From a virus (Duplodnaviria; Caudoviricetes): a stretch of 64,000 nucleotides of DNA. The notes below the pieces were generated by a model. It saw nothing but the letters and a program-made list of their open reading frames with translations, was not told the origin of the DNA and did no database searches. Below, piece by piece: positions 1-64,000 of the stretch (position 1 is its first letter; every line of letters starts with the position of its first letter). Location: the IMG/VR virus record IMGVR_UViG_3300022594_000001; one strand, 5' to 3'. Both the position numbers and the translations under genes were made by a program.

Positions 1-2
1 GT

Positions 3-578
3 ATTAAGTATTCACAAGTTCGTTTAACAGGACATGACTTCTTAAGTATTGGTACTGGTGGTACAGCAACAACTAATTACCCAAATACCCCAACACAGTT
101 ACCTGATGTAACTAAACAAACTGTTGGTAACGGCGGCGGACGTGTATTCTACACAGCTACTGACCAGGACGGTAACTTTACAGTTGGTACACTATTCAGC
201 GTTCAACAAGCAACTGGTGTTGCAAGTATTAATGCTGATGCGTTTAACTTAGCTGGTTTGAACTCACTAACATTGGGTTCAGTAGCTTTAGGTGGAACTG
301 GTGCAACAATTACTAGCTTCTCAACAGATCAATATTTCACTGCTAACAGTGATAATATTGTTCCAACACAGAAGGCGATTAAAGCATACATTGCTAGCCA
401 AATTGGTGGCGGATCTAGTGCTTTGAACGTAAATACACTAACTGCTGGTGTTATCTATATTGCAGGTAATAGTATTAGTACTACTACTGGCGTACAGATT
501 AACGTATCAGCAACAATGAACTTCACTGGCGGTATTAACGGGTTGCCAGTAGCAATGGACTTCTTACTTTTAGGATAA
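3..578 (+). CDS. C-terminal part of a large virion structural protein (starts upstream of the window)
   Basis: Frame is open from base 3 (IKYSQVRLTGHDFLSIGTG...GGRVFYTATDQDGNF...QATG), a motif seen in large T4-like phage virion proteins; the track start at 258 is internal. Confidence 0.75.
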   Translation: MKYSQVRLTGHDFLSIGTGGTATTNYPNTPTQLPDVTKQTVGNGGGRVFYTATDQDGNFTVGTLFSVQQATGVASINADAFNLAGLNSLTLGSVALGGTGATITSFSTDQYFTANSDNIVPTQKAIKAYIASQIGGGSSALNVNTLTAGVIYIAGNSISTTTGVQINVSATMNFTGGINGLPVAMDFLLLG

Positions 579-590
579 CGGAGAAAATAT

Positions 591-911
591 ATGGCAACAG
601 GAATTTTAGGATCAGCTAACTTAACAGCAGCAACAAATACGACACTTTATACATGTCCGACAACAACTTTTGCTGTAGTTACTGTATCAATTTGTAACAG
701 AAGCAACAGCTCAATCACCGCAAGATTAGCTATGTCCGCGACAACATCGCCGGGTTTAGCTGAGTGGATCGAATACGACACAGAAATCCTTCCAAAAGGA
801 GTGTTAGAACGTACAGGTTTGGTATTAGATGCGGGTAAAAACTTAGTAGTTTACGCCAGTACTGGTAATACATCAGCAATGGCGTACGGAATTGAAACTC
901 CGACAGCATAA
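591..911 (+). CDS. small virion/tail-associated protein
   Basis: SD GGAG; Thr/Ala-rich 106 aa; in structural operon. Confidence 0.6.
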   Translation: MATGILGSANLTAATNTTLYTCPTTTFAVVTVSICNRSNSSITARLAMSATTSPGLAEWIEYDTEILPKGVLERTGLVLDAGKNLVVYASTGNTSAMAYGIETPTA

Positions 912-935
912 ATATACTGATAAAGGAATACTCAT

Positions 936-1259
936 ATGGGAAGATATATTACAACAACTGGCACCGCTGGTTCAGTAACACGATACAATGCAGGTTCAAA
1001 CTATCAAGCAATAGTTAACGATCGTATTATTTGTACAGCAGGTGGACAGACAATTACACTACCTGCAAGTGGTTCTAGTTTAGACGGTGATACAGTTCAA
1101 ATTATCGATGCATTTGGTAATGCATCTGGTAGTAACATTACTGTAGCTAGAAACGGTGCAAACATTCAAAACTTAGCGCAAGATATGACAATTAACGTTA
1201 ATAACGCTTGCGTTACATTGGTGTACACAACAGCACTTGGTTGGTTAATTACAAGATAA
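936..1259 (+). CDS. small tail-fibre-associated protein
   Basis: Late promoter TAAATA 909-914 and SD AAGGA; ITLPAS..GD.VQIIDA.G...NITVARNGANI motif typical of phage fibre domains. Confidence 0.6.
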   Translation: MGRYITTTGTAGSVTRYNAGSNYQAIVNDRIICTAGGQTITLPASGSSLDGDTVQIIDAFGNASGSNITVARNGANIQNLAQDMTINVNNACVTLVYTTALGWLITR

Positions 1260-1270
1260 GGTAAAAAGAC

Positions 1271-2026
1271 ATGTCAAACTTGCGCGATCTTTTGCCGACA
1301 CAAACTTATACGTCGAACTATACACAACAGCAACTCGCTATCTACAATACTAACATTCAAAACGTTACTAATGGTGGACAATGCTGCTGCTGGGTTGTTC
1401 CGGTAGGTGTAACGTGGGCAATTTTTGAATTATGGGGCGGTGGTGGCGACGGCGCTGGGTCTTGCTGCTGTATGGGCCCATACTGGGGTCCGGGTTCTGG
1501 CAATTATGTTAAGAAAACAATTTCAGTAACTGGTGGATGTTATTTCTGTATTTGTGCGGCAGGATCAGGTTGCTGTGCAGTTACATGTTGCGGACAATGT
1601 GGATACCCAAGTTGGGTTATCTGTGGAGCAAACGCTTCAATGGCAACCTGTGCAGGTGGCGGATTCATTGGCTGTACATTGTGCTTTAGATCATATCAAA
1701 CATGTACTGGTATTTGCGTACCAGCTTGTAGTTATGGTTGTACAGGAAGCGGTGACTACTATTACCCATCTACTAACTCTATTGCTAAAGAATCAAACTA
1801 CTGCTGGAGTAACATGTGGACAGGCCAACCAGGAAGTCCAAAATACGGCGGTACATTTAGAGTAGGTATGGAATACTGTACTACTCAGTTAACTCGTAAC
1901 GGTAACGACTTCTATCCATCTAGATGGCCAGCAGGTGCAGGTGCAAACTCACGTGCATGTGGCGGCGGATGCTGTTTTGGTGGTTGGGGTGCCGGTGGTT
2001 TAGTATTAATTACTTATGGAAAATAA
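1271..2026 (+). CDS. Cys/Gly-rich virion (tail fibre tip-like) protein A
   Basis: About 27 Cys; FELWGGGG and GGWGAGGLVLITY glycine-rich domain motifs. Confidence 0.65.
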   Translation: MSNLRDLLPTQTYTSNYTQQQLAIYNTNIQNVTNGGQCCCWVVPVGVTWAIFELWGGGGDGAGSCCCMGPYWGPGSGNYVKKTISVTGGCYFCICAAGSGCCAVTCCGQCGYPSWVICGANASMATCAGGGFIGCTLCFRSYQTCTGICVPACSYGCTGSGDYYYPSTNSIAKESNYCWSNMWTGQPGSPKYGGTFRVGMEYCTTQLTRNGNDFYPSRWPAGAGANSRACGGGCCFGGWGAGGLVLITYGK

Positions 2027-2039
2027 GAGGTAAAAAGAG

Positions 2040-2684
2040 ATGCCAGAAATTACTAGAATTGAAAAAACATTTACGTATGATATTGCAGATGCATATCTAT
2101 ACCAAACAAACAACTTGAAGAAAACTGCTGAATGGACTTATACAGGTCCTCAATTCATATGGATATTTGTTGATAACAGCACAAACAAAATTTCTAGTCG
2201 TTTCCACTACACTGAGAGAGACAATGGACACGATGTTCCAACTCCAGAAGGAATGACTAAGGTTATGATTGATGCTGACAAAGATCCAATTTTAGCTAGT
2301 TTAATCCATAGCGAATATACTTATGGTGATCTTCCACATACTGAAGAAATCCTCCCAGAGGGTGTTACATACGGTCACCCAGATCCTATTCCTCCAGATC
2401 ATACTTACGAATTAATTGATATCGAATATGATCCTGCAGCAGGTGAGTTTAAGAAACCGTACCCATGGAAGAAACCACACATGGATTGGGAGTCAATTAT
2501 TATTGCAAGAGACGATTTGTTAAAAGCAAGCGACCTAAAATATAACACTGCAAATGAAGCAGATAAACCGGCTTGGGAAGCATATCGTCAGAAATTAAGA
2601 GACTTGCCTACTACATTTGAAGGAATTGATCCTTGGAAAGTTCCATTCCCAGTTGAACCTGGCGTAGCACAAAACGCGGGGTAA
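2040..2684 (+). CDS. tail fibre assembly chaperone-like protein A
   Basis: C-terminal W..I...RD.LL..SD...W.AYRQ.LRDLP motif of phage tail-assembly chaperones. Confidence 0.65.
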   Translation: MPEITRIEKTFTYDIADAYLYQTNNLKKTAEWTYTGPQFIWIFVDNSTNKISSRFHYTERDNGHDVPTPEGMTKVMIDADKDPILASLIHSEYTYGDLPHTEEILPEGVTYGHPDPIPPDHTYELIDIEYDPAAGEFKKPYPWKKPHMDWESIIIARDDLLKASDLKYNTANEADKPAWEAYRQKLRDLPTTFEGIDPWKVPFPVEPGVAQNAG

Positions 2685-2688
2685 TTAA

Positions 2689-3435
2689 ATGTCAGACTTA
2701 AGATCATTATTTCCAGATGCAAGATATAACATTGTTAACAACTCACCGGTTGTTAACACTTTATATGTTTATAACAATAACGAAGGTAACCAGAACGGCG
2801 GAAGATGCTGTTTATGGACTGTACCGGCTAACGTTACATGGGCAAAATTTGAAGTATGGGGTGGCGGTGGCGACGGCGGTGGAGCATGTTGCTGTCAACA
2901 ACCAGCAAAAGGTGGAGGTTCTGGATCTTACGCTCGCAAAACAATTCGCGTAGTTCCGGGTCAATCATATACATTATGTTCAGGCGGATCTGGCTGCTGT
3001 TCACAAAACAACTGCGGTACTAACGGATTCCCATCATATGCATGTGGCGGTGTAACATACGGTTTATGCTTATGTGCAGCGGGCGGCGAAGGTGGCGCAT
3101 CATGCTGCTGGGCTGCTATCGGTGGTAACTATCACTGCGGTACTAACATTTGCGGAAGTGCTTGTGGGTATGACTGGGCTATTTGCGGTGTGCAAGGTTC
3201 TGCTCACCAATCATGGTGCGGATATGATGCATGGCACTACTTACCATCGGGACCTGTTATTGGTAACGGACATCGTTTGTCAAGAACACACTGCGGTGAA
3301 TCATGGATGGGTTGCGATCTAGCAGGTGGCTGGTCAGCTTTCCCAGGCGGTGGTGGCGGTACAGCTATTTCCTATGGCGGATGCTGCTGGGGCGGCTGGG
3401 GCCAAGGCGGATTAGTAATGGTAACATATAGATAA
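2689..3435 (+). CDS. Cys/Gly-rich virion protein B
   Basis: About 23 Cys; paralog of 1271..2026. Confidence 0.65.
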   Translation: MSDLRSLFPDARYNIVNNSPVVNTLYVYNNNEGNQNGGRCCLWTVPANVTWAKFEVWGGGGDGGGACCCQQPAKGGGSGSYARKTIRVVPGQSYTLCSGGSGCCSQNNCGTNGFPSYACGGVTYGLCLCAAGGEGGASCCWAAIGGNYHCGTNICGSACGYDWAICGVQGSAHQSWCGYDAWHYLPSGPVIGNGHRLSRTHCGESWMGCDLAGGWSAFPGGGGGTAISYGGCCWGGWGQGGLVMVTYR

Positions 3436-3444
3436 GGATAAAGA

Positions 3445-4200
3445 ATGTCTGATTTAAGATCATTAGCGTATACATTGTCGCTGCCAAACTCGACCAATTA
3501 TCCTACAGAATTTGTAGTGTTTAATGGTAGTGTTAATACCCCAGGTAATGGCGGAGCATGTTGTAACTTTGTAGTGCCAGCTGGCGCAACTTGGGTTACT
3601 TTTGAAGTTTGGGGTTCAGGTGGCGGCGGTGCTGGAGCATGTTGCTGTATGCAAGGTTGGCCAGGTGGGTCAGGAGCTTACACAGCAAAAACTGTTTGTT
3701 CTCCAACACTAGCAGGCTGCTCTTATACAATTTGTGCAGGCAGCACAACATCTATGAGCCCTGTTTGTTTCGGTTGCCCCGGTTATGACAGTTGGGTACA
3801 AGGTTATGGTTTAAGTAATTTCTGTGCAAAAGGCGGATCATACGGTGAAGTTCACTGTTTCCAATATTACGGTTGCTACACATGTAGTATTCCAAATCCA
3901 TATTGCTGCTGTGCATTCGGCGGAGATATTTGTATTCATGGTATGCAATCAACACAAACATCATCAACATGGTGTGCTCAGTATCCACAGCAATTAGCGT
4001 CATTAGCTCCATTAGCGCAGTCAGGTCCGCAAACTGGACCAGGTGGTTGCATTAACGGATCTGCAAACGGCTCTTGTACTGGTTGGTTCCCATGTACTGC
4101 TTTCCCAGGCGGTGGCGGACTAAGCGGTAATGCACACGGTGGTAACTGCTGGTGCGGAAGCTGGGGTGGCGGCGGCGCAGTTTCAGTAACATACGGTTAA
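3445..4200 (+). CDS. Cys/Gly-rich virion protein C
   Basis: About 24 Cys; paralog of 1271..2026. Confidence 0.65.
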   Translation: MSDLRSLAYTLSLPNSTNYPTEFVVFNGSVNTPGNGGACCNFVVPAGATWVTFEVWGSGGGGAGACCCMQGWPGGSGAYTAKTVCSPTLAGCSYTICAGSTTSMSPVCFGCPGYDSWVQGYGLSNFCAKGGSYGEVHCFQYYGCYTCSIPNPYCCCAFGGDICIHGMQSTQTSSTWCAQYPQQLASLAPLAQSGPQTGPGGCINGSANGSCTGWFPCTAFPGGGGLSGNAHGGNCWCGSWGGGGAVSVTYG

Positions 4201-4213
4201 TCAGAGGTAAAAA

Positions 4214-5170
4214 ATGGCAGATAAAGAAAACAATATTGTAAGTGTACCGTTTACTTATGATTTACCTGATGATTATTTACATCAAACAAGTACATTGGGT
4301 AAAACAGGTGAATGGACGTATAACGGCCCAGATAAAATTTGGGTAATGGTAAACAAAGAAACAAATAGATACTCAGGACACTTTTATACAGAAGCAGAAG
4401 ATGGTGAACACTATCCTACACCTTTAGATAGAGTCAAAGTTTTTGTTGATTGTACAACAAATCCGTTATTGTGTTCCATTGTTGGACATGCTGACGAAGT
4501 ACGTGATTATTCACAATTACCTCAGTATGAAGAAACATTACCATGCGGAAATGTTTACAGTCGTCCAGAAACACCTACACCGGATCATACATATGACATC
4601 CATGCCGTAGAATACGATCCATCTACTGGTGATTTTAAGACGCCTTATCCATGGAAGGCTCCGCACATTTCTTGGGATGATATTCGCAATTATAGAAATC
4701 AGCGTTTACAAGCCCATGATCATAAAGCACCTGAAGATGCTCCACAAGCTGTAAAAGACATGTGGGAAGCGCACAGAGAGGCATTAAGAAACTTGCCACA
4801 AGTACATGGCGCAACTAATACACACATAGAAGTCGATTTAACTGCCGCTTCTCCTATTAACACCGTAGGACAAGCAGTTCTTAAATTAACGTCAGTTACT
4901 GGTATTAACGTTGGTGACGATGTTGGGGTTAAAGAATGGTTTGCAGATAATATTTTTGAAGATCATAGTCGAGTAGTATCTATTAATGCTGCTAATAAAA
5001 CGATTACATTAGATAAAGCACTAATTGCTACACCAACTGATGCAAATAAGGAATTAGCATTTAGTCCTTGCCCAGAAACTTCTCCTTGGAAAGTTCAACC
5101 AGTTGAAACACCGGACGAAGGGCGTACTAGACCTGTTATACCACCAGAAATAAAATTTAGAGCGTCATAA
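4214..5170 (+). CDS. tail fibre assembly chaperone-like protein B with inserted domain
   Basis: Paralog of 2040..2684 (FTYD..D.YL.QT..L.KT.EWTY.GP; PDHTY; KPYPWK.PH) plus an insert of about 90 aa. Confidence 0.65.
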   Translation: MADKENNIVSVPFTYDLPDDYLHQTSTLGKTGEWTYNGPDKIWVMVNKETNRYSGHFYTEAEDGEHYPTPLDRVKVFVDCTTNPLLCSIVGHADEVRDYSQLPQYEETLPCGNVYSRPETPTPDHTYDIHAVEYDPSTGDFKTPYPWKAPHISWDDIRNYRNQRLQAHDHKAPEDAPQAVKDMWEAHREALRNLPQVHGATNTHIEVDLTAASPINTVGQAVLKLTSVTGINVGDDVGVKEWFADNIFEDHSRVVSINAANKTITLDKALIATPTDANKELAFSPCPETSPWKVQPVETPDEGRTRPVIPPEIKFRAS

Positions 5171-5196
5171 AAAAAGCACCCTTAGGGTGCTTTTTT
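5169..5196. terminator. bidirectional intrinsic terminator
   Basis: AAAAAAAGCACCC-TTA-GGGTGCTTTTTT between convergent genes. Confidence 0.85.
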
Positions 5197-5197
5197 A

Positions 5198-6997
5198 TTA
5201 GTTAGCAATTTTAACTAGTTTGCCTAATTCAGGCACATACAAGTATTCAATATCACTCTTTGCAAGAGTATCTAATGCATCTTCTAACGTTTCAACAAGC
5301 GGATCACCACCTAAGTTAAAACTTGTATTAAAGATAATAGGTACGCCTGTACGCTTATAGAACGCATTGATTAAATCATGGTAGTGTTTGTTTTGCTCTT
5401 GTGTAACAGTTTGGATGCGACATGTGCCGTCTACGTGAATAATAGCAGGAATCTTTGTTTCGATACCTGGCTGGCAGTTAACAGCATACATCATATACGG
5501 ACTGTCTTTCATACCACGCAAATCAAACCATTCATGTACGTGTTCTTGTAGAATAGATCCAGCAAATGGACGGAAATATTCGCGACGCTTTACTAAGTTA
5601 ACAAAATCTTTACCGTCTTCGTATGTTGGATTAAACAAGATACTGCGATTACCTAATGCACGTGGACCATTTTCTGAACGTCCTTGATAGAAACAAACAA
5701 TATTTTTGTTCATTAACAAATCAACAACGTCTTCGTTAGTAGCATCAGTAATTTCTGCATTGTGTGATGCTGCAAACTTTGTAAGATCATCTGCGGTATA
5801 GTTATACTTAAACCCTAGATATAGTCCATCTTTACTATAATCGTTTGTGCTTAATGGCATCATGTCTTTCCAGAACATAAGTGCTGCACCGATAGCAGTA
5901 CCAGCATCATTGCTAATTGGCTCTACATAAATTTCAATGCCATCTTCTTTTAACCCATTTAGGTAAAAGTAGTTAGCAACACAGTTTAACCCATAACCTC
6001 CGCTAATGACAACCTTCTTTTGCCCAGTCATTTCACTAGCCTTGCGAATTAAGCGTAACACTTGTTCTTGTGTTTGTGTTTGGCAAGCATATGCTAAATC
6101 TCTACGATTTTCTAATGTGGTGATATCATCTGCATTTGAGTCTTGTAAGAATTCAAATAATCCTTGATTAATTTGAGCACCGTTGGGATATGTCGGAACA
6201 ACTAAGTTTCTGTTAGACAATGGTGCAATACCAGTTTCGTCAAACAGTTGAGGAATTGCAGGATTTTCTTTTCCATATGGAAATAATCCCATTGTTTTAC
6301 CTGCTTCAATGCTCGACCATCCACAGAATGTTGTAACGGCTTCGTAAATCTTTGTAATACCAGCACGATCAGTAATTAGTGCTTCGTGTGTTGAACCAGG
6401 TTCGTCATACATTGTGCTATCAAAATTACTAACTAGTGCTCCTGGGTTAGGGCCTCGTAAACCGATGTGTTTATATTTTGTTTTAAAATTAGCAGGATAT
6501 GAACAATCGTAAATACTTTCAGTTTCCCATCCAGTAACGTTCTCGCCGTTAATTACCAATGGCAAGAATGTGCCTGCACCATCGACAATTAGTGCTGCTG
6601 CTTCTTCAAATCCTGAGCGATAAAACGCACAAGCGGCATGTAATTTATGATGAACATGACTCAAGTCAACTACTTGTGGATGATCAAATGGATTTTGTCC
6701 ACGTTTAATCAACCCTAATTTTCTTGCAAGACCAGTGTAAACATCATCACCCGAAAAGTCAACTCGCCCAGCAGTGTCACTTAATTTCTGTGTATGTGCA
6801 ATAACCATGTAGTCTAGTCTATCAGTATAGTCTAGGATTTTTAACATAGCGGCGTATGGTCCGCCGTCATATTTGTGTCTACTAATGCGTTCTTCTTCGA
6901 TTGCAAAAACAACTTCTCCATTTTTAAGAAGACAAACACCACTATTGTGTCCCCTAGCTATGCCTGCAATCCAAATATCTTTGTTGTTATCTGACAT
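5198..6997 (-). CDS. carbamoyltransferase (NodU/CmcH/TobZ family), full length
   Basis: GHNSGVCLL..G...AIEEERISR.K, HH.LHAACAFY, GG.GLNCVAN, GRSENGPRALGNRS, KRRE.FRPFA, NTSFNL.G.PLVET. Confidence 0.92.
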   Translation of the reverse strand: MSDNNKDIWIAGIARGHNSGVCLLKNGEVVFAIEEERISRHKYDGGPYAAMLKILDYTDRLDYMVIAHTQKLSDTAGRVDFSGDDVYTGLARKLGLIKRGQNPFDHPQVVDLSHVHHKLHAACAFYRSGFEEAAALIVDGAGTFLPLVINGENVTGWETESIYDCSYPANFKTKYKHIGLRGPNPGALVSNFDSTMYDEPGSTHEALITDRAGITKIYEAVTTFCGWSSIEAGKTMGLFPYGKENPAIPQLFDETGIAPLSNRNLVVPTYPNGAQINQGLFEFLQDSNADDITTLENRRDLAYACQTQTQEQVLRLIRKASEMTGQKKVVISGGYGLNCVANYFYLNGLKEDGIEIYVEPISNDAGTAIGAALMFWKDMMPLSTNDYSKDGLYLGFKYNYTADDLTKFAASHNAEITDATNEDVVDLLMNKNIVCFYQGRSENGPRALGNRSILFNPTYEDGKDFVNLVKRREYFRPFAGSILQEHVHEWFDLRGMKDSPYMMYAVNCQPGIETKIPAIIHVDGTCRIQTVTQEQNKHYHDLINAFYKRTGVPIIFNTSFNLGGDPLVETLEDALDTLAKSDIEYLYVPELGKLVKIAN

Positions 6998-7006
6998 GTT
7001 TTTCCT

Positions 7007-7927
7007 TTAAAATCCTTCGTATCTAAATGGCCATTTTAAAACATGAGCTGAGGGAGGAAATCCAACCCGCTTAGCCATCATAAGCTCAAATGTTTGTTTA
7101 TTAAATTTAAATTTTTGGTATGTTTCTTCAATACCATCAACTACTTCATTTGCTATTTTAATACTTTCCTCTGATAATTGCAACTTATCCTTTAGTTCCT
7201 TTTCAACCCATAGCAAGTGTTGTCTTGGACTTGGGTGTGTATCGAGGAATGTTTTATTTTTGCGAACAGTGTCGATAAATTCTAGTGTTAGTTCTGGAGT
7301 TTCTTTTGCCATAACTTCCATAGGAGTTAACCAATGATCAGCATGATCTTCCCAGATTGGCTTATTGTAAACTGCTAACTCTGGAATCTTTTTCCAGGCA
7401 ACCATGTCTTGGTCCCGGTCTTGAGGCTTTAAGAAATCAGTTTGCTCACCAATGCCGTCGTTATCGCGTAAGTCAGAACCCATGTTCCTAATATCACCGA
7501 TACTAGTCATGTACCATTTGCAACCAGTTGACTTTAATAATCCCTGGGTCATTGAAATATAATTTAATGTATGCATAAAATACGCTGGTTCAAAAAAGAA
7601 TGTGTTGATCCATTTTTTGTCGTATAACTTCTCGTTAATATAGTTAAAAATACTACCAGCAGTTTTCCATCCAGTGTGTCTCTCTGGCAAACTATGTTGA
7701 TGCCAAAAGTCATTACGAAGGTGACTAGACCATTGAATGATTACAACATCGTCTTCAGTAAATTGGTATTTTATGTTAGCTTCCGCAACACGTTCTGCAA
7801 TTGCACGATTACCGATGCCCGACATACCCCAGTTTTGAACAACGTCGAAGTCGATACCAGCATAGTCAGCCCAAGTAGGCCAACTATAACTAGTATAACT
7901 ACAACCAAACGCAAATAAACGTCTCAT
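7007..7927 (-). CDS. SGNH-hydrolase-like protein
   Basis: True start at 7927 (MRRLFAFGCSYT); GCS block and NWG.SG.GN block resemble SGNH motifs I/II. Confidence 0.55.
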   Translation of the reverse strand: MRRLFAFGCSYTSYSWPTWADYAGIDFDVVQNWGMSGIGNRAIAERVAEANIKYQFTEDDVVIIQWSSHLRNDFWHQHSLPERHTGWKTAGSIFNYINEKLYDKKWINTFFFEPAYFMHTLNYISMTQGLLKSTGCKWYMTSIGDIRNMGSDLRDNDGIGEQTDFLKPQDRDQDMVAWKKIPELAVYNKPIWEDHADHWLTPMEVMAKETPELTLEFIDTVRKNKTFLDTHPSPRQHLLWVEKELKDKLQLSEESIKIANEVVDGIEETYQKFKFNKQTFELMMAKRVGFPPSAHVLKWPFRYEGF

Positions 7928-7928
7928 A

Positions 7929-8942
7929 TTATTTTGTTCCGCAACTAACTTCTGGAGCACTAGTAACAGCAAGTCCAACATTTTGTGTTACTGGGATTAC
8001 TTTTGGAAATCTAGCCATGTTTTTTACAACTGAATCAACAATAGCATCTTCGATTTTATCATTCATTACCATAATACCGTCATTACCTCTATCAGCAACT
8101 TCGTCCATAGTAATTCTAATTGGGCTGTATCTACGAATATCACCGCCCATGTCCATTACGTCAAATTTTTCATAATCTGGATATGAAACGTTAATACCAA
8201 ACGTTGATCCAACAATTACTGATGACGGTACATCACACGCATATGCTAAATGTTGTCCTACGCTATCACATCCTAAGAAGTAATCTGCTGAATTGATAAT
8301 GCTAGCCCATGTTCTAATTGGAACGTTTTGAGGAGTTGCTACTGGTTCTTTAACACCGTGCTTTGAAAAATCAATACCAAATTCACTCATCATGATAACT
8401 GCATATTTCTTTTGTAATTTTTTAATAATATTAACTACGTGAGTGCCTTCAAACGAGCGATTTGAAGGGTCAAAAATAATGTTATTTTCAGCTTTGCAGC
8501 CACGACCGAACGGTTGGAACACTACAACTTTGTCTTTTTTAGTTTTTTCTTTAACTTCTTTAACAACATTATAGCCAGTATAAACTTCTTCTCCTGCTAG
8601 TTTAATAGTAGGTTTTGGTAGTTCACGAATACCTTTGTTGTTAATAGCAATGTCGTATGCTTGTGCAATAGAACATTTTTGATTGTAGTATTCCCAAATT
8701 CTATAAGGTTCAGGGGTTACTAAATCCATGTTAATTAACTTATCTTCAAACAAGTTTTTGTGCCAATAGTCGTATGCTCGCTCGTGTAATACTGGATGCC
8801 CCTTATAAAAGTCTGTTGGGCCTTCGCAGACAATAATAAAATCTTTGCTAACTTCCTCTGCATATTTTTCTAGAGCTGGAATAGAGCAAATTACTCTTCC
8901 TGCCCCACCGTTGATAAAGAATGCTTTTGCTCTTTCAGTCAT
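7929..8942 (-). CDS. glycosyltransferase family 9-like protein
   Basis: GGAGRVICSIPAL, VVVFQPFG, I..ADYFLGCDS.GQHLAYA resemble GT9 (heptosyltransferase-type) motifs. Confidence 0.6.
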   Translation of the reverse strand: MTERAKAFFINGGAGRVICSIPALEKYAEEVSKDFIIVCEGPTDFYKGHPVLHERAYDYWHKNLFEDKLINMDLVTPEPYRIWEYYNQKCSIAQAYDIAINNKGIRELPKPTIKLAGEEVYTGYNVVKEVKEKTKKDKVVVFQPFGRGCKAENNIIFDPSNRSFEGTHVVNIIKKLQKKYAVIMMSEFGIDFSKHGVKEPVATPQNVPIRTWASIINSADYFLGCDSVGQHLAYACDVPSSVIVGSTFGINVSYPDYEKFDVMDMGGDIRRYSPIRITMDEVADRGNDGIMVMNDKIEDAIVDSVVKNMARFPKVIPVTQNVGLAVTSAPEVSCGTK

Positions 8943-9036
8943 AATTCTTCCTATAATAAGATACTATAATTTAGCATTTTTAAGAAGTTAAAGCAAGAGT
9001 TTTGAATAGGCTAAATATACTATAAAGAGACTAATA

Positions 9037-10644
9037 ATGAGCAATTTTTCTTCATTTTTTACAGCAGGACCAAAAGGAACTTTAAAATTTTTAAAGAAGC
9101 CTGGTCTGACCTATAAGGGAGATTGGGTACAGGTATTTCCCGGCACCGAAATCGATAGATGGCACGTTGGGGAGTTTTCTTCTGCTGCCTATTTGATTAC
9201 TGTAGAATTTGGATCAAATAAAAAAGAATTAATGCATGTTAATGTCATTGCTAGACCGGACCAAGCAAGTTATAACATTTATGGCCGCACAAGCATTGAC
9301 GACGAACTTATAACACTTGATGCTTCGGTTAATAATAGTTGGTTTAGTTTAAAAGTTAGTCCAACTGATAACATATTTACTGGTGCAAAAATAACTGTTT
9401 TTGCAATGTACGGTGAAACAATTAACCCGTTAGCACCAGCACTTCCGGTATCACAAGGCGGCGGTAATCTTGGCGGAAATACAGAAACTGGTTCTGGAAC
9501 TGGTGTTGCAAGTAATAGCTTTTCAACAATTTCCGTAGCTGGGCAAAATGACGTAATAACAACTAGTCCAAATTCTACATTAACGTTGGTTGCAGGCAGC
9601 AATATTTCTATCACTACTAATAGTACTTCGGATACTATTACGTTTTCGGCAGTAGCTAGTGGCGGAAGTTCTACGTATACATTACCTACGGCAGATACTA
9701 GCACACTAGGTGGTGTTAAAGTTGATGGTACTACTATTACTATTAATTCCAGTGGTGTAATTAGAGCAAATTTCCCAACAGTAACACCTTATACATTGCC
9801 TACAGCATCTACTTCTGTTCTAGGTGGAGTTAAAGTTGACGGAACTACTGTTACTATTGCTAACGGAGTTATATCAGCAGTAACATCGCCGGGTGCAGTT
9901 AACGCAAACTCATTAACCGGCACAACCTTATCTAACAACGTAGTTAACTCAAGTTTAACATCAGTTGGTTCATTAACAGGATTAACCGTTGCTGGTCAAG
10001 TTAAACTAGGAACGCAAGCTAGTAATTGGGCAAGCTCGGGTATTACTAATGTCCTTGAAACTTCGTGGGGTTCAATTTTTGATGTTGGCAACGGCGCTGT
10101 CGGATATGGTAATAATTTAGGTAATAATGGAATTAGTTACACTTATACAAATTCTGGCGCAGCTTCGATATTATTTCAACAAGGCGGCGGCTGGGATTTT
10201 GTAACTGTTCCGTCAAGTGTCGGTGGGGGAGCTGTTAGCACTTTTAATTATGTTATCAACATAAGTAATGCCGGCACGTTAACTATCCAACAAAGCACAG
10301 AAAAACTTAATACTAAAACTGGTGCAACTGGTGTAGTGGCGCACGACTTTACAACAGGTGCTATTTGGTATCATTCTACTATATCAACAAATTTTACCGC
10401 TAATTTTACCAATGTTCCAACTACTGATAATAGAACTATTGTCTGTACTTTATTACTGGCGCAAAGCAGCTCGGCATGTCTTCCTAGTGCAGTGCAAATT
10501 AATGGAGTGGCTCAAACTATTAAATGGCAGGGCGGAAGTGCGCCTACTGGTAATGCAAACAAGCTAGATATTTTTAGTTTTACTCTTATTCGCACAGGCG
10601 GCGCATGGGCAGCAGTAACAGGCTCATTAAGCACGTATGGATAA
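9037..10644 (+). CDS. tail fibre-like virion protein
   Basis: Late promoter 9012-9017; two YTLPTA.TS.LGGVKVDGTT.TI repeats; C-terminal fibre domain. Confidence 0.65.
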   Translation: MSNFSSFFTAGPKGTLKFLKKPGLTYKGDWVQVFPGTEIDRWHVGEFSSAAYLITVEFGSNKKELMHVNVIARPDQASYNIYGRTSIDDELITLDASVNNSWFSLKVSPTDNIFTGAKITVFAMYGETINPLAPALPVSQGGGNLGGNTETGSGTGVASNSFSTISVAGQNDVITTSPNSTLTLVAGSNISITTNSTSDTITFSAVASGGSSTYTLPTADTSTLGGVKVDGTTITINSSGVIRANFPTVTPYTLPTASTSVLGGVKVDGTTVTIANGVISAVTSPGAVNANSLTGTTLSNNVVNSSLTSVGSLTGLTVAGQVKLGTQASNWASSGITNVLETSWGSIFDVGNGAVGYGNNLGNNGISYTYTNSGAASILFQQGGGWDFVTVPSSVGGGAVSTFNYVINISNAGTLTIQQSTEKLNTKTGATGVVAHDFTTGAIWYHSTISTNFTANFTNVPTTDNRTIVCTLLLAQSSSACLPSAVQINGVAQTIKWQGGSAPTGNANKLDIFSFTLIRTGGAWAAVTGSLSTYG

Positions 10645-10647
10645 CCT

Positions 10648-11385
10648 ATGCCACGTTTAGGAAGTATTAGTTCAATACCATTAACAGGCATCGGAATTTC
10701 TGTTCCAGTAATAAATGCAGGAGCTGTATATGAACGTGTTACTAGCACAACTATCACACTAGGCACTGGAGTAACTCAATCTGCTAGTATTAAAAAATTT
10801 GGTACTAGTAGTTTACAATTTGATGGAACTGGTAGCATTGGTTGGTCTAATACCGGTGGCACTGGATTGCTATCATATAACGGTGCTAACGGTTACACAA
10901 TTGAAACTTGGGTTAATTTAAATACTACAGCGGCGGGGAATAAAAGTATGTTTTATCTGGCTGGATCATCTCCAACTAATCAATATATTACAAATTTTCA
11001 TGCTGTCCCTGGGGACGGAACACAATTTGACATATATGCAGGCGGCCCGAGTCTAGCAGTTGAGCCGACTATTTTAATGGGTACAACTATGTACAATACA
11101 TGGGTGTGGTTAGTTATTCAATTTAAAGGACAAGAATTATACGTCTGGGTTAATGGAACTCAAGTTTCAGCTAGCACTACCGGAATTTATAATGCAGGTG
11201 CAACGCAGACAAACCAAAAAACTTCATTAACAGTTGGCTCTAGCTTCTTTGGCGGTTGGAAAGGATATATGGATGATTTTAGAGTAAGCTCTGGATATAG
11301 ATATTCTAGCGGTAGCACAAGCATCACAGTGCCAAGCAGTAAAATATCCGCAGACGGTACTACGTTAGTTCTGATCCAGACGTAA
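10648..11385 (+). CDS. virion protein with LamG/ConA-like domain
   Basis: KFGTSSLQFDG..., YTIETWV, GYMDDFRVS..YRY motifs. Confidence 0.65.
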   Translation: MPRLGSISSIPLTGIGISVPVINAGAVYERVTSTTITLGTGVTQSASIKKFGTSSLQFDGTGSIGWSNTGGTGLLSYNGANGYTIETWVNLNTTAAGNKSMFYLAGSSPTNQYITNFHAVPGDGTQFDIYAGGPSLAVEPTILMGTTMYNTWVWLVIQFKGQELYVWVNGTQVSASTTGIYNAGATQTNQKTSLTVGSSFFGGWKGYMDDFRVSSGYRYSSGSTSITVPSSKISADGTTLVLIQT

Positions 11386-11416
11386 AATACAACTAAATAT
11401 ACTAACAGGATAAAAA

Positions 11417-11899
11417 ATGGGCGTTATTCAAAAACCACTAACATCAACCTCTGGCTTTAAAAGCCCGGGTTTTATCGTTGATGCTGCTGGCAATTTTACA
11501 ATTGCAAACCTTAATACGACTTCTAATTATAAAATTAATGGTGTTTCTGTATTAAGTGAAATATCGCTAGGATCTTCTGTTGTTAGTAGTAGTTTAACTT
11601 CTGTAGGAGTTTTAACTGGTTTAGGAGTTAACAGTGCATCTAATGTCGATGTTAGTACAACCGCTAATTTAATGCTAACGTCGAATTCAACAACAATCAC
11701 ATCAACAAATTTAGTTTTAAATTCATCGGGAGCATTGGTTATTAGCTCGGGCACAACTGGAAACCTTGATAACGTTGATATTGGTACAACAACACCCGGC
11801 AACGGCACATTTAACAATTTAATAGCAACCGACACTTTGTTTGTTGGTTCACAAAACATTAAAGCATTATCAGCTGCACTAGCAGTGGCGCTTTCATAA
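11417..11899 (+). CDS. virion structural protein
   Basis: Late promoter 11394-11399; LGSSVVSSSLTSVG.L fibre motif shared with 9037..10644; ends ALAVALS. Confidence 0.55.
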   Translation: MGVIQKPLTSTSGFKSPGFIVDAAGNFTIANLNTTSNYKINGVSVLSEISLGSSVVSSSLTSVGVLTGLGVNSASNVDVSTTANLMLTSNSTTITSTNLVLNSSGALVISSGTTGNLDNVDIGTTTPGNGTFNNLIATDTLFVGSQNIKALSAALAVALS

Positions 11900-11922
11900 A
11901 TAGAAAAGACTCGGAGATATAG

Positions 11923-14900
11923 ATGGCAAAGAAACGAATAGCAAATTACGCATTTTTTCCAGGGGTGTCAAGTGACAGCAACGCATACCCTAATGCGTAT
12001 TCTTTGTTGAAAGCTAATAAAACATTTATTACAAAAGAAGCATCAGCATACCTTGCTTCAAAAGTAGTATCCGACACTGCACAAAATTTATATCCAAATG
12101 CAGTAGCACTTTTAACAGCTAACAAACAATACATCCTTGATGAAATTAGTGCATGGACGGCTTATCAGACTACTAATGCATTAGTTAGCAGCCCGTTTTA
12201 CGGTTATACATATGGTGCAACTGAAATTGCAAAATGTAAACGAGATATGGGATATCTCATCGATGCATTAATATATGATATTCGATATGGCGGAAATGAG
12301 CAAGTTAGCTACGTAGCAAGCCAGTATTACCTAAGCGGTGTTGTACAACTAATTAACGTTCCAGTTGAGTTACTAATTCAAACACAACTTTGGAATTTAA
12401 TTAAAAACTATATTCTTACAAAAACCTTATATTCATCGCAGCAAAGTCCTGTAACAAGTACACAAACTACCTCGGGCAATACTGTTGAAACTGGCGCAAC
12501 AACTGCGGCAAATACATTATCAACAATTACTTATAATGTAATTAACGGCGGACTTTCTACACTACCGACATTAGTCTACTCAAGTTTTAATTTTGCTGGA
12601 TACACATACGACACTAGCAAGTGCGAACGAGATGTTGGTTTTATTTTAGATGCGTATGCAAATGATTTACGTTACGGTGGAAATTTCCAAACACGATTAA
12701 TTTCTAGCAGATATTGGGACGGTGAGCGTCCACAGATTATTGGTGATAGAAAAAGTGAAATTTACACGCATCAATTTATTAGAGATTTAATTAACCACAC
12801 AGTATTTTTTGGTTCAATTAACACAATAAAATGCGAACGAGATATCGGTTACTTATTAGATGGTGTTAAGTATGACATTGCACTTGGTACTAATTATAAC
12901 TCTGTGTTCTTGGGATTAGCAGAAGACAATTCGCAAGATCTTAGCGCCACAGTTATTACAGCAATTCAAACTGCGCAAACAACTGTTGCTAATTTATCAG
13001 CAGTATCTAGCAGTACAACAGCAACTACAAGATCCAATTCGTTTTTTACACAAGTATTAACTATTGCACAAAATGGTCCATCGAGTGCGAGTCTAGTAAA
13101 CTATACTAACCCAACAAATGCCACAAATAGCCAAATGGCTGCTAACGATAAACTTGTTAATAACAAAGCATTTATCCAAGCAGAAGTAAATGCATGGGTT
13201 GCATTAAATTATCCATCATCGACTCATGATCCAGTTAAGTGTTCTAGAGACATTGGTTATGCAATTGATGCATTAGCATATGACATTTTATACGGCGGAA
13301 ACAGTGCCACTTATCGACAAGCAAAATTCTTCTTTTATGGTTTTGCAGACGGATCATCGGGCATTGATGCAACTCATACTGCCGTTACTATTGCCGCATA
13401 CAACTATTTTAAATCAATTGTTGACAACATTGTACAGGGTCAAACTGTAACTCCAACAACTGCTGGAACAAATCCAAACACACAAAGCCAGATAACGTCT
13501 GGTAATAACGCATCATCATCTGATGCTACTATTTGTCAAAACCTAGTACAAATTACAACAAACGTAATTAACGCAGGTACACAGCCAGCCGCATTAGCTT
13601 ATTTGGCAACTATAACACTAACATATCCTGATGTTAGTTGGTCTACTACTGCATTAAAAGCAGCAAAAACTGCAATTGAAACAAACCGTGCTGCTATTAT
13701 ATCAGTATCAGCAGACTATGTTCCTTTACAAAATTCTTATCCACGACAATTGTTAAATGGCATTGCTGGAGAAGACGGGTCAGATGTTGTTATTACAAAC
13801 CTAGCATCAATTGTAACTTCAGTAATTCAAAACGGATTAACTAGCTTACCTACATTAGTAAATGGTGTTACAACTATTAAGGTACAAGGACAATATACCC
13901 TTGATAAATTGTTACTAATTACTAATGCGTCAAACAATCAATTCTTGTATAACTTTAGTGATCCAACATTAGGTGCAATTGCAACATTTAATGGACCCTA
14001 TGATAGTAACGGCCATTTCCAAGATGAGCAGTTCCCTCAGTTCTTACAGACATCAGACTATGTAACTACCCTTGTACTAAAAGCAGATACCTCGTTGTGC
14101 AGTTCAACTGATGATGTACAAATTTTTGTAGAATCAGAAGAACAAAAAACTCGTCCATATGATTTTGGTACAGATGCTATTGAACGTATGCGTGTTGCTC
14201 CTCCGCAGTCAATGCTTGACGCTGACTTTGAATACGGATTACAGCCAACTAAGTGGCAGGCAATTGGTATTGCTCGCGGATATCCGTCAGTGTACGAAAT
14301 TCCAGGATCAGATACAGCAGTTCTTACAGTTGTAACTGATGCAAGTGCAGGCACTGGTGGTATTGGTGAATCTTTGATTACAGTAACTACAGCGTCGGCA
14401 CACGGGTTTAGCGTTGGAACACCGATTACTATTCGCTCATTAGCTAACACAGTATCTGGATTTAATAGAGCAGAAGGTACATTTATTATTATTAGTGTTC
14501 CGACTCAAACAACATTTACCTTTTACGCCGCAGCAAAAGTAGGTACAACTAACGGACAAATTCTTGCAACCACTTACACGCAGTTACGTAAAGGTGCGTT
14601 CTATACCGGTGCATCGATTGGCACACCAACGTTGAGCGTTTATAATAACGGACAAGTTGGATCGTTCACTACTAAATTTATTACTCCGGCAGGTTCTGGA
14701 CAGATCGCCGTGCAAGGTGCTATGCCAACACTTGGAGTCCCATTATCTGTAACTGGTTTAACTACTGGTACGCAAGTTACTGGTACTGTTGGAACCGGTG
14801 GACAAGTAGCTACTGCTACTGTTGGTGCTCCTGTTAATATCGGTGATACTTCGATTGCCGTAGCGAGTACAACGGGAATCCTTGAAGGGATGGCAATTGA

Positions 14901-17900
14901 CAACGGGACTGGTACAGCATTGTTTGTTAGTAGTATTGTTGGAAATACTATTAATTTTAACGGCCCAGTAACTGCTGCAAAAGCAGGTAGCGTACAGACA
15001 TATCTAAACGTATCAGGTACAAACGTTACCCCAGGTGGCACAGGTGCACAGTTTAGTATCAGTCGAGTATCAGGCGCATATAATAACCTAATAGTTCAAA
15101 CAGGTGGTGCAAGCTATGTTCCAGGTACAAGAATTAAAATTTTAGGAACAGCATTGGGTGGGCTTTCTCCAATTAACGATGCTGTTATTAAGGTAGGCAC
15201 TGTTATCAATGGACAGTTAGCAACCTTTACACGTGCCGGAACAGCAAACTCACCGTTTACTACGGTAAACGGAATTAGTCAATCGAGCACTAATGGTGCC
15301 GGGTTCGGTGCAACATTTAATGTGTCTGATGCCGGAGGCGGAGTATATACAGTAACGCTAGCTACTCCGGGAAGCGGATATGCAGTTAACAACACTATTA
15401 CAATTTTAGGAAGTTTTCTAGGAGGTGCCGACGGTACTAATGATTTAACTTTAACAATTACCGCGGTTAATAACGGAGCAATTGGTACAGCATCATTTGT
15501 GTCTGGCAATAGTGTGAGTGGAGAACGCTCATACACCGGAATTACTCAATCTAGCACAAGTGGATCTGGATCCGGTGCAACCTTTGACATCCAGACAAGC
15601 GGCGGAGTTTATGTTGTTACACTAACAAGTCCAGGTTTAACTTACGTACTCAACGAAACAATAACTATTTTAGGTAGCGTGTTAGGCGGCGTCAACGGTG
15701 CTAATAATTTAACTGTAACAGTTACTGCGGCGTCTCCATTTGGTGGCGGCATCCAAACATACAACTCGGCAGGAACACCGAGCACAACTGATGCAACCTT
15801 TACTAGTTTATCAGGTACAAAAATTACACCGGCTACAGGTGCAAGTTTTGATATTACAAGAAGCGGTGGATCTTATTCACCCCCTGTATTAAACCTAACT
15901 GGTTCTGGCTACGAAATTAATGACGTTATCCTAGTTGACGGTGCTCTACTAGGTGGATCATCGGGTACTAATGACGCAACAATTACAGTTACTGGTGCAA
16001 CACTTGGAGCAGTAACATCTGCTTCAATTACTGGTACTGCGACAACCGGTGCAACTGTTGCGTTCTGGTCAGCAGTTTCTATTAGTGATGTTTCGACTTC
16101 TAGCATTGCAGATTCAAACTCAATTACAACTATTGCTATTGCAACTATACAAATTACATGGCCAACACAGCACGGACTAGTTCCGGGTATGAGTTTACTT
16201 GTTGACATTACAAGTAGCGGAACTAATCACGCATTAGCTAAAGGTCCGTTCTTTGTTGAATCTGTTCCTAACTTAAACACTATAAGATATACTGCAAGAA
16301 CAAGCGGAGCATTTGATACTAACACTGCATTAACTGGAGTAGTATATGCACGTCCAGAGTCATTCTTTATTCACAGACCGTTCGATGGTGGTGTGCAATT
16401 AGGAACTGGTGGTCCACAACACGGTAGTCAAGCAGTTCGTATGAGTAAGAAATATATTCGTTACCAATCTGGTAAAGGTATTATGTATACTACTGGTGCA
16501 TTATTTGCTCCTAGCTATAATTTACAATCTGCAACAGCACTCGGAACAGCCGTAGGATCTTACATTACATTTACAACTGACGACGTTGATCACGGATGTC
16601 AAGTTGGTGGTAGAGTTCAAATTAGTGGTATTGACACTGCTGGATATAACGGAATTTATACAATTGTAAGCATTCAAACTGAACGTATCTTTACAGTACA
16701 AGCGCAGTCTAATCTAGGAAGTCTATATGGACAGATTACTACATCTGCTCAAATGTCAATTCTAAATTGGCACGGTGCAACTGTACGTGCAGGAACGTTT
16801 GATGATCAAAACGGTATGTTCTGGCAATACAATGGTAAGGAACTAGCAGTTGGACGACGTTCTAGCACGTTCCAGTTATCAGGAGTTTCGAGCATTGCAA
16901 AAGATACAAACTTAATTACTGGTACAAACACTAGATTCCGCGATCAAGTTAAATCAGGAGATAAACTTGTCATCAAAGGAATGACACATACAGTAACTAA
17001 CGTTAACAGCCAAACATCTATGTCTGTAACTCCAGACTATCGTGGTGCTAGTGACTGTCTTAATGCCAAGATTTGTTTAGTACAAGAAATTTTAATTCCA
17101 CAAAGCCAATTTAACTTAGACAGATTGGACGGAACAGGTCCAAGCGGATACAACCTAGACATTACTAAGATGCAGATGATCGGTATGCAATGGTCATGGT
17201 ATGGTGCTGGTTTTATTGACTTTATGTTAAGAGGATCAGACGGTAATTATGTATTTGCTCATCGTATTCGTAACAGTAACGTAAACACAGAAGCTTACAT
17301 GCGTACTGGTAACATGCCTGTACGTTATGAAGTTCATAACGAAAGCGCATTTGGTAAATTAAGAAGTTCTATAACTGCTACTCAGACAACAATACCATTG
17401 TTTGATGCAAGTGCGTTCCCTAATGAAGCAGGTTATGTTTATGTAGACAATGAAATTATTGCGTTTACTGGTAAGAGCGGTAACGTATTAACTGGTTGTA
17501 CTAGAGCTGCTCCTATGCCACAATTTACTGGCGGATCAACAAGATTGTTTACTGCCGGTTCTGCAACAACACACGAAGTTAATACTGGTGTTATTTTAAT
17601 TAGCAATACTATTACACCTATTATTAGCCACTGGGGTAGTGCGTTTATTACAGACGGACAGTTTGATAACGACCGTGGATACATTTTTAACTATGCATCT
17701 ACTGGTATTCAAGCGTCTACTACAAAACAAACAGCGTTCTTATTACGACTAGCACCTTCTGTATCTAACGCTATCACAGGTGACTTAGGCGACAGAGAAC
17801 TTATTAATCGAGCTCAATTATTGTTACAAGCAATCGAAGTTACATCAGATGCTGGTACTGGTGGTTTAGTTGTTGAAGGTATTTTAAATCCTCAAAACTA

Positions 17901-19563
17901 CCCAACAGATCCAACTCAGCTTACTTGGTCAAGTTTAAACTCAGCAGCCGCAGGCGGACAGCCTTCGTTTGCCCAAGTTGCACCAGGTGGTTCTGTAAGC
18001 TGGTCAGGTGGTGCTACAACAACTACATCTACTGCAACTACTACAACGTCATTGAGTGGTACAGCAAGTGTTCCGAACAATTCATTGTTTACACAGCCTA
18101 TTGGTTCAAACATTATCTATGTAACTAAAACAAGTTGGGATACATTAGGTGCTAGTGCCGGTTTTGCTGTAGACTCATCGGAAACTAGATTCCCAAGTGG
18201 TACTACAGTTTCCAGTGTTGCTTCTAATCCGAACCCGATTGCAACAACGCTAGGTTTAGTAACAGGCACAGCAACAATACCTCCAAGTACTTATTTTGCT
18301 ACAGCAGCCGGTGCTAATACTTTATATTTTACACAGGCAAGCTGGACTGCATTAAATGGTGCAATCGGTACTGCTGTTTATAGTAATGATTTCCCTGCAG
18401 GAACAACAGTATCAAACGTAACAGGTCCTGCGGTTGCTGCTGGACAAAGTTATTATGCAGTTACGTTTAGTGCAAGTACTACATCGATACATAATCCGAT
18501 CCAGTCAACAGTTAGCACAACTACTATTAACGTTACTAACAACGTAGTAACATTATATTTTAACGCTACACAAACTTACACACCGTATGTTGTTGGTGAA
18601 AACTTAACAGTTAGTACGTCTTATGCTACAGTTAACGGTACAAGAGCAGTAACTGCATGTACAACAACATATGTACAATTTGCATTAGTAACAACTAACG
18701 TAGCTAATACAGCAATCACTGGTACAGTTCAAAACCAGACAACCTTAAACAATGTTACATTCTATGTAACTGGACAAGCAACATCCGGTGCAACTAGTTT
18801 GAATTTTACACAGGCAAGTTGGGCTGCATTACCAATTGGTACCGCTACAGTTACTAACACTGTTAATGATACTGGCAAGTTTGCAGCTAATACGCAGATT
18901 AGTGCTATTAGTGCGTTGAAGACATTTAACGGAGTGAACTATTACACTGTATCATTCAACAGTTCGTTACTAGCAAGCCAACCAGTAAGTACTGCGGTAA
19001 CATTTAACTATACACCGTATTACGTTGTAACATTAAGTAAAACTTCAACAAGCTCTGTAGTGTACAATACAACTGTGCCGTTTACACCTGCAATTATCGG
19101 TTCTAACACATCTTTCTTGTATTTTACAAAAGCAAGTTGGGAAACCTTAACATCAACGTATGGTGCAGGCGCAGGAACAACGGTTGCTGATCCTACCAAA
19201 TTCCCAAGCGGAACATCGATTCAGTCGGTCACTGTGTTACAGTCATTTGGTGGAACACAGTACTATCGTGTAAACTTTACACAAAGCTCGATTACATCAA
19301 TTGCAGGTGGAGCTACAGTTACATTCCAGTTCGGTCAACCACCATATGCGTTACCGGGTGAAACTGTATTCTCATTCATTGCTGCGCCTGGTACAGGTAG
19401 TGCGTTAGACTTGTCTAGCTTGAAAGAATTGACTAATACCACATTAGGCGGTAGAGGAACATATCCAAATGGTCCGGACGTATTAGCTATTAACGTGTAT
19501 AAGACATCTGGTTCAGCGATTCCAACGAACATTATTATTCGTTGGGGTGAAGCGCAGGCTTAA
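11923..19563 (+). CDS. very large repeat-rich virion structural protein (2546 aa)
   Basis: Four KCxRD.GY..DA..YD...GGN repeats, four beta-rich GATF...GGY...LGG...ND repeats, four YFT.ASW repeats; Thr/Gly/Ser-rich. Confidence 0.75.
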   Translation: MAKKRIANYAFFPGVSSDSNAYPNAYSLLKANKTFITKEASAYLASKVVSDTAQNLYPNAVALLTANKQYILDEISAWTAYQTTNALVSSPFYGYTYGATEIAKCKRDMGYLIDALIYDIRYGGNEQVSYVASQYYLSGVVQLINVPVELLIQTQLWNLIKNYILTKTLYSSQQSPVTSTQTTSGNTVETGATTAANTLSTITYNVINGGLSTLPTLVYSSFNFAGYTYDTSKCERDVGFILDAYANDLRYGGNFQTRLISSRYWDGERPQIIGDRKSEIYTHQFIRDLINHTVFFGSINTIKCERDIGYLLDGVKYDIALGTNYNSVFLGLAEDNSQDLSATVITAIQTAQTTVANLSAVSSSTTATTRSNSFFTQVLTIAQNGPSSASLVNYTNPTNATNSQMAANDKLVNNKAFIQAEVNAWVALNYPSSTHDPVKCSRDIGYAIDALAYDILYGGNSATYRQAKFFFYGFADGSSGIDATHTAVTIAAYNYFKSIVDNIVQGQTVTPTTAGTNPNTQSQITSGNNASSSDATICQNLVQITTNVINAGTQPAALAYLATITLTYPDVSWSTTALKAAKTAIETNRAAIISVSADYVPLQNSYPRQLLNGIAGEDGSDVVITNLASIVTSVIQNGLTSLPTLVNGVTTIKVQGQYTLDKLLLITNASNNQFLYNFSDPTLGAIATFNGPYDSNGHFQDEQFPQFLQTSDYVTTLVLKADTSLCSSTDDVQIFVESEEQKTRPYDFGTDAIERMRVAPPQSMLDADFEYGLQPTKWQAIGIARGYPSVYEIPGSDTAVLTVVTDASAGTGGIGESLITVTTASAHGFSVGTPITIRSLANTVSGFNRAEGTFIIISVPTQTTFTFYAAAKVGTTNGQILATTYTQLRKGAFYTGASIGTPTLSVYNNGQVGSFTTKFITPAGSGQIAVQGAMPTLGVPLSVTGLTTGTQVTGTVGTGGQVATATVGAPVNIGDTSIAVASTTGILEGMAIDNGTGTALFVSSIVGNTINFNGPVTAAKAGSVQTYLNVSGTNVTPGGTGAQFSISRVSGAYNNLIVQTGGASYVPGTRIKILGTALGGLSPINDAVIKVGTVINGQLATFTRAGTANSPFTTVNGISQSSTNGAGFGATFNVSDAGGGVYTVTLATPGSGYAVNNTITILGSFLGGADGTNDLTLTITAVNNGAIGTASFVSGNSVSGERSYTGITQSSTSGSGSGATFDIQTSGGVYVVTLTSPGLTYVLNETITILGSVLGGVNGANNLTVTVTAASPFGGGIQTYNSAGTPSTTDATFTSLSGTKITPATGASFDITRSGGSYSPPVLNLTGSGYEINDVILVDGALLGGSSGTNDATITVTGATLGAVTSASITGTATTGATVAFWSAVSISDVSTSSIADSNSITTIAIATIQITWPTQHGLVPGMSLLVDITSSGTNHALAKGPFFVESVPNLNTIRYTARTSGAFDTNTALTGVVYARPESFFIHRPFDGGVQLGTGGPQHGSQAVRMSKKYIRYQSGKGIMYTTGALFAPSYNLQSATALGTAVGSYITFTTDDVDHGCQVGGRVQISGIDTAGYNGIYTIVSIQTERIFTVQAQSNLGSLYGQITTSAQMSILNWHGATVRAGTFDDQNGMFWQYNGKELAVGRRSSTFQLSGVSSIAKDTNLITGTNTRFRDQVKSGDKLVIKGMTHTVTNVNSQTSMSVTPDYRGASDCLNAKICLVQEILIPQSQFNLDRLDGTGPSGYNLDITKMQMIGMQWSWYGAGFIDFMLRGSDGNYVFAHRIRNSNVNTEAYMRTGNMPVRYEVHNESAFGKLRSSITATQTTIPLFDASAFPNEAGYVYVDNEIIAFTGKSGNVLTGCTRAAPMPQFTGGSTRLFTAGSATTHEVNTGVILISNTITPIISHWGSAFITDGQFDNDRGYIFNYASTGIQASTTKQTAFLLRLAPSVSNAITGDLGDRELINRAQLLLQAIEVTSDAGTGGLVVEGILNPQNYPTDPTQLTWSSLNSAAAGGQPSFAQVAPGGSVSWSGGATTTTSTATTTTSLSGTASVPNNSLFTQPIGSNIIYVTKTSWDTLGASAGFAVDSSETRFPSGTTVSSVASNPNPIATTLGLVTGTATIPPSTYFATAAGANTLYFTQASWTALNGAIGTAVYSNDFPAGTTVSNVTGPAVAAGQSYYAVTFSASTTSIHNPIQSTVSTTTINVTNNVVTLYFNATQTYTPYVVGENLTVSTSYATVNGTRAVTACTTTYVQFALVTTNVANTAITGTVQNQTTLNNVTFYVTGQATSGATSLNFTQASWAALPIGTATVTNTVNDTGKFAANTQISAISALKTFNGVNYYTVSFNSSLLASQPVSTAVTFNYTPYYVVTLSKTSTSSVVYNTTVPFTPAIIGSNTSFLYFTKASWETLTSTYGAGAGTTVADPTKFPSGTSIQSVTVLQSFGGTQYYRVNFTQSSITSIAGGATVTFQFGQPPYALPGETVFSFIAAPGTGSALDLSSLKELTNTTLGGRGTYPNGPDVLAINVYKTSGSAIPTNIIIRWGEAQA

Positions 19564-20018
19564 AGAGTATCAATAACGTCGATAATATCAAACACTGTTT
19601 GAAATTTATTACGTATTGTTTTATTTGAAAAGCTATTTCGCAAACCTTGATGCAAGGGTTTTGGAGCATAATCAACTGTGCTCCATGCCCATGCGCAGTG
19701 TTCGTCGCTTAGTATTGGTATAAACTCATCCTTAACAACACACAAGTACGTGTGAAAATTAAAAACTTTGTCATTGCTAACAAAGGTTTCTAATGGGATT
19801 GTTTTGATAATTTTTGGAATTGATCCGATTTCTTCTTGGATCTCACGTTGAAGTCCTTGCCATGGGTTTTCGTCTTGTAAATTAGTACCGCCTACTAGAC
19901 CCCAAGTACCTTCATGTTTGCCACGGGCTTTTTGCAACAATAAAAATCTTCGTGTTGATTTAGCGTAGATTAATGCTCCGCTACATACAATACGATCCTT
20001 TATAGTTCTATTCTCCAT
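19560..20018 (-). CDS. NUDIX hydrolase
   Basis: Nudix box-like GG.....ENPWQGLQREIQEEIG. Confidence 0.85.
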   Translation of the reverse strand: MENRTIKDRIVCSGALIYAKSTRRFLLLQKARGKHEGTWGLVGGTNLQDENPWQGLQREIQEEIGSIPKIIKTIPLETFVSNDKVFNFHTYLCVVKDEFIPILSDEHCAWAWSTVDYAPKPLHQGLRNSFSNKTIRNKFQTVFDIIDVIDTL

Positions 20019-21454
20019 GCGCCTACGTTATAAACACCTTCAAATGCTTTAGCCCAGTATACGCCATTCCATACGTATTGAACTCCACTGTATATATTAG
20101 TTTGATAGATGTTTGAATGAGATTCTTGAGCAGCTTCAAACACAATATTCCATTGTGATCCATCCCATTCGATAATGTCGTTTGCTTTGGCTACAAAGTC
20201 TACGCCGCTTAAAGACTTCCAAGCATCAGGACCGTCTTCATTAATTACATCGCCGATATCTTCAACAATTAAGAATCTATCACCTGCTACTACGTTTTGC
20301 ATACCATTGCCTGGATAAACTTTTTGTGGATCAATAATAGCATCAAAAGTTCCGGCACTCATGTTATTTGCTCTGTTTTTAGTAGTAGAATCATACGGTT
20401 CTATCAAATCATTTGTAGTTCTAGTATCGTTATCCCAAGTGATAGATAACAGTGTAGGATCTAACGGATTAATAGCAAATGTTCCTACAACAAATGTACC
20501 GTTTGATTGTTGTAAGTAGATAGTAGACGACCCTGCTTTATATTGTCCAGGATATGCGTTAAACACGGCATCCCACGGTATTGGAGTACCTTGACGAGTT
20601 GGAATTTCTAAAGTAATTTCTCTAGGAATCGCATTTTCACCTTCGCCTAAAATAATTGCTTGATTATTATAAACTTCGATGTTGTAATCTGTAATAGTTG
20701 TAACAACCTTAGCTAGCACGTTAGATAATGTAGTGTCTGGGCCAGCCAGCGGTTGTCCTAATCCTTCTATATATGTACTAGTATCAGTAGATGCTGACTC
20801 GTACAAACTAGTAATGATATTAGTAATAACTCCAAGGTGTTTAACTTTAGCAGGAGGACTAATCCAAATAGGAGTATCTAATGTTAGTGTACCAATATCA
20901 ATAGGAGTATCTGCTCCAACAGGAACTGTTCTAGAACTCCAAGAAATATTTCCTAGATTCAATACAGTTAGACTAGTCCAATCGATATAGTTGTCTGTAG
21001 TTTGTAGCTCTAAACTTGGATTAAAGAACACAAGTAGCTGTTCCATAACTTGCATTTTTTGATCAGTGTTAGCAGTCCAGATGTCACACTTCATAGTTAG
21101 TTTGAACGGAGTTGGCATCAAACGCTCAACAGTATAGTTACGTCCTTGCCCTTGAGTATATTCCCCAGCAACAACATCACGTTCTCTAATATGCATTTTA
21201 CCGACATAGGTAGCATCTGACAACCGCTCTCTGTCAAGTTGTAAATCAGTAATGTAAACGCTAATTCTTGGTACGCTATTAACTACATTTTCACTGTTTT
21301 GGCGCATAATAGTAGCCGCTTGACGATCAGCATCGCCGTATACTACAGGTATACGATGAATTGTTCCATCACCATACTTAACAGTAAAATTACTAAGCAC
21401 ACGAATAACCTGTGCAACATATCTTCTAATTTGTCCGTCGTAAAAATGTAACAT
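20000..21454 (-). CDS. gp15: tail completion/terminator protein, T4 gp15-like
   Basis: FYDGQIRRY..Q..R..SNF, P.RISVYIT, ERLMPTPFKL; synteny with gp14/gp13. Confidence 0.7.
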   Translation of the reverse strand: MLHFYDGQIRRYVAQVIRVLSNFTVKYGDGTIHRIPVVYGDADRQAATIMRQNSENVVNSVPRISVYITDLQLDRERLSDATYVGKMHIRERDVVAGEYTQGQGRNYTVERLMPTPFKLTMKCDIWTANTDQKMQVMEQLLVFFNPSLELQTTDNYIDWTSLTVLNLGNISWSSRTVPVGADTPIDIGTLTLDTPIWISPPAKVKHLGVITNIITSLYESASTDTSTYIEGLGQPLAGPDTTLSNVLAKVVTTITDYNIEVYNNQAIILGEGENAIPREITLEIPTRQGTPIPWDAVFNAYPGQYKAGSSTIYLQQSNGTFVVGTFAINPLDPTLLSITWDNDTRTTNDLIEPYDSTTKNRANNMSAGTFDAIIDPQKVYPGNGMQNVVAGDRFLIVEDIGDVINEDGPDAWKSLSGVDFVAKANDIIEWDGSQWNIVFEAAQESHSNIYQTNIYSGVQYVWNGVYWAKAFEGVYNVGAWRIEL

Positions 21455-22863
21455 TATAAATCTGCCCTAGGTCTTAGTACTTTACTCAACGATTGTCTTT
21501 GTTCAACTTTATTGTTACATAGACTCAATTTCCATGCACCTGCATACGGAACTGCTTGCTGTACTGAACCAACAATTGGCAATGTAATGCGAACCCTGCC
21601 CGCATGATTTGAAATCATTGAAGGATAAGTTGCTGAATCAAAAGCAATTTCTACAGTATCTAATTTAAGAACAACGTATGCAGCAGTTATGTAATCTAAT
21701 GTCGAGTCAATTACATACTGGTTTACAGTTAATGTAACATGATCAACTCCGACAGCATCGTTGTAGATAGCAGTAGTATTATTAATAAAACTAGTTTTAA
21801 GTGTCTGACGCTGATTGTTGTTAGTCATTGTCATGCGTACACTATCTTCTACCTTAACCCATCGAGAACCATCAAATCGAAATAAACGATTTGGCATAAA
21901 ATCTGTGCGTAAAAAATAATCGTCAATTCCGGGAGTGTCTGGAAATTGAATCCCGTGTCCAAATTGTGCTCCAGAATTTAATCCGTTTGGAGCCCATCCG
22001 TCACCGACTAAGTATCCTGTATACCCTGTACGCACTGGAGCTGACGCATTTTCGCTAGCATTGTAAGATTCGTTACTGGCATCTAATGAAGTTTCGTCAG
22101 CAGTCTCAATCCTAGGCTTACCATTCTCGTCAACAGCTAAAGTATAAAATTGTCTAGTCTCATATCCGCTTAATGGAGCGTCTGCTTCTGCTTCTGCAAT
22201 TTCGGCATCGTTGATTGCAATTTCTTTATTAAATGTGCTTAGTAAATCTTTTAAGGTAGTACCGTCAGCCATCGGGTCGCCGTTTGCATCGAGCGCAGCC
22301 TTATTAAAGATGTCTGCAAATTGTTGACTATCGGTTACTTTCTTAAGTTTTAATCTATATAAATGCGGATACCAAGTTACTGAAAACCCTTCACTTGCAC
22401 GGCCTACGTCTTCAATAACATAATAACGAGGTAGCCCTACATCAAAATTGTTAAGAGCAAAATTGTCTTTTAGATGAGGTAATTCTAACACATCACCGCT
22501 CATAGGTTTACGACCAATGTACTTAATAAAATCATTAATATGCACAGTCATAAACAGTGTATCGTTATCGATAAACAAGCCAAATTGGCTTAAATTAAAA
22601 TCGATATTTTGTACGTTGTACATGCCACGGATTCTGTAAACCGACGGATCGTATTTGCGATCACGATTTTCAAGGAACATTAAATCCTGGATTTGTGTAT
22701 GGTCTTTGGCTATTACGTTACCGTTTGCATCCATTGCTTCTGTACCGACGTACTTGTGCAAATAGACGTCTGTACCGCCCGCTTGGAACATTTCTGAGGC
22801 TTGGCGATCTATAAACTTATAGTCGTTGCCTTTTTCTGGTTTATAAAGACTTAATCTTGGCAT
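21454..22863 (-). CDS. gp14: neck/head-closure protein, T4 gp14-like
   Basis: True start MPRLSLYK at 22863; DFNLSQFGLFIDND, GDVLELPH, WYPHLYRLK. Confidence 0.65.
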   Translation of the reverse strand: MPRLSLYKPEKGNDYKFIDRQASEMFQAGGTDVYLHKYVGTEAMDANGNVIAKDHTQIQDLMFLENRDRKYDPSVYRIRGMYNVQNIDFNLSQFGLFIDNDTLFMTVHINDFIKYIGRKPMSGDVLELPHLKDNFALNNFDVGLPRYYVIEDVGRASEGFSVTWYPHLYRLKLKKVTDSQQFADIFNKAALDANGDPMADGTTLKDLLSTFNKEIAINDAEIAEAEADAPLSGYETRQFYTLAVDENGKPRIETADETSLDASNESYNASENASAPVRTGYTGYLVGDGWAPNGLNSGAQFGHGIQFPDTPGIDDYFLRTDFMPNRLFRFDGSRWVKVEDSVRMTMTNNNQRQTLKTSFINNTTAIYNDAVGVDHVTLTVNQYVIDSTLDYITAAYVVLKLDTVEIAFDSATYPSMISNHAGRVRITLPIVGSVQQAVPYAGAWKLSLCNNKVEQRQSLSKVLRPRADL

Positions 22864-22870
22864 AGTAGTA

Positions 22871-22890
22871 TATTTATCGCCGCATAAATA
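22871..22890. promoter_or_regulatory. back-to-back T4-type late promoters (TAAATA on each strand)
   Basis: TATTTAT-CGCCGC-ATAAATA palindrome between divergent gp14 and gp13. Confidence 0.7.
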
Positions 22891-22906
22891 TGTATGGAGA
22901 CTAAAA

Positions 22907-23674
22907 ATGTCAGAACTTAATTCAACAACAGAGCGCAATAAGGTATTTGATTATGTACGCACTATGCTAGGCGATGGCATGGTCGAAGTAGAGCTTGATC
23001 CAAAACACCTAGAAATTGCCCTAAATCGCGCAATTAACAAATTCCGTCAACGCAGCTCAAATTCCGTTGAAGAAAGTTATATGTTCCTGGAACTAATCCA
23101 GGATCAAAACGAGTACCGCTTGCCCGACGAAGTGATCGAAGTGAGAGAAGTGTTTAGAAGAGCAATTGGAAGTAGAAGTGGGTTAGGTGCAGGCGGTACC
23201 CTTTTTGAGCCATTTAACTTAGCATATACAAACACCTATTTGTTAAGCGGAACTATGATGGGCGGACTAGCAACATACGAAATGTTTGCTGGATACCAAA
23301 AATTAGTAGGACGTATGTTTGGTAGCTATATTGAATACAAGTGGAAGCAGCAAAACCATACTCTTACAATACTGCAAAGACCCTTTGCAGCAGGCGAACA
23401 GATACTGTTACGTACATACAACTACCGCCCTGATTACGTGCTGCTAGACGACTTATACGCAAAGCAGTGGCTATATGATTATACCTTAGCAGTGGCTAAA
23501 TTACAACTAGGCGAAGCACGTAGCAAATTTGCTAGTATTGCAGGCCCTGGCAGTCCGATTACTCTTAACGGTACTGCACTATTGCAAGCTGGCAAAGAAG
23601 AAATTGAAAAACTTGAAAAAGAAATTATGGATATGGTTCCAGGCGGAGTACCATACACATTTGTGTTAGGATAA
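22907..23674 (+). CDS. gp13: neck/head-tail adaptor protein, T4 gp13-like
   Basis: LGDGMVEVELD..H, W..DY.LA..K..LGEARSKF..I.GP...LNG. Confidence 0.8.
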   Translation: MSELNSTTERNKVFDYVRTMLGDGMVEVELDPKHLEIALNRAINKFRQRSSNSVEESYMFLELIQDQNEYRLPDEVIEVREVFRRAIGSRSGLGAGGTLFEPFNLAYTNTYLLSGTMMGGLATYEMFAGYQKLVGRMFGSYIEYKWKQQNHTLTILQRPFAAGEQILLRTYNYRPDYVLLDDLYAKQWLYDYTLAVAKLQLGEARSKFASIAGPGSPITLNGTALLQAGKEEIEKLEKEIMDMVPGGVPYTFVLG

Positions 23675-23677
23675 TTT

Positions 23678-23728
23678 ATGAGCATAAGACATTACATTGA
23701 GATTGTAGAAGCAGGAGGAGAGCAATGA
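23678..23728 (+). CDS. 16-aa mini-ORF (MSIRHYIEIVEAGGEQ)
   Basis: ATG 23678; TGA overlaps the next ATG (ATGA); sequence resembles the head-protein leaders elsewhere in the window. Confidence 0.4.
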   Translation: MSIRHYIEIVEAGGEQ

Positions 23729-24549
23729 AAATCAACGAAGTAACTCGTAGAGGATTTTTAAAAGGTGTTGCAGGTCTCGCTGCCGCAACAGCTCTACCCG
23801 TAAATACTATTGAAAAACTTGCTAGTGCTTCGCATGTTACTCCGGAAAATCTTAATATTTTCTCTCAAATGGTTCAAACAACTAATCTCAAAACAGCATC
23901 AAATTTTGTTAAAATGTGGGTTGATGCTGGTACTATTGCAGATGTTCATCCCCGCGAAGATTTAAAAGCAGTGTGGAACGCTATAAAGGATTTTCCAGAA
24001 TTTAAATATAGCACTTGGCAAAGTGCAGTATCAGAATACATGGAAGATCATGACATTCCGGAAATTGAACAATTAATCGGACGAGAATTAGAAGTATCAA
24101 AAATTTTTAATATTATTAACTCTCACAACCTTGATAGCGAAGACTTTTCTCAAGATGTATATAAATTTCAATCAGAATTAGTTAATAAAAATGTTACTGA
24201 TAGTACTCAATGGGGACATGATTGGGAAATAAGTAAACCTACTGCATCTAATACAGTATCTAAAACAGTATCTAATGTTGCAAGTGATGCAAGAACCGCA
24301 GTTACTGCGTCTAAACTTCCGGGTAATATTACCAAAGCCGTAGGCGCATTGAAGACATTATATAACAAGTTTGCTGCTCATGCGGATCGCAAATCAGCTG
24401 ACAAAACTGATCCTACGCAGTCACATACACCTGACGCACTTCCAGCACCGACACATGCTGCACTTCCATCACCGTCGCAATCAGAGTTTGATTTAACACC
24501 GGATTTGAGCAGAATTAAAGATCTAGCTGGCATTAAGAAAAAAGGCTAA
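23725..24549 (+). CDS. hypothetical protein with twin-arginine (Tat)-like N-terminus
   Basis: MKINEV-TRRGFLK-GVAGLAAATALP; SD GGAGG; C-terminal LSRIKDLAG. Confidence 0.6.
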   Translation: MKINEVTRRGFLKGVAGLAAATALPVNTIEKLASASHVTPENLNIFSQMVQTTNLKTASNFVKMWVDAGTIADVHPREDLKAVWNAIKDFPEFKYSTWQSAVSEYMEDHDIPEIEQLIGRELEVSKIFNIINSHNLDSEDFSQDVYKFQSELVNKNVTDSTQWGHDWEISKPTASNTVSKTVSNVASDARTAVTASKLPGNITKAVGALKTLYNKFAAHADRKSADKTDPTQSHTPDALPAPTHAALPSPSQSEFDLTPDLSRIKDLAGIKKKG

Positions 24550-24608
24550 CAAATATTTGACCCCTCATAGGACTGTAATATATACTACATCTTATTGAGG
24601 GGTTTCTT

Positions 24609-25304
24609 ATGATTATAGGCGTATGCGGTTTTATTGGGTCTGGCAAAGATACTATTGCTGATTACCTTACAAATTTCCATGGATTTAGAAGAGAAAGTTT
24701 TGCCAACAGTTTAAAAGACGCAGTAGCGCAAGTCTTTGGTTGGGACAGAACAATGCTAGAAGGGCGCACTAAACAAGCCCGTGAATGGCGAGAACAAGTA
24801 GATCCGTGGTGGGCAGAACGCCTAAATATGCCTAACTTAACTCCTCGTTGGGTACTACAATACTGGGGCACTGAAGTATGTCGCAAAGCATTCCACGATG
24901 ATATTTGGATTGCATCCTTAGAAAACAAACTCCGCAATAGTAAAGACGATATTGTTATTAGCGACTGTCGTTTCCCTAACGAAATTAAATCAATTAAAGA
25001 AGCTGGCGGTATTGTTATTCGTGTAAAACGCGGCCCTGAGCCAGAATGGTACCGTGATGCTGCTGATGTTAATGCTGGCCCTAAATGCCTAAATTGGGCA
25101 CTAGCAAGTGGCAGGATGTCAAAGCTAAATATTCATGCTAGTGAAACTGCTTGGGTAGGGACTAAGTTTGATGCAATACTAACAAACGATGGTACTATAG
25201 ATGAGCTTATGGGTAAGGTTAAAGATCTGGTGTTAAACCGCCCTGTTTCCACTTCACACCCTCTCGATGAAGCAGCCGCTGACAATTTGAACACACTGTC
25301 TTAA
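24609..25304 (+). CDS. gp1: deoxynucleoside monophosphate kinase, T4 gp1-like
   Basis: MIIGVCGFIGSGKDT P-loop; R..LQ.WGTE..R; VISDCRFPNE; upstream sigma70-like TTGACC...TATACT. Confidence 0.85.
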   Translation: MIIGVCGFIGSGKDTIADYLTNFHGFRRESFANSLKDAVAQVFGWDRTMLEGRTKQAREWREQVDPWWAERLNMPNLTPRWVLQYWGTEVCRKAFHDDIWIASLENKLRNSKDDIVISDCRFPNEIKSIKEAGGIVIRVKRGPEPEWYRDAADVNAGPKCLNWALASGRMSKLNIHASETAWVGTKFDAILTNDGTIDELMGKVKDLVLNRPVSTSHPLDEAAADNLNTLS

Positions 25305-25545
25305 GATTTGTATGACGGCAATTGTTTAAATCGCCGTCTACATGAAACACGTCGAACACCTCTAGATAAGGGCTTTTAAAACCGCACTTATCGCAGGTGT
25401 TTTTCTTTTTATATCCAGCAAGGTGCCACCGAGGGTTTTTGACACCTCTAGCACAAAACCCACATTGTCTCCTATAGAATGCCTTGCTATTTTTGTAATA
25501 ATTAATGGCTACTGGGTGTCTTCCACATGAACATAATGGTCTCAT
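25219..25545 (-). CDS. HNH-like zinc-binding protein
   Basis: CxxC pairs plus HVDGDLNNC..TNLKTVCSNCQ; late promoter at 25550-25555. Confidence 0.7.
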   Translation of the reverse strand: MRPLCSCGRHPVAINYYKNSKAFYRRQCGFCARGVKNPRWHLAGYKKKNTCDKCGFKSPYLEVFDVFHVDGDLNNCRHTNLKTVCSNCQRLLHREGVKWKQGGLTPDL

Positions 25546-25650
25546 ATTTTATTTAAGCCTTTTTACGGCCTTTTTCAGGTACTATAACTCGCTCAAAATT
25601 TCAAAATGCACTAAATACATTTAGAATATGTTATTCATGGAGATCATACA

Positions 25651-28600
25651 ATGGCCCAACTAAGTTCACCAGGCGTAAGCGTTAGCGTAATTGACGAAAG
25701 TTTCTACACACCCGCTGCCCCAGGTACAGTTCCTTTAATCGTAGTTGCCTCTGAAGAGAGCAAACAAAATGGCGCAGGCACTGGCACTGCACCAGGTACA
25801 CTAAAAGCAAATGCTGGTCAAGTTTACTTGCTAACAAGTCAAAAAGACCTATCAGATACTTTTGGTACACCGGTATTTAAAACTGATGCTAACAACAATC
25901 CAATTCATGCTGGTGAACAGAATGAATACGGTTTGCAAGCAGCTTACAGTTTCTTAGGCGTAAGCAATCGTGCTTATGTCGTTCGCGCAGATATTGACTT
26001 AGCTCAGTTAGACGCATTAGCAGAAGCTCCTGCAGGCCCAGCACCTGATGGTTCTTTCTGGTTTGATACAGCAAATACTAAGTTCGGTATTTTCGAATGG
26101 AACGCTGCTAGCGCAACAGTTACTGGCGGACAAACATTTACAAACAAAGTTCCTTTAGTTATTACAGATTCAACATTGATTACTACTGGTGCACCTATTG
26201 CTAGCGTTGGGTCAATTGGCGATTACGCAATTGTTGCAACTACTACACTAATTAAGTTATGGTACAAGAAAGCAGCTACACATACCGCTGCCGGCTTATG
26301 GGTAGAAGTTGGAACAAGTGACTGGGTAGAAAGTTGGCCAACAGTTAAGAGTTCAGTTGCAAGCCCAAACATTGCTAACGGCGATACATTGACAATCAAT
26401 GGTTCAGGACCAACACACACTATTACTGCTAGCGTAGGTTGGGGTATTAGTGAAGTTGTAGCAGCAATTAATGCTAACAGCACTATTGCTGGATTAGGAA
26501 TTACAGCAGGTGCACCAAACGGTTTACTAGAAATTTACTCAACTGGTGTAAACGTAACAGTTGGCGGCAATCTTGCTACAACATTCGGCTTATCAACACA
26601 CGAATACTTACCACCAGCACTAGCAATTTCTAAGCATACATCAATTCCAACATTTAAGTTAGCTGAGAATTCAGGTACAGCAAACGGTGTAGCAACTGGT
26701 GCAGTATGGATTAAAACAACAACACCTAACTTAGGTGCTGATTGGATCATCAAGAAATACAGCAGTGCTACAGGCGCATGGACAGAACAACCTGTGTCAC
26801 TATACAGTACAAATGCAGAAGCTCTTGCAGCATTAGATACAACTGGTGGCGGCATTAACTTAGCAGTTGGACGTTTATTTGTAAAATACAATGACGACGA
26901 AGGTAGTCCACTAGACGGTTCATTTAAGATTTATGCACGTAGCGCATCAGGCGCAACATCAATTACATCCAGTGTAGTTACAGCATCAACTTTCCCAAGC
27001 GGATCATACAGCTTTACAATTAGTGAATCACTAGTTGGAACAGCAGGTTATACTTCAGCAGCAACAGTTGCAATTGCCGGAACAGGTAATGCACATGATG
27101 CATCAACGTTAGTAGCTGCAATTAATGCAGCATTACCAGTTGGTTCAAATGTTGCAGCAACAGTTACTTCATTGAATCAAATTGTTATTACACACGCAGC
27201 AGGCGGTGATATTAAGTTTGAAGATGACACTGGCACTCCGTTAACAAGACTATTTGGCAATCCTAACGCCGGTCCTTCGACAGCAGTTACTAACTTCCAA
27301 GCAGATGCAGCAAGTGATGGATCTGACGGAATGTATGTAGCAAGTCTATGGACATCATATGTTCAAGATAGTAACGGTAATAACGTTGGGTTTGCAACAG
27401 CAAGTACAGATGCACCCACAACTGATCCAGTAGACGGACAGTTATGGTACAGCAGCATTGTTGACGAAGTGGATATCTTAATCCACAACGGTACAACATG
27501 GGTTGGTTACTTAGATGCAACTGCTAAAACAATTAATCATGCTGGTATCAATGGCGAGCCAGACACAGATCCAATGGGTCCAATTGTTAGTGCTACACAG
27601 CCAACAACACAAAGCGATGGTACTAGATTAGCTAACGGCGATTTATGGATCGACACTAGCGATTTAGAAAACTATCCAAAGGTTGCAAGATACAATAGTC
27701 TTACTAAGAAATGGGTAGTTGTTGACGATGCAGATCAAACAACAGAAAACGGTATTTTATTCCATGACGCACGTTGGAATAAAAACGGTTTAACAAATAC
27801 ACCAAGCGCAATTGTAGACTTGTTATCAAGTAACTTCTTAGATCCAGATGCACCAGATCCTGCACTATATCCAAAAGGTATGTTGCTATGGAACTTACGT
27901 CGTTCGGGCTTTAACGTTAAGAAATTTGTTGTAAACTATATTGATACAACACAACGTAACTTACGTCACAGCAATGAACAAATGACTGATTACTATCCAA
28001 ACCGTTGGATTAGTGAAGCTGCTAACCAAGAAAACGGTGCAGGTACATTCGGACGTAAAGCACAGCGTAAAGTTGTTATCCAAGCATTACAAGCATTAGT
28101 TAACAGTAACCAACAGATCCGTGACGAAGAATCACGTATTTTCAACTTAATTGCAACTCCTGGTTATCCAGAATTAATTGGCGAAATGGTTGCACTAAAC
28201 TACGATCGCGGTATTTCAGCGTTCGTTGTAGGTGATGTTCCAGCTAGATTAAAAGCAGATGCTACAACACTAAGCAACTGGGGTAATAACGTAAATGGCG
28301 CATTAGAAGACAACGACGAAGGTTTAGTAAGCTTCGACGAATACTTAGGTGTGTTCTATCCATGGGGTTACACAAGCGACAACATCGGTAATAACGTAGT
28401 TGTTCCTCCAAGCCACATGATGTTACGCACAATTGCATTGAACGACCAAGTTAGCTATCCATGGTTTGCACCAGCAGGAACACGTCGTGGTGGTATTACT
28501 AACGCAACAGCAGTTGGTTATGTTGATCCACAAAGCGGAGAATTCCAGTCAGTTGCATTGAACACTGGACAACGTGACACATTAGCAAGCATTAAAGTTA

Positions 28601-29004
28601 ACCCATTAACATTCATTACAGGCACAGGACTTGTCAACTATGGACAATACACTCGTGCTAAGAATGCTAGTGCATTGGATCGTATCAACGTAGCACGTTT
28701 AGTAATTTACCTACGTCGTCAATTTGCACAATTGGCTAAACCATATGTGTTTGAACCAAACGACAAGATTACACGTGACGAAATTAAGGGTGCAGCAGAA
28801 AGCCTATTGTTAGAATTAGTAGGACAACGTGCTCTGTATGACTATATCGTAGTTTGCGATACAAGTAACAACACACCTTCAAGAATTGATCGTAGTGAAC
28901 TATATCTAGATGTAGCGATTGAACCAGTTAAGGCAGTGGAATTTATTTACATTCCATTACGCTTAAAGAACACTGGCGAAATTAAAGCTCTAGGTGGCGC
29001 ATAA
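25651..29004 (+). CDS. gp18: tail sheath protein (large, with insertions)
   Basis: SPGVSVSVIDES; WFAPAG.RRG; ALDRINVARL; FEPND..TR; IEPVKAVEFIY. Confidence 0.93.
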   Translation: MAQLSSPGVSVSVIDESFYTPAAPGTVPLIVVASEESKQNGAGTGTAPGTLKANAGQVYLLTSQKDLSDTFGTPVFKTDANNNPIHAGEQNEYGLQAAYSFLGVSNRAYVVRADIDLAQLDALAEAPAGPAPDGSFWFDTANTKFGIFEWNAASATVTGGQTFTNKVPLVITDSTLITTGAPIASVGSIGDYAIVATTTLIKLWYKKAATHTAAGLWVEVGTSDWVESWPTVKSSVASPNIANGDTLTINGSGPTHTITASVGWGISEVVAAINANSTIAGLGITAGAPNGLLEIYSTGVNVTVGGNLATTFGLSTHEYLPPALAISKHTSIPTFKLAENSGTANGVATGAVWIKTTTPNLGADWIIKKYSSATGAWTEQPVSLYSTNAEALAALDTTGGGINLAVGRLFVKYNDDEGSPLDGSFKIYARSASGATSITSSVVTASTFPSGSYSFTISESLVGTAGYTSAATVAIAGTGNAHDASTLVAAINAALPVGSNVAATVTSLNQIVITHAAGGDIKFEDDTGTPLTRLFGNPNAGPSTAVTNFQADAASDGSDGMYVASLWTSYVQDSNGNNVGFATASTDAPTTDPVDGQLWYSSIVDEVDILIHNGTTWVGYLDATAKTINHAGINGEPDTDPMGPIVSATQPTTQSDGTRLANGDLWIDTSDLENYPKVARYNSLTKKWVVVDDADQTTENGILFHDARWNKNGLTNTPSAIVDLLSSNFLDPDAPDPALYPKGMLLWNLRRSGFNVKKFVVNYIDTTQRNLRHSNEQMTDYYPNRWISEAANQENGAGTFGRKAQRKVVIQALQALVNSNQQIRDEESRIFNLIATPGYPELIGEMVALNYDRGISAFVVGDVPARLKADATTLSNWGNNVNGALEDNDEGLVSFDEYLGVFYPWGYTSDNIGNNVVVPPSHMMLRTIALNDQVSYPWFAPAGTRRGGITNATAVGYVDPQSGEFQSVALNTGQRDTLASIKVNPLTFITGTGLVNYGQYTRAKNASALDRINVARLVIYLRRQFAQLAKPYVFEPNDKITRDEIKGAAESLLLELVGQRALYDYIVVCDTSNNTPSRIDRSELYLDVAIEPVKAVEFIYIPLRLKNTGEIKALGGA

Positions 29005-29021
29005 TTAACGGAGCATAATAA

Positions 29022-29648
29022 ATGGCTATTTCAAGTTTATCAAAATTTACAGTACCTTTAGCTAGCGATCAATCCGCTAGCTCACAAGGTATGTTGATGC
29101 CAAAGCTAAAATATCGCTTTAGAGTGATGTTTGAAAACTTTGGTGTATCAACACCGACAACAGAATTGACTAAACAAGTCCAAGAAGCTGCTCGTCCTAA
29201 CGTTCAGTTTGCTGATCAAAAGATTGAAGTTTACAACTCAACAATTCACTATGCTGGTAAACCAACATGGCAAACAATGACTATCAAGTTACGTGATGAC
29301 GTAACAGGTCAAGTTGCTAAGTTAGTTGGCGAGCAAATGCAGAAACAGTTTGACTTCTTTGAACAAAGTTCAGCAGCGTCAGGCGGCGACTACAAGTTCT
29401 TAATGCGTGTTGAAATGTTAGATGGTGGTAACGGTGCAAACACTCCACAAGTTTTAGAAACTTGGGAATGTTACGGTTGCTACATTACACAAGCTAACTA
29501 CAACACATTAAGTTACGGTGGTCAAGAAACATTGACAATCGACTTAACAATTCAACCAGATAACTGTTTACAAACATCAGGCGGTGCGGCAGCTCCAACT
29601 GTGTTTACAAAAGGTACAGCAGCTACTGGTTCTGGAAACAGAGCTTAA
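29022..29648 (+). CDS. gp19: tail tube protein
   Basis: PKLKYRFRV, ARP.V.F, YAGKPTW, directly after sheath. Confidence 0.85.
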   Translation: MAISSLSKFTVPLASDQSASSQGMLMPKLKYRFRVMFENFGVSTPTTELTKQVQEAARPNVQFADQKIEVYNSTIHYAGKPTWQTMTIKLRDDVTGQVAKLVGEQMQKQFDFFEQSSAASGGDYKFLMRVEMLDGGNGANTPQVLETWECYGCYITQANYNTLSYGGQETLTIDLTIQPDNCLQTSGGAAAPTVFTKGTAATGSGNRA

Positions 29649-29656
29649 TAAGAAAT

Positions 29657-29678
29657 GCCCACTTAGGTGGGCTTTTTT
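29657..29678 (+). terminator. intrinsic terminator
   Basis: GCCCAC-TTAG-GTGGGC-T6. Confidence 0.85.
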
Positions 29679-29725
29679 ATGGTTTGCTATAAACTGCGTA
29701 GTTTATCTTTCGAATAAATATTATT

Positions 29726-30727
29726 ATGGCATTCACACCTAACCGATTTTTAAACGAAACTAGTAACGTAACATTACGCGACTGGCAACATGCTGCGCGA
29801 CTGTTTACAGACGATCAGTTCAGACTTGCACCTAAACACAAATTCCTGTTTGGAGTTGTGTTTAAATTAAACAAAGCTGCATTGTTAAACATTGATCTTG
29901 CTATTAAGTATGGTTATGAAATAGGCATGCTAGTAAAAAGTGCAGATTTACCAAACTATCAAGTTAGCACAGAAACATTAAATCAGTACAATCGTAAGAA
30001 AAATATCCAAACTGGTATTAAGTATCAGCCCATAACAATGACATTTCATGACGATAACATGGGTCTTATTAATATGTTATGGAAAAACTATTTTAATTAC
30101 TACTATGCTGATTCTAGTTCTGCTGAAGATGCAGGTGCTTATAACAGAACTGCAATGAAAAACTTTAGCTACATTCAAGATACATATGGCTTAGACAACG
30201 GCAGTACAGAACCATTTTTTGATTCTATAAAAATATTTCACGCGGCACGTCATGAGTTTGTAAGTTACGAACTAGTTAATCCAATTATTACAAGTTGGAA
30301 TCACAACAAAGTTGACTATGCACAAAATACTGTACATGATAATACTGCACAGATTGCTTATGAATCGGTAATATATAATACAGGAAGCGTTGTTGACTCT
30401 AATGCAGGAGAATGGTTATTTGATCCTGCACACTACGATCAAACTCCTAGTCCATTACAAGGTATTAGTGATCCGGGTGCAGTTGTTGCAAGTGTAAATT
30501 CTACAACAGGTGTTATGAATAACGCTTCTGAATTTTTAAATAATATAGCAACAACTATTAACGGCTATCAAAATACACAATCGTTAGGTTCTCCGGTACA
30601 AACAGGTTTGCTAAACAATGTAGTAGCTAGCGCACAGCAAGGCGTGAGCGGAGTCCAAGGGATAGCATTTCCAGTGTCGCAGACAGCTGAGAATATAACT
30701 ACCGCAACACAAGTTAAAATTGTTTAA
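29726..30727 (+). CDS. tail tube-like/baseplate tube initiator protein
   Basis: VKS.DLP.Y...ETLNQYNRK...Y.PI..TFHDDN, tube-fold motifs as in gp48/gp54. Confidence 0.65.
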   Translation: MAFTPNRFLNETSNVTLRDWQHAARLFTDDQFRLAPKHKFLFGVVFKLNKAALLNIDLAIKYGYEIGMLVKSADLPNYQVSTETLNQYNRKKNIQTGIKYQPITMTFHDDNMGLINMLWKNYFNYYYADSSSAEDAGAYNRTAMKNFSYIQDTYGLDNGSTEPFFDSIKIFHAARHEFVSYELVNPIITSWNHNKVDYAQNTVHDNTAQIAYESVIYNTGSVVDSNAGEWLFDPAHYDQTPSPLQGISDPGAVVASVNSTTGVMNNASEFLNNIATTINGYQNTQSLGSPVQTGLLNNVVASAQQGVSGVQGIAFPVSQTAENITTATQVKIV

Positions 30728-30737
30728 GTAGAATAAT

Positions 30738-31115
30738 ATGTCAATAAATTTACCATTACAGCCGTTACAAGGAATTCCAGATAGCTCGTCTGATGTTCGT
30801 CAATTTTTTGACAAATACTATAATTCAAAAATTAGTTTTCCGTCAAACCAAATAGATGCAGTAGTTGGATTTTTCTTAAAGAACGGCTTTGATGCAGAAA
30901 GTGCAAGAAGTGTTGGAATTGTATTATTAAATCAAGCACACGCAGATAATGTAAATGTATTTGAATTAATTGATACATTAAAGGCACTAACTGATGTTCA
31001 GTTGAGTCAAGTAGTTGCACAAATTTTAAATGCTTATCGAGAAAAGATAAGCCTATTAGGTTATAGAATTGCTCCTCTAGTTGACTCGTACGAATCTCGT
31101 AATATCTTAGTGTAA
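30738..31115 (+). CDS. hypothetical protein
   Basis: ORF in the structural operon with normal codon usage. Confidence 0.6.
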   Translation: MSINLPLQPLQGIPDSSSDVRQFFDKYYNSKISFPSNQIDAVVGFFLKNGFDAESARSVGIVLLNQAHADNVNVFELIDTLKALTDVQLSQVVAQILNAYREKISLLGYRIAPLVDSYESRNILV

Positions 31116-31118
31116 TTT

Positions 31119-31556
31119 ATGGCTAAGTTTGCTAAAGGTAAGTTCATAATGAAAAACCCTGGAAAATATGTAGGGACTAAAACACCTATATACAGATCCA
31201 GTTGGGAATGGCATTTTATGTCATTTTGTGATACTAATGAAAGCATACAAAAATGGGCAAGCGAAGCAGTAAACATTCCTTACAGAGATCCGTTAACTGG
31301 ACGTAATACTATCTATGTTCCAGACTTTTTTATACAATACGTTGATAAAGTAGGCAAGATGCACGTTGAACTAATTGAAATTAAACCAGCAAGTCAACAA
31401 TTACTTGAGCGTGTAGGTAAGAACAAATACAACCAAGCACAATATGTTAAGAACCAAGCTAAGTGGCAAGCAGCTACTATTTGGTGTAAACAGCAAGGTA
31501 TCAAATTCCGTGTTATTAACCAAAACGACATGTTCCATAACGGTAGTCCAGGATAA
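31119..31556 (+). CDS. gp4: head completion nuclease, T4 gp4-like (TnsA-type)
   Basis: NP.KY.G, YRSSWE..FM.FCD, WASE...IPY, YVPDF, IEIKP. Confidence 0.85.
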   Translation: MAKFAKGKFIMKNPGKYVGTKTPIYRSSWEWHFMSFCDTNESIQKWASEAVNIPYRDPLTGRNTIYVPDFFIQYVDKVGKMHVELIEIKPASQQLLERVGKNKYNQAQYVKNQAKWQAATIWCKQQGIKFRVINQNDMFHNGSPG

Positions 31557-31564
31557 GTAAAGTT

Positions 31565-32056
31565 ATGACTAAGAAACTCGAAGAATTACTTAATTTGCCC
31601 GAAAGCAAAAAAATAGTAAAAGAAGAAGAAAAGAAAGTTAAGAAAGCTGAAGTAGCTCAACCGTTCCTACGCGACATGTCAGAGTTTGATAAAATTTCTG
31701 CTAGTTTGCCAGCAGTTAAGGGACTGGGTGATACGGCTGATGCAGAGTTTGATGCATTAGCTCAGCGAGCAACAGATGCATACGACGACTTAATTGACTT
31801 AGGTATGAACGTCGAAGCACGTTATAGCAGTCGTATTTTTGAAGTAGCAGCTAGTATGCTTAAAAATGCAATTGATGCTAAATCAGCCAAAATTGACAAA
31901 AAACTTAAGATGATTGACTTGCAACTCAAAAAGCAAAAGTTAGATCAAGATGCAGCAGGATCCGATGAGGGCAACAGCATTAATCTTAACGGAGATGGCG
32001 TAATTATTGCAGACCGCAACAGCCTGATCGAAAAACTTAAAAATATGAATAAATAA
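31565..32056 (+). CDS. putative terminase small subunit
   Basis: Helical, coiled-coil LKKQKLD tail; upstream of terL region. Confidence 0.45.
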   Translation: MTKKLEELLNLPESKKIVKEEEKKVKKAEVAQPFLRDMSEFDKISASLPAVKGLGDTADAEFDALAQRATDAYDDLIDLGMNVEARYSSRIFEVAASMLKNAIDAKSAKIDKKLKMIDLQLKKQKLDQDAAGSDEGNSINLNGDGVIIADRNSLIEKLKNMNK

Positions 32057-32074
32057 TACATCAGGATTACGACT

Positions 32075-32701
32075 ATGAAATCATTTAAAGAATATCTAAC
32101 AGAAAGCAAAAAGACTTACGACTTTAAAGTTAAAGTTGCAGGTGAGTGCCCAGAAGGCGCGGCTGAAAAGATTAAAGAAGCACTAAGCATGTATGATTGT
32201 GCTAGCTGCTCAGCAGGAAACAGAACACCTATTCAAGAAAGTCATTTTGATTTTCCAGAACACAAGAACGTTGAAGTTACTGTGTTTGATGTATGTTTAA
32301 ATTATCCAACAACTAGCCCAGAAGTACGTGCAGCAGTAGTTGAAAAATTAAAAGTATCAGAATCATGCGTTAGAGTACGCAACCCAAAAGAAGAAGCAGA
32401 AACAGTTTTAAATCATGCAAATGATGCTAAGTCAGGCGAAGCATTATTAGACAAACCTTATGAAAAATCTAACAACCAAGAAAGCGTTGGTGAAAAGCAT
32501 AAAATGTCAATGCTAAAAGATTTACATAAAAATAAAAAAGAACACTTAACACAAGTTAAAGGTGTTAACGATAAGATTTTAGCTAAAAAAGCTCCAACAG
32601 ATAAATCAGTTAAGGCTACAGAAGCCAAGATAGAAAATACAAGTCCTGTCGGTAGCAAGAAGGTCACAGTACCTATCGCAAAAACAAACGGAGGACTATA
32701 A
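32075..32701 (+). CDS. putative internal head protein
   Basis: MKSFKEYLTES leader; late promoter 32050-32055. Confidence 0.55.
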   Translation: MKSFKEYLTESKKTYDFKVKVAGECPEGAAEKIKEALSMYDCASCSAGNRTPIQESHFDFPEHKNVEVTVFDVCLNYPTTSPEVRAAVVEKLKVSESCVRVRNPKEEAETVLNHANDAKSGEALLDKPYEKSNNQESVGEKHKMSMLKDLHKNKKEHLTQVKGVNDKILAKKAPTDKSVKATEAKIENTSPVGSKKVTVPIAKTNGGL

Positions 32702-32702
32702 T

Positions 32703-33281
32703 ATGAATTTCCAAGACTTACTAGCAAAGATGAAGCAAATCGACGAGAATACTGGGACAATGGCTCCTCCTAGTGGTCCTCAGTTTCCAGATGATGGAAA
32801 TGCACAATTAGAATGCGGAGACGAAATGCCTCCGAAAGCAGATAAGCCAGGACTAGCAGGCGATGACGAAATCCTAATTGGCGAAAAGGGCATGGAAGAA
32901 TGCGGATTGCCAGGAATGGACAACATGCCGCACGGTATGATGGGCGCACCAAAACAACAAGATAATGTAACTATGAGTGTTAGCATGAACGGTTCTGGTG
33001 CAGGTGGCATTAGCGACTTAATGAAAATCTTACGCAATATCGAAAAGGGTGGCGAAGGCGATATCGAAATTGGAGTTGGTGAAGAAATCGACGGTGGGTT
33101 CCAATCTGCTACAACTGAACCAGAAACATCTGTTGCAGATACTAGTATGATGACACGCACTGGAAGAGATTTAGCTAGCAAAGATGGAGAAGCTATCAAA
33201 GTTAACGGCGGCGGAAACCCGATGCGCGAAGCACTAATACGCAAATTGAGCGAGCACTACGCTCAAGTTAAAGCACGATAA
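32703..33281 (+). CDS. putative internal head protein (acidic, disordered)
   Basis: MNFQDLLAKMKQIDE leader; low complexity. Confidence 0.5.
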   Translation: MNFQDLLAKMKQIDENTGTMAPPSGPQFPDDGNAQLECGDEMPPKADKPGLAGDDEILIGEKGMEECGLPGMDNMPHGMMGAPKQQDNVTMSVSMNGSGAGGISDLMKILRNIEKGGEGDIEIGVGEEIDGGFQSATTEPETSVADTSMMTRTGRDLASKDGEAIKVNGGGNPMREALIRKLSEHYAQVKAR

Positions 33282-33300
33282 CAATTCGTCAGCAGTATCA

Positions 33301-33327
33301 AAAAGCGGCTCTTTAGCCGCTTTTTTT
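33301..33327 (+). terminator. intrinsic terminator
   Basis: AAAAGCGGCT-CTTT-AGCCGCTTTTTTT. Confidence 0.8.
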
Positions 33328-33340
33328 GTGTAAATAAAGT

Positions 33341-34936
33341 ATGGCTAAATCACTAGACGGCGTCTTAACAAAAAGGGCGCATAGACAAGAAAAATTTACA
33401 GAAGAGCAAGTACAGCACTTGCTTATGTGTTCTGATCCCGTTGAAGGATACATGCACTTTGTTCAAAACTTTTTTCATATACAGCATCCAACAAAGGGTA
33501 AGGTTAAGTTTGAGCCATTTGATTACCAAGTAAGACTACTACACAGTTATCACGATTTCCGTTTTAATATTAACATGATGCCACGTCAAAGTGGCAAGAC
33601 TACGTGTGCCGCGGGATATCTATTATGGTATGCTATGTTCCATCCGGATCAAACTGTTCTAGTTGCTGCGCACAAGTATACGGGCGCACAAGAAATTATG
33701 CAGCGTATTCGATATGGATACGAACTTTGTCCAGATTTTATACGTAGTGGTGTAACTAGTTATAACAAAGGGTCAATTGAATTTGACAATGGTTCACGTA
33801 TTGTAAGTCAAACAACAACAGGCACAACAGGTCGTGGTATGTCTATTTCACTACTATACTGTGACGAGTTTGCGTTCGTGCAACCTAATATTGCCGAAGA
33901 GTTTTGGACTTCTATTTCTCCTACACTGGCGACTGGTGGTAAGGCGATTATTACATCAACACCAAACTCGGACGAAGATACATTTGCTAACATTTGGAAA
34001 GAATCTCAAGATTTATTTGACGCTTACGGAAACGAACGCAAAGACAAAATGGGGCGTAATGGTTTCCATGGGTTTAGAGCCGAATGGTATGAACATCCAG
34101 ATCGTAACGAGAAATGGAGAGAAGACGAAACGGGACGTATTGGTGAAGAACGTTTCCGTCGTGAATATGGTTGCGAGTTCTTGATTTATGATGAAACATT
34201 AGTTAACTCAATTAAATTAAGTGAGATGTTAGGTAAAGAACCTATTTTCAAAATGGGGCAAGTTCGCTGGTTTAAGAAGCCGCAGGCAGGTAATTTATAC
34301 CTAGCAGCACTAGATCCTAGTTTAGGAACAGGCGGTGACTATGCAGGTATTCAAGTATTTGAACTTCCTAGTATGACGCAAGTTGCAGAGTGGCAGCATA
34401 ACGTTACTCCAGTGCAAGGACAAGTAAAAATATTCCGAGATGTGTTACGATATATACAAGAAACAATCGGAATGGACAATTCAAACAGCATTTATTATAG
34501 TGTTGAAAATAACACAGTGGGCGAAGCTGCTCTAGTTGTTATTCAAGATTTAGGGGAAGAAACTTTTCCGGGTTTATTTGTAAATGAACCGCAGCGTAAA
34601 GGACATGTGCGTAAATTCCGTAAAGGATTTAATACTACACACGGTTCTAAAATTTCAGCTTGTGCTAGATTAAAGTTTTTAATCGAAGAAGACAAGATGA
34701 AAATATTCAGTAAAACACTTATTAGTGAATTAAAATCATTTATTGCAAAAGGTGTTACATTCTCAGCTAAAGAAGGGCAACATGACGACTTAGTAGCAGC
34801 ATTGCTATTAGTTGTGCGTATGAGCGTTGTACTAGCAGAATGGGACCCTAAAGTATTTGAACTAATGAGTGTAGACGGGCATATGGACGAAGATTTTGAA
34901 GCTCCGTTGCCAATATTTGTTTCAAGCGGATTCTGA
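33341..34936 (+). CDS. gp17: terminase large subunit
   Basis: PRQSGKTT Walker A; LLYCDEFAF Walker B; DPSLGTGGDY nuclease; HDDLV. Confidence 0.95.
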   Translation: MAKSLDGVLTKRAHRQEKFTEEQVQHLLMCSDPVEGYMHFVQNFFHIQHPTKGKVKFEPFDYQVRLLHSYHDFRFNINMMPRQSGKTTCAAGYLLWYAMFHPDQTVLVAAHKYTGAQEIMQRIRYGYELCPDFIRSGVTSYNKGSIEFDNGSRIVSQTTTGTTGRGMSISLLYCDEFAFVQPNIAEEFWTSISPTLATGGKAIITSTPNSDEDTFANIWKESQDLFDAYGNERKDKMGRNGFHGFRAEWYEHPDRNEKWREDETGRIGEERFRREYGCEFLIYDETLVNSIKLSEMLGKEPIFKMGQVRWFKKPQAGNLYLAALDPSLGTGGDYAGIQVFELPSMTQVAEWQHNVTPVQGQVKIFRDVLRYIQETIGMDNSNSIYYSVENNTVGEAALVVIQDLGEETFPGLFVNEPQRKGHVRKFRKGFNTTHGSKISACARLKFLIEEDKMKIFSKTLISELKSFIAKGVTFSAKEGQHDDLVAALLLVVRMSVVLAEWDPKVFELMSVDGHMDEDFEAPLPIFVSSGF

Positions 34937-34946
34937 TAAATATAAC

Positions 34947-37067
34947 ATGAACTCGAATTTAGATAAAATTGCACAAGATTTGTACGGAAAAATTCAAACC
35001 CGATTTAAAAATATTACAATCGGCGATGAACACGCACAAACTTTAAGTCGTAAGGAAGATATTCCTAAAGCTCGTTTCTTCGAATTCGAGTATGTTGAAA
35101 ACGGTGAAAGTTTAGGTACTATTACAATTACATTAGACGAAGATGACGGTATTGTAATTCAAGTAGGTGGTGATTTAGTTGACGATGATAACGAAACTAC
35201 TCACCACGGTGCTTACAAATTTATTCGCAGCTTTAGAGAATTTGCTAAAAGAAGACTCTTAAAGTTTGATGCGGATAACATCGGAAAAAGCAATTTAGAC
35301 AAAAGAGATTACCAGTTTCAAGCGAAACGTAAGGAAGAACCAGTCATGCAAATGCAACCAGTTATGGAAAACAAAATGTACGGAAATGCCCGTATGAGCT
35401 ATCAGGATTTAGGCGAAGCACGTTTAGTTATTAAACACAGCCAGCCAGTTAACTTAAATGTACCAGCAGGCCGTACAATGCATATCGAAAGCATTTACAT
35501 TGAAAACGCAGACGGTGAAAGATTTAAGTATCCTTACAAACATCTAAATGGTGCTCGTGCGTTGGCAGAACATATTAAGCACGGTGGCAATCCATACGAT
35601 GCTATCGGTAAACACATTTCTAGTCTAAGTGAAGAACTAGCAGGTTTACGCAAGTTTAAAGGGTTTGTTAGCCGCCAAACGCAAGTAAGCGAAGCAATGG
35701 GCTCTGTTACTGATCGAGTACTAGAGCGTATTGAGCAAATTAAAGAAACAATTAGCAAATTACAGCGTCCAGCATATTATGAATCATTTGTTGAAAGTTT
35801 TGAAGAACAAGAAGAACAAATTATTCCAGAAGAAATTCAAAATGATTTAATTGATCGTTTGACTATTCGTACATTTAACGAAGACTTAAAATCAATTTTT
35901 CCATATATCTATAAGTTTGTTAATGAAAACGAACTACCAGTTGTTGAATTAGGTGCCGATGATATTTTAGGCGAAGAAACTGAAGAATGTGATACTTGCC
36001 ATCATACACCATGCACATGTGACGATGAACACGAACAAAAAGATGAGTCATTTGATCCAGAAGTGCAGTTTGAATCTTTTATGGATTCATTAGTTAACGA
36101 AGACAAGGACGAATTGTTTAGCCCGAATAAGGATGCTAAACTACGTGCTATTGATCAACTTAATCAAGTATTTTCAAAAGAATTGCCGGGCGGACCGGGC
36201 GGAGTTAACGCAATCGAAAGTCTTAAAGGCTTAATTGACGAGCCAGAATTATTTGATATTATTAGAGATTTAAACCCAGATTTAGACACACGTCCTGTTA
36301 TTCAACAATGGTTGCATGACAACATGGGCAAGTTTGCAGGTGACGCAGCCGAAACATTAGCTATGCTTCATTTTGCAGGTCCTGAAGGCGAAGGGATTAC
36401 TGAACCGTCTCCAGAAGAAATGGCACCTCCTCCAGAAGCAATGCCACCGGCACCAGAAGCTAGTGCAATACCGCCAGCACCGGAAGCTAGTGCAATGCCA
36501 CCCGCAGCACCTCCAGCACCTGGTGCAATGCCGCCCGCAGCACCCGCAGCACCAATGGCTGAAAGTATTGCTAGAGCTTTAAAGAAAGCAAAACAAGCAG
36601 GTGCAACTCTAGAAACAGCTTTAGATTTTGGACACGGTGTTAAAACTATTGCTGAAATTATTGACGAGTGCGGAATGGATGCTGCTGAAATTGGTTTTGA
36701 TCAGCCACAAGAAGCAGGTGTTCCTGCAATGTTAAAATACCTATCTGGTTTCTATAATAAAGAAGGTGGAAACTTTCCACTAGGCGGAACAAGATTAAAA
36801 ATTAAAATTAAGAAAGCATGGGAAGATGGCGAATTTGGAAATTGTTCCGAACAAGACGTCGTTAAAGTGTTTAAATTAATTGATGCTAAAGATCCAAGTC
36901 CTGGCTCAGATCAAAATCCTGAGCAAGCGCACATTGTTAAACTAGCAGGTGTTGCACCTCAACAATCAGCAACTAGCGGATTAAACACTGATCACATCGA
37001 GCACGATATGAGCAAGATTGATCCAACAGACATGATGAGAGCCATCATGCAAAAATTACAATTCTAA
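34947..37067 (+). CDS. conserved large head-associated hypothetical protein with Pro/Ala-rich linker
   Basis: True start MNSNLDK at 34947 after TAAATA; PPAPEAS repeats; acidic. Confidence 0.6.
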   Translation: MNSNLDKIAQDLYGKIQTRFKNITIGDEHAQTLSRKEDIPKARFFEFEYVENGESLGTITITLDEDDGIVIQVGGDLVDDDNETTHHGAYKFIRSFREFAKRRLLKFDADNIGKSNLDKRDYQFQAKRKEEPVMQMQPVMENKMYGNARMSYQDLGEARLVIKHSQPVNLNVPAGRTMHIESIYIENADGERFKYPYKHLNGARALAEHIKHGGNPYDAIGKHISSLSEELAGLRKFKGFVSRQTQVSEAMGSVTDRVLERIEQIKETISKLQRPAYYESFVESFEEQEEQIIPEEIQNDLIDRLTIRTFNEDLKSIFPYIYKFVNENELPVVELGADDILGEETEECDTCHHTPCTCDDEHEQKDESFDPEVQFESFMDSLVNEDKDELFSPNKDAKLRAIDQLNQVFSKELPGGPGGVNAIESLKGLIDEPELFDIIRDLNPDLDTRPVIQQWLHDNMGKFAGDAAETLAMLHFAGPEGEGITEPSPEEMAPPPEAMPPAPEASAIPPAPEASAMPPAAPPAPGAMPPAAPAAPMAESIARALKKAKQAGATLETALDFGHGVKTIAEIIDECGMDAAEIGFDQPQEAGVPAMLKYLSGFYNKEGGNFPLGGTRLKIKIKKAWEDGEFGNCSEQDVVKVFKLIDAKDPSPGSDQNPEQAHIVKLAGVAPQQSATSGLNTDHIEHDMSKIDPTDMMRAIMQKLQF

Positions 37068-37074
37068 GGAAATC

Positions 37075-37893
37075 ATGATGGAACACAAAAGTTTTAGAGA
37101 ATATATTCAGCTTGTTGAATCTGCTCAACAAGTTCAATCAGAAGATGCAGCCCAAGTAGGCAACGTTATTGGACAAGCAGGTGCAACGGCTGTTAATGCA
37201 GCAACAGCGGCACCTAGAGCTATTTGGGACGGTGTAAAATGGCTTTATAACAAAGGTGCTGACGCAGTTGACAGCGCAGTTCAAGGTGTTCAAAACTTTG
37301 CAAACGGAGCAGCACAAGGCTTCCAAACAGGCGGGTTAGATCCTTTGCATCCAATTGATTCTGCACAACAAGCGGCACAAAGTTATGCACAAGCAGGCAA
37401 GCCACAACAAGGTGCTACACCTACTAAGCCTCAAGGACAACCAATGGCTCCAGATGCGCTTAAAAAGATTCAACAACAATTAGGTGTTGCAGCTGACGGT
37501 ATTATGGGTCCTAAAACTCAAGCAGCTATTAAAGCGTTCCAACAAAAGAACGGGTTAGCAGTTGATGGTATTGTTGGTCCTAAAACACAAGCAGCATTAC
37601 AAGGCGCTGGCCAAGCAGGTACTTCACAAACTCCAACTGCTAATGCAACAACTACAAATGCCGCAGCAGCGCCAGCTGGCAACACTGATCCATCAAAAGG
37701 TGCAGTTGACTACAGTTTAAATGGTTCTGGTGTTAAACTTAATGCAAACAATGCAACTGCTAATACTACAGGTGGTCCTAACATGGGTCAAGTTAATACG
37801 GCAGGTGGATATGATCCAAAGGCACCTAAGGTATCTGAGTCAACTGGTTACGATGAAGTACAAAGAATTATGAGTTTAGTACACCACAGATAA
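37075..37893 (+). CDS. peptidoglycan-binding domain protein
   Basis: IQQQLGVAADGIMGPKTQAAIKAFQQKNGLAVDGIVGPKTQAAL (PG_binding_1-like); SFREYIQLVE leader. Confidence 0.75.
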   Translation: MMEHKSFREYIQLVESAQQVQSEDAAQVGNVIGQAGATAVNAATAAPRAIWDGVKWLYNKGADAVDSAVQGVQNFANGAAQGFQTGGLDPLHPIDSAQQAAQSYAQAGKPQQGATPTKPQGQPMAPDALKKIQQQLGVAADGIMGPKTQAAIKAFQQKNGLAVDGIVGPKTQAALQGAGQAGTSQTPTANATTTNAAAAPAGNTDPSKGAVDYSLNGSGVKLNANNATANTTGGPNMGQVNTAGGYDPKAPKVSESTGYDEVQRIMSLVHHR

Positions 37894-37930
37894 TTGGTGG
37901 AAAAATATCACATTTAAGGCACCAATTGCC

Positions 37931-37998
37931 TTGTAATGATAAATAAAAACGCATACACTTACATGTATGCGTTTTTTATTGAAGAAGGTCTTCAATAA
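37931..37998 (+). promoter_or_regulatory. dual promoter with overlapping inverted repeat and leader hairpin of the SSB gene
   Basis: TTGTAA-17-TACACT with nested TAAATA; inverted repeat 37946-37975; hairpin 37976-37998. Confidence 0.55.
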
Positions 37999-38043
37999 AT
38001 TAAGGCACATAAAAAAACATAGGCTTATTACAGGAGAAAAACT

Positions 38044-39024
38044 ATGGCTACATTAGCAGAAATTCGCGCAAAATTAAAAGCATCTGAACAACGTGGTTCA
38101 GGAGAACGTACAGGCGGTGATAACTCAATTTATCCGTTCTGGAACTTAAAAGAAGGTCAAGAAGCAACTCTACGCTTCCTACCAGACGGTAATCAAGACA
38201 ACACTTTTTTCTGGGTTGAACGTGCAATGATCAAATTGCCATTCGCCGGCGTTAAAGGTGAAACAGACAACAAACAAACAATCGTTCAAGTACCATGCAT
38301 GGAAATGTACGGTGAAACTTGCCCAATTCTTACGGAAGTTCGTGGCTGGTTTAAGGACAAGAGTTTAGAAGATATGGGTCGTAAGTACTGGAAGAAAAAG
38401 TCTTACATTTTCCAAGGTTTTGTTGTCGAAGACGGTCTTGAAGAAAAAGAAAAACCAGAAAACCCAATCCGTAGATTCATTATTGGTCCACAAATTTTCC
38501 AAAGCATTCGTGCTGCTCTAGTTGATCCAGAGTTGGAAGACTTGCCAACTGATTACGTACATGGCTTAGACTATCGTATGAAGAAAGGTAGCAAAGGCGG
38601 TTACGCTGACTACTCAACTTCAACATGGGCACGTCGCGAGCGTCCACTAAGTGATGACGAAAGTTCAGCAGTTACACAATATGGTTTGTTTAACTTGTCA
38701 GACTTCTTACCAAAGAAGCCAACTGATGTTGAATTGAAAGTTATCAAAGAGATGTTTGAAGCATCTGTTGATGGCGAACCATTTGATATGGATCGTTGGG
38801 GTCAATACTTCAAACCAGCTGGCATGAGCCAGAATACAGGTGACCCACAAAAAGCATCTGCTCCTAAAGCAGCACCTGCTCCAGTAGCAAGTGATGACAA
38901 TGATGATGAACCTGCTCCAGTAGCACCAGTAAAAGGTGTTAATGTTGCAAGCAGTGAAGCAGCATCAGGTGGCGACTCACGTGCCCAAGACATCTTGGCA
39001 ATGATTCGTAACCGTCAGAAGTAA
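38044..39024 (+). CDS. gp32: single-stranded DNA-binding protein
   Basis: LRFLPD, CMEMYGETCP, YWKKKSYIFQGFV, GYADYSTS; acidic tail. Confidence 0.88.
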   Translation: MATLAEIRAKLKASEQRGSGERTGGDNSIYPFWNLKEGQEATLRFLPDGNQDNTFFWVERAMIKLPFAGVKGETDNKQTIVQVPCMEMYGETCPILTEVRGWFKDKSLEDMGRKYWKKKSYIFQGFVVEDGLEEKEKPENPIRRFIIGPQIFQSIRAALVDPELEDLPTDYVHGLDYRMKKGSKGGYADYSTSTWARRERPLSDDESSAVTQYGLFNLSDFLPKKPTDVELKVIKEMFEASVDGEPFDMDRWGQYFKPAGMSQNTGDPQKASAPKAAPAPVASDDNDDEPAPVAPVKGVNVASSEAASGGDSRAQDILAMIRNRQK

Positions 39025-39032
39025 GCACAGGC

Positions 39033-39054
39033 GTAAGGGACTTCGGTCCCTTAC
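39033..39054 (+). other. cUUCGg tetraloop hairpin between gp32 and uvsX
   Basis: GTAAGGGAC-TTCG-GTCCCTTAC with no U-tract. Confidence 0.7.
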
Positions 39055-39076
39055 AATCATTTAGGAGAATTAACTT

Positions 39077-40138
39077 ATGGCTACAAAAGCCTTCGATTTA
39101 TCAAAATTTCGTAAAACTCTGACTAAGTCCATTGATGGTCTAGGCATTGGTTTTAACGATCCTACTGATTGGGTAAGCACAGGTAACTTTGCATTAAATT
39201 ATCTAATTAGTGGCGACTTTAACAAAGGTATTCCTTTGGGTAAGGTTACAGTATTTGCAGGCGAATCAGGCGCAGGCAAATCATATATTTGTTCTGGAAA
39301 CATTGTTAAGAACGCACAAGAACAAGGTATTTTTGTTATCCTAGTTGATAGCGAAAATGCTCTTGATGAAAAATGGTTACACGCACTAGGCGTTGATACT
39401 AGCGAAGATAAGTTGTTAAAACTTAATATGGCTATGATTGATGACGTTGCTAAAACTATCCACGAATTTATGGCTGAATATAAAGTAATGGATAATCGTC
39501 CTAAAGTCTTGTTTGTCATAGACAGCTTGGGTATGTTGCTTACCCCTACCGACATCAACCAGTTTGAAGCCGGAGATTTAAAAGGCGATATGGGTCGTAA
39601 ACCTAAAGCACTTACAGCACTTGTTCGTAACTGTGTAAACATGTTTGGTAACTATAACGTAGGTATGGTTTGTACAAATCACACATACGCAAGCCAAGAT
39701 ATGTTTGACCCAGATGACAAAATTTCAGGCGGTCAAGGATTCGTTTATGCAAGTTCTATCGTAGTTGCTATGAAGAAATTGAAGTTAAAAGAAGACGAAG
39801 ACGGTAACAAAGTTTCAGAAGTCAACGGTATTCGTGCCGCTTGTAAAATTATGAAAACTCGTTATGCTAAACCGTTTGAAACATTACAAGTTAAAATCCC
39901 ATATGAAACAGGTATGAATCCTTACAGTGGTTTAGTAGACTTGTGTGAAAAAGCCGGCTTGCTAAAACAAGAAGGTAATAGACTCAAGTGGGTTGACCCA
40001 GAAACAGGTGAAGAATTCAAATTCTACCGAAAAGAATGGAAAGATGATAAATTAGATATGATAATGGAGAAATTCGATATCAGTATGACAAAAACAACAA
40101 CTACCATTCCTGAGGAGACGGACGAAAATGTTGAATGA
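39077..40138 (+). CDS. uvsX: RecA-like recombinase
   Basis: AGESGAGKS Walker A; VIDSLG; SGGQGFVYASS. Confidence 0.93.
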   Translation: MATKAFDLSKFRKTLTKSIDGLGIGFNDPTDWVSTGNFALNYLISGDFNKGIPLGKVTVFAGESGAGKSYICSGNIVKNAQEQGIFVILVDSENALDEKWLHALGVDTSEDKLLKLNMAMIDDVAKTIHEFMAEYKVMDNRPKVLFVIDSLGMLLTPTDINQFEAGDLKGDMGRKPKALTALVRNCVNMFGNYNVGMVCTNHTYASQDMFDPDDKISGGQGFVYASSIVVAMKKLKLKEDEDGNKVSEVNGIRAACKIMKTRYAKPFETLQVKIPYETGMNPYSGLVDLCEKAGLLKQEGNRLKWVDPETGEEFKFYRKEWKDDKLDMIMEKFDISMTKTTTTIPEETDENVE

Positions 40139-40367
40139 AACACAAATAGGTGACATCTGGATGCTTTTTGCTGATTATATTGACAAGAAGCAAATAGAAG
40201 TAGCCGCGGAGCGATATATTGATCTTTTAGCAGATTTTGGTGTTACTGATCGTGTAATGCAAAGTGCTACCGGCGTTGACGGCACATTAGATAATGCAAT
40301 TGAGTATTATTTAGATGAGCCGTCGGACGAAGACGATGACGACGATTATAAAGAATTGGAATTTTAA
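40128..40367 (+). CDS. hypothetical acidic protein
   Basis: SD GGAG; coupled to neighbours. Confidence 0.65.
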   Translation: MLNETQIGDIWMLFADYIDKKQIEVAAERYIDLLADFGVTDRVMQSATGVDGTLDNAIEYYLDEPSDEDDDDDYKELEF

Positions 40368-40822
40368 TGGGCTGGTATTCTAAAATATCAAAAGATATCT
40401 CACATATTCCAGATGCTGTGGATTACTACAACGCTGAATTGCAAGCGGCAAAAGCCGAAGTCCGTATAACGGGGAATGTAGAAAGAGCTGCCGCAAGTAT
40501 GCCTGGCATTGTGGAACAGAGATTCGGACAACTTCAAGAAATTGAAGCAATTTTAGAGTACCTTAACATTGAACTTCGTCGTCTAAAAAGTCAGCACTTT
40601 AGAAAATATTTAGAAAACTATCAAAGGGCACTAAGCTCTAGAGATTGTGAAAAATTTGTTGAGGGTGAAGCAGACGTAGTTGATTTTGAAAAGATTATCA
40701 ACGAATTTGCTTTACTTCGCAACAAGTGGCTAGGTATTACTAAAGCATTAGACCAAAAGCAATGGCAAATAACTAACATTGTGAAGTTGCGTGTTGCTGG
40801 TATGGAAGACGCATCAATATAA
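40367..40822 (+). CDS. uvsY: recombination mediator
   Basis: Helical; YLE.Y.RALSSRD.EK.V.GE; synteny uvsX-uvsY-uvsW. Confidence 0.75.
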   Translation: MGWYSKISKDISHIPDAVDYYNAELQAAKAEVRITGNVERAAASMPGIVEQRFGQLQEIEAILEYLNIELRRLKSQHFRKYLENYQRALSSRDCEKFVEGEADVVDFEKIINEFALLRNKWLGITKALDQKQWQITNIVKLRVAGMEDASI

Positions 40823-40845
40823 TCAATTTAGCCAAACGGTACACT

Positions 40846-40879
40846 ATAGGCCTTAAATAATAATGAGGCCTATTTTTTT
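40846..40879 (+). terminator. intrinsic terminator with TAAATA in its loop
   Basis: ATAGGCCT-TAAATAATAATG-AGGCCTAT-T6. Confidence 0.7.
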
Positions 40880-40889
40880 GTCTAAGTTG

Positions 40890-40918
40890 TTGACATTACA
40901 AACCTTAATCTATATAAT
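40890..40918 (+). promoter_or_regulatory. consensus sigma70 promoter
   Basis: TTGACA-17-TATAAT, 6 nt before ATG 40925. Confidence 0.85.
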
Positions 40919-40924
40919 AGAAAC

Positions 40925-42115
40925 ATGAAGACTGCTGACAAACTACTTAACGTTTTAGTAAAAAATCATAGCGAGAATCTCAACAATTCTTTGCCGTATA
41001 AGGATGCACGAATTTTACATAGCTTGTGTAAGAGCATTAACGGTGATACTTTTATTACTGAAAATCAAGCAAAGCTGTTAATTAAAATTTTTAAAGAAAA
41101 TCAAAAGGTATTAAAAGTGCTTGACGATGAATTTGCAGATATAGTTGCTGATCCTACGTGGTCTCAACCATTTCGTCCTCAGGACACAACTAAAAAAGTA
41201 TACATTGGAAAAATCAATGATGATGCTGAAGCCATTGTCATCGAATTTGCATATTCTTCCTCTATTCGCAAAAAAGTGCAGTCACTAACAAAGACTGTTT
41301 CCGGAATGGCCCAGGTACAAAGTGGCAAAATGTTTTATGCCGACTTCACTGAAAAGAACATTGTTACTATTGTTGACGAGCTTAAAGAATTTAATTTTGT
41401 TATCGAAGAAAGAGTGAAAAATTTCTACGATACCATCAAATCTTGGGACAAAAATGTGGTAAGGGATCAGTTCCTATTAACGAACATTGTACACGATACC
41501 TTCCAAAAACAAATTACTGCAGACCTCGGTATTGACACTGCGATTGATCAAACCATCATTTCTGACCGTAGTAACCGGTATCAATATTTTACCGAAAAAA
41601 CCGAAAAAAATCCGGAAAATTTGACTGAAAAAATTGCCTTACGAAATTCATCTAAAATTTGGATTGACAAGAATGCCACACCACTTGAAGAAATTTTTGA
41701 AAGTTTAACTGAACTAAAAAGATTACCAGCACTTATTGTCTTTGACTCATTCGACTCAAAAGCATGTTCAAAAGAAATGGTAAAAATCAGTGAAATTTTG
41801 GAAAAAAATGGAATTTTTGACGACGTTGGAATTTACTTCAGATTGAACAACGATGAGAGTGGAAAAGTTTTTAATGACCTTATTAAAGATAAAAAGTATA
41901 ATTGTAAGTTAACATCTACTACAAAAATTGTAGGTGTGCAAAGCGGAAAAATTCCTAAATTTTTGTTAAAAACTGACTGGAAACCAATGAGTGTAATTTC
42001 AATTGGTACAGTACTAAGGCATAGCAAAACGGCAGTGTACGCCAACTGTTGTGATTTAATTATATCGTACACAGACAAGGAACCGATAATCGAGCCAAAA
42101 ATGATATGGGAATAA
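40925..42115 (+). CDS. hypothetical protein
   Basis: 396-aa ORF after a strong promoter, coupled to uvsW. Confidence 0.7.
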   Translation: MKTADKLLNVLVKNHSENLNNSLPYKDARILHSLCKSINGDTFITENQAKLLIKIFKENQKVLKVLDDEFADIVADPTWSQPFRPQDTTKKVYIGKINDDAEAIVIEFAYSSSIRKKVQSLTKTVSGMAQVQSGKMFYADFTEKNIVTIVDELKEFNFVIEERVKNFYDTIKSWDKNVVRDQFLLTNIVHDTFQKQITADLGIDTAIDQTIISDRSNRYQYFTEKTEKNPENLTEKIALRNSSKIWIDKNATPLEEIFESLTELKRLPALIVFDSFDSKACSKEMVKISEILEKNGIFDDVGIYFRLNNDESGKVFNDLIKDKKYNCKLTSTTKIVGVQSGKIPKFLLKTDWKPMSVISIGTVLRHSKTAVYANCCDLIISYTDKEPIIEPKMIWE

Positions 42116-43575
42116 AATTAATAATAAAAGATGAAGTAAACATCAAATTTGAAGGTCTTTCGCTTGATGCTCGTAAAAAATTAGCTAATACATTTAAGTA
42201 TGAAGATCCAACTGCAAGGTACCGCCCGGCATTTAAATTAGGACGCTGGGACGGGACAACTAGTATGTTTGGACTAGGTGGTAACGGTTATTTAAACCAG
42301 TTAAAAAAGTGTTTCGAAATACTTAGTGACCTAGATATTGATATTGACGAAGTAGATGATTTAAGAAAACCTGTAAAAATTGAATTTGAAGAAGTTAAAA
42401 ATAGTTATTGGGCGGATCTAGGTAAAGTGTGGCCGGAAGGACATAGATTTGCAGGACAACCTATAATGTTACGTGACGATCAGGTTGAAGTTGTTAACAG
42501 ATTTTTCACAAATACGCAGGCATTACAAGAAGTAGCAACAGGCGCCGGCAAAACAATTATGACTGCTACTCTAGCTCACTGTGCTGAGAAATACGGTCGT
42601 ACTGTTACTATTGTTCCTAACAAAGACTTAGTTACACAAACAGAAGAAGATTTTATCAACGTTGGTTTAGACGTGGGTGTTTATTTTGGTGATCGTAAAA
42701 TGACTGGACATAAGCATACTATTTGTACTTGGCAAAGTCTAAACGTGCTAGATAAGAAATCTAAAAACTGGGATGCAGAGTTAGCACTAACATTAGCAGA
42801 ATTTTTAGAAGATGTAGAAACTGTTATTGTTGACGAAGTGCATATGGCTAAGGCAAATGTATTGCAAGCACTACTTACGCAAAACTTAAGAAATGCTCCC
42901 ATTCGTTGGGGATTAACAGGAACTGTACCAAAAGATGAATTTGAGTCAGCACCAATTTTTGCAAGCATTGGACCAGTTGTAGGCGGCATTAAAGCACACG
43001 AATTACAGGACTTAGGTGTATTAAGTAATTTACAAATTCAAATATTACAACTAATAGACTTACCAGAATTTAAGTCATACTCGGAAGAATTAAAGTACCT
43101 AGTTACTAATAAAGAACGTATGACATACTTGGCAAATTTAATCAAAGGCATAGCGGATACAGGCAATACATTAATCCTAGTTAACAGGATTGATACAGGC
43201 AAATTTTTAACAGAACTAATACCAGAAGCAGCATTTATTTCGGGTGAAGTTAAGGGAACAAAGAGAAAAGAGGAGTACAAAGAACATGCAGTCAATGATA
43301 ACAAGATCACTGTGGCGACTTTTGGTGTGGCCGCTGTGGGTATTAATATTCCTCGTATTTTTAATTTGGTTCTTCTTGAGCCCGGAAAGAGCTTTGTCCG
43401 CGTTATACAAAGTATTGGGCGAGGCATTAGAAAAGCAGAAGATAAAGACTTCGTACAAATATGGGACGTTACGTCCACGTGTAAGTATGCGAAGCGTCAC
43501 CTCACCCAGAGGAAGAAATTTTACAAGGATGCCAAATATCCCTTCTCGATTGAGAAAGTGGACTGGCAAAAATAA
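42106..43575 (+). CDS. uvsW: SF2 DNA helicase
   Basis: ATGAGKT, VIVDEVH, GLTGT, IQSIGRGIRK. Confidence 0.9.
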   Translation: MGIKLIIKDEVNIKFEGLSLDARKKLANTFKYEDPTARYRPAFKLGRWDGTTSMFGLGGNGYLNQLKKCFEILSDLDIDIDEVDDLRKPVKIEFEEVKNSYWADLGKVWPEGHRFAGQPIMLRDDQVEVVNRFFTNTQALQEVATGAGKTIMTATLAHCAEKYGRTVTIVPNKDLVTQTEEDFINVGLDVGVYFGDRKMTGHKHTICTWQSLNVLDKKSKNWDAELALTLAEFLEDVETVIVDEVHMAKANVLQALLTQNLRNAPIRWGLTGTVPKDEFESAPIFASIGPVVGGIKAHELQDLGVLSNLQIQILQLIDLPEFKSYSEELKYLVTNKERMTYLANLIKGIADTGNTLILVNRIDTGKFLTELIPEAAFISGEVKGTKRKEEYKEHAVNDNKITVATFGVAAVGINIPRIFNLVLLEPGKSFVRVIQSIGRGIRKAEDKDFVQIWDVTSTCKYAKRHLTQRKKFYKDAKYPFSIEKVDWQK

Positions 43576-43580
43576 GGATT

Positions 43581-44087
43581 ATGCAGATACTAACATTAGA
43601 TAACAAGACATTCGATTTAAACAATTTACCAGACGAAGTAGATGACAATACTAGGTTTGCCGTACTAGATAACAGTACACCTAGTGAACCAGATTTTTTC
43701 TTTCAACCACTGATATTTTTAGAGTCATTTAACGCACCGGCAATGGTATTAAGAATCGGTGATGACGAAGTTACAATGCCCATTGATTGGAGCATTGCTG
43801 TAGGGGATAGTACTGCTGCTAGCGATATTGAAATTTTACCGTTAACTAGTTTAAACGACAGGGGATTTGAAGCATTAGTTTTTAACCCACTAAGTTCATT
43901 TAGAGTTGAATTTAAAAAGATTCAAATTGTAAATTTTTACAATGACGTTAAATGGTATTTTCCTAAAATGAAAAACGGGCATTTATTATCAGTCCCGACC
44001 CGCATGGGGGATAAACCACCATGCGCATACTTTGTTAAAGAAATTAGTAGACAAAGCGAAATTATTCAATTAGATAAGTTATTATGA
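43581..44087 (+). CDS. hypothetical beta-rich protein
   Basis: SD AAGGA; coupled ORF. Confidence 0.65.
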   Translation: MQILTLDNKTFDLNNLPDEVDDNTRFAVLDNSTPSEPDFFFQPLIFLESFNAPAMVLRIGDDEVTMPIDWSIAVGDSTAASDIEILPLTSLNDRGFEALVFNPLSSFRVEFKKIQIVNFYNDVKWYFPKMKNGHLLSVPTRMGDKPPCAYFVKEISRQSEIIQLDKLL

Positions 44088-44662
44088 TTGCTAATGTTTT
44101 ATATGCTGTTCCAATTTGGGATATAACGTATCCTGATTTTGCGTTTGAGAAAGATTCTCTTATTAGAGACTTTAAAGATTATTTAAAAGATAATCCTACG
44201 GAAATTCGATCAAATGTTAACGGACAGCATAGTAAAACATTACTCCACGAAGACTTTAGATTTAAAAAGTTGTTTGATTACATTACATTCGTATGTAATG
44301 AAGCTGCGGATTCTATCGGATTAGACAAGAATCTGCGTGTTATGGAATCATGGGTTAATATTAATAATACACCCGGTGCGTTCAATCTCCAACATATACA
44401 CGGAGGAGTAGTATCTGGAATTTTCTATGTACAAGTTCCTAAAGGCAGTGGAAATTTATATCTGTCTAATCCGGCTCCTATAAACTTATGGGAGGGATTA
44501 AATAATGCCTATGAACGCAATGAGTATTCTGGGGAGACAAGGGAAGTGCATCCTATAGAAGGTACAATCCTTATGTTTCCAAGTTACTTGCCACATAGTG
44601 TTGGCCCTAACACATCAGAAGTTGAACGCATATCAGTGGCATTTAATACTACAAGGAAATAA
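44084..44662 (+). CDS. 2OG-Fe(II) oxygenase-like protein
   Basis: SWVNIN, HIH..SGIFYV, FPSYLPHSV, RISVAFN. Confidence 0.8.
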   Translation: MIANVLYAVPIWDITYPDFAFEKDSLIRDFKDYLKDNPTEIRSNVNGQHSKTLLHEDFRFKKLFDYITFVCNEAADSIGLDKNLRVMESWVNINNTPGAFNLQHIHGGVVSGIFYVQVPKGSGNLYLSNPAPINLWEGLNNAYERNEYSGETREVHPIEGTILMFPSYLPHSVGPNTSEVERISVAFNTTRK

Positions 44663-44663
44663 T

Positions 44664-44945
44664 ATGGGGAGTCTTAAACCGGGTGCTAAACTCGTATACG
44701 AACGTGCAGACAATGTAGTTTATTCTAGAGAATTTGGGTCAGACCCTAGCTCACGACAAGTTGTAGGTTGGGACTACGATCCTGAAAATCCACTATTTGA
44801 TCCAAAGGCTGAAGGTAAAAAAGAACTAGACGAACATAACGAATGGATAAGAATTCGACTAGAAGCAAAAACCAATCCTGCTTTACAAAAGGCAGTGGAT
44901 CGTGTTATAATGATATACAAATTAAGTAAGGACAAATTACCATGA
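44664..44945 (+). CDS. hypothetical protein
   Basis: True start MGSLKPG at 44664 after AAGGA. Confidence 0.65.
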   Translation: MGSLKPGAKLVYERADNVVYSREFGSDPSSRQVVGWDYDPENPLFDPKAEGKKELDEHNEWIRIRLEAKTNPALQKAVDRVIMIYKLSKDKLP

Positions 44946-45595
44946 CATTGAAAGTTGCATACTTTCAGCCAACTATAATGGCTATTGATCAAATTCCCCC
45001 GATCGAATTTAGCAAAATATACACGCTGGCAAATGAGATACATCAGCATTCAGAATTACATGATGCAGCAAATCCTTTTCTAAATATTAGAGGAGGACAG
45101 CAAATTCAAGTGTATCCTAATAAAATAAATCTTGATGTTAACTGGCTAGTAAGTTACTTAGAAACATTGTGTCAAGGTTATATGGAACTTGTAACTGCGC
45201 AAAGCGGTGCTGAAGATTTAAAACTTTGCAAACCACAAGTTATTAGTATATGGTCCATTAGACAAAAACAAGGTGACTATCAAGAAATGCACAGTCATCC
45301 AGCTGGACATATAAGTGGCAACATGTATGTTACAGTTCCTGAATATGAAGACGGTAGTAATCCGACAGATGGACAAATTGCATTTAAAATGCCCTTTACT
45401 AAAGATGTTAGTAAATTTATTTTAAATGATACATGGAAGAATCAACCCCAAGCAGGCAGTATAATGGTTTTTCCAAGTCATATTCCACATACAGTTTATC
45501 CGTGGAAAGGCAACGGATACAGAACTGTGCTTTCCTTTGATGCTATACTAAGACCAAAGGATGATTTGCTACCACCGGAGTTTAGAAATGGGTAA
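44942..45595 (+). CDS. 2OG-Fe(II) oxygenase-like protein
   Basis: HSHP...SG.MY, FPSHIPHTVYP, R.VLSFD. Confidence 0.78.
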   Translation: MTLKVAYFQPTIMAIDQIPPIEFSKIYTLANEIHQHSELHDAANPFLNIRGGQQIQVYPNKINLDVNWLVSYLETLCQGYMELVTAQSGAEDLKLCKPQVISIWSIRQKQGDYQEMHSHPAGHISGNMYVTVPEYEDGSNPTDGQIAFKMPFTKDVSKFILNDTWKNQPQAGSIMVFPSHIPHTVYPWKGNGYRTVLSFDAILRPKDDLLPPEFRNG

Positions 45596-46073
45596 GAATA
45601 AGCACGTTGATTTATTTAACGATATGATACCCGCAGTTGATATGAATGTCAAAGAACTGTGGGATGCCGTTACGGACGAAGGACGTAAAGAAATTAAAGG
45701 TGACTTGTGGAATCTTACCAGGTATATCAGTAACGTAGACTCAACAAATGTGGAAGTACAGCAGCATTATGTGTTAACAGTAAACGAATACTATAATAAG
45801 CATTGGAACTTGCTACAAAAGAATCATCCAAAGTTATTGTGGTTGTTATTGTGTATGTGTAATTATGACGGTAAGACTAAATTTTTTCATAAATGGCTTC
45901 CTTTGTCAAAAACTCCAGTAGACAAGAAAACAAGATTCTTAATGGAGATATACCCAGATATGAAAGCAGACGAAATAGAATTGCTTGCTAAAATTAACAC
46001 AGATAAAGAAATCAAAGAACTTGCTCGACAGCACGGTATGGATGACGCTACTATTGCAAAGAAATTTAAATGA
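45588..46073 (+). CDS. hypothetical protein, possibly clamp-loader small subunit (gp62)-like
   Basis: Helical, FHKW motif, replication context; similarity is weak and from memory. Confidence 0.35.
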   Translation: MGKNKHVDLFNDMIPAVDMNVKELWDAVTDEGRKEIKGDLWNLTRYISNVDSTNVEVQQHYVLTVNEYYNKHWNLLQKNHPKLLWLLLCMCNYDGKTKFFHKWLPLSKTPVDKKTRFLMEIYPDMKADEIELLAKINTDKEIKELARQHGMDDATIAKKFK

Positions 46074-46765
46074 TGAATTTAACTGGAACTACATCTTTTA
46101 CTTGTCAGTATTGTAATCACAAATTTACTAAAGAAAAAACTTTAGCAGTGCATGTTTGTGAGCAAAAACGAAGAGCACTTGCACGTACAGAAAGGCATGT
46201 AGTACTAGGATATGACACCTATAATAAATTTTATAAACTCACTCAAAACTCCAAAGGTGACAAAAGTTATGACGATTTTGCTCGAAGTCCTTACTATAAT
46301 GCTTTTGTTAAGTTTGGTAGCTTTGTTAGCAATGTCAATCCCTTATATCCAGATAGATTCATTCACTATGTTATTACTTCTGGGGTCAAGTTAGATCATT
46401 GGTGTCGAGACGAATTGTACGACAAGTATGTTGTAGATTTAGTTAAAACTGAAACAGTAGAAACTGCTCTCGAACGCAGTATTAAACATATGATGGATTG
46501 GGGAGAAGCAAACAATGCTCCGTGGAACCATTATTTCTTATATGTTAGTTTAAGTCGAGCAACGTATGATATTAAAGATGGCAAGATTAGTCCTTGGTTT
46601 TTATTAAACTCTAGTAACGGAAAATCACTACTGAAGAAATTGAACGATGAACAACTCAGTGCAATAAACAGCATTATGGATGTACCATTCTGGTTTAACA
46701 AATTTAAAAAACTTCCAGCTGATGTTGAACTTGTTAAACAAGTTGTCAAGGAGAGTAATATATAA
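46070..46765 (+). CDS. protein with N-terminal C2H2-like zinc finger
   Basis: FTCQYCNHKFTKEKTLAVHVC. Confidence 0.6.
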   Translation: MMNLTGTTSFTCQYCNHKFTKEKTLAVHVCEQKRRALARTERHVVLGYDTYNKFYKLTQNSKGDKSYDDFARSPYYNAFVKFGSFVSNVNPLYPDRFIHYVITSGVKLDHWCRDELYDKYVVDLVKTETVETALERSIKHMMDWGEANNAPWNHYFLYVSLSRATYDIKDGKISPWFLLNSSNGKSLLKKLNDEQLSAINSIMDVPFWFNKFKKLPADVELVKQVVKESNI

Positions 46766-47331
46766 TGCCAGATATCGATATAGACTTTGCAAATAGAAAA
46801 AAAGCACTTGAAAAGTTCAAGCACGTTGCTGCTTCCATTGAAGAAAATGGTAATTTTAAAAAGCACAATACTGGCGTGTATTGTACTTCTATCCCGTACA
46901 ACCCAATTACTGGTTCAAGTACTATTGATTATAAATTGGCAGAAAAAAGGGGATATTTTAAACTCGATTTCCTCAACGTAAGTGTGTACGAAGGCGTTAT
47001 AAGTAAACAGCATCTAAATTCTTTGATGCAAATGGAGCCTTTATGGGACTTACTGGAACAGGACGAATTCACAGATATGCTATTTCATGTGAATGGGCAC
47101 GGGGACATTTTGAGAAAAATGAAACCAAGATCGATCGAGCAATTGGCTGCGGTATTGGCGATGATTCGCCCTGCAAAACGCCACTTGATAGGGAAAGATT
47201 GGAACGACGTGAACAGCGAAGTTTGGCTGAAACCAGAAGGCGATGAATATTATTTTAAAAAGGCACATGCAATTGCGTATGCGCATGTGGTAGTTGTACA
47301 AATGAATTTAATCTGTGAAGGATTAAATTAA
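46765..47331 (+). CDS. miniature DNA polymerase III alpha (DnaE)-like protein
   Basis: PDIDID, KHNTGV, GYFKLDFL, KP.SIE.LAAVLAMIRP, YFKKAHAIAYA in DnaE order. Confidence 0.8.
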   Translation: MPDIDIDFANRKKALEKFKHVAASIEENGNFKKHNTGVYCTSIPYNPITGSSTIDYKLAEKRGYFKLDFLNVSVYEGVISKQHLNSLMQMEPLWDLLEQDEFTDMLFHVNGHGDILRKMKPRSIEQLAAVLAMIRPAKRHLIGKDWNDVNSEVWLKPEGDEYYFKKAHAIAYAHVVVVQMNLICEGLN

Positions 47332-47702
47332 CGTCCTTTTCTAACTAGCTGTACAGACTTACGTTTTACACGTTTAAGCGTTAAATTCATTAGGTTAACT
47401 ACTGGCCCTAACACAATGCGAACATCCTTGCTGTTGAACGTTTTAACAGCATACGCAAATGGTGTTACTTGGTCTCTACAAAAAATATTGATAGGAAATT
47501 GACGATTACTTTCCCACCACCAAGTTTCTCCTACCTCTAAAAATGCCGTTTTTTCCTCGGGAGTACGTATGGCATTTAAATCATAGAAGCTGGTTACAAA
47601 TTGGTCTTGGTTAATAATAATGCCTATATATTCTTCGCCGCCGTAGTTAATTACGCTTATAAACGGTAAATTTTGTTCTATGTTGTCTCTTAGTTTTGCC
47701 AT
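47328..47702 (-). CDS. hypothetical protein
   Basis: True start MAKLRDN at 47702; TATAAATA on minus strand 47747-47754. Confidence 0.6.
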   Translation of the reverse strand: MAKLRDNIEQNLPFISVINYGGEEYIGIIINQDQFVTSFYDLNAIRTPEEKTAFLEVGETWWWESNRQFPINIFCRDQVTPFAYAVKTFNSKDVRIVLGPVVNLMNLTLKRVKRKSVQLVRKGR

Positions 47703-47728
47703 AAATACATTAATAAAGGTTTGCCAGA

Positions 47729-48820
47729 ATGCAAAAAATCTCAACATATTTATATCCAAACAGGATACAACTATTAGCCGATTTGGCGGGCTTCAATGTG
47801 GAGTATACAAACGTGTATCAAAGAACAGTAAAGATTTATCAGGGCGTTGATAATGTTCTAGAATTTGACATCAAGAACGCAGACGAGAAGCGAATAGAAT
47901 TAGTTACGAGCCCAGTAATTACAGATATTGCATTAAACGTTATGGATGCAAGCGGTAATGCCCTACCAACTAGTCCATATACTGTAACACCTAGCACAAC
48001 AATCACAGGCATTGCAACTGTCACAATTCCTAGCGCAGATTTAGAAGGGTTAACCTCTCAATTTTTAACGTATAGTGTAACTGCTACAAAAGATACAGCT
48101 ACTATTCCTTTATACGGAGATAGTAGATTTGGATTAAATGGAACAATTGAGTTAATCACCGATGCTATGCCAAAAGCTCGTCCTTCGAGAGTTATAAAAG
48201 ACTTTGCAGCAGAAATCGATTTGCAAGGACGCCCAATTTATCATAGCAGTAGCATTCCTGCAAAATTCTATGAAGCAGTAAAAACTGAAACTTTGTCATT
48301 TGATATTCACGTAACTGGATTTGTAGGTTCAATTTGGATTGACGCAGCAACCAGTGATACAATTAGTGTTGAATCATGGAGGGCTGCTGGACGCCCATTC
48401 GGAACTTGGATTTGGAGTGGAGACTTGTTTACTGGTACTATACCATTTGCAACAACAGTTCCAGTAGGCGACTACGCTTATTTTAGAGTATCATATCAAA
48501 CACCTACCTTTAACGGAATGGGTGCTATTTTTGATGTTACACGCACTGGTGGTAATTACAATGTTACTATTAGTAAAGGTGGAACAGGTTACGGCGCTGG
48601 CGCAATTATTCGAGTTCCGGGAAGTTTATTAGGCGGCGTTGATGTTACAAACGACTTGTTCATAAACGTTACTGGATTAGAAGGTGGCGGCAATTCTAGC
48701 TATGTTGTAAGCTCAATTACAACTATAACCCATACAGGAACAGCCGCAGCCGGTACTGGAACTTATACAGTTTCGGGTACTAATTATGCCGGAATAGTTG
48801 ACTCTGTAACAGTGAGTTAG
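47729..48820 (+). CDS. late virion-type protein with beta-repeat module
   Basis: TAAATA 47702-47707; carries the GAIFDVTR.GG.Y...GG.GY...LLGG...NDL module found in 11923..19563. Confidence 0.55.
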   Translation: MQKISTYLYPNRIQLLADLAGFNVEYTNVYQRTVKIYQGVDNVLEFDIKNADEKRIELVTSPVITDIALNVMDASGNALPTSPYTVTPSTTITGIATVTIPSADLEGLTSQFLTYSVTATKDTATIPLYGDSRFGLNGTIELITDAMPKARPSRVIKDFAAEIDLQGRPIYHSSSIPAKFYEAVKTETLSFDIHVTGFVGSIWIDAATSDTISVESWRAAGRPFGTWIWSGDLFTGTIPFATTVPVGDYAYFRVSYQTPTFNGMGAIFDVTRTGGNYNVTISKGGTGYGAGAIIRVPGSLLGGVDVTNDLFINVTGLEGGGNSSYVVSSITTITHTGTAAAGTGTYTVSGTNYAGIVDSVTVS

Positions 48821-48826
48821 TATAAT
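48798..48826 (+). promoter_or_regulatory. sigma70 promoter of primase
   Basis: TTGACT-17-TATAAT, 5 nt before ATG 48832. Confidence 0.8.
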
Positions 48827-48831
48827 GGGGT

Positions 48832-49845
48832 ATGAGCCTCATTATCGAAACAATACAAGCATACTTACCTCCTAAGCGAAAGGTTACACTTAGCGGCTGG
48901 ACAAGTTTCAATGCCCCTTGCTGTAGCGATAAAAAACAACGAGGCGGCCTTATTATTAATGCAGGCGAAGCTGTAAGTTATCATTGTTTTAATTGCGGCT
49001 TTAAAGCAAGTTGGCAACCGGGTAGGCACATTAGTCAAAAGATGAATAAACTAATGCGGTTGCTTAACATCCCAGACGATGTTATTAATCAATTACGCCT
49101 AGAAGCACTTCGATTAGATGAAAATAATAACACAGTAATCCGAAGCATCATTCCTAAATTTGAAGAACGCACTTTACCAGAAGGTGCAAAAAGTTTAGAG
49201 GCATGGGGCAATTGGATTGAATTACAGGGTCCGGAAAATACAGAGCAGAGTTTAATTGATGCATTTTGTTACTTACGCAATATCCGTGGTTTAGATCCGT
49301 ATGCGGCAGAATACTACTGGACTAATAAAGTAGGATTCAAAAATAGAATTATTATACCGTTTACATATCAAGGTAAACTAGTTGGTTACACCGCAAGAGC
49401 AATTAAACCAGAAATTAGTCCTAAGTATCTAAGTGAACAACAGCCAGGATATGTGTTTAATTTAGATGCACAAACGTTTGATCGTGAATTCGTAATTGTT
49501 TGCGAAGGCCCATTTGATGCGATAAGTATTGACGGATGTGCATTGCTAGGTGCAGAAATTAAAGATAGTCAAAACTGGTTGTTAAAGCAACTAGGCAAAG
49601 AAATTATTCTAGTACCTGATAGAGACGAAGCAGGCAAAGCAACACTAGAAAAAGCGTTAGAATATGGATGGTCAATTAGTATGCCTGATTGGCCCAACAA
49701 TGTTAAAGACGTTAACGATGCTGTACTAAAATTAGGTAGACTAGCAACGTTATGGTTAATAGTTAGTGCAAAAGAATCGAATAATCTTAAAATTCAATTG
49801 CGAGCTAAAAAATGGTTTAAGGATAACAATGAAGAAACTAATTGA
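48832..49845 (+). CDS. gp61: DNA primase
   Basis: N-terminal Zn ribbon (CC...HCFNC); TOPRIM EGPFDA and PDRDEAG. Confidence 0.88.
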   Translation: MSLIIETIQAYLPPKRKVTLSGWTSFNAPCCSDKKQRGGLIINAGEAVSYHCFNCGFKASWQPGRHISQKMNKLMRLLNIPDDVINQLRLEALRLDENNNTVIRSIIPKFEERTLPEGAKSLEAWGNWIELQGPENTEQSLIDAFCYLRNIRGLDPYAAEYYWTNKVGFKNRIIIPFTYQGKLVGYTARAIKPEISPKYLSEQQPGYVFNLDAQTFDREFVIVCEGPFDAISIDGCALLGAEIKDSQNWLLKQLGKEIILVPDRDEAGKATLEKALEYGWSISMPDWPNNVKDVNDAVLKLGRLATLWLIVSAKESNNLKIQLRAKKWFKDNNEETN

Positions 49846-49942
49846 TTTTATTTTAACACCTTGGCACAAGTGGCAAGAGCATCGAGCTTATAAAAAGCGT
49901 ATTGCAGAATTGCGTAAACGTGATCCATTTATCTACAAATGA
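49829..49942 (+). CDS. 37-aa basic peptide (MKKLIDFILTPWHKWQEHRAYKKRIAELRKRDPFIYK)
   Basis: Not in the ORF track; AAGGA SD; ATGA overlap with next gene; the RKRDPFIYK ending is recalled from aquatic T4-like phages. Confidence 0.65.
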   Translation: MKKLIDFILTPWHKWQEHRAYKKRIAELRKRDPFIYK

Positions 49943-50895
49943 TTAGTTGGGGTATAAACGCTTTAAATCACGGCAGTAGCCTTGCTGTGTTTAAGAATGG
50001 CGAATACATAGACGGCTTTGTATCTCCTAATGATAATTTAGATCCTAATCAATTTAAATTAAATTTAGAATATCAAGGACCTCCGGATCGTATTTTCTGG
50101 TATGAACGTCCGTGGTTAAAGAAAGCTCGCCAACTGTATGCAGGGCAATACCGAACTGCATTTAGTTTAGACAATTTGCCTAGTACAAATTTAAAAAAGT
50201 GGGGCCTAGGATATGCACCTGTTACTTATACTTCTCATCATGGCAGTCATGCTGCCGCGGGATATTACACTAGCCCGTTTAACCATTGCGCAGTTGTTGT
50301 GCTTGATGCTATTGGTGAGTTCGAGTGTGCAACTATATGGAATTGCGTACACGGTGAAATGAAGAAGGTGTGGAGTAGAAGTTATCCACATAGCCTTGGA
50401 TTATTTTACAGTGCATTTGCACAATTTGTTGGATTAACTCCTATTAGAGACGAATATCTATTAGAACAGATGGCTGCTCGAGGTAATCCAAGCGAGTTCC
50501 TACGTTATGTTAAAAGCTATTTTGAATTTGGAGATACACTAAATTGCAATACAAACTTCCATCGCGGAGTTTTGCATTGGGACTTAAATGAACTAACTAC
50601 ATTGCAAGAACAGTGTGATTTAGCAGCAGCAGTACAGTGGGTCTTTGAAGATCAAGTGTATGCAGTAATGAAAAAAGCAAAAGAACTAACAGGAGCAGAC
50701 TGTTTAGTTTATATGGGTGGCTGCGCTATGAACGGTACTGCTAATAAAAAATGTGTCGAACCAATGTTTAAATATCGGTGGAGTTTACCAAACCCGGGAG
50801 ACCCGAGTAGTGCAATGGGCGCGGTATTGTACCATACTAAAACACGAGTATGGAAGGACTGGGATACCGTCAAACACCTTGAGATTAAAGTTTAA
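49939..50895 (+). CDS. carbamoyltransferase, N-terminal (Kae1-like) domain only
   Basis: NHGSSLAV, HHGSHAAAGYYTSPF, VLDAIGE, SLGLFYSA, GGCAMN, PGDPSSAMGA; no C-terminal domain. Confidence 0.8.
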   Translation: MISWGINALNHGSSLAVFKNGEYIDGFVSPNDNLDPNQFKLNLEYQGPPDRIFWYERPWLKKARQLYAGQYRTAFSLDNLPSTNLKKWGLGYAPVTYTSHHGSHAAAGYYTSPFNHCAVVVLDAIGEFECATIWNCVHGEMKKVWSRSYPHSLGLFYSAFAQFVGLTPIRDEYLLEQMAARGNPSEFLRYVKSYFEFGDTLNCNTNFHRGVLHWDLNELTTLQEQCDLAAAVQWVFEDQVYAVMKKAKELTGADCLVYMGGCAMNGTANKKCVEPMFKYRWSLPNPGDPSSAMGAVLYHTKTRVWKDWDTVKHLEIKV

Positions 50896-50913
50896 AGAGC
50901 ATAAAATAATAAG

Positions 50914-52347
50914 ATGAAACAGAATACAGATTACGGTTACGAAATACAAAAATTATATTTAGAAATGATGTTAGCAGATGCTGGAACATTTGCTCGTTGC
51001 CAAAGTATCTTTGATCACACACTTTTTGATAGAAAGTTGCAGATGCCTGCAGAATTTATTAATGAGTATATTAAATCTCATAGTGTAATGCCTACTGAAG
51101 AAATTATCAATGCGGCGTGTGGCACAGAGTTTAAAATTAGTCATGATTTAAGAGAAGAACACTTTGACTGGTTAATGAATGACTTTGAAACATTTACTAG
51201 ACATAAAGGACTAGAGAGGGCTATTTTAGAGTCAGCCGACTTGTTAGAAAAAGGTGACTATGGTCCTGTAGAAGAAATGATTAAAAAAGCAGTACAGGTC
51301 GGACTTACTAAAGACATGGGTACTGATTATTTTGAAGATCCACGTGCTCGTCTAATGAAGATTAAAGATAAGAACGGACAAATTAGTACTGGCTGGAAGA
51401 GCTTAGATGACAAATTATTTGGCGGCATGAACCGCGGTGAACTTAACATTTTTGCAGCAGCATCCGGTGGTGGTAAGTCTTTATTCTTAGCTAACTTAGG
51501 ATGCAACTGGGCACTGCAAGGGCTTAACGTAATTTACTTAACATTCGAACTTTCAGAAGAACTTGTAGGTATGCGTGTTGACTCTATGATGACTGGGGTA
51601 CCAAGTCGAGAAGTGTTTAAGCAAATCGATGATGTTGAAATGAAGGTTAAGATCCTAGGTAAAAAGTCAGGACATTTTCAGATTAAGTACATGCCAAGTG
51701 GTAAGACAGCAAACGATATTCGTGCATATTTAAAAGAATATGAAATTAAAATGGGTCACAAAGTAGATGTATTGCTAGTAGACTACTTAGACTTGTTAAT
51801 GCCGATTAGTATTAAAATTAGTCCAGAAAATTTATTCATTAAAGACAAGTACGTATCAGAAGAACTGCGTAACTTGGCAATGGAAAAGCAATGTATTTTT
51901 GTAACAGCATCACAGTTAAATCGTAGCGCCGTTGAAGAAGTTGAATTTGATCACAGCCATATTTCAGGTGGTTTGAGTAAGATTCAAACGGCAGATAATG
52001 TGATTGGTATCTTTACTAGTCGTGCAATGCGTGAACGTGGTCGTTATCAAATTCAGTTGATGAAAACACGTAGTTCAAGTGGTGTAGGTATGAAGTTAGA
52101 TTTAGAGTTTAACGTTGACTCACTGCGTATTACAGATTTAGCTGAAGAAGATAGTTACGGAAATTCTAGTTCCGCTAGTGCAGGTAGTGCGTTATTAGCT
52201 AGTATTAAAAATCGACAAACAGTAGATGGAGATACTGGAGAGATTAATCCAAACTCACTAGTGCCTGCTCCAAAAGTTAAAGCTAACATAGAAAGTAGTA
52301 AACTTAGACAGTTGATTAATAATTTGCCGGGTGACGAAGAGTTGTAA
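50914..52347 (+). CDS. gp41: replicative DNA helicase (DnaB-like)
   Basis: AASGGGKS, LLVDYLDL, TASQLNR, ISKIQTADNV-like, MKTRSS. Confidence 0.92.
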   Translation: MKQNTDYGYEIQKLYLEMMLADAGTFARCQSIFDHTLFDRKLQMPAEFINEYIKSHSVMPTEEIINAACGTEFKISHDLREEHFDWLMNDFETFTRHKGLERAILESADLLEKGDYGPVEEMIKKAVQVGLTKDMGTDYFEDPRARLMKIKDKNGQISTGWKSLDDKLFGGMNRGELNIFAAASGGGKSLFLANLGCNWALQGLNVIYLTFELSEELVGMRVDSMMTGVPSREVFKQIDDVEMKVKILGKKSGHFQIKYMPSGKTANDIRAYLKEYEIKMGHKVDVLLVDYLDLLMPISIKISPENLFIKDKYVSEELRNLAMEKQCIFVTASQLNRSAVEEVEFDHSHISGGLSKIQTADNVIGIFTSRAMRERGRYQIQLMKTRSSSGVGMKLDLEFNVDSLRITDLAEEDSYGNSSSASAGSALLASIKNRQTVDGDTGEINPNSLVPAPKVKANIESSKLRQLINNLPGDEEL

Positions 52348-52412
52348 TATTGTTGTAACATGGTTTTGTTACAATATCAATAAATACGCATATAACTACA
52401 AAGGAACTCACT

Positions 52413-52856
52413 ATGGAACTGCACCACATCAAAGACATCAACGATCCTCTAGCACAGGTAATCAAAGATGATCCTGTGCGTCCACATATTCCTCTAGAAC
52501 AGCGTGTAAACAATCTTGCTGAAATTTTATTATTGAAAGCAGGAGAGGAAATCTTAGCAGCCACTTGTATGCAATTTACTAAAGACATCCCAGAAGATGA
52601 GCAGGATCTTATTGATCTTGCTGAATCAAATGATATTGCAGTATTTTATACTATTTGGAGTTATAAGCCAGGCGCTGGACAGCAACTAATTAAGCAAGCA
52701 GCAGAATGGTTGTTGAGAGACTATAAGGACATTAAGTCAATAGTTACACTAAGTCCCCAGACAGAAATGGCTAAACGTTTCCATACTAAAAATGGAGCAA
52801 AAACACTTAGACAAAACGAAACAAGTGTAAACTATCAATACTACAGCAAAGAATAA
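52413..52856 (+). CDS. GNAT-like hypothetical protein
   Basis: YTIWSY.PGAG..LI, A.RFH.KNGA; late promoter 52381-52386. Confidence 0.45.
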   Translation: MELHHIKDINDPLAQVIKDDPVRPHIPLEQRVNNLAEILLLKAGEEILAATCMQFTKDIPEDEQDLIDLAESNDIAVFYTIWSYKPGAGQQLIKQAAEWLLRDYKDIKSIVTLSPQTEMAKRFHTKNGAKTLRQNETSVNYQYYSKE

Positions 52857-52880
52857 AAAAGCACCCTAGGGTGCTTTTTT
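52855..52880. terminator. bidirectional intrinsic terminator
   Basis: AAAAAAGCACCC-TA-GGGTGCTTTTTT. Confidence 0.85.
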
Positions 52881-52881
52881 G

Positions 52882-53952
52882 TTAACCTGGTAATCTTGGT
52901 TGTTGTAGAGCAGCTTGTGGTTCTGCACTTTGCTCTTCAGGTGGAGCTTCGGCTGGACGTTTTTCATTAGTCCAATATTGTGATAAATTATCTTTAAGTT
53001 TTTGCAGTTCTTTTCTTGGATCGTACTGTAACTTTTGGATTCCTTCTTCTTCAGCTGGCTCGCCAATTTCTTGAGCGTTTGCTAACCATCCTTTTGATAA
53101 ATCGTCCCATAGATACGGAAAACGCTCTTTGATAATTTTTGGATCTACCATGCGATCTAAATTATCGCGGAAGTTAGCAGATTGTGGACTAGTCGATGAG
53201 TCAAATTGATATTTTTCTTGATAAGTCTTACCGCCCAAACGTCCAGTAGTATCTGGCTGCGGATCAACTTTTGGTAGTAGTCCTAATAAAGGGGCTCTGC
53301 TACTGTAAGTTTTAAAATTATGATCACTGCTACTGTTAGCAGTACAGAATGTGGCACCTTTCCCGTATGCAATAGCAGCAGGACGATTCTGTAGGTAATA
53401 AATCTTGTATTCGGGTGTATCAGCAAGCAATACACTTCTAGCACTCTTTAACATAGCAGCCATCGCAGCAGTTTGACGTACATCTTGTAGTGCTTCTGCA
53501 TAATGCTGTACCATGTAACGGTGTAGAGCTTTAACGCCTTTATATTTGCCAATTTCACTATGGCGTGGATCTAACATGTTACGATTCTTTAAAATAGTAA
53601 AATCACGCAATGCAGGACCCATTTCGCCTTCGATGTCTTCCCAGATGTCTGCTCCATTAGAATAGTTCTGAGCAATCCACATATGGTATTGTCCGTTACG
53701 TCCGTAAACAATACCCTCGTAACCTTGGCGTTCGATTTTATCTAATTGCTCAACAAACCACTTAGCAACATCTTCGTCGGGCATTTTATTGAACTTATTT
53801 TGCAATGCATAATTCATAGTAGGGCTTGGATCAGTACGCAATCCATTGGCAATACCTGCAACAAGATTCTTGTTTGCAAGTACATTAGAGCCGCCCTTAC
53901 TAACGGCATTTTCGTCAAGTCTTACTGACTCAAAAAGTTCTCTTAAAAACAT
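52882..53952 (-). CDS. putative internal head protein
   Basis: MFLRELFE leader; YGKGATFCTA...F..Y...PL...EKYQF domain. Confidence 0.55.
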   Translation of the reverse strand: MFLRELFESVRLDENAVSKGGSNVLANKNLVAGIANGLRTDPSPTMNYALQNKFNKMPDEDVAKWFVEQLDKIERQGYEGIVYGRNGQYHMWIAQNYSNGADIWEDIEGEMGPALRDFTILKNRNMLDPRHSEIGKYKGVKALHRYMVQHYAEALQDVRQTAAMAAMLKSARSVLLADTPEYKIYYLQNRPAAIAYGKGATFCTANSSSDHNFKTYSSRAPLLGLLPKVDPQPDTTGRLGGKTYQEKYQFDSSTSPQSANFRDNLDRMVDPKIIKERFPYLWDDLSKGWLANAQEIGEPAEEEGIQKLQYDPRKELQKLKDNLSQYWTNEKRPAEAPPEEQSAEPQAALQQPRLPG

Positions 53953-53953
53953 A

Positions 53954-55867
53954 TTATTCTGAAATACTAAACAATTTTGCTCTTACAAAGTTTAGCAATT
54001 CACCTAATTCCTTTGCTTGGCCGTTTACAATGTTAACCTTAAATTCATTCTTACCTGCTTCATCCATGCCGCCTGTAATTTCACGGATACCTGAACTAAT
54101 TAAAGAATTATATGAAGACAACGGACTATTCCATCCTTGCCACTGTGGGTTAGGACTATCTAATGCTGTAGACATTGCTTGAATTTTCTTACCAGCACGA
54201 GTTAGTTTTTCAACAGCATCATAATTACCACCTTGTGCTAAACGTTGAATACGTGGGCCAAGTTGTCCAATTGTTTGTTGTAATAGTTTTGATAGTACTG
54301 GTTTTATTTTTTCACCGACTTGTTCGTCTGATGGAATTGCTTGTTGTTGAATAGTTTGGCGAGTTTTAACCTTAGCACGTTCAACAGCACCGGTAGCACG
54401 ATAAGCACGTACAACAGGACCAATACGATCACGTAGTACTTGGAATAAGTTAGGGGCACCACCTTCCATAGCACTTGATCCGCCAGTAGCATCCATACGT
54501 CCCATGCGATACTTAGCAATTTCACTTTCAGCGCCGTCACCTGTTGACCATACAACTACGTAAGGCAATGTTGTATCACGTTCTTTGCTACGTGATTGAT
54601 CCCAACGCTTTTCTTCTGGCTTAACACCTGCTACACCATTTGTACCAACGATGATACAGAAGTTGTCCTTATTGCTCTTAATAGTAACGGCAATATTTTT
54701 AGTATCGGCAGGAATTTCTTCGTAGTTAGGATCAATGTTTTGATGCCCTGGACGATTACGTAAACCGCCTGATGCTAGTTTATGACGACTGTGTAGTGCA
54801 TGAACTAATTGGTTTGCACCTGGAGTTTGTCCTAGTAACTTTGCTAATGTACTTTCATCTAAAATAGCTTCTTCTAATTGACTTTTAAAAATATCATCAA
54901 CTAGTGCTGTTTCTTCTAAGTTATCTAGTTTGGTAGTTAAGTAGCGAATCTGTTCGCTAATGCTGCTAAATTTCATTTGAGTGCCCTCGTTTAATCTCTT
55001 TGGAATTAATGCGCCGAATTCGTCACGATCAGATTCTTCTTCGTCATTGTGTCCTAATTGTTTTTGTGATCCATGTTCTACCGCAGACTGCTCCGGGTAT
55101 GCATAGATATACCAACCTGCGCCGTCATGTACTACATGAAAGCGAGTATTCTCTGTACGGAATTCACGTACTTGCGGCTTATAATTGCCCATGCCATAAC
55201 CACTATAGTCAATATCTAACTCTGGTAATGATTCGGCATTTTTTTGTAACCACCCTAATACTGCTTTAACTTCACGCTCGCTATTAGCCATTGTGCTAAT
55301 GGTAAGAATATCATGATGGGGTGTTGTAGTAAACATGCTGAATAGGTCTTGTCCCATTCCGCGAATTTGTCTATGTTGGAATCCTGGCAAGTTTTTAATA
55401 CCGTGCCATTTAGGGTATACTTGTCCTGCCGCTTGAAGTGCTTGACTAATGTTTGCTACTTCATGGCGTGTTAGTGCCGGTAAGTTATCAGGACGAACAT
55501 GATCTGGATCACCTTCGTTATTTTCTAATCCTGCTAGCCTACGTGCTTCCTCATCACTAATATCACCTGGACGATCAATACGATTTAAACGATTAAGCAT
55601 ATTACGCATATCGTCAGGTACGCTAGCACCTTGTACTGCACGACGAGTTTCATCGCCGCTAGCACGGTCTAATTCTGGCGCCCTACTGCGCTCAGGATCT
55701 GCTGGACGTCTTGGTTGATCATTAGGGCCAGCAGGTAAATGCTCAGGCCCTTGCTGAGGAATATCAAATTTTGGTGCTTGCGGACGATCTTGCGCAGGAC
55801 GTTCCTGGCGAGAATCGCCTTCTGGTTTACGTTTACGCTGTGGCTCGTTGTCGTCATGAGTAGGCAT
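53954..55867 (-). CDS. putative internal head protein, two-part (internal start at 54976)
   Basis: Late promoter 55890-55895; disordered N-terminus; internal MKFSSISEQIRYL with SD. Confidence 0.6.
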   Translation of the reverse strand: MPTHDDNEPQRKRKPEGDSRQERPAQDRPQAPKFDIPQQGPEHLPAGPNDQPRRPADPERSRAPELDRASGDETRRAVQGASVPDDMRNMLNRLNRIDRPGDISDEEARRLAGLENNEGDPDHVRPDNLPALTRHEVANISQALQAAGQVYPKWHGIKNLPGFQHRQIRGMGQDLFSMFTTTPHHDILTISTMANSEREVKAVLGWLQKNAESLPELDIDYSGYGMGNYKPQVREFRTENTRFHVVHDGAGWYIYAYPEQSAVEHGSQKQLGHNDEEESDRDEFGALIPKRLNEGTQMKFSSISEQIRYLTTKLDNLEETALVDDIFKSQLEEAILDESTLAKLLGQTPGANQLVHALHSRHKLASGGLRNRPGHQNIDPNYEEIPADTKNIAVTIKSNKDNFCIIVGTNGVAGVKPEEKRWDQSRSKERDTTLPYVVVWSTGDGAESEIAKYRMGRMDATGGSSAMEGGAPNLFQVLRDRIGPVVRAYRATGAVERAKVKTRQTIQQQAIPSDEQVGEKIKPVLSKLLQQTIGQLGPRIQRLAQGGNYDAVEKLTRAGKKIQAMSTALDSPNPQWQGWNSPLSSYNSLISSGIREITGGMDEAGKNEFKVNIVNGQAKELGELLNFVRAKLFSISE

Positions 55868-55906
55868 GCATAATCCTTAGTGTATTAGTTATTTAGCAGT
55901 TTACGC

Positions 55907-56482
55907 TTAATCAATTTCCGCATTGAACTGCCCGCGTACAAACACGTTCCACGCTAGGCTAATACGTGGTTTAGACCCTGTATTCTTTTCAACCCAATGA
56001 TCCGTTTCGCTAGGAAACATAAAACAATCACCTGTTTCTGGCTTTTCTAGCCACTGGTTTGCGTTCCATAGAGTTGTTTCTTTACGGTCTAAATTAACAC
56101 GGGGTTTCTTATCGTTTAACCATACAATCTCACCACCTGAATCTGGATCAGCATCTAAGTAAATAACCCCTGATGCTAGGTTGTTTGGATGCCAATGTCT
56201 ATGGTGACTTTGCCCTGGATTATTCCTGTTGAGCCACGAACTAGTCATCATTATTTCGTACTCTTCCGTTACTGCCAACACGCCATAAACATAGTTGCAA
56301 GTAACTTCGAAACAAATCTTGTTTATTTCTGCAAACTCGGGCTTACGTAGTATCCACTGATCCTTGGATATTTCATTCTTTTGATTGTTAGTCCACTCAA
56401 TGTTTGATAAGTCCGGCATTACAATGTTGTAATGATCCTTTAAAACTGGCGTACTGAACAGCGGTAGTATAGTTGAATTCAT
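55907..56482 (-). CDS. 2OG-Fe(II) oxygenase-like protein
   Basis: SWLN.N.PG, HWHPN...SGVIY, FPSETDHWV, RISLAWN. Confidence 0.8.
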   Translation of the reverse strand: MNSTILPLFSTPVLKDHYNIVMPDLSNIEWTNNQKNEISKDQWILRKPEFAEINKICFEVTCNYVYGVLAVTEEYEIMMTSSWLNRNNPGQSHHRHWHPNNLASGVIYLDADPDSGGEIVWLNDKKPRVNLDRKETTLWNANQWLEKPETGDCFMFPSETDHWVEKNTGSKPRISLAWNVFVRGQFNAEID

Positions 56483-56524
56483 CTTAACCTTATAAATACT
56501 TTTTGTTATACTACTTATTAGACA

Positions 56525-56770
56525 GTGTTATACCTACCTGAATATCATGAATTTAAGTACATAGCACGTTGCAACTGGCCAAGACCTCAACCACAGATGG
56601 ATTGGATAGATGCTGTGCTTACGTTAGAACACTGGCTAAAAGAATACGTAGGTCCGCACTATCAACGATGGGCGTGGACAACAGAACAAGCGCAAACAAC
56701 ATACGAAGCATGTGTTGCGTTTAAATGGGAAAAACATAAGACATTATTTTTATTAAGATGGTCAGAGTAA
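56525..56770 (+). CDS. hypothetical protein
   Basis: TATAAATA upstream; ends F...K.KTLFLLRW. Confidence 0.55.
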   Translation: MLYLPEYHEFKYIARCNWPRPQPQMDWIDAVLTLEHWLKEYVGPHYQRWAWTTEQAQTTYEACVAFKWEKHKTLFLLRWSE

Positions 56771-56913
56771 AACGATTTTTTAACGCATGGTATCGCCCTG
56801 AAGTGCATCTTGAAAGAGAGGACTGGATCTACATAGCCATCCTGTCAGTAGGAGCATTCTATGCTTTTGCTATCGGATTGATTATCGGATTCTTATGGTG
56901 TAAATTATTGTAA
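56758..56913 (+). CDS. small membrane protein (51 aa)
   Basis: MVRVKRFF...WIYIAILSVGAFYAFAIGLIIGFLWCKLL; one hydrophobic segment; not in the ORF track. Confidence 0.5.
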   Translation: MVRVKRFFNAWYRPEVHLEREDWIYIAILSVGAFYAFAIGLIIGFLWCKLL

Positions 56914-57114
56914 ACGTTCGGCTACCACGGTTTCAAATGGAAGATTTGGATGGTGGTTATAAAAGTCAGTAATGACTTGATCGTTTAGCAACACAAGCAC
57001 ACCTGTACTAGCATTATAGTTGTAGTCTTTAGGCGTATAGTTCTTAATCCAAAACCAGGGTTGGTATTGGATCCATTGTCCTTCGTCTAATTGAATTTGT
57101 GCAATGTGGTTCAT
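56905..57114 (-). CDS. hypothetical protein
   Basis: TATAAATA 5 nt upstream of ATG. Confidence 0.55.
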   Translation of the reverse strand: MNHIAQIQLDEGQWIQYQPWFWIKNYTPKDYNYNASTGVLVLLNDQVITDFYNHHPNLPFETVVAERLQ

Positions 57115-57171
57115 ACTAATATTTATATCATAATTAGCTAAACTGTACCCAAGCTATGAATAAGTATTGGT

Positions 57172-57804
57172 ATGATAGAACCTAGACATTTTAAAGGGCA
57201 AGTTGGCTATTGGCTAAGTCAATTACCCGCAGAGCAAATGGCTCCTGTATGGGACGAAATTAACGAACTTGAACCTACAGTACCACTTAATGAACCCCAC
57301 GGTGTTAACCACAAGTTTGATCTCAAGCGTAGTAGGGATCATGTAGCAGATATTGTTGCACAACACATTGGGCAGTTTAACTATGAAAACAGTTGGCCCA
57401 ATGACTTAAATGTGCTAGGTGAACCTAGACCCTTAAAGTTATACAACCTATGGGTTAACTTTATGAGCAAGTACCAATACGAACCGATACACGATCACGG
57501 TGGTGTAATGAGCTTTGTTATTTGGCTACGTGTTCCTTACACAATTGCAGAAGAAGCAGCGGCTCGCCCATATGTTCCGCCACAATATAATACGTCAGGT
57601 TGTTTTGGATTACACAGCATTAATAGTCTAGGACGAGTGCAACATAATGTGTTACCTGTAGATAAAACTTGGGAAAATGTAATCTGTTTGTTCCCAGCAA
57701 GAATGCAACACTCAGTATTCCCGTTTTACTCTAGTGATGAACTACGTGTAAGTATTGCGGGTAATTTTTATTTCGACGGCAGCAAAGAAGCAAAGCAAGG
57801 ATAA
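57172..57804 (+). CDS. 2OG-Fe(II) oxygenase-like protein
   Basis: WVNFM.KY.Y.PIHDH.GVMSFVIW, FPARMQHSVFP, RVSIAGN. Confidence 0.8.
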   Translation: MIEPRHFKGQVGYWLSQLPAEQMAPVWDEINELEPTVPLNEPHGVNHKFDLKRSRDHVADIVAQHIGQFNYENSWPNDLNVLGEPRPLKLYNLWVNFMSKYQYEPIHDHGGVMSFVIWLRVPYTIAEEAAARPYVPPQYNTSGCFGLHSINSLGRVQHNVLPVDKTWENVICLFPARMQHSVFPFYSSDELRVSIAGNFYFDGSKEAKQG

Positions 57805-57807
57805 TAC

Positions 57808-58536
57808 ATGGATCGCAAAACAATACCTTTTCAAAATGTAGGCTATGCTCTGCACCGATTTAGTGATGAAGAATTACAGCCTATCTGGAATGAAATTAAT
57901 GAAATCATTAATGACGATACTGGCATACACAAAATGAATGACGAGCTTGTAGGTAACCTATTGTACGAATACGAGCTAACAAAAACCTACGATCATATTC
58001 AGAATTTAATTACCCCTTGCATTTGGGAATACAACAATATCTTTAACTATCCTAACAACCTAGAAGTATTAAAAGAAGCTAAGATGTTAAAGCTAGATCG
58101 CCCATGGGTTAACATTATGCAGAAGCATGAGTACAATCCTATACATAATCATTCAGGTGTAATGAGTTTTGTTATCTGGATGAAAGTCCCGTATACAATG
58201 GAAGAAGAAAAAGCAGCTAAACCCTACGTGCCTAAACACAGTAACATTGCTGGACACTTTGCCCTTCACTATGTAGATACGCTAGGATACATTAAAACAG
58301 AAACTATCCCGGTTGACAGTAGCTATAATGGGGTTATGTGTTTGTTTCCTGCAAGTATGCATCACTCAGTGTTTCCATACTACAGTTCCGATGATTATCG
58401 AGTCACTGTAGCTGGAAATTTTATATTTGATCTAAGTACAGAGGATCAAGAAACACTAGGTAAGTATGATACTGCTGCTGCTTGGACTAACCCAAAATCA
58501 CTTACTGATGTTGAGCCAGTTAAACGGGCACTTTGA
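57808..58536 (+). CDS. 2OG-Fe(II) oxygenase-like protein (tandem paralog)
   Basis: WVN.M.KHEYNPIHNHSGVMSFVIW, FPASMHHSVFP, RVTVAGN. Confidence 0.8.
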   Translation: MDRKTIPFQNVGYALHRFSDEELQPIWNEINEIINDDTGIHKMNDELVGNLLYEYELTKTYDHIQNLITPCIWEYNNIFNYPNNLEVLKEAKMLKLDRPWVNIMQKHEYNPIHNHSGVMSFVIWMKVPYTMEEEKAAKPYVPKHSNIAGHFALHYVDTLGYIKTETIPVDSSYNGVMCLFPASMHHSVFPYYSSDDYRVTVAGNFIFDLSTEDQETLGKYDTAAAWTNPKSLTDVEPVKRAL

Positions 58537-59256
58537 TTCTGAGTCTTCTTGAGCACGGCGCACTCGACGTATGCTCTTGTACTTGTTCATAAAGGTAATA
58601 GGGCGTGTTTTGTTGCAGAGTAAATCAAACTCACGCTCAGTTAACATTTCATTTTTAATCACTAGTTCACGCTCACTTAGCGGAACAATATGACACAGGG
58701 GCTGTCCATGTTTAATCATGCTGCTGCCTTTGCTAGTATCGATTAACATGTTTACATTGGTGCTGTAGTTGTAGTGGAAATCAATAGTGCCAAGCATGAC
58801 TTCCCAACTTTGTTCTTCTAGTTGATCCCAGTAGACAGGCATCATAGTCCAGTAAACGTCCTTCTCACTGACAAAGCGCCAAGGGCTAGCAATCTTCATA
58901 TTAATCTTATTAGGTTTAAATCCACAGCGCAGCTCAACTTCTTGATAGTCGTTAGTAGTGATTAAATCGCTAAACTGATTAGCAATGCCACCTTGTCCAT
59001 TAGTACTGATAGCTAAATCAGTCCACATGGGAATAATCAAACCTTGCCCATAATGATCCTGTATGCCTACACAGTTTTTAATAGTCTGTGACAAATGGGT
59101 TGATTCCCAATTAACACTACTTTTAGCAGCAGCTTTCCACCATTCAGGAAAGAACTTGTTAGCCTTTTGGATTGGTGCATATTCGTAAACATGCGAAAAT
59201 TTTTCACTGACATAGCAGTGTACGGTTAGTTTAGGTTTGCGGAAAAAGAATATCAT
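58498..59256 (-). CDS. hypothetical protein of a type common in aquatic T4-like phages
   Basis: PI.KA.KF.PEWWK...TIK.C.G...G.IIP.W.D; TAAGTA 4 nt upstream of ATG. Confidence 0.55.
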   Translation of the reverse strand: MIFFFRKPKLTVHCYVSEKFSHVYEYAPIQKANKFFPEWWKAAAKSSVNWESTHLSQTIKNCVGIQDHYGQGLIIPMWTDLAISTNGQGGIANQFSDLITTNDYQEVELRCGFKPNKINMKIASPWRFVSEKDVYWTMMPVYWDQLEEQSWEVMLGTIDFHYNYSTNVNMLIDTSKGSSMIKHGQPLCHIVPLSERELVIKNEMLTEREFDLLCNKTRPITFMNKYKSIRRVRRAQEDSESKCPFNWLNISK

Positions 59257-59318
59257 GCAGTACTTATTATTAACAACCGTTTGTCTCGATTGTTTTGATT
59301 GTGTCTATAAATACGTGT

Positions 59319-59672
59319 ATGAAGATTAGTGAACTGATTCAACCTGAACTTACGCAAAATCAAGGCTACCAAGAACTAGGCCGTTTTACTCACGAAGATT
59401 TGACTTTCTATGCTAGTACGCACGGAAAGGGTGATCTAGCAGTAACAGTAGATGATGCTAACGGTAATCAAATAGCCAATGCTCTGTTTGAAGTAAACGA
59501 AGACGGCGATACAGTAAGCAGCCAAGATACTTGGGTGCATCAACAGTTTCGTGGACGTGGTATAGCTACCTTAATGTACAATTGGGCACAGCGTTTGGGC
59601 AACACAGTGGTTAAATCAAAGACACTTAGCCGAGCAGGCAAGAAGTTCTGGAAGGCTAGAGAGCAGAAATGA
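59319..59672 (+). CDS. GNAT acetyltransferase with head-protein-like leader
   Basis: True start MKISELIQ; V.QQFRGRGIATLMY motif A; S.AGKKFW. Confidence 0.7.
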   Translation: MKISELIQPELTQNQGYQELGRFTHEDLTFYASTHGKGDLAVTVDDANGNQIANALFEVNEDGDTVSSQDTWVHQQFRGRGIATLMYNWAQRLGNTVVKSKTLSRAGKKFWKAREQK

Positions 59673-60349
59673 AAGTACGTGAAATTATAACAGAACTAGA
59701 CTTTATGGGCCACACCTGTACAAAGGACTGCTCAGGACATCGTGCAGGCTACGGATGGGCTCTAAGTCATGGTGGTGCTACAGCTCAAACTCCTAGCCCC
59801 AGCTTTAATAACGGAACAGAAATTGGCAACGGCAAGTTTAATCAACGTAAGCAAGGTGGCGGTAAGTTTCCACAGTATGTGAGTCAAACACCCAATGCTG
59901 TACGCAAGCGTATGGCTCGTGCGCAGGCCAAGCAGCAGCAACAAACTACTGTTGGACCAGTACAAGATACTACAATTAGCGAAGTAACAGCAGGGCAATA
60001 CGTAGCCAGTAACACAGTGGCTAGACTAGCTGACAGTCCTGTACTACAGCGCATATTTGGGCAGTACGGACCCGGTATGATGCAGGCTGCTACAGATATA
60101 GCACAAGGCAAATACAGCTCTGCACTAGTTAATGCGTTCCAAGCAGTAGCACCAGACTTACCCTTACCTAAGTTTGCACAAAACGGACTAAGTGCTCTTA
60201 GCGATATACAGCTACTGAGCAACATAGTTCGAATGGGTCCAGCAGCAGTGGGAACATTCCTAATGCTGTATTCAAAGGGCGCAGGCGAGGGTGAAGATGC
60301 TGAAATAGCACGTATACACCAACAACAAGATCGAGCAATGAAACGATGA
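59669..60349 (+). CDS. putative internal head protein
   Basis: MKVREIITE leader; CTKDCSGHRAGY motif. Confidence 0.55.
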   Translation: MKVREIITELDFMGHTCTKDCSGHRAGYGWALSHGGATAQTPSPSFNNGTEIGNGKFNQRKQGGGKFPQYVSQTPNAVRKRMARAQAKQQQQTTVGPVQDTTISEVTAGQYVASNTVARLADSPVLQRIFGQYGPGMMQAATDIAQGKYSSALVNAFQAVAPDLPLPKFAQNGLSALSDIQLLSNIVRMGPAAVGTFLMLYSKGAGEGEDAEIARIHQQQDRAMKR

Positions 60350-61023
60350 GATTTAGAGAATTTATTATAGAGTCAGAAGATCCACTTGGCGATCTAATCA
60401 AACAAAAGACTAGCACAGACCCTCTAGATCAATTAGTCAACATGTTTATCAGTGCCGAGCAGCCTGCCGCACCAGTTAAATCACCAGTAGTCAAAGCACC
60501 GCAAACTGCACAGGCAAAACCCTTGCCACAACAAGTACAACAGCCAGCTAAACCACAACTACAACAAGCAGCCTTGCCCAGTATACCCTCACGCCCAGGC
60601 GCAGTAAGTTGGCAAGCGGTCAGTAACTATCTAGCACAAAAGGGCTTGAGCAAACAGCATATTATAGGCATGCTGGCTAACATAGAACACGAGTCAGGCT
60701 TTGTACCTAGCACACAAGTAGTAGACTCAAACGGATTGCCATCAGGCGGATTGTTCCAACATAACGGCCCACGCTTTCAAGCACTACAACAGCGTCTAGG
60801 ACAAGCATGGGCAAAGAATTGGCAAGGGCAAGTAGACTATGCTCTAGCTGAGCCAGATGGACAGAAGTATATAGGATTAAAGTTCAAAGATCCGCATCAA
60901 GCATCAAAGTGGTGGACACTGCATTTTGAACGTCCAGCACAAGCACAAAAGCAAGCTACTAAGCGTAGTCAAACGGCAGCCAAATTTGCAGCTCAACCTA
61001 TAGCCCAAAACGCAAAGCGTTAA
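60346..61023 (+). CDS. phage tail lysozyme-domain protein
   Basis: GMLANIEHESGF (catalytic Glu), GGLFQH, Q.DY...E, FERPA. Confidence 0.75.
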   Translation: MRFREFIIESEDPLGDLIKQKTSTDPLDQLVNMFISAEQPAAPVKSPVVKAPQTAQAKPLPQQVQQPAKPQLQQAALPSIPSRPGAVSWQAVSNYLAQKGLSKQHIIGMLANIEHESGFVPSTQVVDSNGLPSGGLFQHNGPRFQALQQRLGQAWAKNWQGQVDYALAEPDGQKYIGLKFKDPHQASKWWTLHFERPAQAQKQATKRSQTAAKFAAQPIAQNAKR

Positions 61024-61024
61024 G
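61009..61024 (+). repeat. GNA-triloop hairpin direct repeat, copy 1
   Basis: AACGCAAAGCGTTAAG; matches 61717-61732 at 15 of 16 nt. Confidence 0.75.
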
Positions 61025-61026
61025 AT

Positions 61027-61704
61027 TTACAATCCCCTACTATCCGGTGGTCCAGTTCTGCGTACAGCATGAATGCCCTTTGACAAGGGTTTATTATTGT
61101 GACGTTTAGTTAATGCAGGGTTAGAACTAGTCTTAAGTCTAGCAGCCAAGTGTTGATCTTTTAATTCTTCATAGTTAGGTTGTTTTCTTAAGTGCCGCCA
61201 AACAGCAGTCTTCTTTACTAAAGATCCGATCTTATCTACTATCTCAGGCAATTGATACCCATTAGTATACAAGTTAACAATCTTAGCGCCTATTTCTGGA
61301 GTAACTTTGAAATTAACAAGACCATCAGGTTCTGCTCGTCGTAAAGACATTACTCTATAAAATTCCTCATCCCCTATCAACTTTCTAATTAGATAATGCA
61401 CAGTAGCAGCTTGGTTGTAGCCATATTCTTTTTCTATTTGTGATAGCGAAGCGCCTGATAAAAACAATTTAACAATACGATCACGATCTTCATCAGTTAA
61501 GGCACGTGTTGTCGACACTATTTTGCCTTTACGATCAGGATAGTATTTTCTAAGAATATGATCAACACTATTTACTGTCATACCTAGTGCAGCAGCAATT
61601 TCACGTTGCTGCTTTCCTTGATCCCACAGGCCCTTAATCCGATCAACTGTAGCTGGGTCAGTCGTAACAGTTGGGCCTTCAGATATAATTTCGAAAATCT
61701 TCAT
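61027..61704 (-). CDS. triple helix-turn-helix protein with head-protein-like leader
   Basis: MKIFEIISE; three repeats like I..L...G....EI...G.....V...LR. Confidence 0.65.
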   Translation of the reverse strand: MKIFEIISEGPTVTTDPATVDRIKGLWDQGKQQREIAAALGMTVNSVDHILRKYYPDRKGKIVSTTRALTDEDRDRIVKLFLSGASLSQIEKEYGYNQAATVHYLIRKLIGDEEFYRVMSLRRAEPDGLVNFKVTPEIGAKIVNLYTNGYQLPEIVDKIGSLVKKTAVWRHLRKQPNYEELKDQHLAARLKTSSNPALTKRHNNKPLSKGIHAVRRTGPPDSRGL

Positions 61705-61715
61705 ACGTGTATTTA

Positions 61716-61786
61716 TAACGCGAAGCGTTAAGCGGTTTTTTAAGCTCGCGAAGCGCAGCGTAAAAGCCTACTGCTACGAAGTAGCA
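61716..61786 (+). repeat. cluster of three GAA-triloop hairpins (includes direct repeat copy 2)
   Basis: TAACGC-GAA-GCGTTA, CGC-GAA-GCG, TGCTAC-GAA-GTAGCA. Confidence 0.8.
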
Positions 61787-61822
61787 CAGCGGTAAAACGC
61801 GATACGAGCGTAACTGCTAGCA

Positions 61823-62038
61823 TTACCTCTCACTGTCCTTCAACCTATCGCATATACCCTTAATCAACCTGTGCCGTTCACTGACGTCTACCCTTGATGC
61901 ACTTATACGCTCAATATCATCTAGCGCAGTTTCAAGCAGTTCGATTCTGTTGAGCGCAGTATAGTAACGCTCACGCAATGTGCTAGCTTGTAGAACGCTG
62001 ATGAGTTTGGCTAGTAGGATGGGAATAAGGTTATGCAC
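61823..62038 (-). CDS. hypothetical early protein
   Basis: GTG start 6 nt after TATACT. Confidence 0.55.
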   Translation of the reverse strand: MHNLIPILLAKLISVLQASTLRERYYTALNRIELLETALDDIERISASRVDVSERHRLIKGICDRLKDSER

Positions 62039-62044
62039 TGTTTT

Positions 62045-62073
62045 AGTATACAGTCAGAAATGGGTATTTGCAA
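62045..62073 (-). promoter_or_regulatory. sigma70-type early promoter
   Basis: TTGCAA-17-TATACT. Confidence 0.75.
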
Positions 62074-62077
62074 CCTA

Positions 62078-62558
62078 AAATTTTCTAGCGCAAAAAAAAT
62101 TAGTGGAGTACTTAGGATTTCGGTGGGGTCAGTTTTGGATCGGGAACGAATGGTTTTTGGCTTGTGGGATAGGCTAGTTTAAATGGTAAACTAGTGCGCC
62201 AATTGGGATTTGGGTATAGCATAGATTAGGCTAAAAATTCTATATAAAACGCTAGAGCTGCGAGTATAGTGATTGTATAGATCCAACCGTAAGTTTGCCA
62301 ATGAGTCAGCTCAGAACTAGAGTAGACACGGTAGAAACAGTCGTAGTCTGGGTCGTAGCGATACTGCTTACCTTTGTGTACTATGTAGTGTAGATATTCG
62401 TCATTGTAGTCCATACTAGTATATAGTAGAGAATAGTTCTGGTGGGAGACAATTATGACGGGGTTTTAACGGGCCCAGAATTGGTCCCTTGCTCCGCAAA
62501 ATCTAGTCGCGCAAAAAATATAAAAGAAGTACTTACAGATTCATGATGGTGATTTTGC
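62078..62558 (+). repeat. pair of about 60-bp imperfect direct repeats (62078-62138 and 62498-62558)
   Basis: TCTAG..CGCAAAAAA.AT....G.AGTACTTA..GATT.C...TGG....TTTTG in both copies. Confidence 0.6.
62226..62414 (-). CDS. small membrane protein
   Basis: KGK.YRYDPDYD.FY..., C-terminal hydrophobic segment. Confidence 0.55.
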   Translation of the reverse strand: MDYNDEYLHYIVHKGKQYRYDPDYDCFYRVYSSSELTHWQTYGWIYTITILAALAFYIEFLA

Positions 62559-62780
62559 GTCTATACCCACTGAAATTTGCACGCCAAAATTAACAATTAA
62601 GTATTAATTAAAAACGTATAGCCGGCCACCACTTTTAAAAAAAATCTTTTTATATAGCCCCGACCGTTGAAATCTTTGAAACCTTTCAGTCGCTCCGGGG
62701 CTAGGTCCACAAGCTCGACACACAGCCCCACAAGAGCAGCGGTTGCTGCTGGCGATAAGGTATGGCTCTGCACAGCCGTT

Positions 62781-62816
62781 AAAAAGCCCTACAAGCTATT
62801 AACTGCGTGTAGGGCT
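62781..62816 (-). terminator. intrinsic terminator
   Basis: AGCCCTACA...TGTAGGGCT followed by a T-tract on the minus strand. Confidence 0.6.
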
Positions 62817-62838
62817 AGTAGGCTATGCTAGTGCTAGC

Positions 62839-63204
62839 TTAGTGTAAGCGTAGCTTGCTTAGGAGTGCGTCCGTTGCCCGTTTAGCTTGTGCATCAGCGC
62901 CCTGTGCGCTTACAATGTGTTGCGTAATGTCTAGCTCTGCACTGCCTGCTAAGTCTGCTACATGCTTTAACAGTGTGTCCATTACTGCACTTGCGCCAGC
63001 GTTCAGCTTTAACTGTGCTTCTAGCATATTAGCCATGTGCATTTGTATGTGTTGCTCGTAGTCGTGTGCATAGTTTGTAGCAATCCACTCTGCTACTTCT
63101 ACTTCGTCTTCTAGCTCTTTAACAAAAATAGCCAGCGTAATCATCTTGTTGTGCTCGTGTGCTTGCCCAATAAACGCTTTTTTAAGTTCCGCAGTTGTAG
63201 TCAT
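62839..63204 (-). CDS. hypothetical early protein (helical)
   Basis: SD AGGAG; upstream promoter. Confidence 0.7.
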   Translation of the reverse strand: MTTTAELKKAFIGQAHEHNKMITLAIFVKELEDEVEVAEWIATNYAHDYEQHIQMHMANMLEAQLKLNAGASAVMDTLLKHVADLAGSAELDITQHIVSAQGADAQAKRATDALLSKLRLH

Positions 63205-63245
63205 CTTGCGCTCCTAGTAGTTGCACTGCCCGTTGCAGTATTACA

Positions 63246-63273
63246 AGTATAACACCTTTTGTTAGTTGTGCAA
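63246..63273 (-). promoter_or_regulatory. sigma70-type early promoter (extended -10)
   Basis: TTGCAC-16-TGT-containing spacer-TATACT. Confidence 0.65.
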
Positions 63274-63346
63274 AAGTCGTTTGTTGTATTTGTGCAACAT
63301 GTGTTAGCCATACGCTAGTTGTTCACGTTATACCTCGGGGCAGCAG

Positions 63347-63449
63347 TTAGCCCCAATGGGCAAAAGTAAACAGCAGCGTTGCGCAGCATTGGGGCTAAAC
63401 CCCAATGAGCGCAGCTAACACATTGTCATTGGGGCTCAGCGTTAGCCCC
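63347..63449. repeat. array of TAGCCCCAATG motifs in alternating orientation
   Basis: Copies at 63347(+), 63387(-), 63400(+, partial), 63427(-), 63442(+, partial). Confidence 0.75.
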
Positions 63450-63497
63450 TGGGTGCATTCTGCAGTAGTCTCTGTGGCTTATACGTCGTGCAGAGTC

Positions 63498-63524
63498 AAA
63501 AAAAACCCGGAGTATTAGTCCGGG
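63498..63524 (-). terminator. intrinsic terminator
   Basis: CCCGGA-CTAATAC-TCCGGG-T8 on the minus strand. Confidence 0.7.
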
Positions 63525-63564
63525 CTGTAAAAGTTGCCTTAGCGCAACTAGGAGGGTAAACTTG

Positions 63565-63741
63565 TTATGCTTCGCCTTCTATGCGTAGCATTATTAATCC
63601 TGCAAACATCAAGCAACAGCCGCCTAGGCTAACGAAGAAACTACCAAACACTTGCCAGTTGTTTAGTGCTGTCTCTACCCCGCCTACGCCACCAAATGCA
63701 ATCAATAAACCTAGTAACAATACTGCTCCGCCTTTAGTCAT
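63565..63741 (-). CDS. small two-TM membrane protein (58 aa)
   Basis: MTKGGAVLLLGLLIAFGGVGGVE...; SD AGGAG; not in the ORF track. Confidence 0.6.
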   Translation of the reverse strand: MTKGGAVLLLGLLIAFGGVGGVETALNNWQVFGSFFVSLGGCCLMFAGLIMLRIEGEA

Positions 63742-63742
63742 A

Positions 63743-63904
63743 TCAAACTCCTTGTGGTGTTGTTAAAATAATTGTACGCTTAAACACACGCTCGTCAATG
63801 TCTATTAGCCTACTACGTCTAATAGCCTGCTTGCGACTAGGCGCCCAAATTTCTACGCAAACTGTACGACTAGCAAGTGCAATGGCAATAGTGTATTTGT
63901 TCAT
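63743..63904 (-). CDS. hypothetical early protein (53 aa)
   Basis: MNKYTIAIALASR...; ATG 6 nt after TATACT; not in the ORF track. Confidence 0.55.
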   Translation of the reverse strand: MNKYTIAIALASRTVCVEIWAPSRKQAIRRSRLIDIDERVFKRTIILTTPQGV

Positions 63905-63910
63905 GTAGCT

Positions 63911-63938
63911 AGTATACAGTCATTTTGAGCGTGTGCAA
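63911..63938 (-). promoter_or_regulatory. sigma70-type early promoter
   Basis: TTGCAC-16-TATACT. Confidence 0.7.
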
Positions 63939-64000
63939 CAATTATTTTTGTCTGTTGTAAAGTCACACGCCGCTGCGGTAGTTGCAGATTGGGCAGCTGG

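Follow-up and report, generated by a model that had tools for sequence, protein, structure and literature searches.

The window, that is, the whole stretch of 64,000 nucleotides analysed here, encodes a protein of 188 aa (46765..47331, + strand, ATG start) that carries motifs of the bacterial DNA polymerase DnaE, which raises the question of whether so short a chain is a polymerase in its own right, one part of a polymerase, or a relic. We read the motif positions in both this protein and E. coli K-12 DnaE and found all six motifs named in the preliminary description of the locus to be present, in the order of the bacterial enzyme: PDIDID at residue 2 corresponds to PDFDVD at residue 400 of DnaE, KHNTGV at 33 to HAGG at 511, GYFKLDFL at 63 to KFDFL at 553, LFH at 106 to VFQ at 608, KPRSIEQLAAVLAMIRP at 120 to ALVALFRPG at 633 (with the RP motif at 135 versus 639), and YFKKAHAIAYA at 163 to FNKSHSAAYA at 756. 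By motif and HMM alignment, M1 is equivalent to M399 of E. coli DnaE. The D3-I-D5-I-D7 strand (46771..46785, +) matches the solved DnaE chains, with D3 and D5 corresponding to two catalytic aspartates of the E. coli enzyme, D401 and D403, and K66-L-D68 (46960..46968, +) contains the counterparts of K553 and of the third catalytic aspartate, D555; the Mg2+-binding aspartate triad D3/D5/D68 is retained. R135-P136 (47167..47172, +) form the finger helix motif that is equivalent to FRPG (638-641), and the YFKKAHAIAYA helix (47251..47283, +) includes H168, the counterpart of H760, the steric-gate histidine. As noted in the initial reading, the start codon overlaps the stop codon of the upstream gene (TAATG), and the gene ends against an antisense gene, the convergent gene at 47328..47759 (- strand), which overlaps its stop.

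The resemblance of this protein, hereafter the C unit, to DnaE is far beyond chance. Over its full length, the C unit matches phrog_11778, annotated as ‘DNA polymerase’ (PHROGs, E 2.7e-68); in Pfam, a sub-threshold match to DNA_pol3_finger alone was obtained (E 0.01), and phmmer searches against PDB sequences returned weak, collinear matches to the DnaE proteins of M. tuberculosis and E. coli. An HMM of the C-unit family aligned residues 53-138 with residues 539-641 of E. coli DnaE, and residues 151-177, which include the YFKKAHAIAYA helix, with residues 741-768. The AlphaFold2 model of the C unit, built on an alignment of 87 diverse family members, has a mean pLDDT of 97 and a pTM of 0.89. 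When this model was compared with the PDB using Foldseek, the best 18 rows were all C-family polymerases, and nothing else was significant. Across the C-family chains, VIA-align superposed 184-187 of the 188 residues with an rmsd of 3.5-3.8 A, yielding Z 9.9 for the Taq Pol III alpha ternary complex (3e0d_A, chain 461-837; 187 residues, rmsd 3.7 A), Z 9.6 for M. tuberculosis DnaE1 (5LEW), Z 9.5 for PolC (3f2b) and Z 9.2 for E. coli DnaE (2hnh, chain 400-780), compared with Z 3.0 for the nearest unrelated chain. The superposition on the DnaE/PolC palm that had been proposed as a check thus places the C unit among these polymerases.

The superposed chains also show what has been lost, as the 188 residues of the C unit span 381 residues of E. 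coli DnaE. The DxD and KH motifs are separated by 30 residues compared with 109 in E. coli, and hence the thumb has been deleted; likewise, the RP and FKK motifs are 29 residues apart compared with 117, and hence the index finger has been deleted. A short helix and a beta-hairpin (residues 8-32, 46786..46860, +; secondary structure taken from the model) occupy the place of the ~80-residue DnaE thumb. Thus, the C unit is a homolog of the palm strands and fingers of DnaE from which the thumb and index finger are deleted. It shares with the bacterial DnaE and PolC proteins (2HNH, 3E0D, 5LEW and 3F2B) the Pol-beta-type palm strands, the three aspartates and the lysine, and the middle-finger helices, but is far smaller (188 aa, or ~355 with the partner described below, compared with 1160 in DnaE) and has no alignment past residue 780 of E. 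coli DnaE, the part of that enzyme that holds the clamp-binding and OB segments. It therefore falls outside the conventional definition of DnaE/PolC, namely, a single chain of ~1000-1450 aa with PHP, a complete palm, a thumb, full fingers and beta-binding/HhH regions. Nor is it a frameshifted remnant, as had been judged initially, given that it is an intact homolog of the DnaE palm and fingers that is under selection (dN/dS ~0.13).

The claim that the protein keeps all the catalytic motifs of C-family polymerases, in contrast, does not hold: the 188-aa ORF lacks GRGS, the motif with which the palm binds the nucleotide (E. coli 361-364). In the Pol-beta-type nucleotidyltransferase fold, a helix and a triphosphate-binding glycine-serine loop precede the DxD strand. 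Because the C-unit chain starts at the DxD strand, without the preceding GRGS loop and helix, it represents half an enzyme. The proposal of a stand-alone enzyme is replaced by a different arrangement, in which the GRGS palm half is encoded in the relatives of this virus by a separate, distant gene for a protein of ~170 aa, hereafter the N unit.

Atu_ph07 and Phosso, the cultured phages most closely related to this virus, each have in their complete genome one more small PF07733-positive ORF, of 177 aa, which ends in ...GVGRGS...EFL(E/N)-stop and is located ~180-225 kb from the C-unit gene. An N unit of 166-170 aa was also identified in four of the five large IMG/VR relatives, the C units of which are 70-77% identical to that of the window; on these four contigs, the N unit ends in ...GVGRGSSVASY...EFLR and lies 158-185 kb from the C unit. 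The two halves are closer together, 34-44 kb, in Rak2-like phages and PA5oct, and CBB also has a separate N unit. The N-unit profile aligns to residues 323-392 of E. coli DnaE, ending six residues before M399; the break in the phage chain, which falls between E. coli residues 392 and 399, thus corresponds to a six-residue loop. Among GenBank phages, the numbers of N unit versus C unit matches were 34/34 for Escherichia, 11/11 for Pseudomonas, 10/11 for Klebsiella, 8/8 for Salmonella, 8/8 for Erwinia and 4/4 for Xanthomonas phages, with the N-unit query also matching the full-length DnaE of unrelated phages. The sequence G-V-G-R-G-S-S is invariant in the N units, at least 8000 homologs of which were retrieved in a word-index search. 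Within the 64-kb window, no N unit was found by tblastn with two N-unit queries (best E 1.8), and its presence in this phage is presumed from the relatives.

Two lines of evidence suggest that the two halves work together. First, an exhaustive search of 1.84 billion representatives returned a single fused case, a 375-aa metagenomic ORF (P0318) in which the N unit runs straight into the C unit, with PF07733 spanning the junction (residues 97-207). The fused gene is on a contig of 2.4 kb with a homolog of the convergent small gene directly downstream, which places the fusion at the locus of the C unit in a low-GC relative. As a single contig, this fusion is a useful but thin ‘Rosetta stone’; a word-index search for longer fused forms yielded a single unrelated PHP/exonuclease protein. 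Second, a heterodimer predicted from the N unit of one of the relatives (G002) and the C unit of the window scored 0.90, compared with 0.01 for the best of three controls, a result that may reflect likeness to known structures, because whole DnaE has been solved and the halves belong to one fold. Of 80 solved complexes, 58 reached this mark, as did 2 of 110 mismatched pairs; the counts are approximate because our own alignments were used. Three runs agreed in at least 98% of the contacts, and the pLDDT of the partner was at least 90. In the predicted interface, residues 128-141 of the N unit (a strand and the GRGS loop) contact residues 2-9 of the C unit (the DIDID strand), and the N unit also folds its first 75 residues around the C-unit hairpin region (near residues 40-48).

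An enzyme of this kind has been described by computational analysis. Iyer, Anantharaman, Krishnan, Burroughs and Aravind (2021, Viruses 13:63; PMC7824862) reported a split minimal Pol III alpha in group 2.2 jumbo phages, where it accompanies a family B polymerase, suggested one-strand synthesis or repair as its role, and argued that the minimal enzyme bears on the C-family polymerases before they gained accessory domains. ‘Truncated’ Pol III alpha genes had been noted in the CBB and Atu_ph07 genome papers; in the PA5oct preprint, the gene goes unmentioned. Known examples of the C unit are the ‘DNA polymerase’ of Atu_ph07 (58304-58798), PA5oct gp264 and CBB gp287. The protein encoded in the window is 53-54% identical over its full length to the C units of Atu_ph07 and Phosso, 47.5% identical to that of PA5oct, and ~41% identical, over the full length, to those of Rak2-like phages. 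It resembles the group 2.2 split Pol III alpha in length, in its start at the DxD strand, in gene order and presumably, judging from the relatives, in the distant N unit. The gene of the window is thus a further example of a published feature, which differs from the known cases in that its source is an uncultured phage of pond or freshwater origin and in the distance between the halves, ~160-185 kb in its clade compared with the 34-44 kb of Rak2-like phages and PA5oct, but not in kind.

Taken with its partner, we consider it highly probable that the protein is the C unit of a two-subunit minimal Pol III alpha of group 2.2 (T4-related) jumbo phages, with a role that it performs jointly with the N unit. 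The C unit would contribute two palm beta-strands, with the metal-binding residues D3, D5 and D68 along with K66, and a helical middle-finger module, the RP and KxH motifs of which would line the site of the incoming nucleotide and template. On its own, it is predicted to be inactive, because the chain is cut inside the signature of the Pol-beta-type nucleotidyltransferases, between the helix of the glycine-serine loop and the DxD strand. The distant N unit (~165-177 aa, ending in ...GVGRGSS...EFLR) would bind it without a covalent link and, by pairing its last strand with the DIDID strand, restore a single active site of ~355 residues in a core that would lack the PHP, thumb, index finger, HhH, clamp-binding and OB segments. 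We infer with high confidence that the N and C units assemble non-covalently into one Pol-beta-type active site. From the invariant residues, we further infer nucleotidyl transfer that depends on the aspartates and Mg2+. Such an enzyme would be the smallest known core of a bacterial replicative polymerase, cut through its own active-site signature, and activity of the pair would inform both the minimal working of C-family polymerases and the form that these enzymes had before the accessory domains.

What the rebuilt site does is less certain. Template-directed DNA synthesis by the N and C pair is predicted, at odds slightly better than even; templated polymerization is not assured, because the core lacks every module with which DnaE grips DNA. 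Most likely, and with moderate confidence, the pair would serve alongside the family B replicase in short stretches of distributive synthesis, for example to extend primers, fill gaps or repair DNA, a role suggested by the fixed position of the C-unit gene three genes upstream of the primase-helicase pair. In this respect, the phage enzyme would differ from DnaE, which is itself the replicase.

The main competing explanation is that the heterodimer is catalytic but carries out another nucleotidyl transfer, that is, untemplated tailing of ends, synthesis of short oligonucleotides or nucleotide signals, or extension of RNA primers only. The Pol-beta superfamily includes many non-polymerase nucleotidyltransferases, and the thumb, index finger, HhH, clamp-binding and OB modules, which hold the primer-template duplex in DnaE, are all absent from the phage enzyme. 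In addition, this group of phages already has a full family B replicase (PMC7824862). However, the RP and KxH motifs, the DnaE counterparts of which face the incoming dNTP and the template, are nearly invariant, and the C-unit gene is fixed beside the primase and helicase genes across the phage group. On balance, we regard such a non-polymerase activity as unlikely, yet the most serious contender against DNA synthesis.

If the pair does synthesize DNA, a more specific and decidedly speculative scenario can be outlined. Pol alpha in eukaryotes and DnaE in Bacillus extend primers before the hand-off to the replicase. By analogy, rather than being a redundant second DNA polymerase, the pair could be a dedicated initiator in the T4-type primosome that takes over the RNA primers of the adjacent primase and extends them until the hand-off to the family B polymerase; the zinc-finger protein encoded immediately upstream of the C unit would then be a third, DNA-binding or recruiting subunit replacing the lost thumb and fingers, and the natural fusion would be close to the ancestral, unsplit minimal C-family polymerase. 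We consider this combination improbable as a whole.

The genomic neighborhood is consistent with a function in replication. The window encodes a gp32-like SSB, UvsX, a UvsW-like helicase, a DnaG-type primase, a DnaB-type helicase, a tail sheath protein and a terminase, and the C unit indeed sits in a T4-type replisome module, as originally proposed. A family B polymerase is not encoded in the 64-kb window; an ORF of ~890 aa for this enzyme was found in three of the five related contigs, all of which are incomplete. A block made up of a 161-aa gene, the zinc-finger gene, the C unit, the convergent gene, a structural gene, the primase and the helicase recurs in 72-81 of 82 related loci, and PA5oct and CBB, as annotated, appear to have their genes in this order as well. 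The convergent small gene (phrog_11637, E 1.9e-31) is a conserved neighbor in 79 of the 82 loci.

Directly upstream of the C unit, a 231-aa protein combining a C2HC zinc finger with an all-helical body is encoded (phrog_11058; 46070..46765, +), and the TAATG overlap suggests that translation of the two genes may be coupled. Of the 82 related loci, 81 have the zinc-finger gene upstream of the C unit; in PA5oct and CBB, for which position and size alone were compared, an equally long gene precedes the C unit. The metal site of the protein, C-x2-C-x12-H-x-C, is invariant at C12, C15, H28 and C30, and the helical body was modeled with a pLDDT of 91. A Foldseek search of the PDB gave no match at E <= 0.001, and the best VIA Z score was 4.7, to helices of the AAA+ lid type. 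We also considered the helicase-loader fold of T4 gp59 (1c1k), for which the similarity was too weak (Z 3.6 over 95 residues), and ‘helicase loader’ entries in BFVD, the E values of which (0.4-1.2) were too weak to name the fold. The zinc-finger protein is a conserved neighbor that may have a recruiting or DNA-binding role.

In the preliminary description, a stand-alone minimal polymerase or nucleotidyltransferase was proposed, perhaps completed in trans by this zinc-finger protein (46070) and by the 161-aa, gp62-like protein (45588). In 75-81 of the 82 related loci, including Atu_ph07 and Phosso, synteny links both genes to the C unit, a similar-sized upstream gene is present in PA5oct and CBB, the TAATG overlap would couple translation, and the zinc-finger protein, which lacks a recognizable fold, may be a DNA-binding accessory. 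However, synteny is weak evidence in this case, because all of these genes form one collinear core replication module, and the zinc-finger gene is set apart from the C unit by one to three small genes in Atu_ph07 and Phosso. Neither neighbor contains GRGS or shows similarity to Pol III, whereas a dedicated gene for the palm half is present in Atu_ph07, Phosso and four of the five large relatives and was once found fused to the C unit. As for the gp62-like label, language-model likeness links the 161-aa protein to clusters in which 13% of the members carry the Pfam domain Phage_clamp_A (gp62), which makes the label a fair lead, but one that points to a clamp loader rather than a polymerase. We therefore find completion of the enzyme by these two neighbors very improbable and retain the N unit as the partner of the C unit.

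Conservation of the C unit bears on whether the enzyme is active at all. D3, D5, K66, D68 and P136 are invariant in 87 full-length members of the family, down to 32% identity, and D7, H34, G37, R135, K138, K165, H168 and A173 are at least 90% conserved among the 87 members. The median dN/dS of the C unit is 0.13 (range 0.04-0.25; Nei-Gojobori method, 338 pairs with unsaturated dS), which points to purifying selection on the family. Thus, neither degenerate aspartates nor a dN/dS near 1, the signs of decay that had been anticipated for a non-functional gene, were observed, and the suggested homolog search revealed a near-constant length along with the conserved aspartates and neighbors. The extreme truncation of the protein, and the fact that our literature search found no paper reporting biochemical activity of the split minimal Pol III alpha, would be compatible with a catalytically dead DnaE remnant that plays a structural or regulatory role in the replisome. 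Dead enzymes, however, normally lose their catalytic residues, and here the three aspartates and K66 persist across divergent members, the GRGS motif is invariant in the N unit, and the dN/dS of the C unit is low, so that a dead remnant is barely credible.

A further concern raised at the outset was that the missing DnaE domains might be encoded elsewhere, making the C unit one piece of a split conventional enzyme. This turned out to be true of the palm half, but not of PHP and HhH in the relatives searched: profiles PF02811 (PHP) and PF14579 (HhH), both of which gave matches in control genomes, matched nothing in three large relatives or in Atu_ph07 and Phosso, whose genomes are complete; in these records, moreover, the only DNA_pol3_finger signal was the C unit itself. 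Because these relatives encode neither PHP nor HhH, the enzyme is best regarded as a split minimal polymerase rather than a split conventional one. Cyanobacterial DnaE is encoded as DnaE-n and DnaE-c, which are rejoined by a split intein. The phage system resembles it in that a C-family polymerase originates from two distant genes, but the phage enzyme is miniaturized, and its chain is broken elsewhere, inside the palm signature, and without intein halves, so that assembly would be non-covalent. Despite this cyanobacterial precedent, a full-size DnaE whose parts are encoded by several genes or joined again by a split intein is the least plausible explanation of all, given the unmatched PHP and HhH profiles, the single finger-domain signal and the lack of room for intein halves between the ...EFLR end of the relatives' N units, which carry no extension, and the MPDIDID start of the C unit.

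The C unit is widespread and, to judge from the substitution rates, strongly selected in environmental giant phages that already carry a complete family B replicase. A word-index search retrieved at least 7997 homologs of near-identical length, mostly 192 aa, many of which carry the JGI label ‘DNA polymerase III alpha subunit’, in agreement with the earlier expectation that such short ORFs might already be named in this way. In the exhaustive search of the 1.84 billion representatives, 426 C-unit clusters at 50% identity were detected (E <= 0.001), and among the first 80 full-length representatives listed, 78 have DxDxD within ~20 residues of the start. In one metatranscriptome run, short low-depth contigs cover positions 46676-46826 and 47027-47189, with the rest uncovered; these may represent DNA carry-over and are not counted as expression. 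The window, whole or in part, is present in at least 20 runs from 11 studies, and pond, viral-fraction and freshwater metagenomes all contain an identical gene, the contigs that carry it reaching 345 kb.

The two halves of the split minimal Pol III alpha, the GRGS-bearing N unit and the aspartate-bearing C unit, are fused in P0318, a single 375-aa ORF (L097:1066-2193) on a metagenomic contig with a GC content of 25%. The fusion occupies the C-unit locus, with a homolog of the convergent small gene downstream, and was found on a single 2.4-kb contig only. P0318 could be the unsplit ancestral form or else a secondary fusion. In the window, the convergent small gene (47328-47759, minus strand; phrog_11637, unknown function) shares a 4-nt overlap between its 3' end and the C-unit stop, and it is present in 79 of the 82 related loci compared. 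Its product is 124 aa long according to the gene callers versus 143 aa for the longest ORF.

On the other side of the C unit, a gene encoding a 231-aa Zn-finger protein (46070-46765, plus strand) is located upstream in 81/82 related loci, and the jumbo phages PA5oct and CBB carry an equal-sized gene at this position. The protein combines an invariant zinc site (C12/C15/H28/C30) with a body that is all-helical in the predicted model (pLDDT 91). No fold match was identified in the PDB (best Z 4.7), and the protein resembles the T4 helicase loader gp59 only faintly (Z 3.6; BFVD E 0.4-1.2). The preceding gene (45588-46073, plus strand) encodes a 161-aa protein assigned to phrog_11758, of unknown function, which had no Pfam match. 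By language-model features, this protein lies near clusters with the Pfam domain Phage_clamp_A (T4 gp62) in 13% of members, and no gp44-type ATPase gene adjoining it was identified among the scanned ORFs.

Additionally, three paralogous 2OG-Fe(II) oxygenases (PF13759; 44084-44662, 44942-45595 and 55907-56482) are located within and adjoining the replication module, and a fourth is annotated directly past 57172 in related contigs. The primase and helicase genes, direct neighbors in PA5oct and CBB, are separated in the window by a gene for a 318-aa protein (49939-50895, plus strand) whose match is limited to the carbamoyltransferase N-terminal domain (PF02543, E 3e-26). Immediately 3' of the helicase gene, a 147-aa protein (52413-52856, plus strand) matches the malonyl-CoA decarboxylase C-terminal domain (PF05292) with an E-value of 8e-6, which barely clears the cut-off. 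Immediately upstream of the UvsW-like helicase, a 396-aa ORF (40925-42115, plus strand) had no Pfam or PHROG match. Phage CBB encodes its DnaQ-like exonuclease at this position.

Several studies (2019-2025) yielded metagenomes (pond, viral-fraction and freshwater) that contain the region 45588-48820 with an identical sequence, and parts of this region are covered by short, low-depth contigs from one metatranscriptome run.
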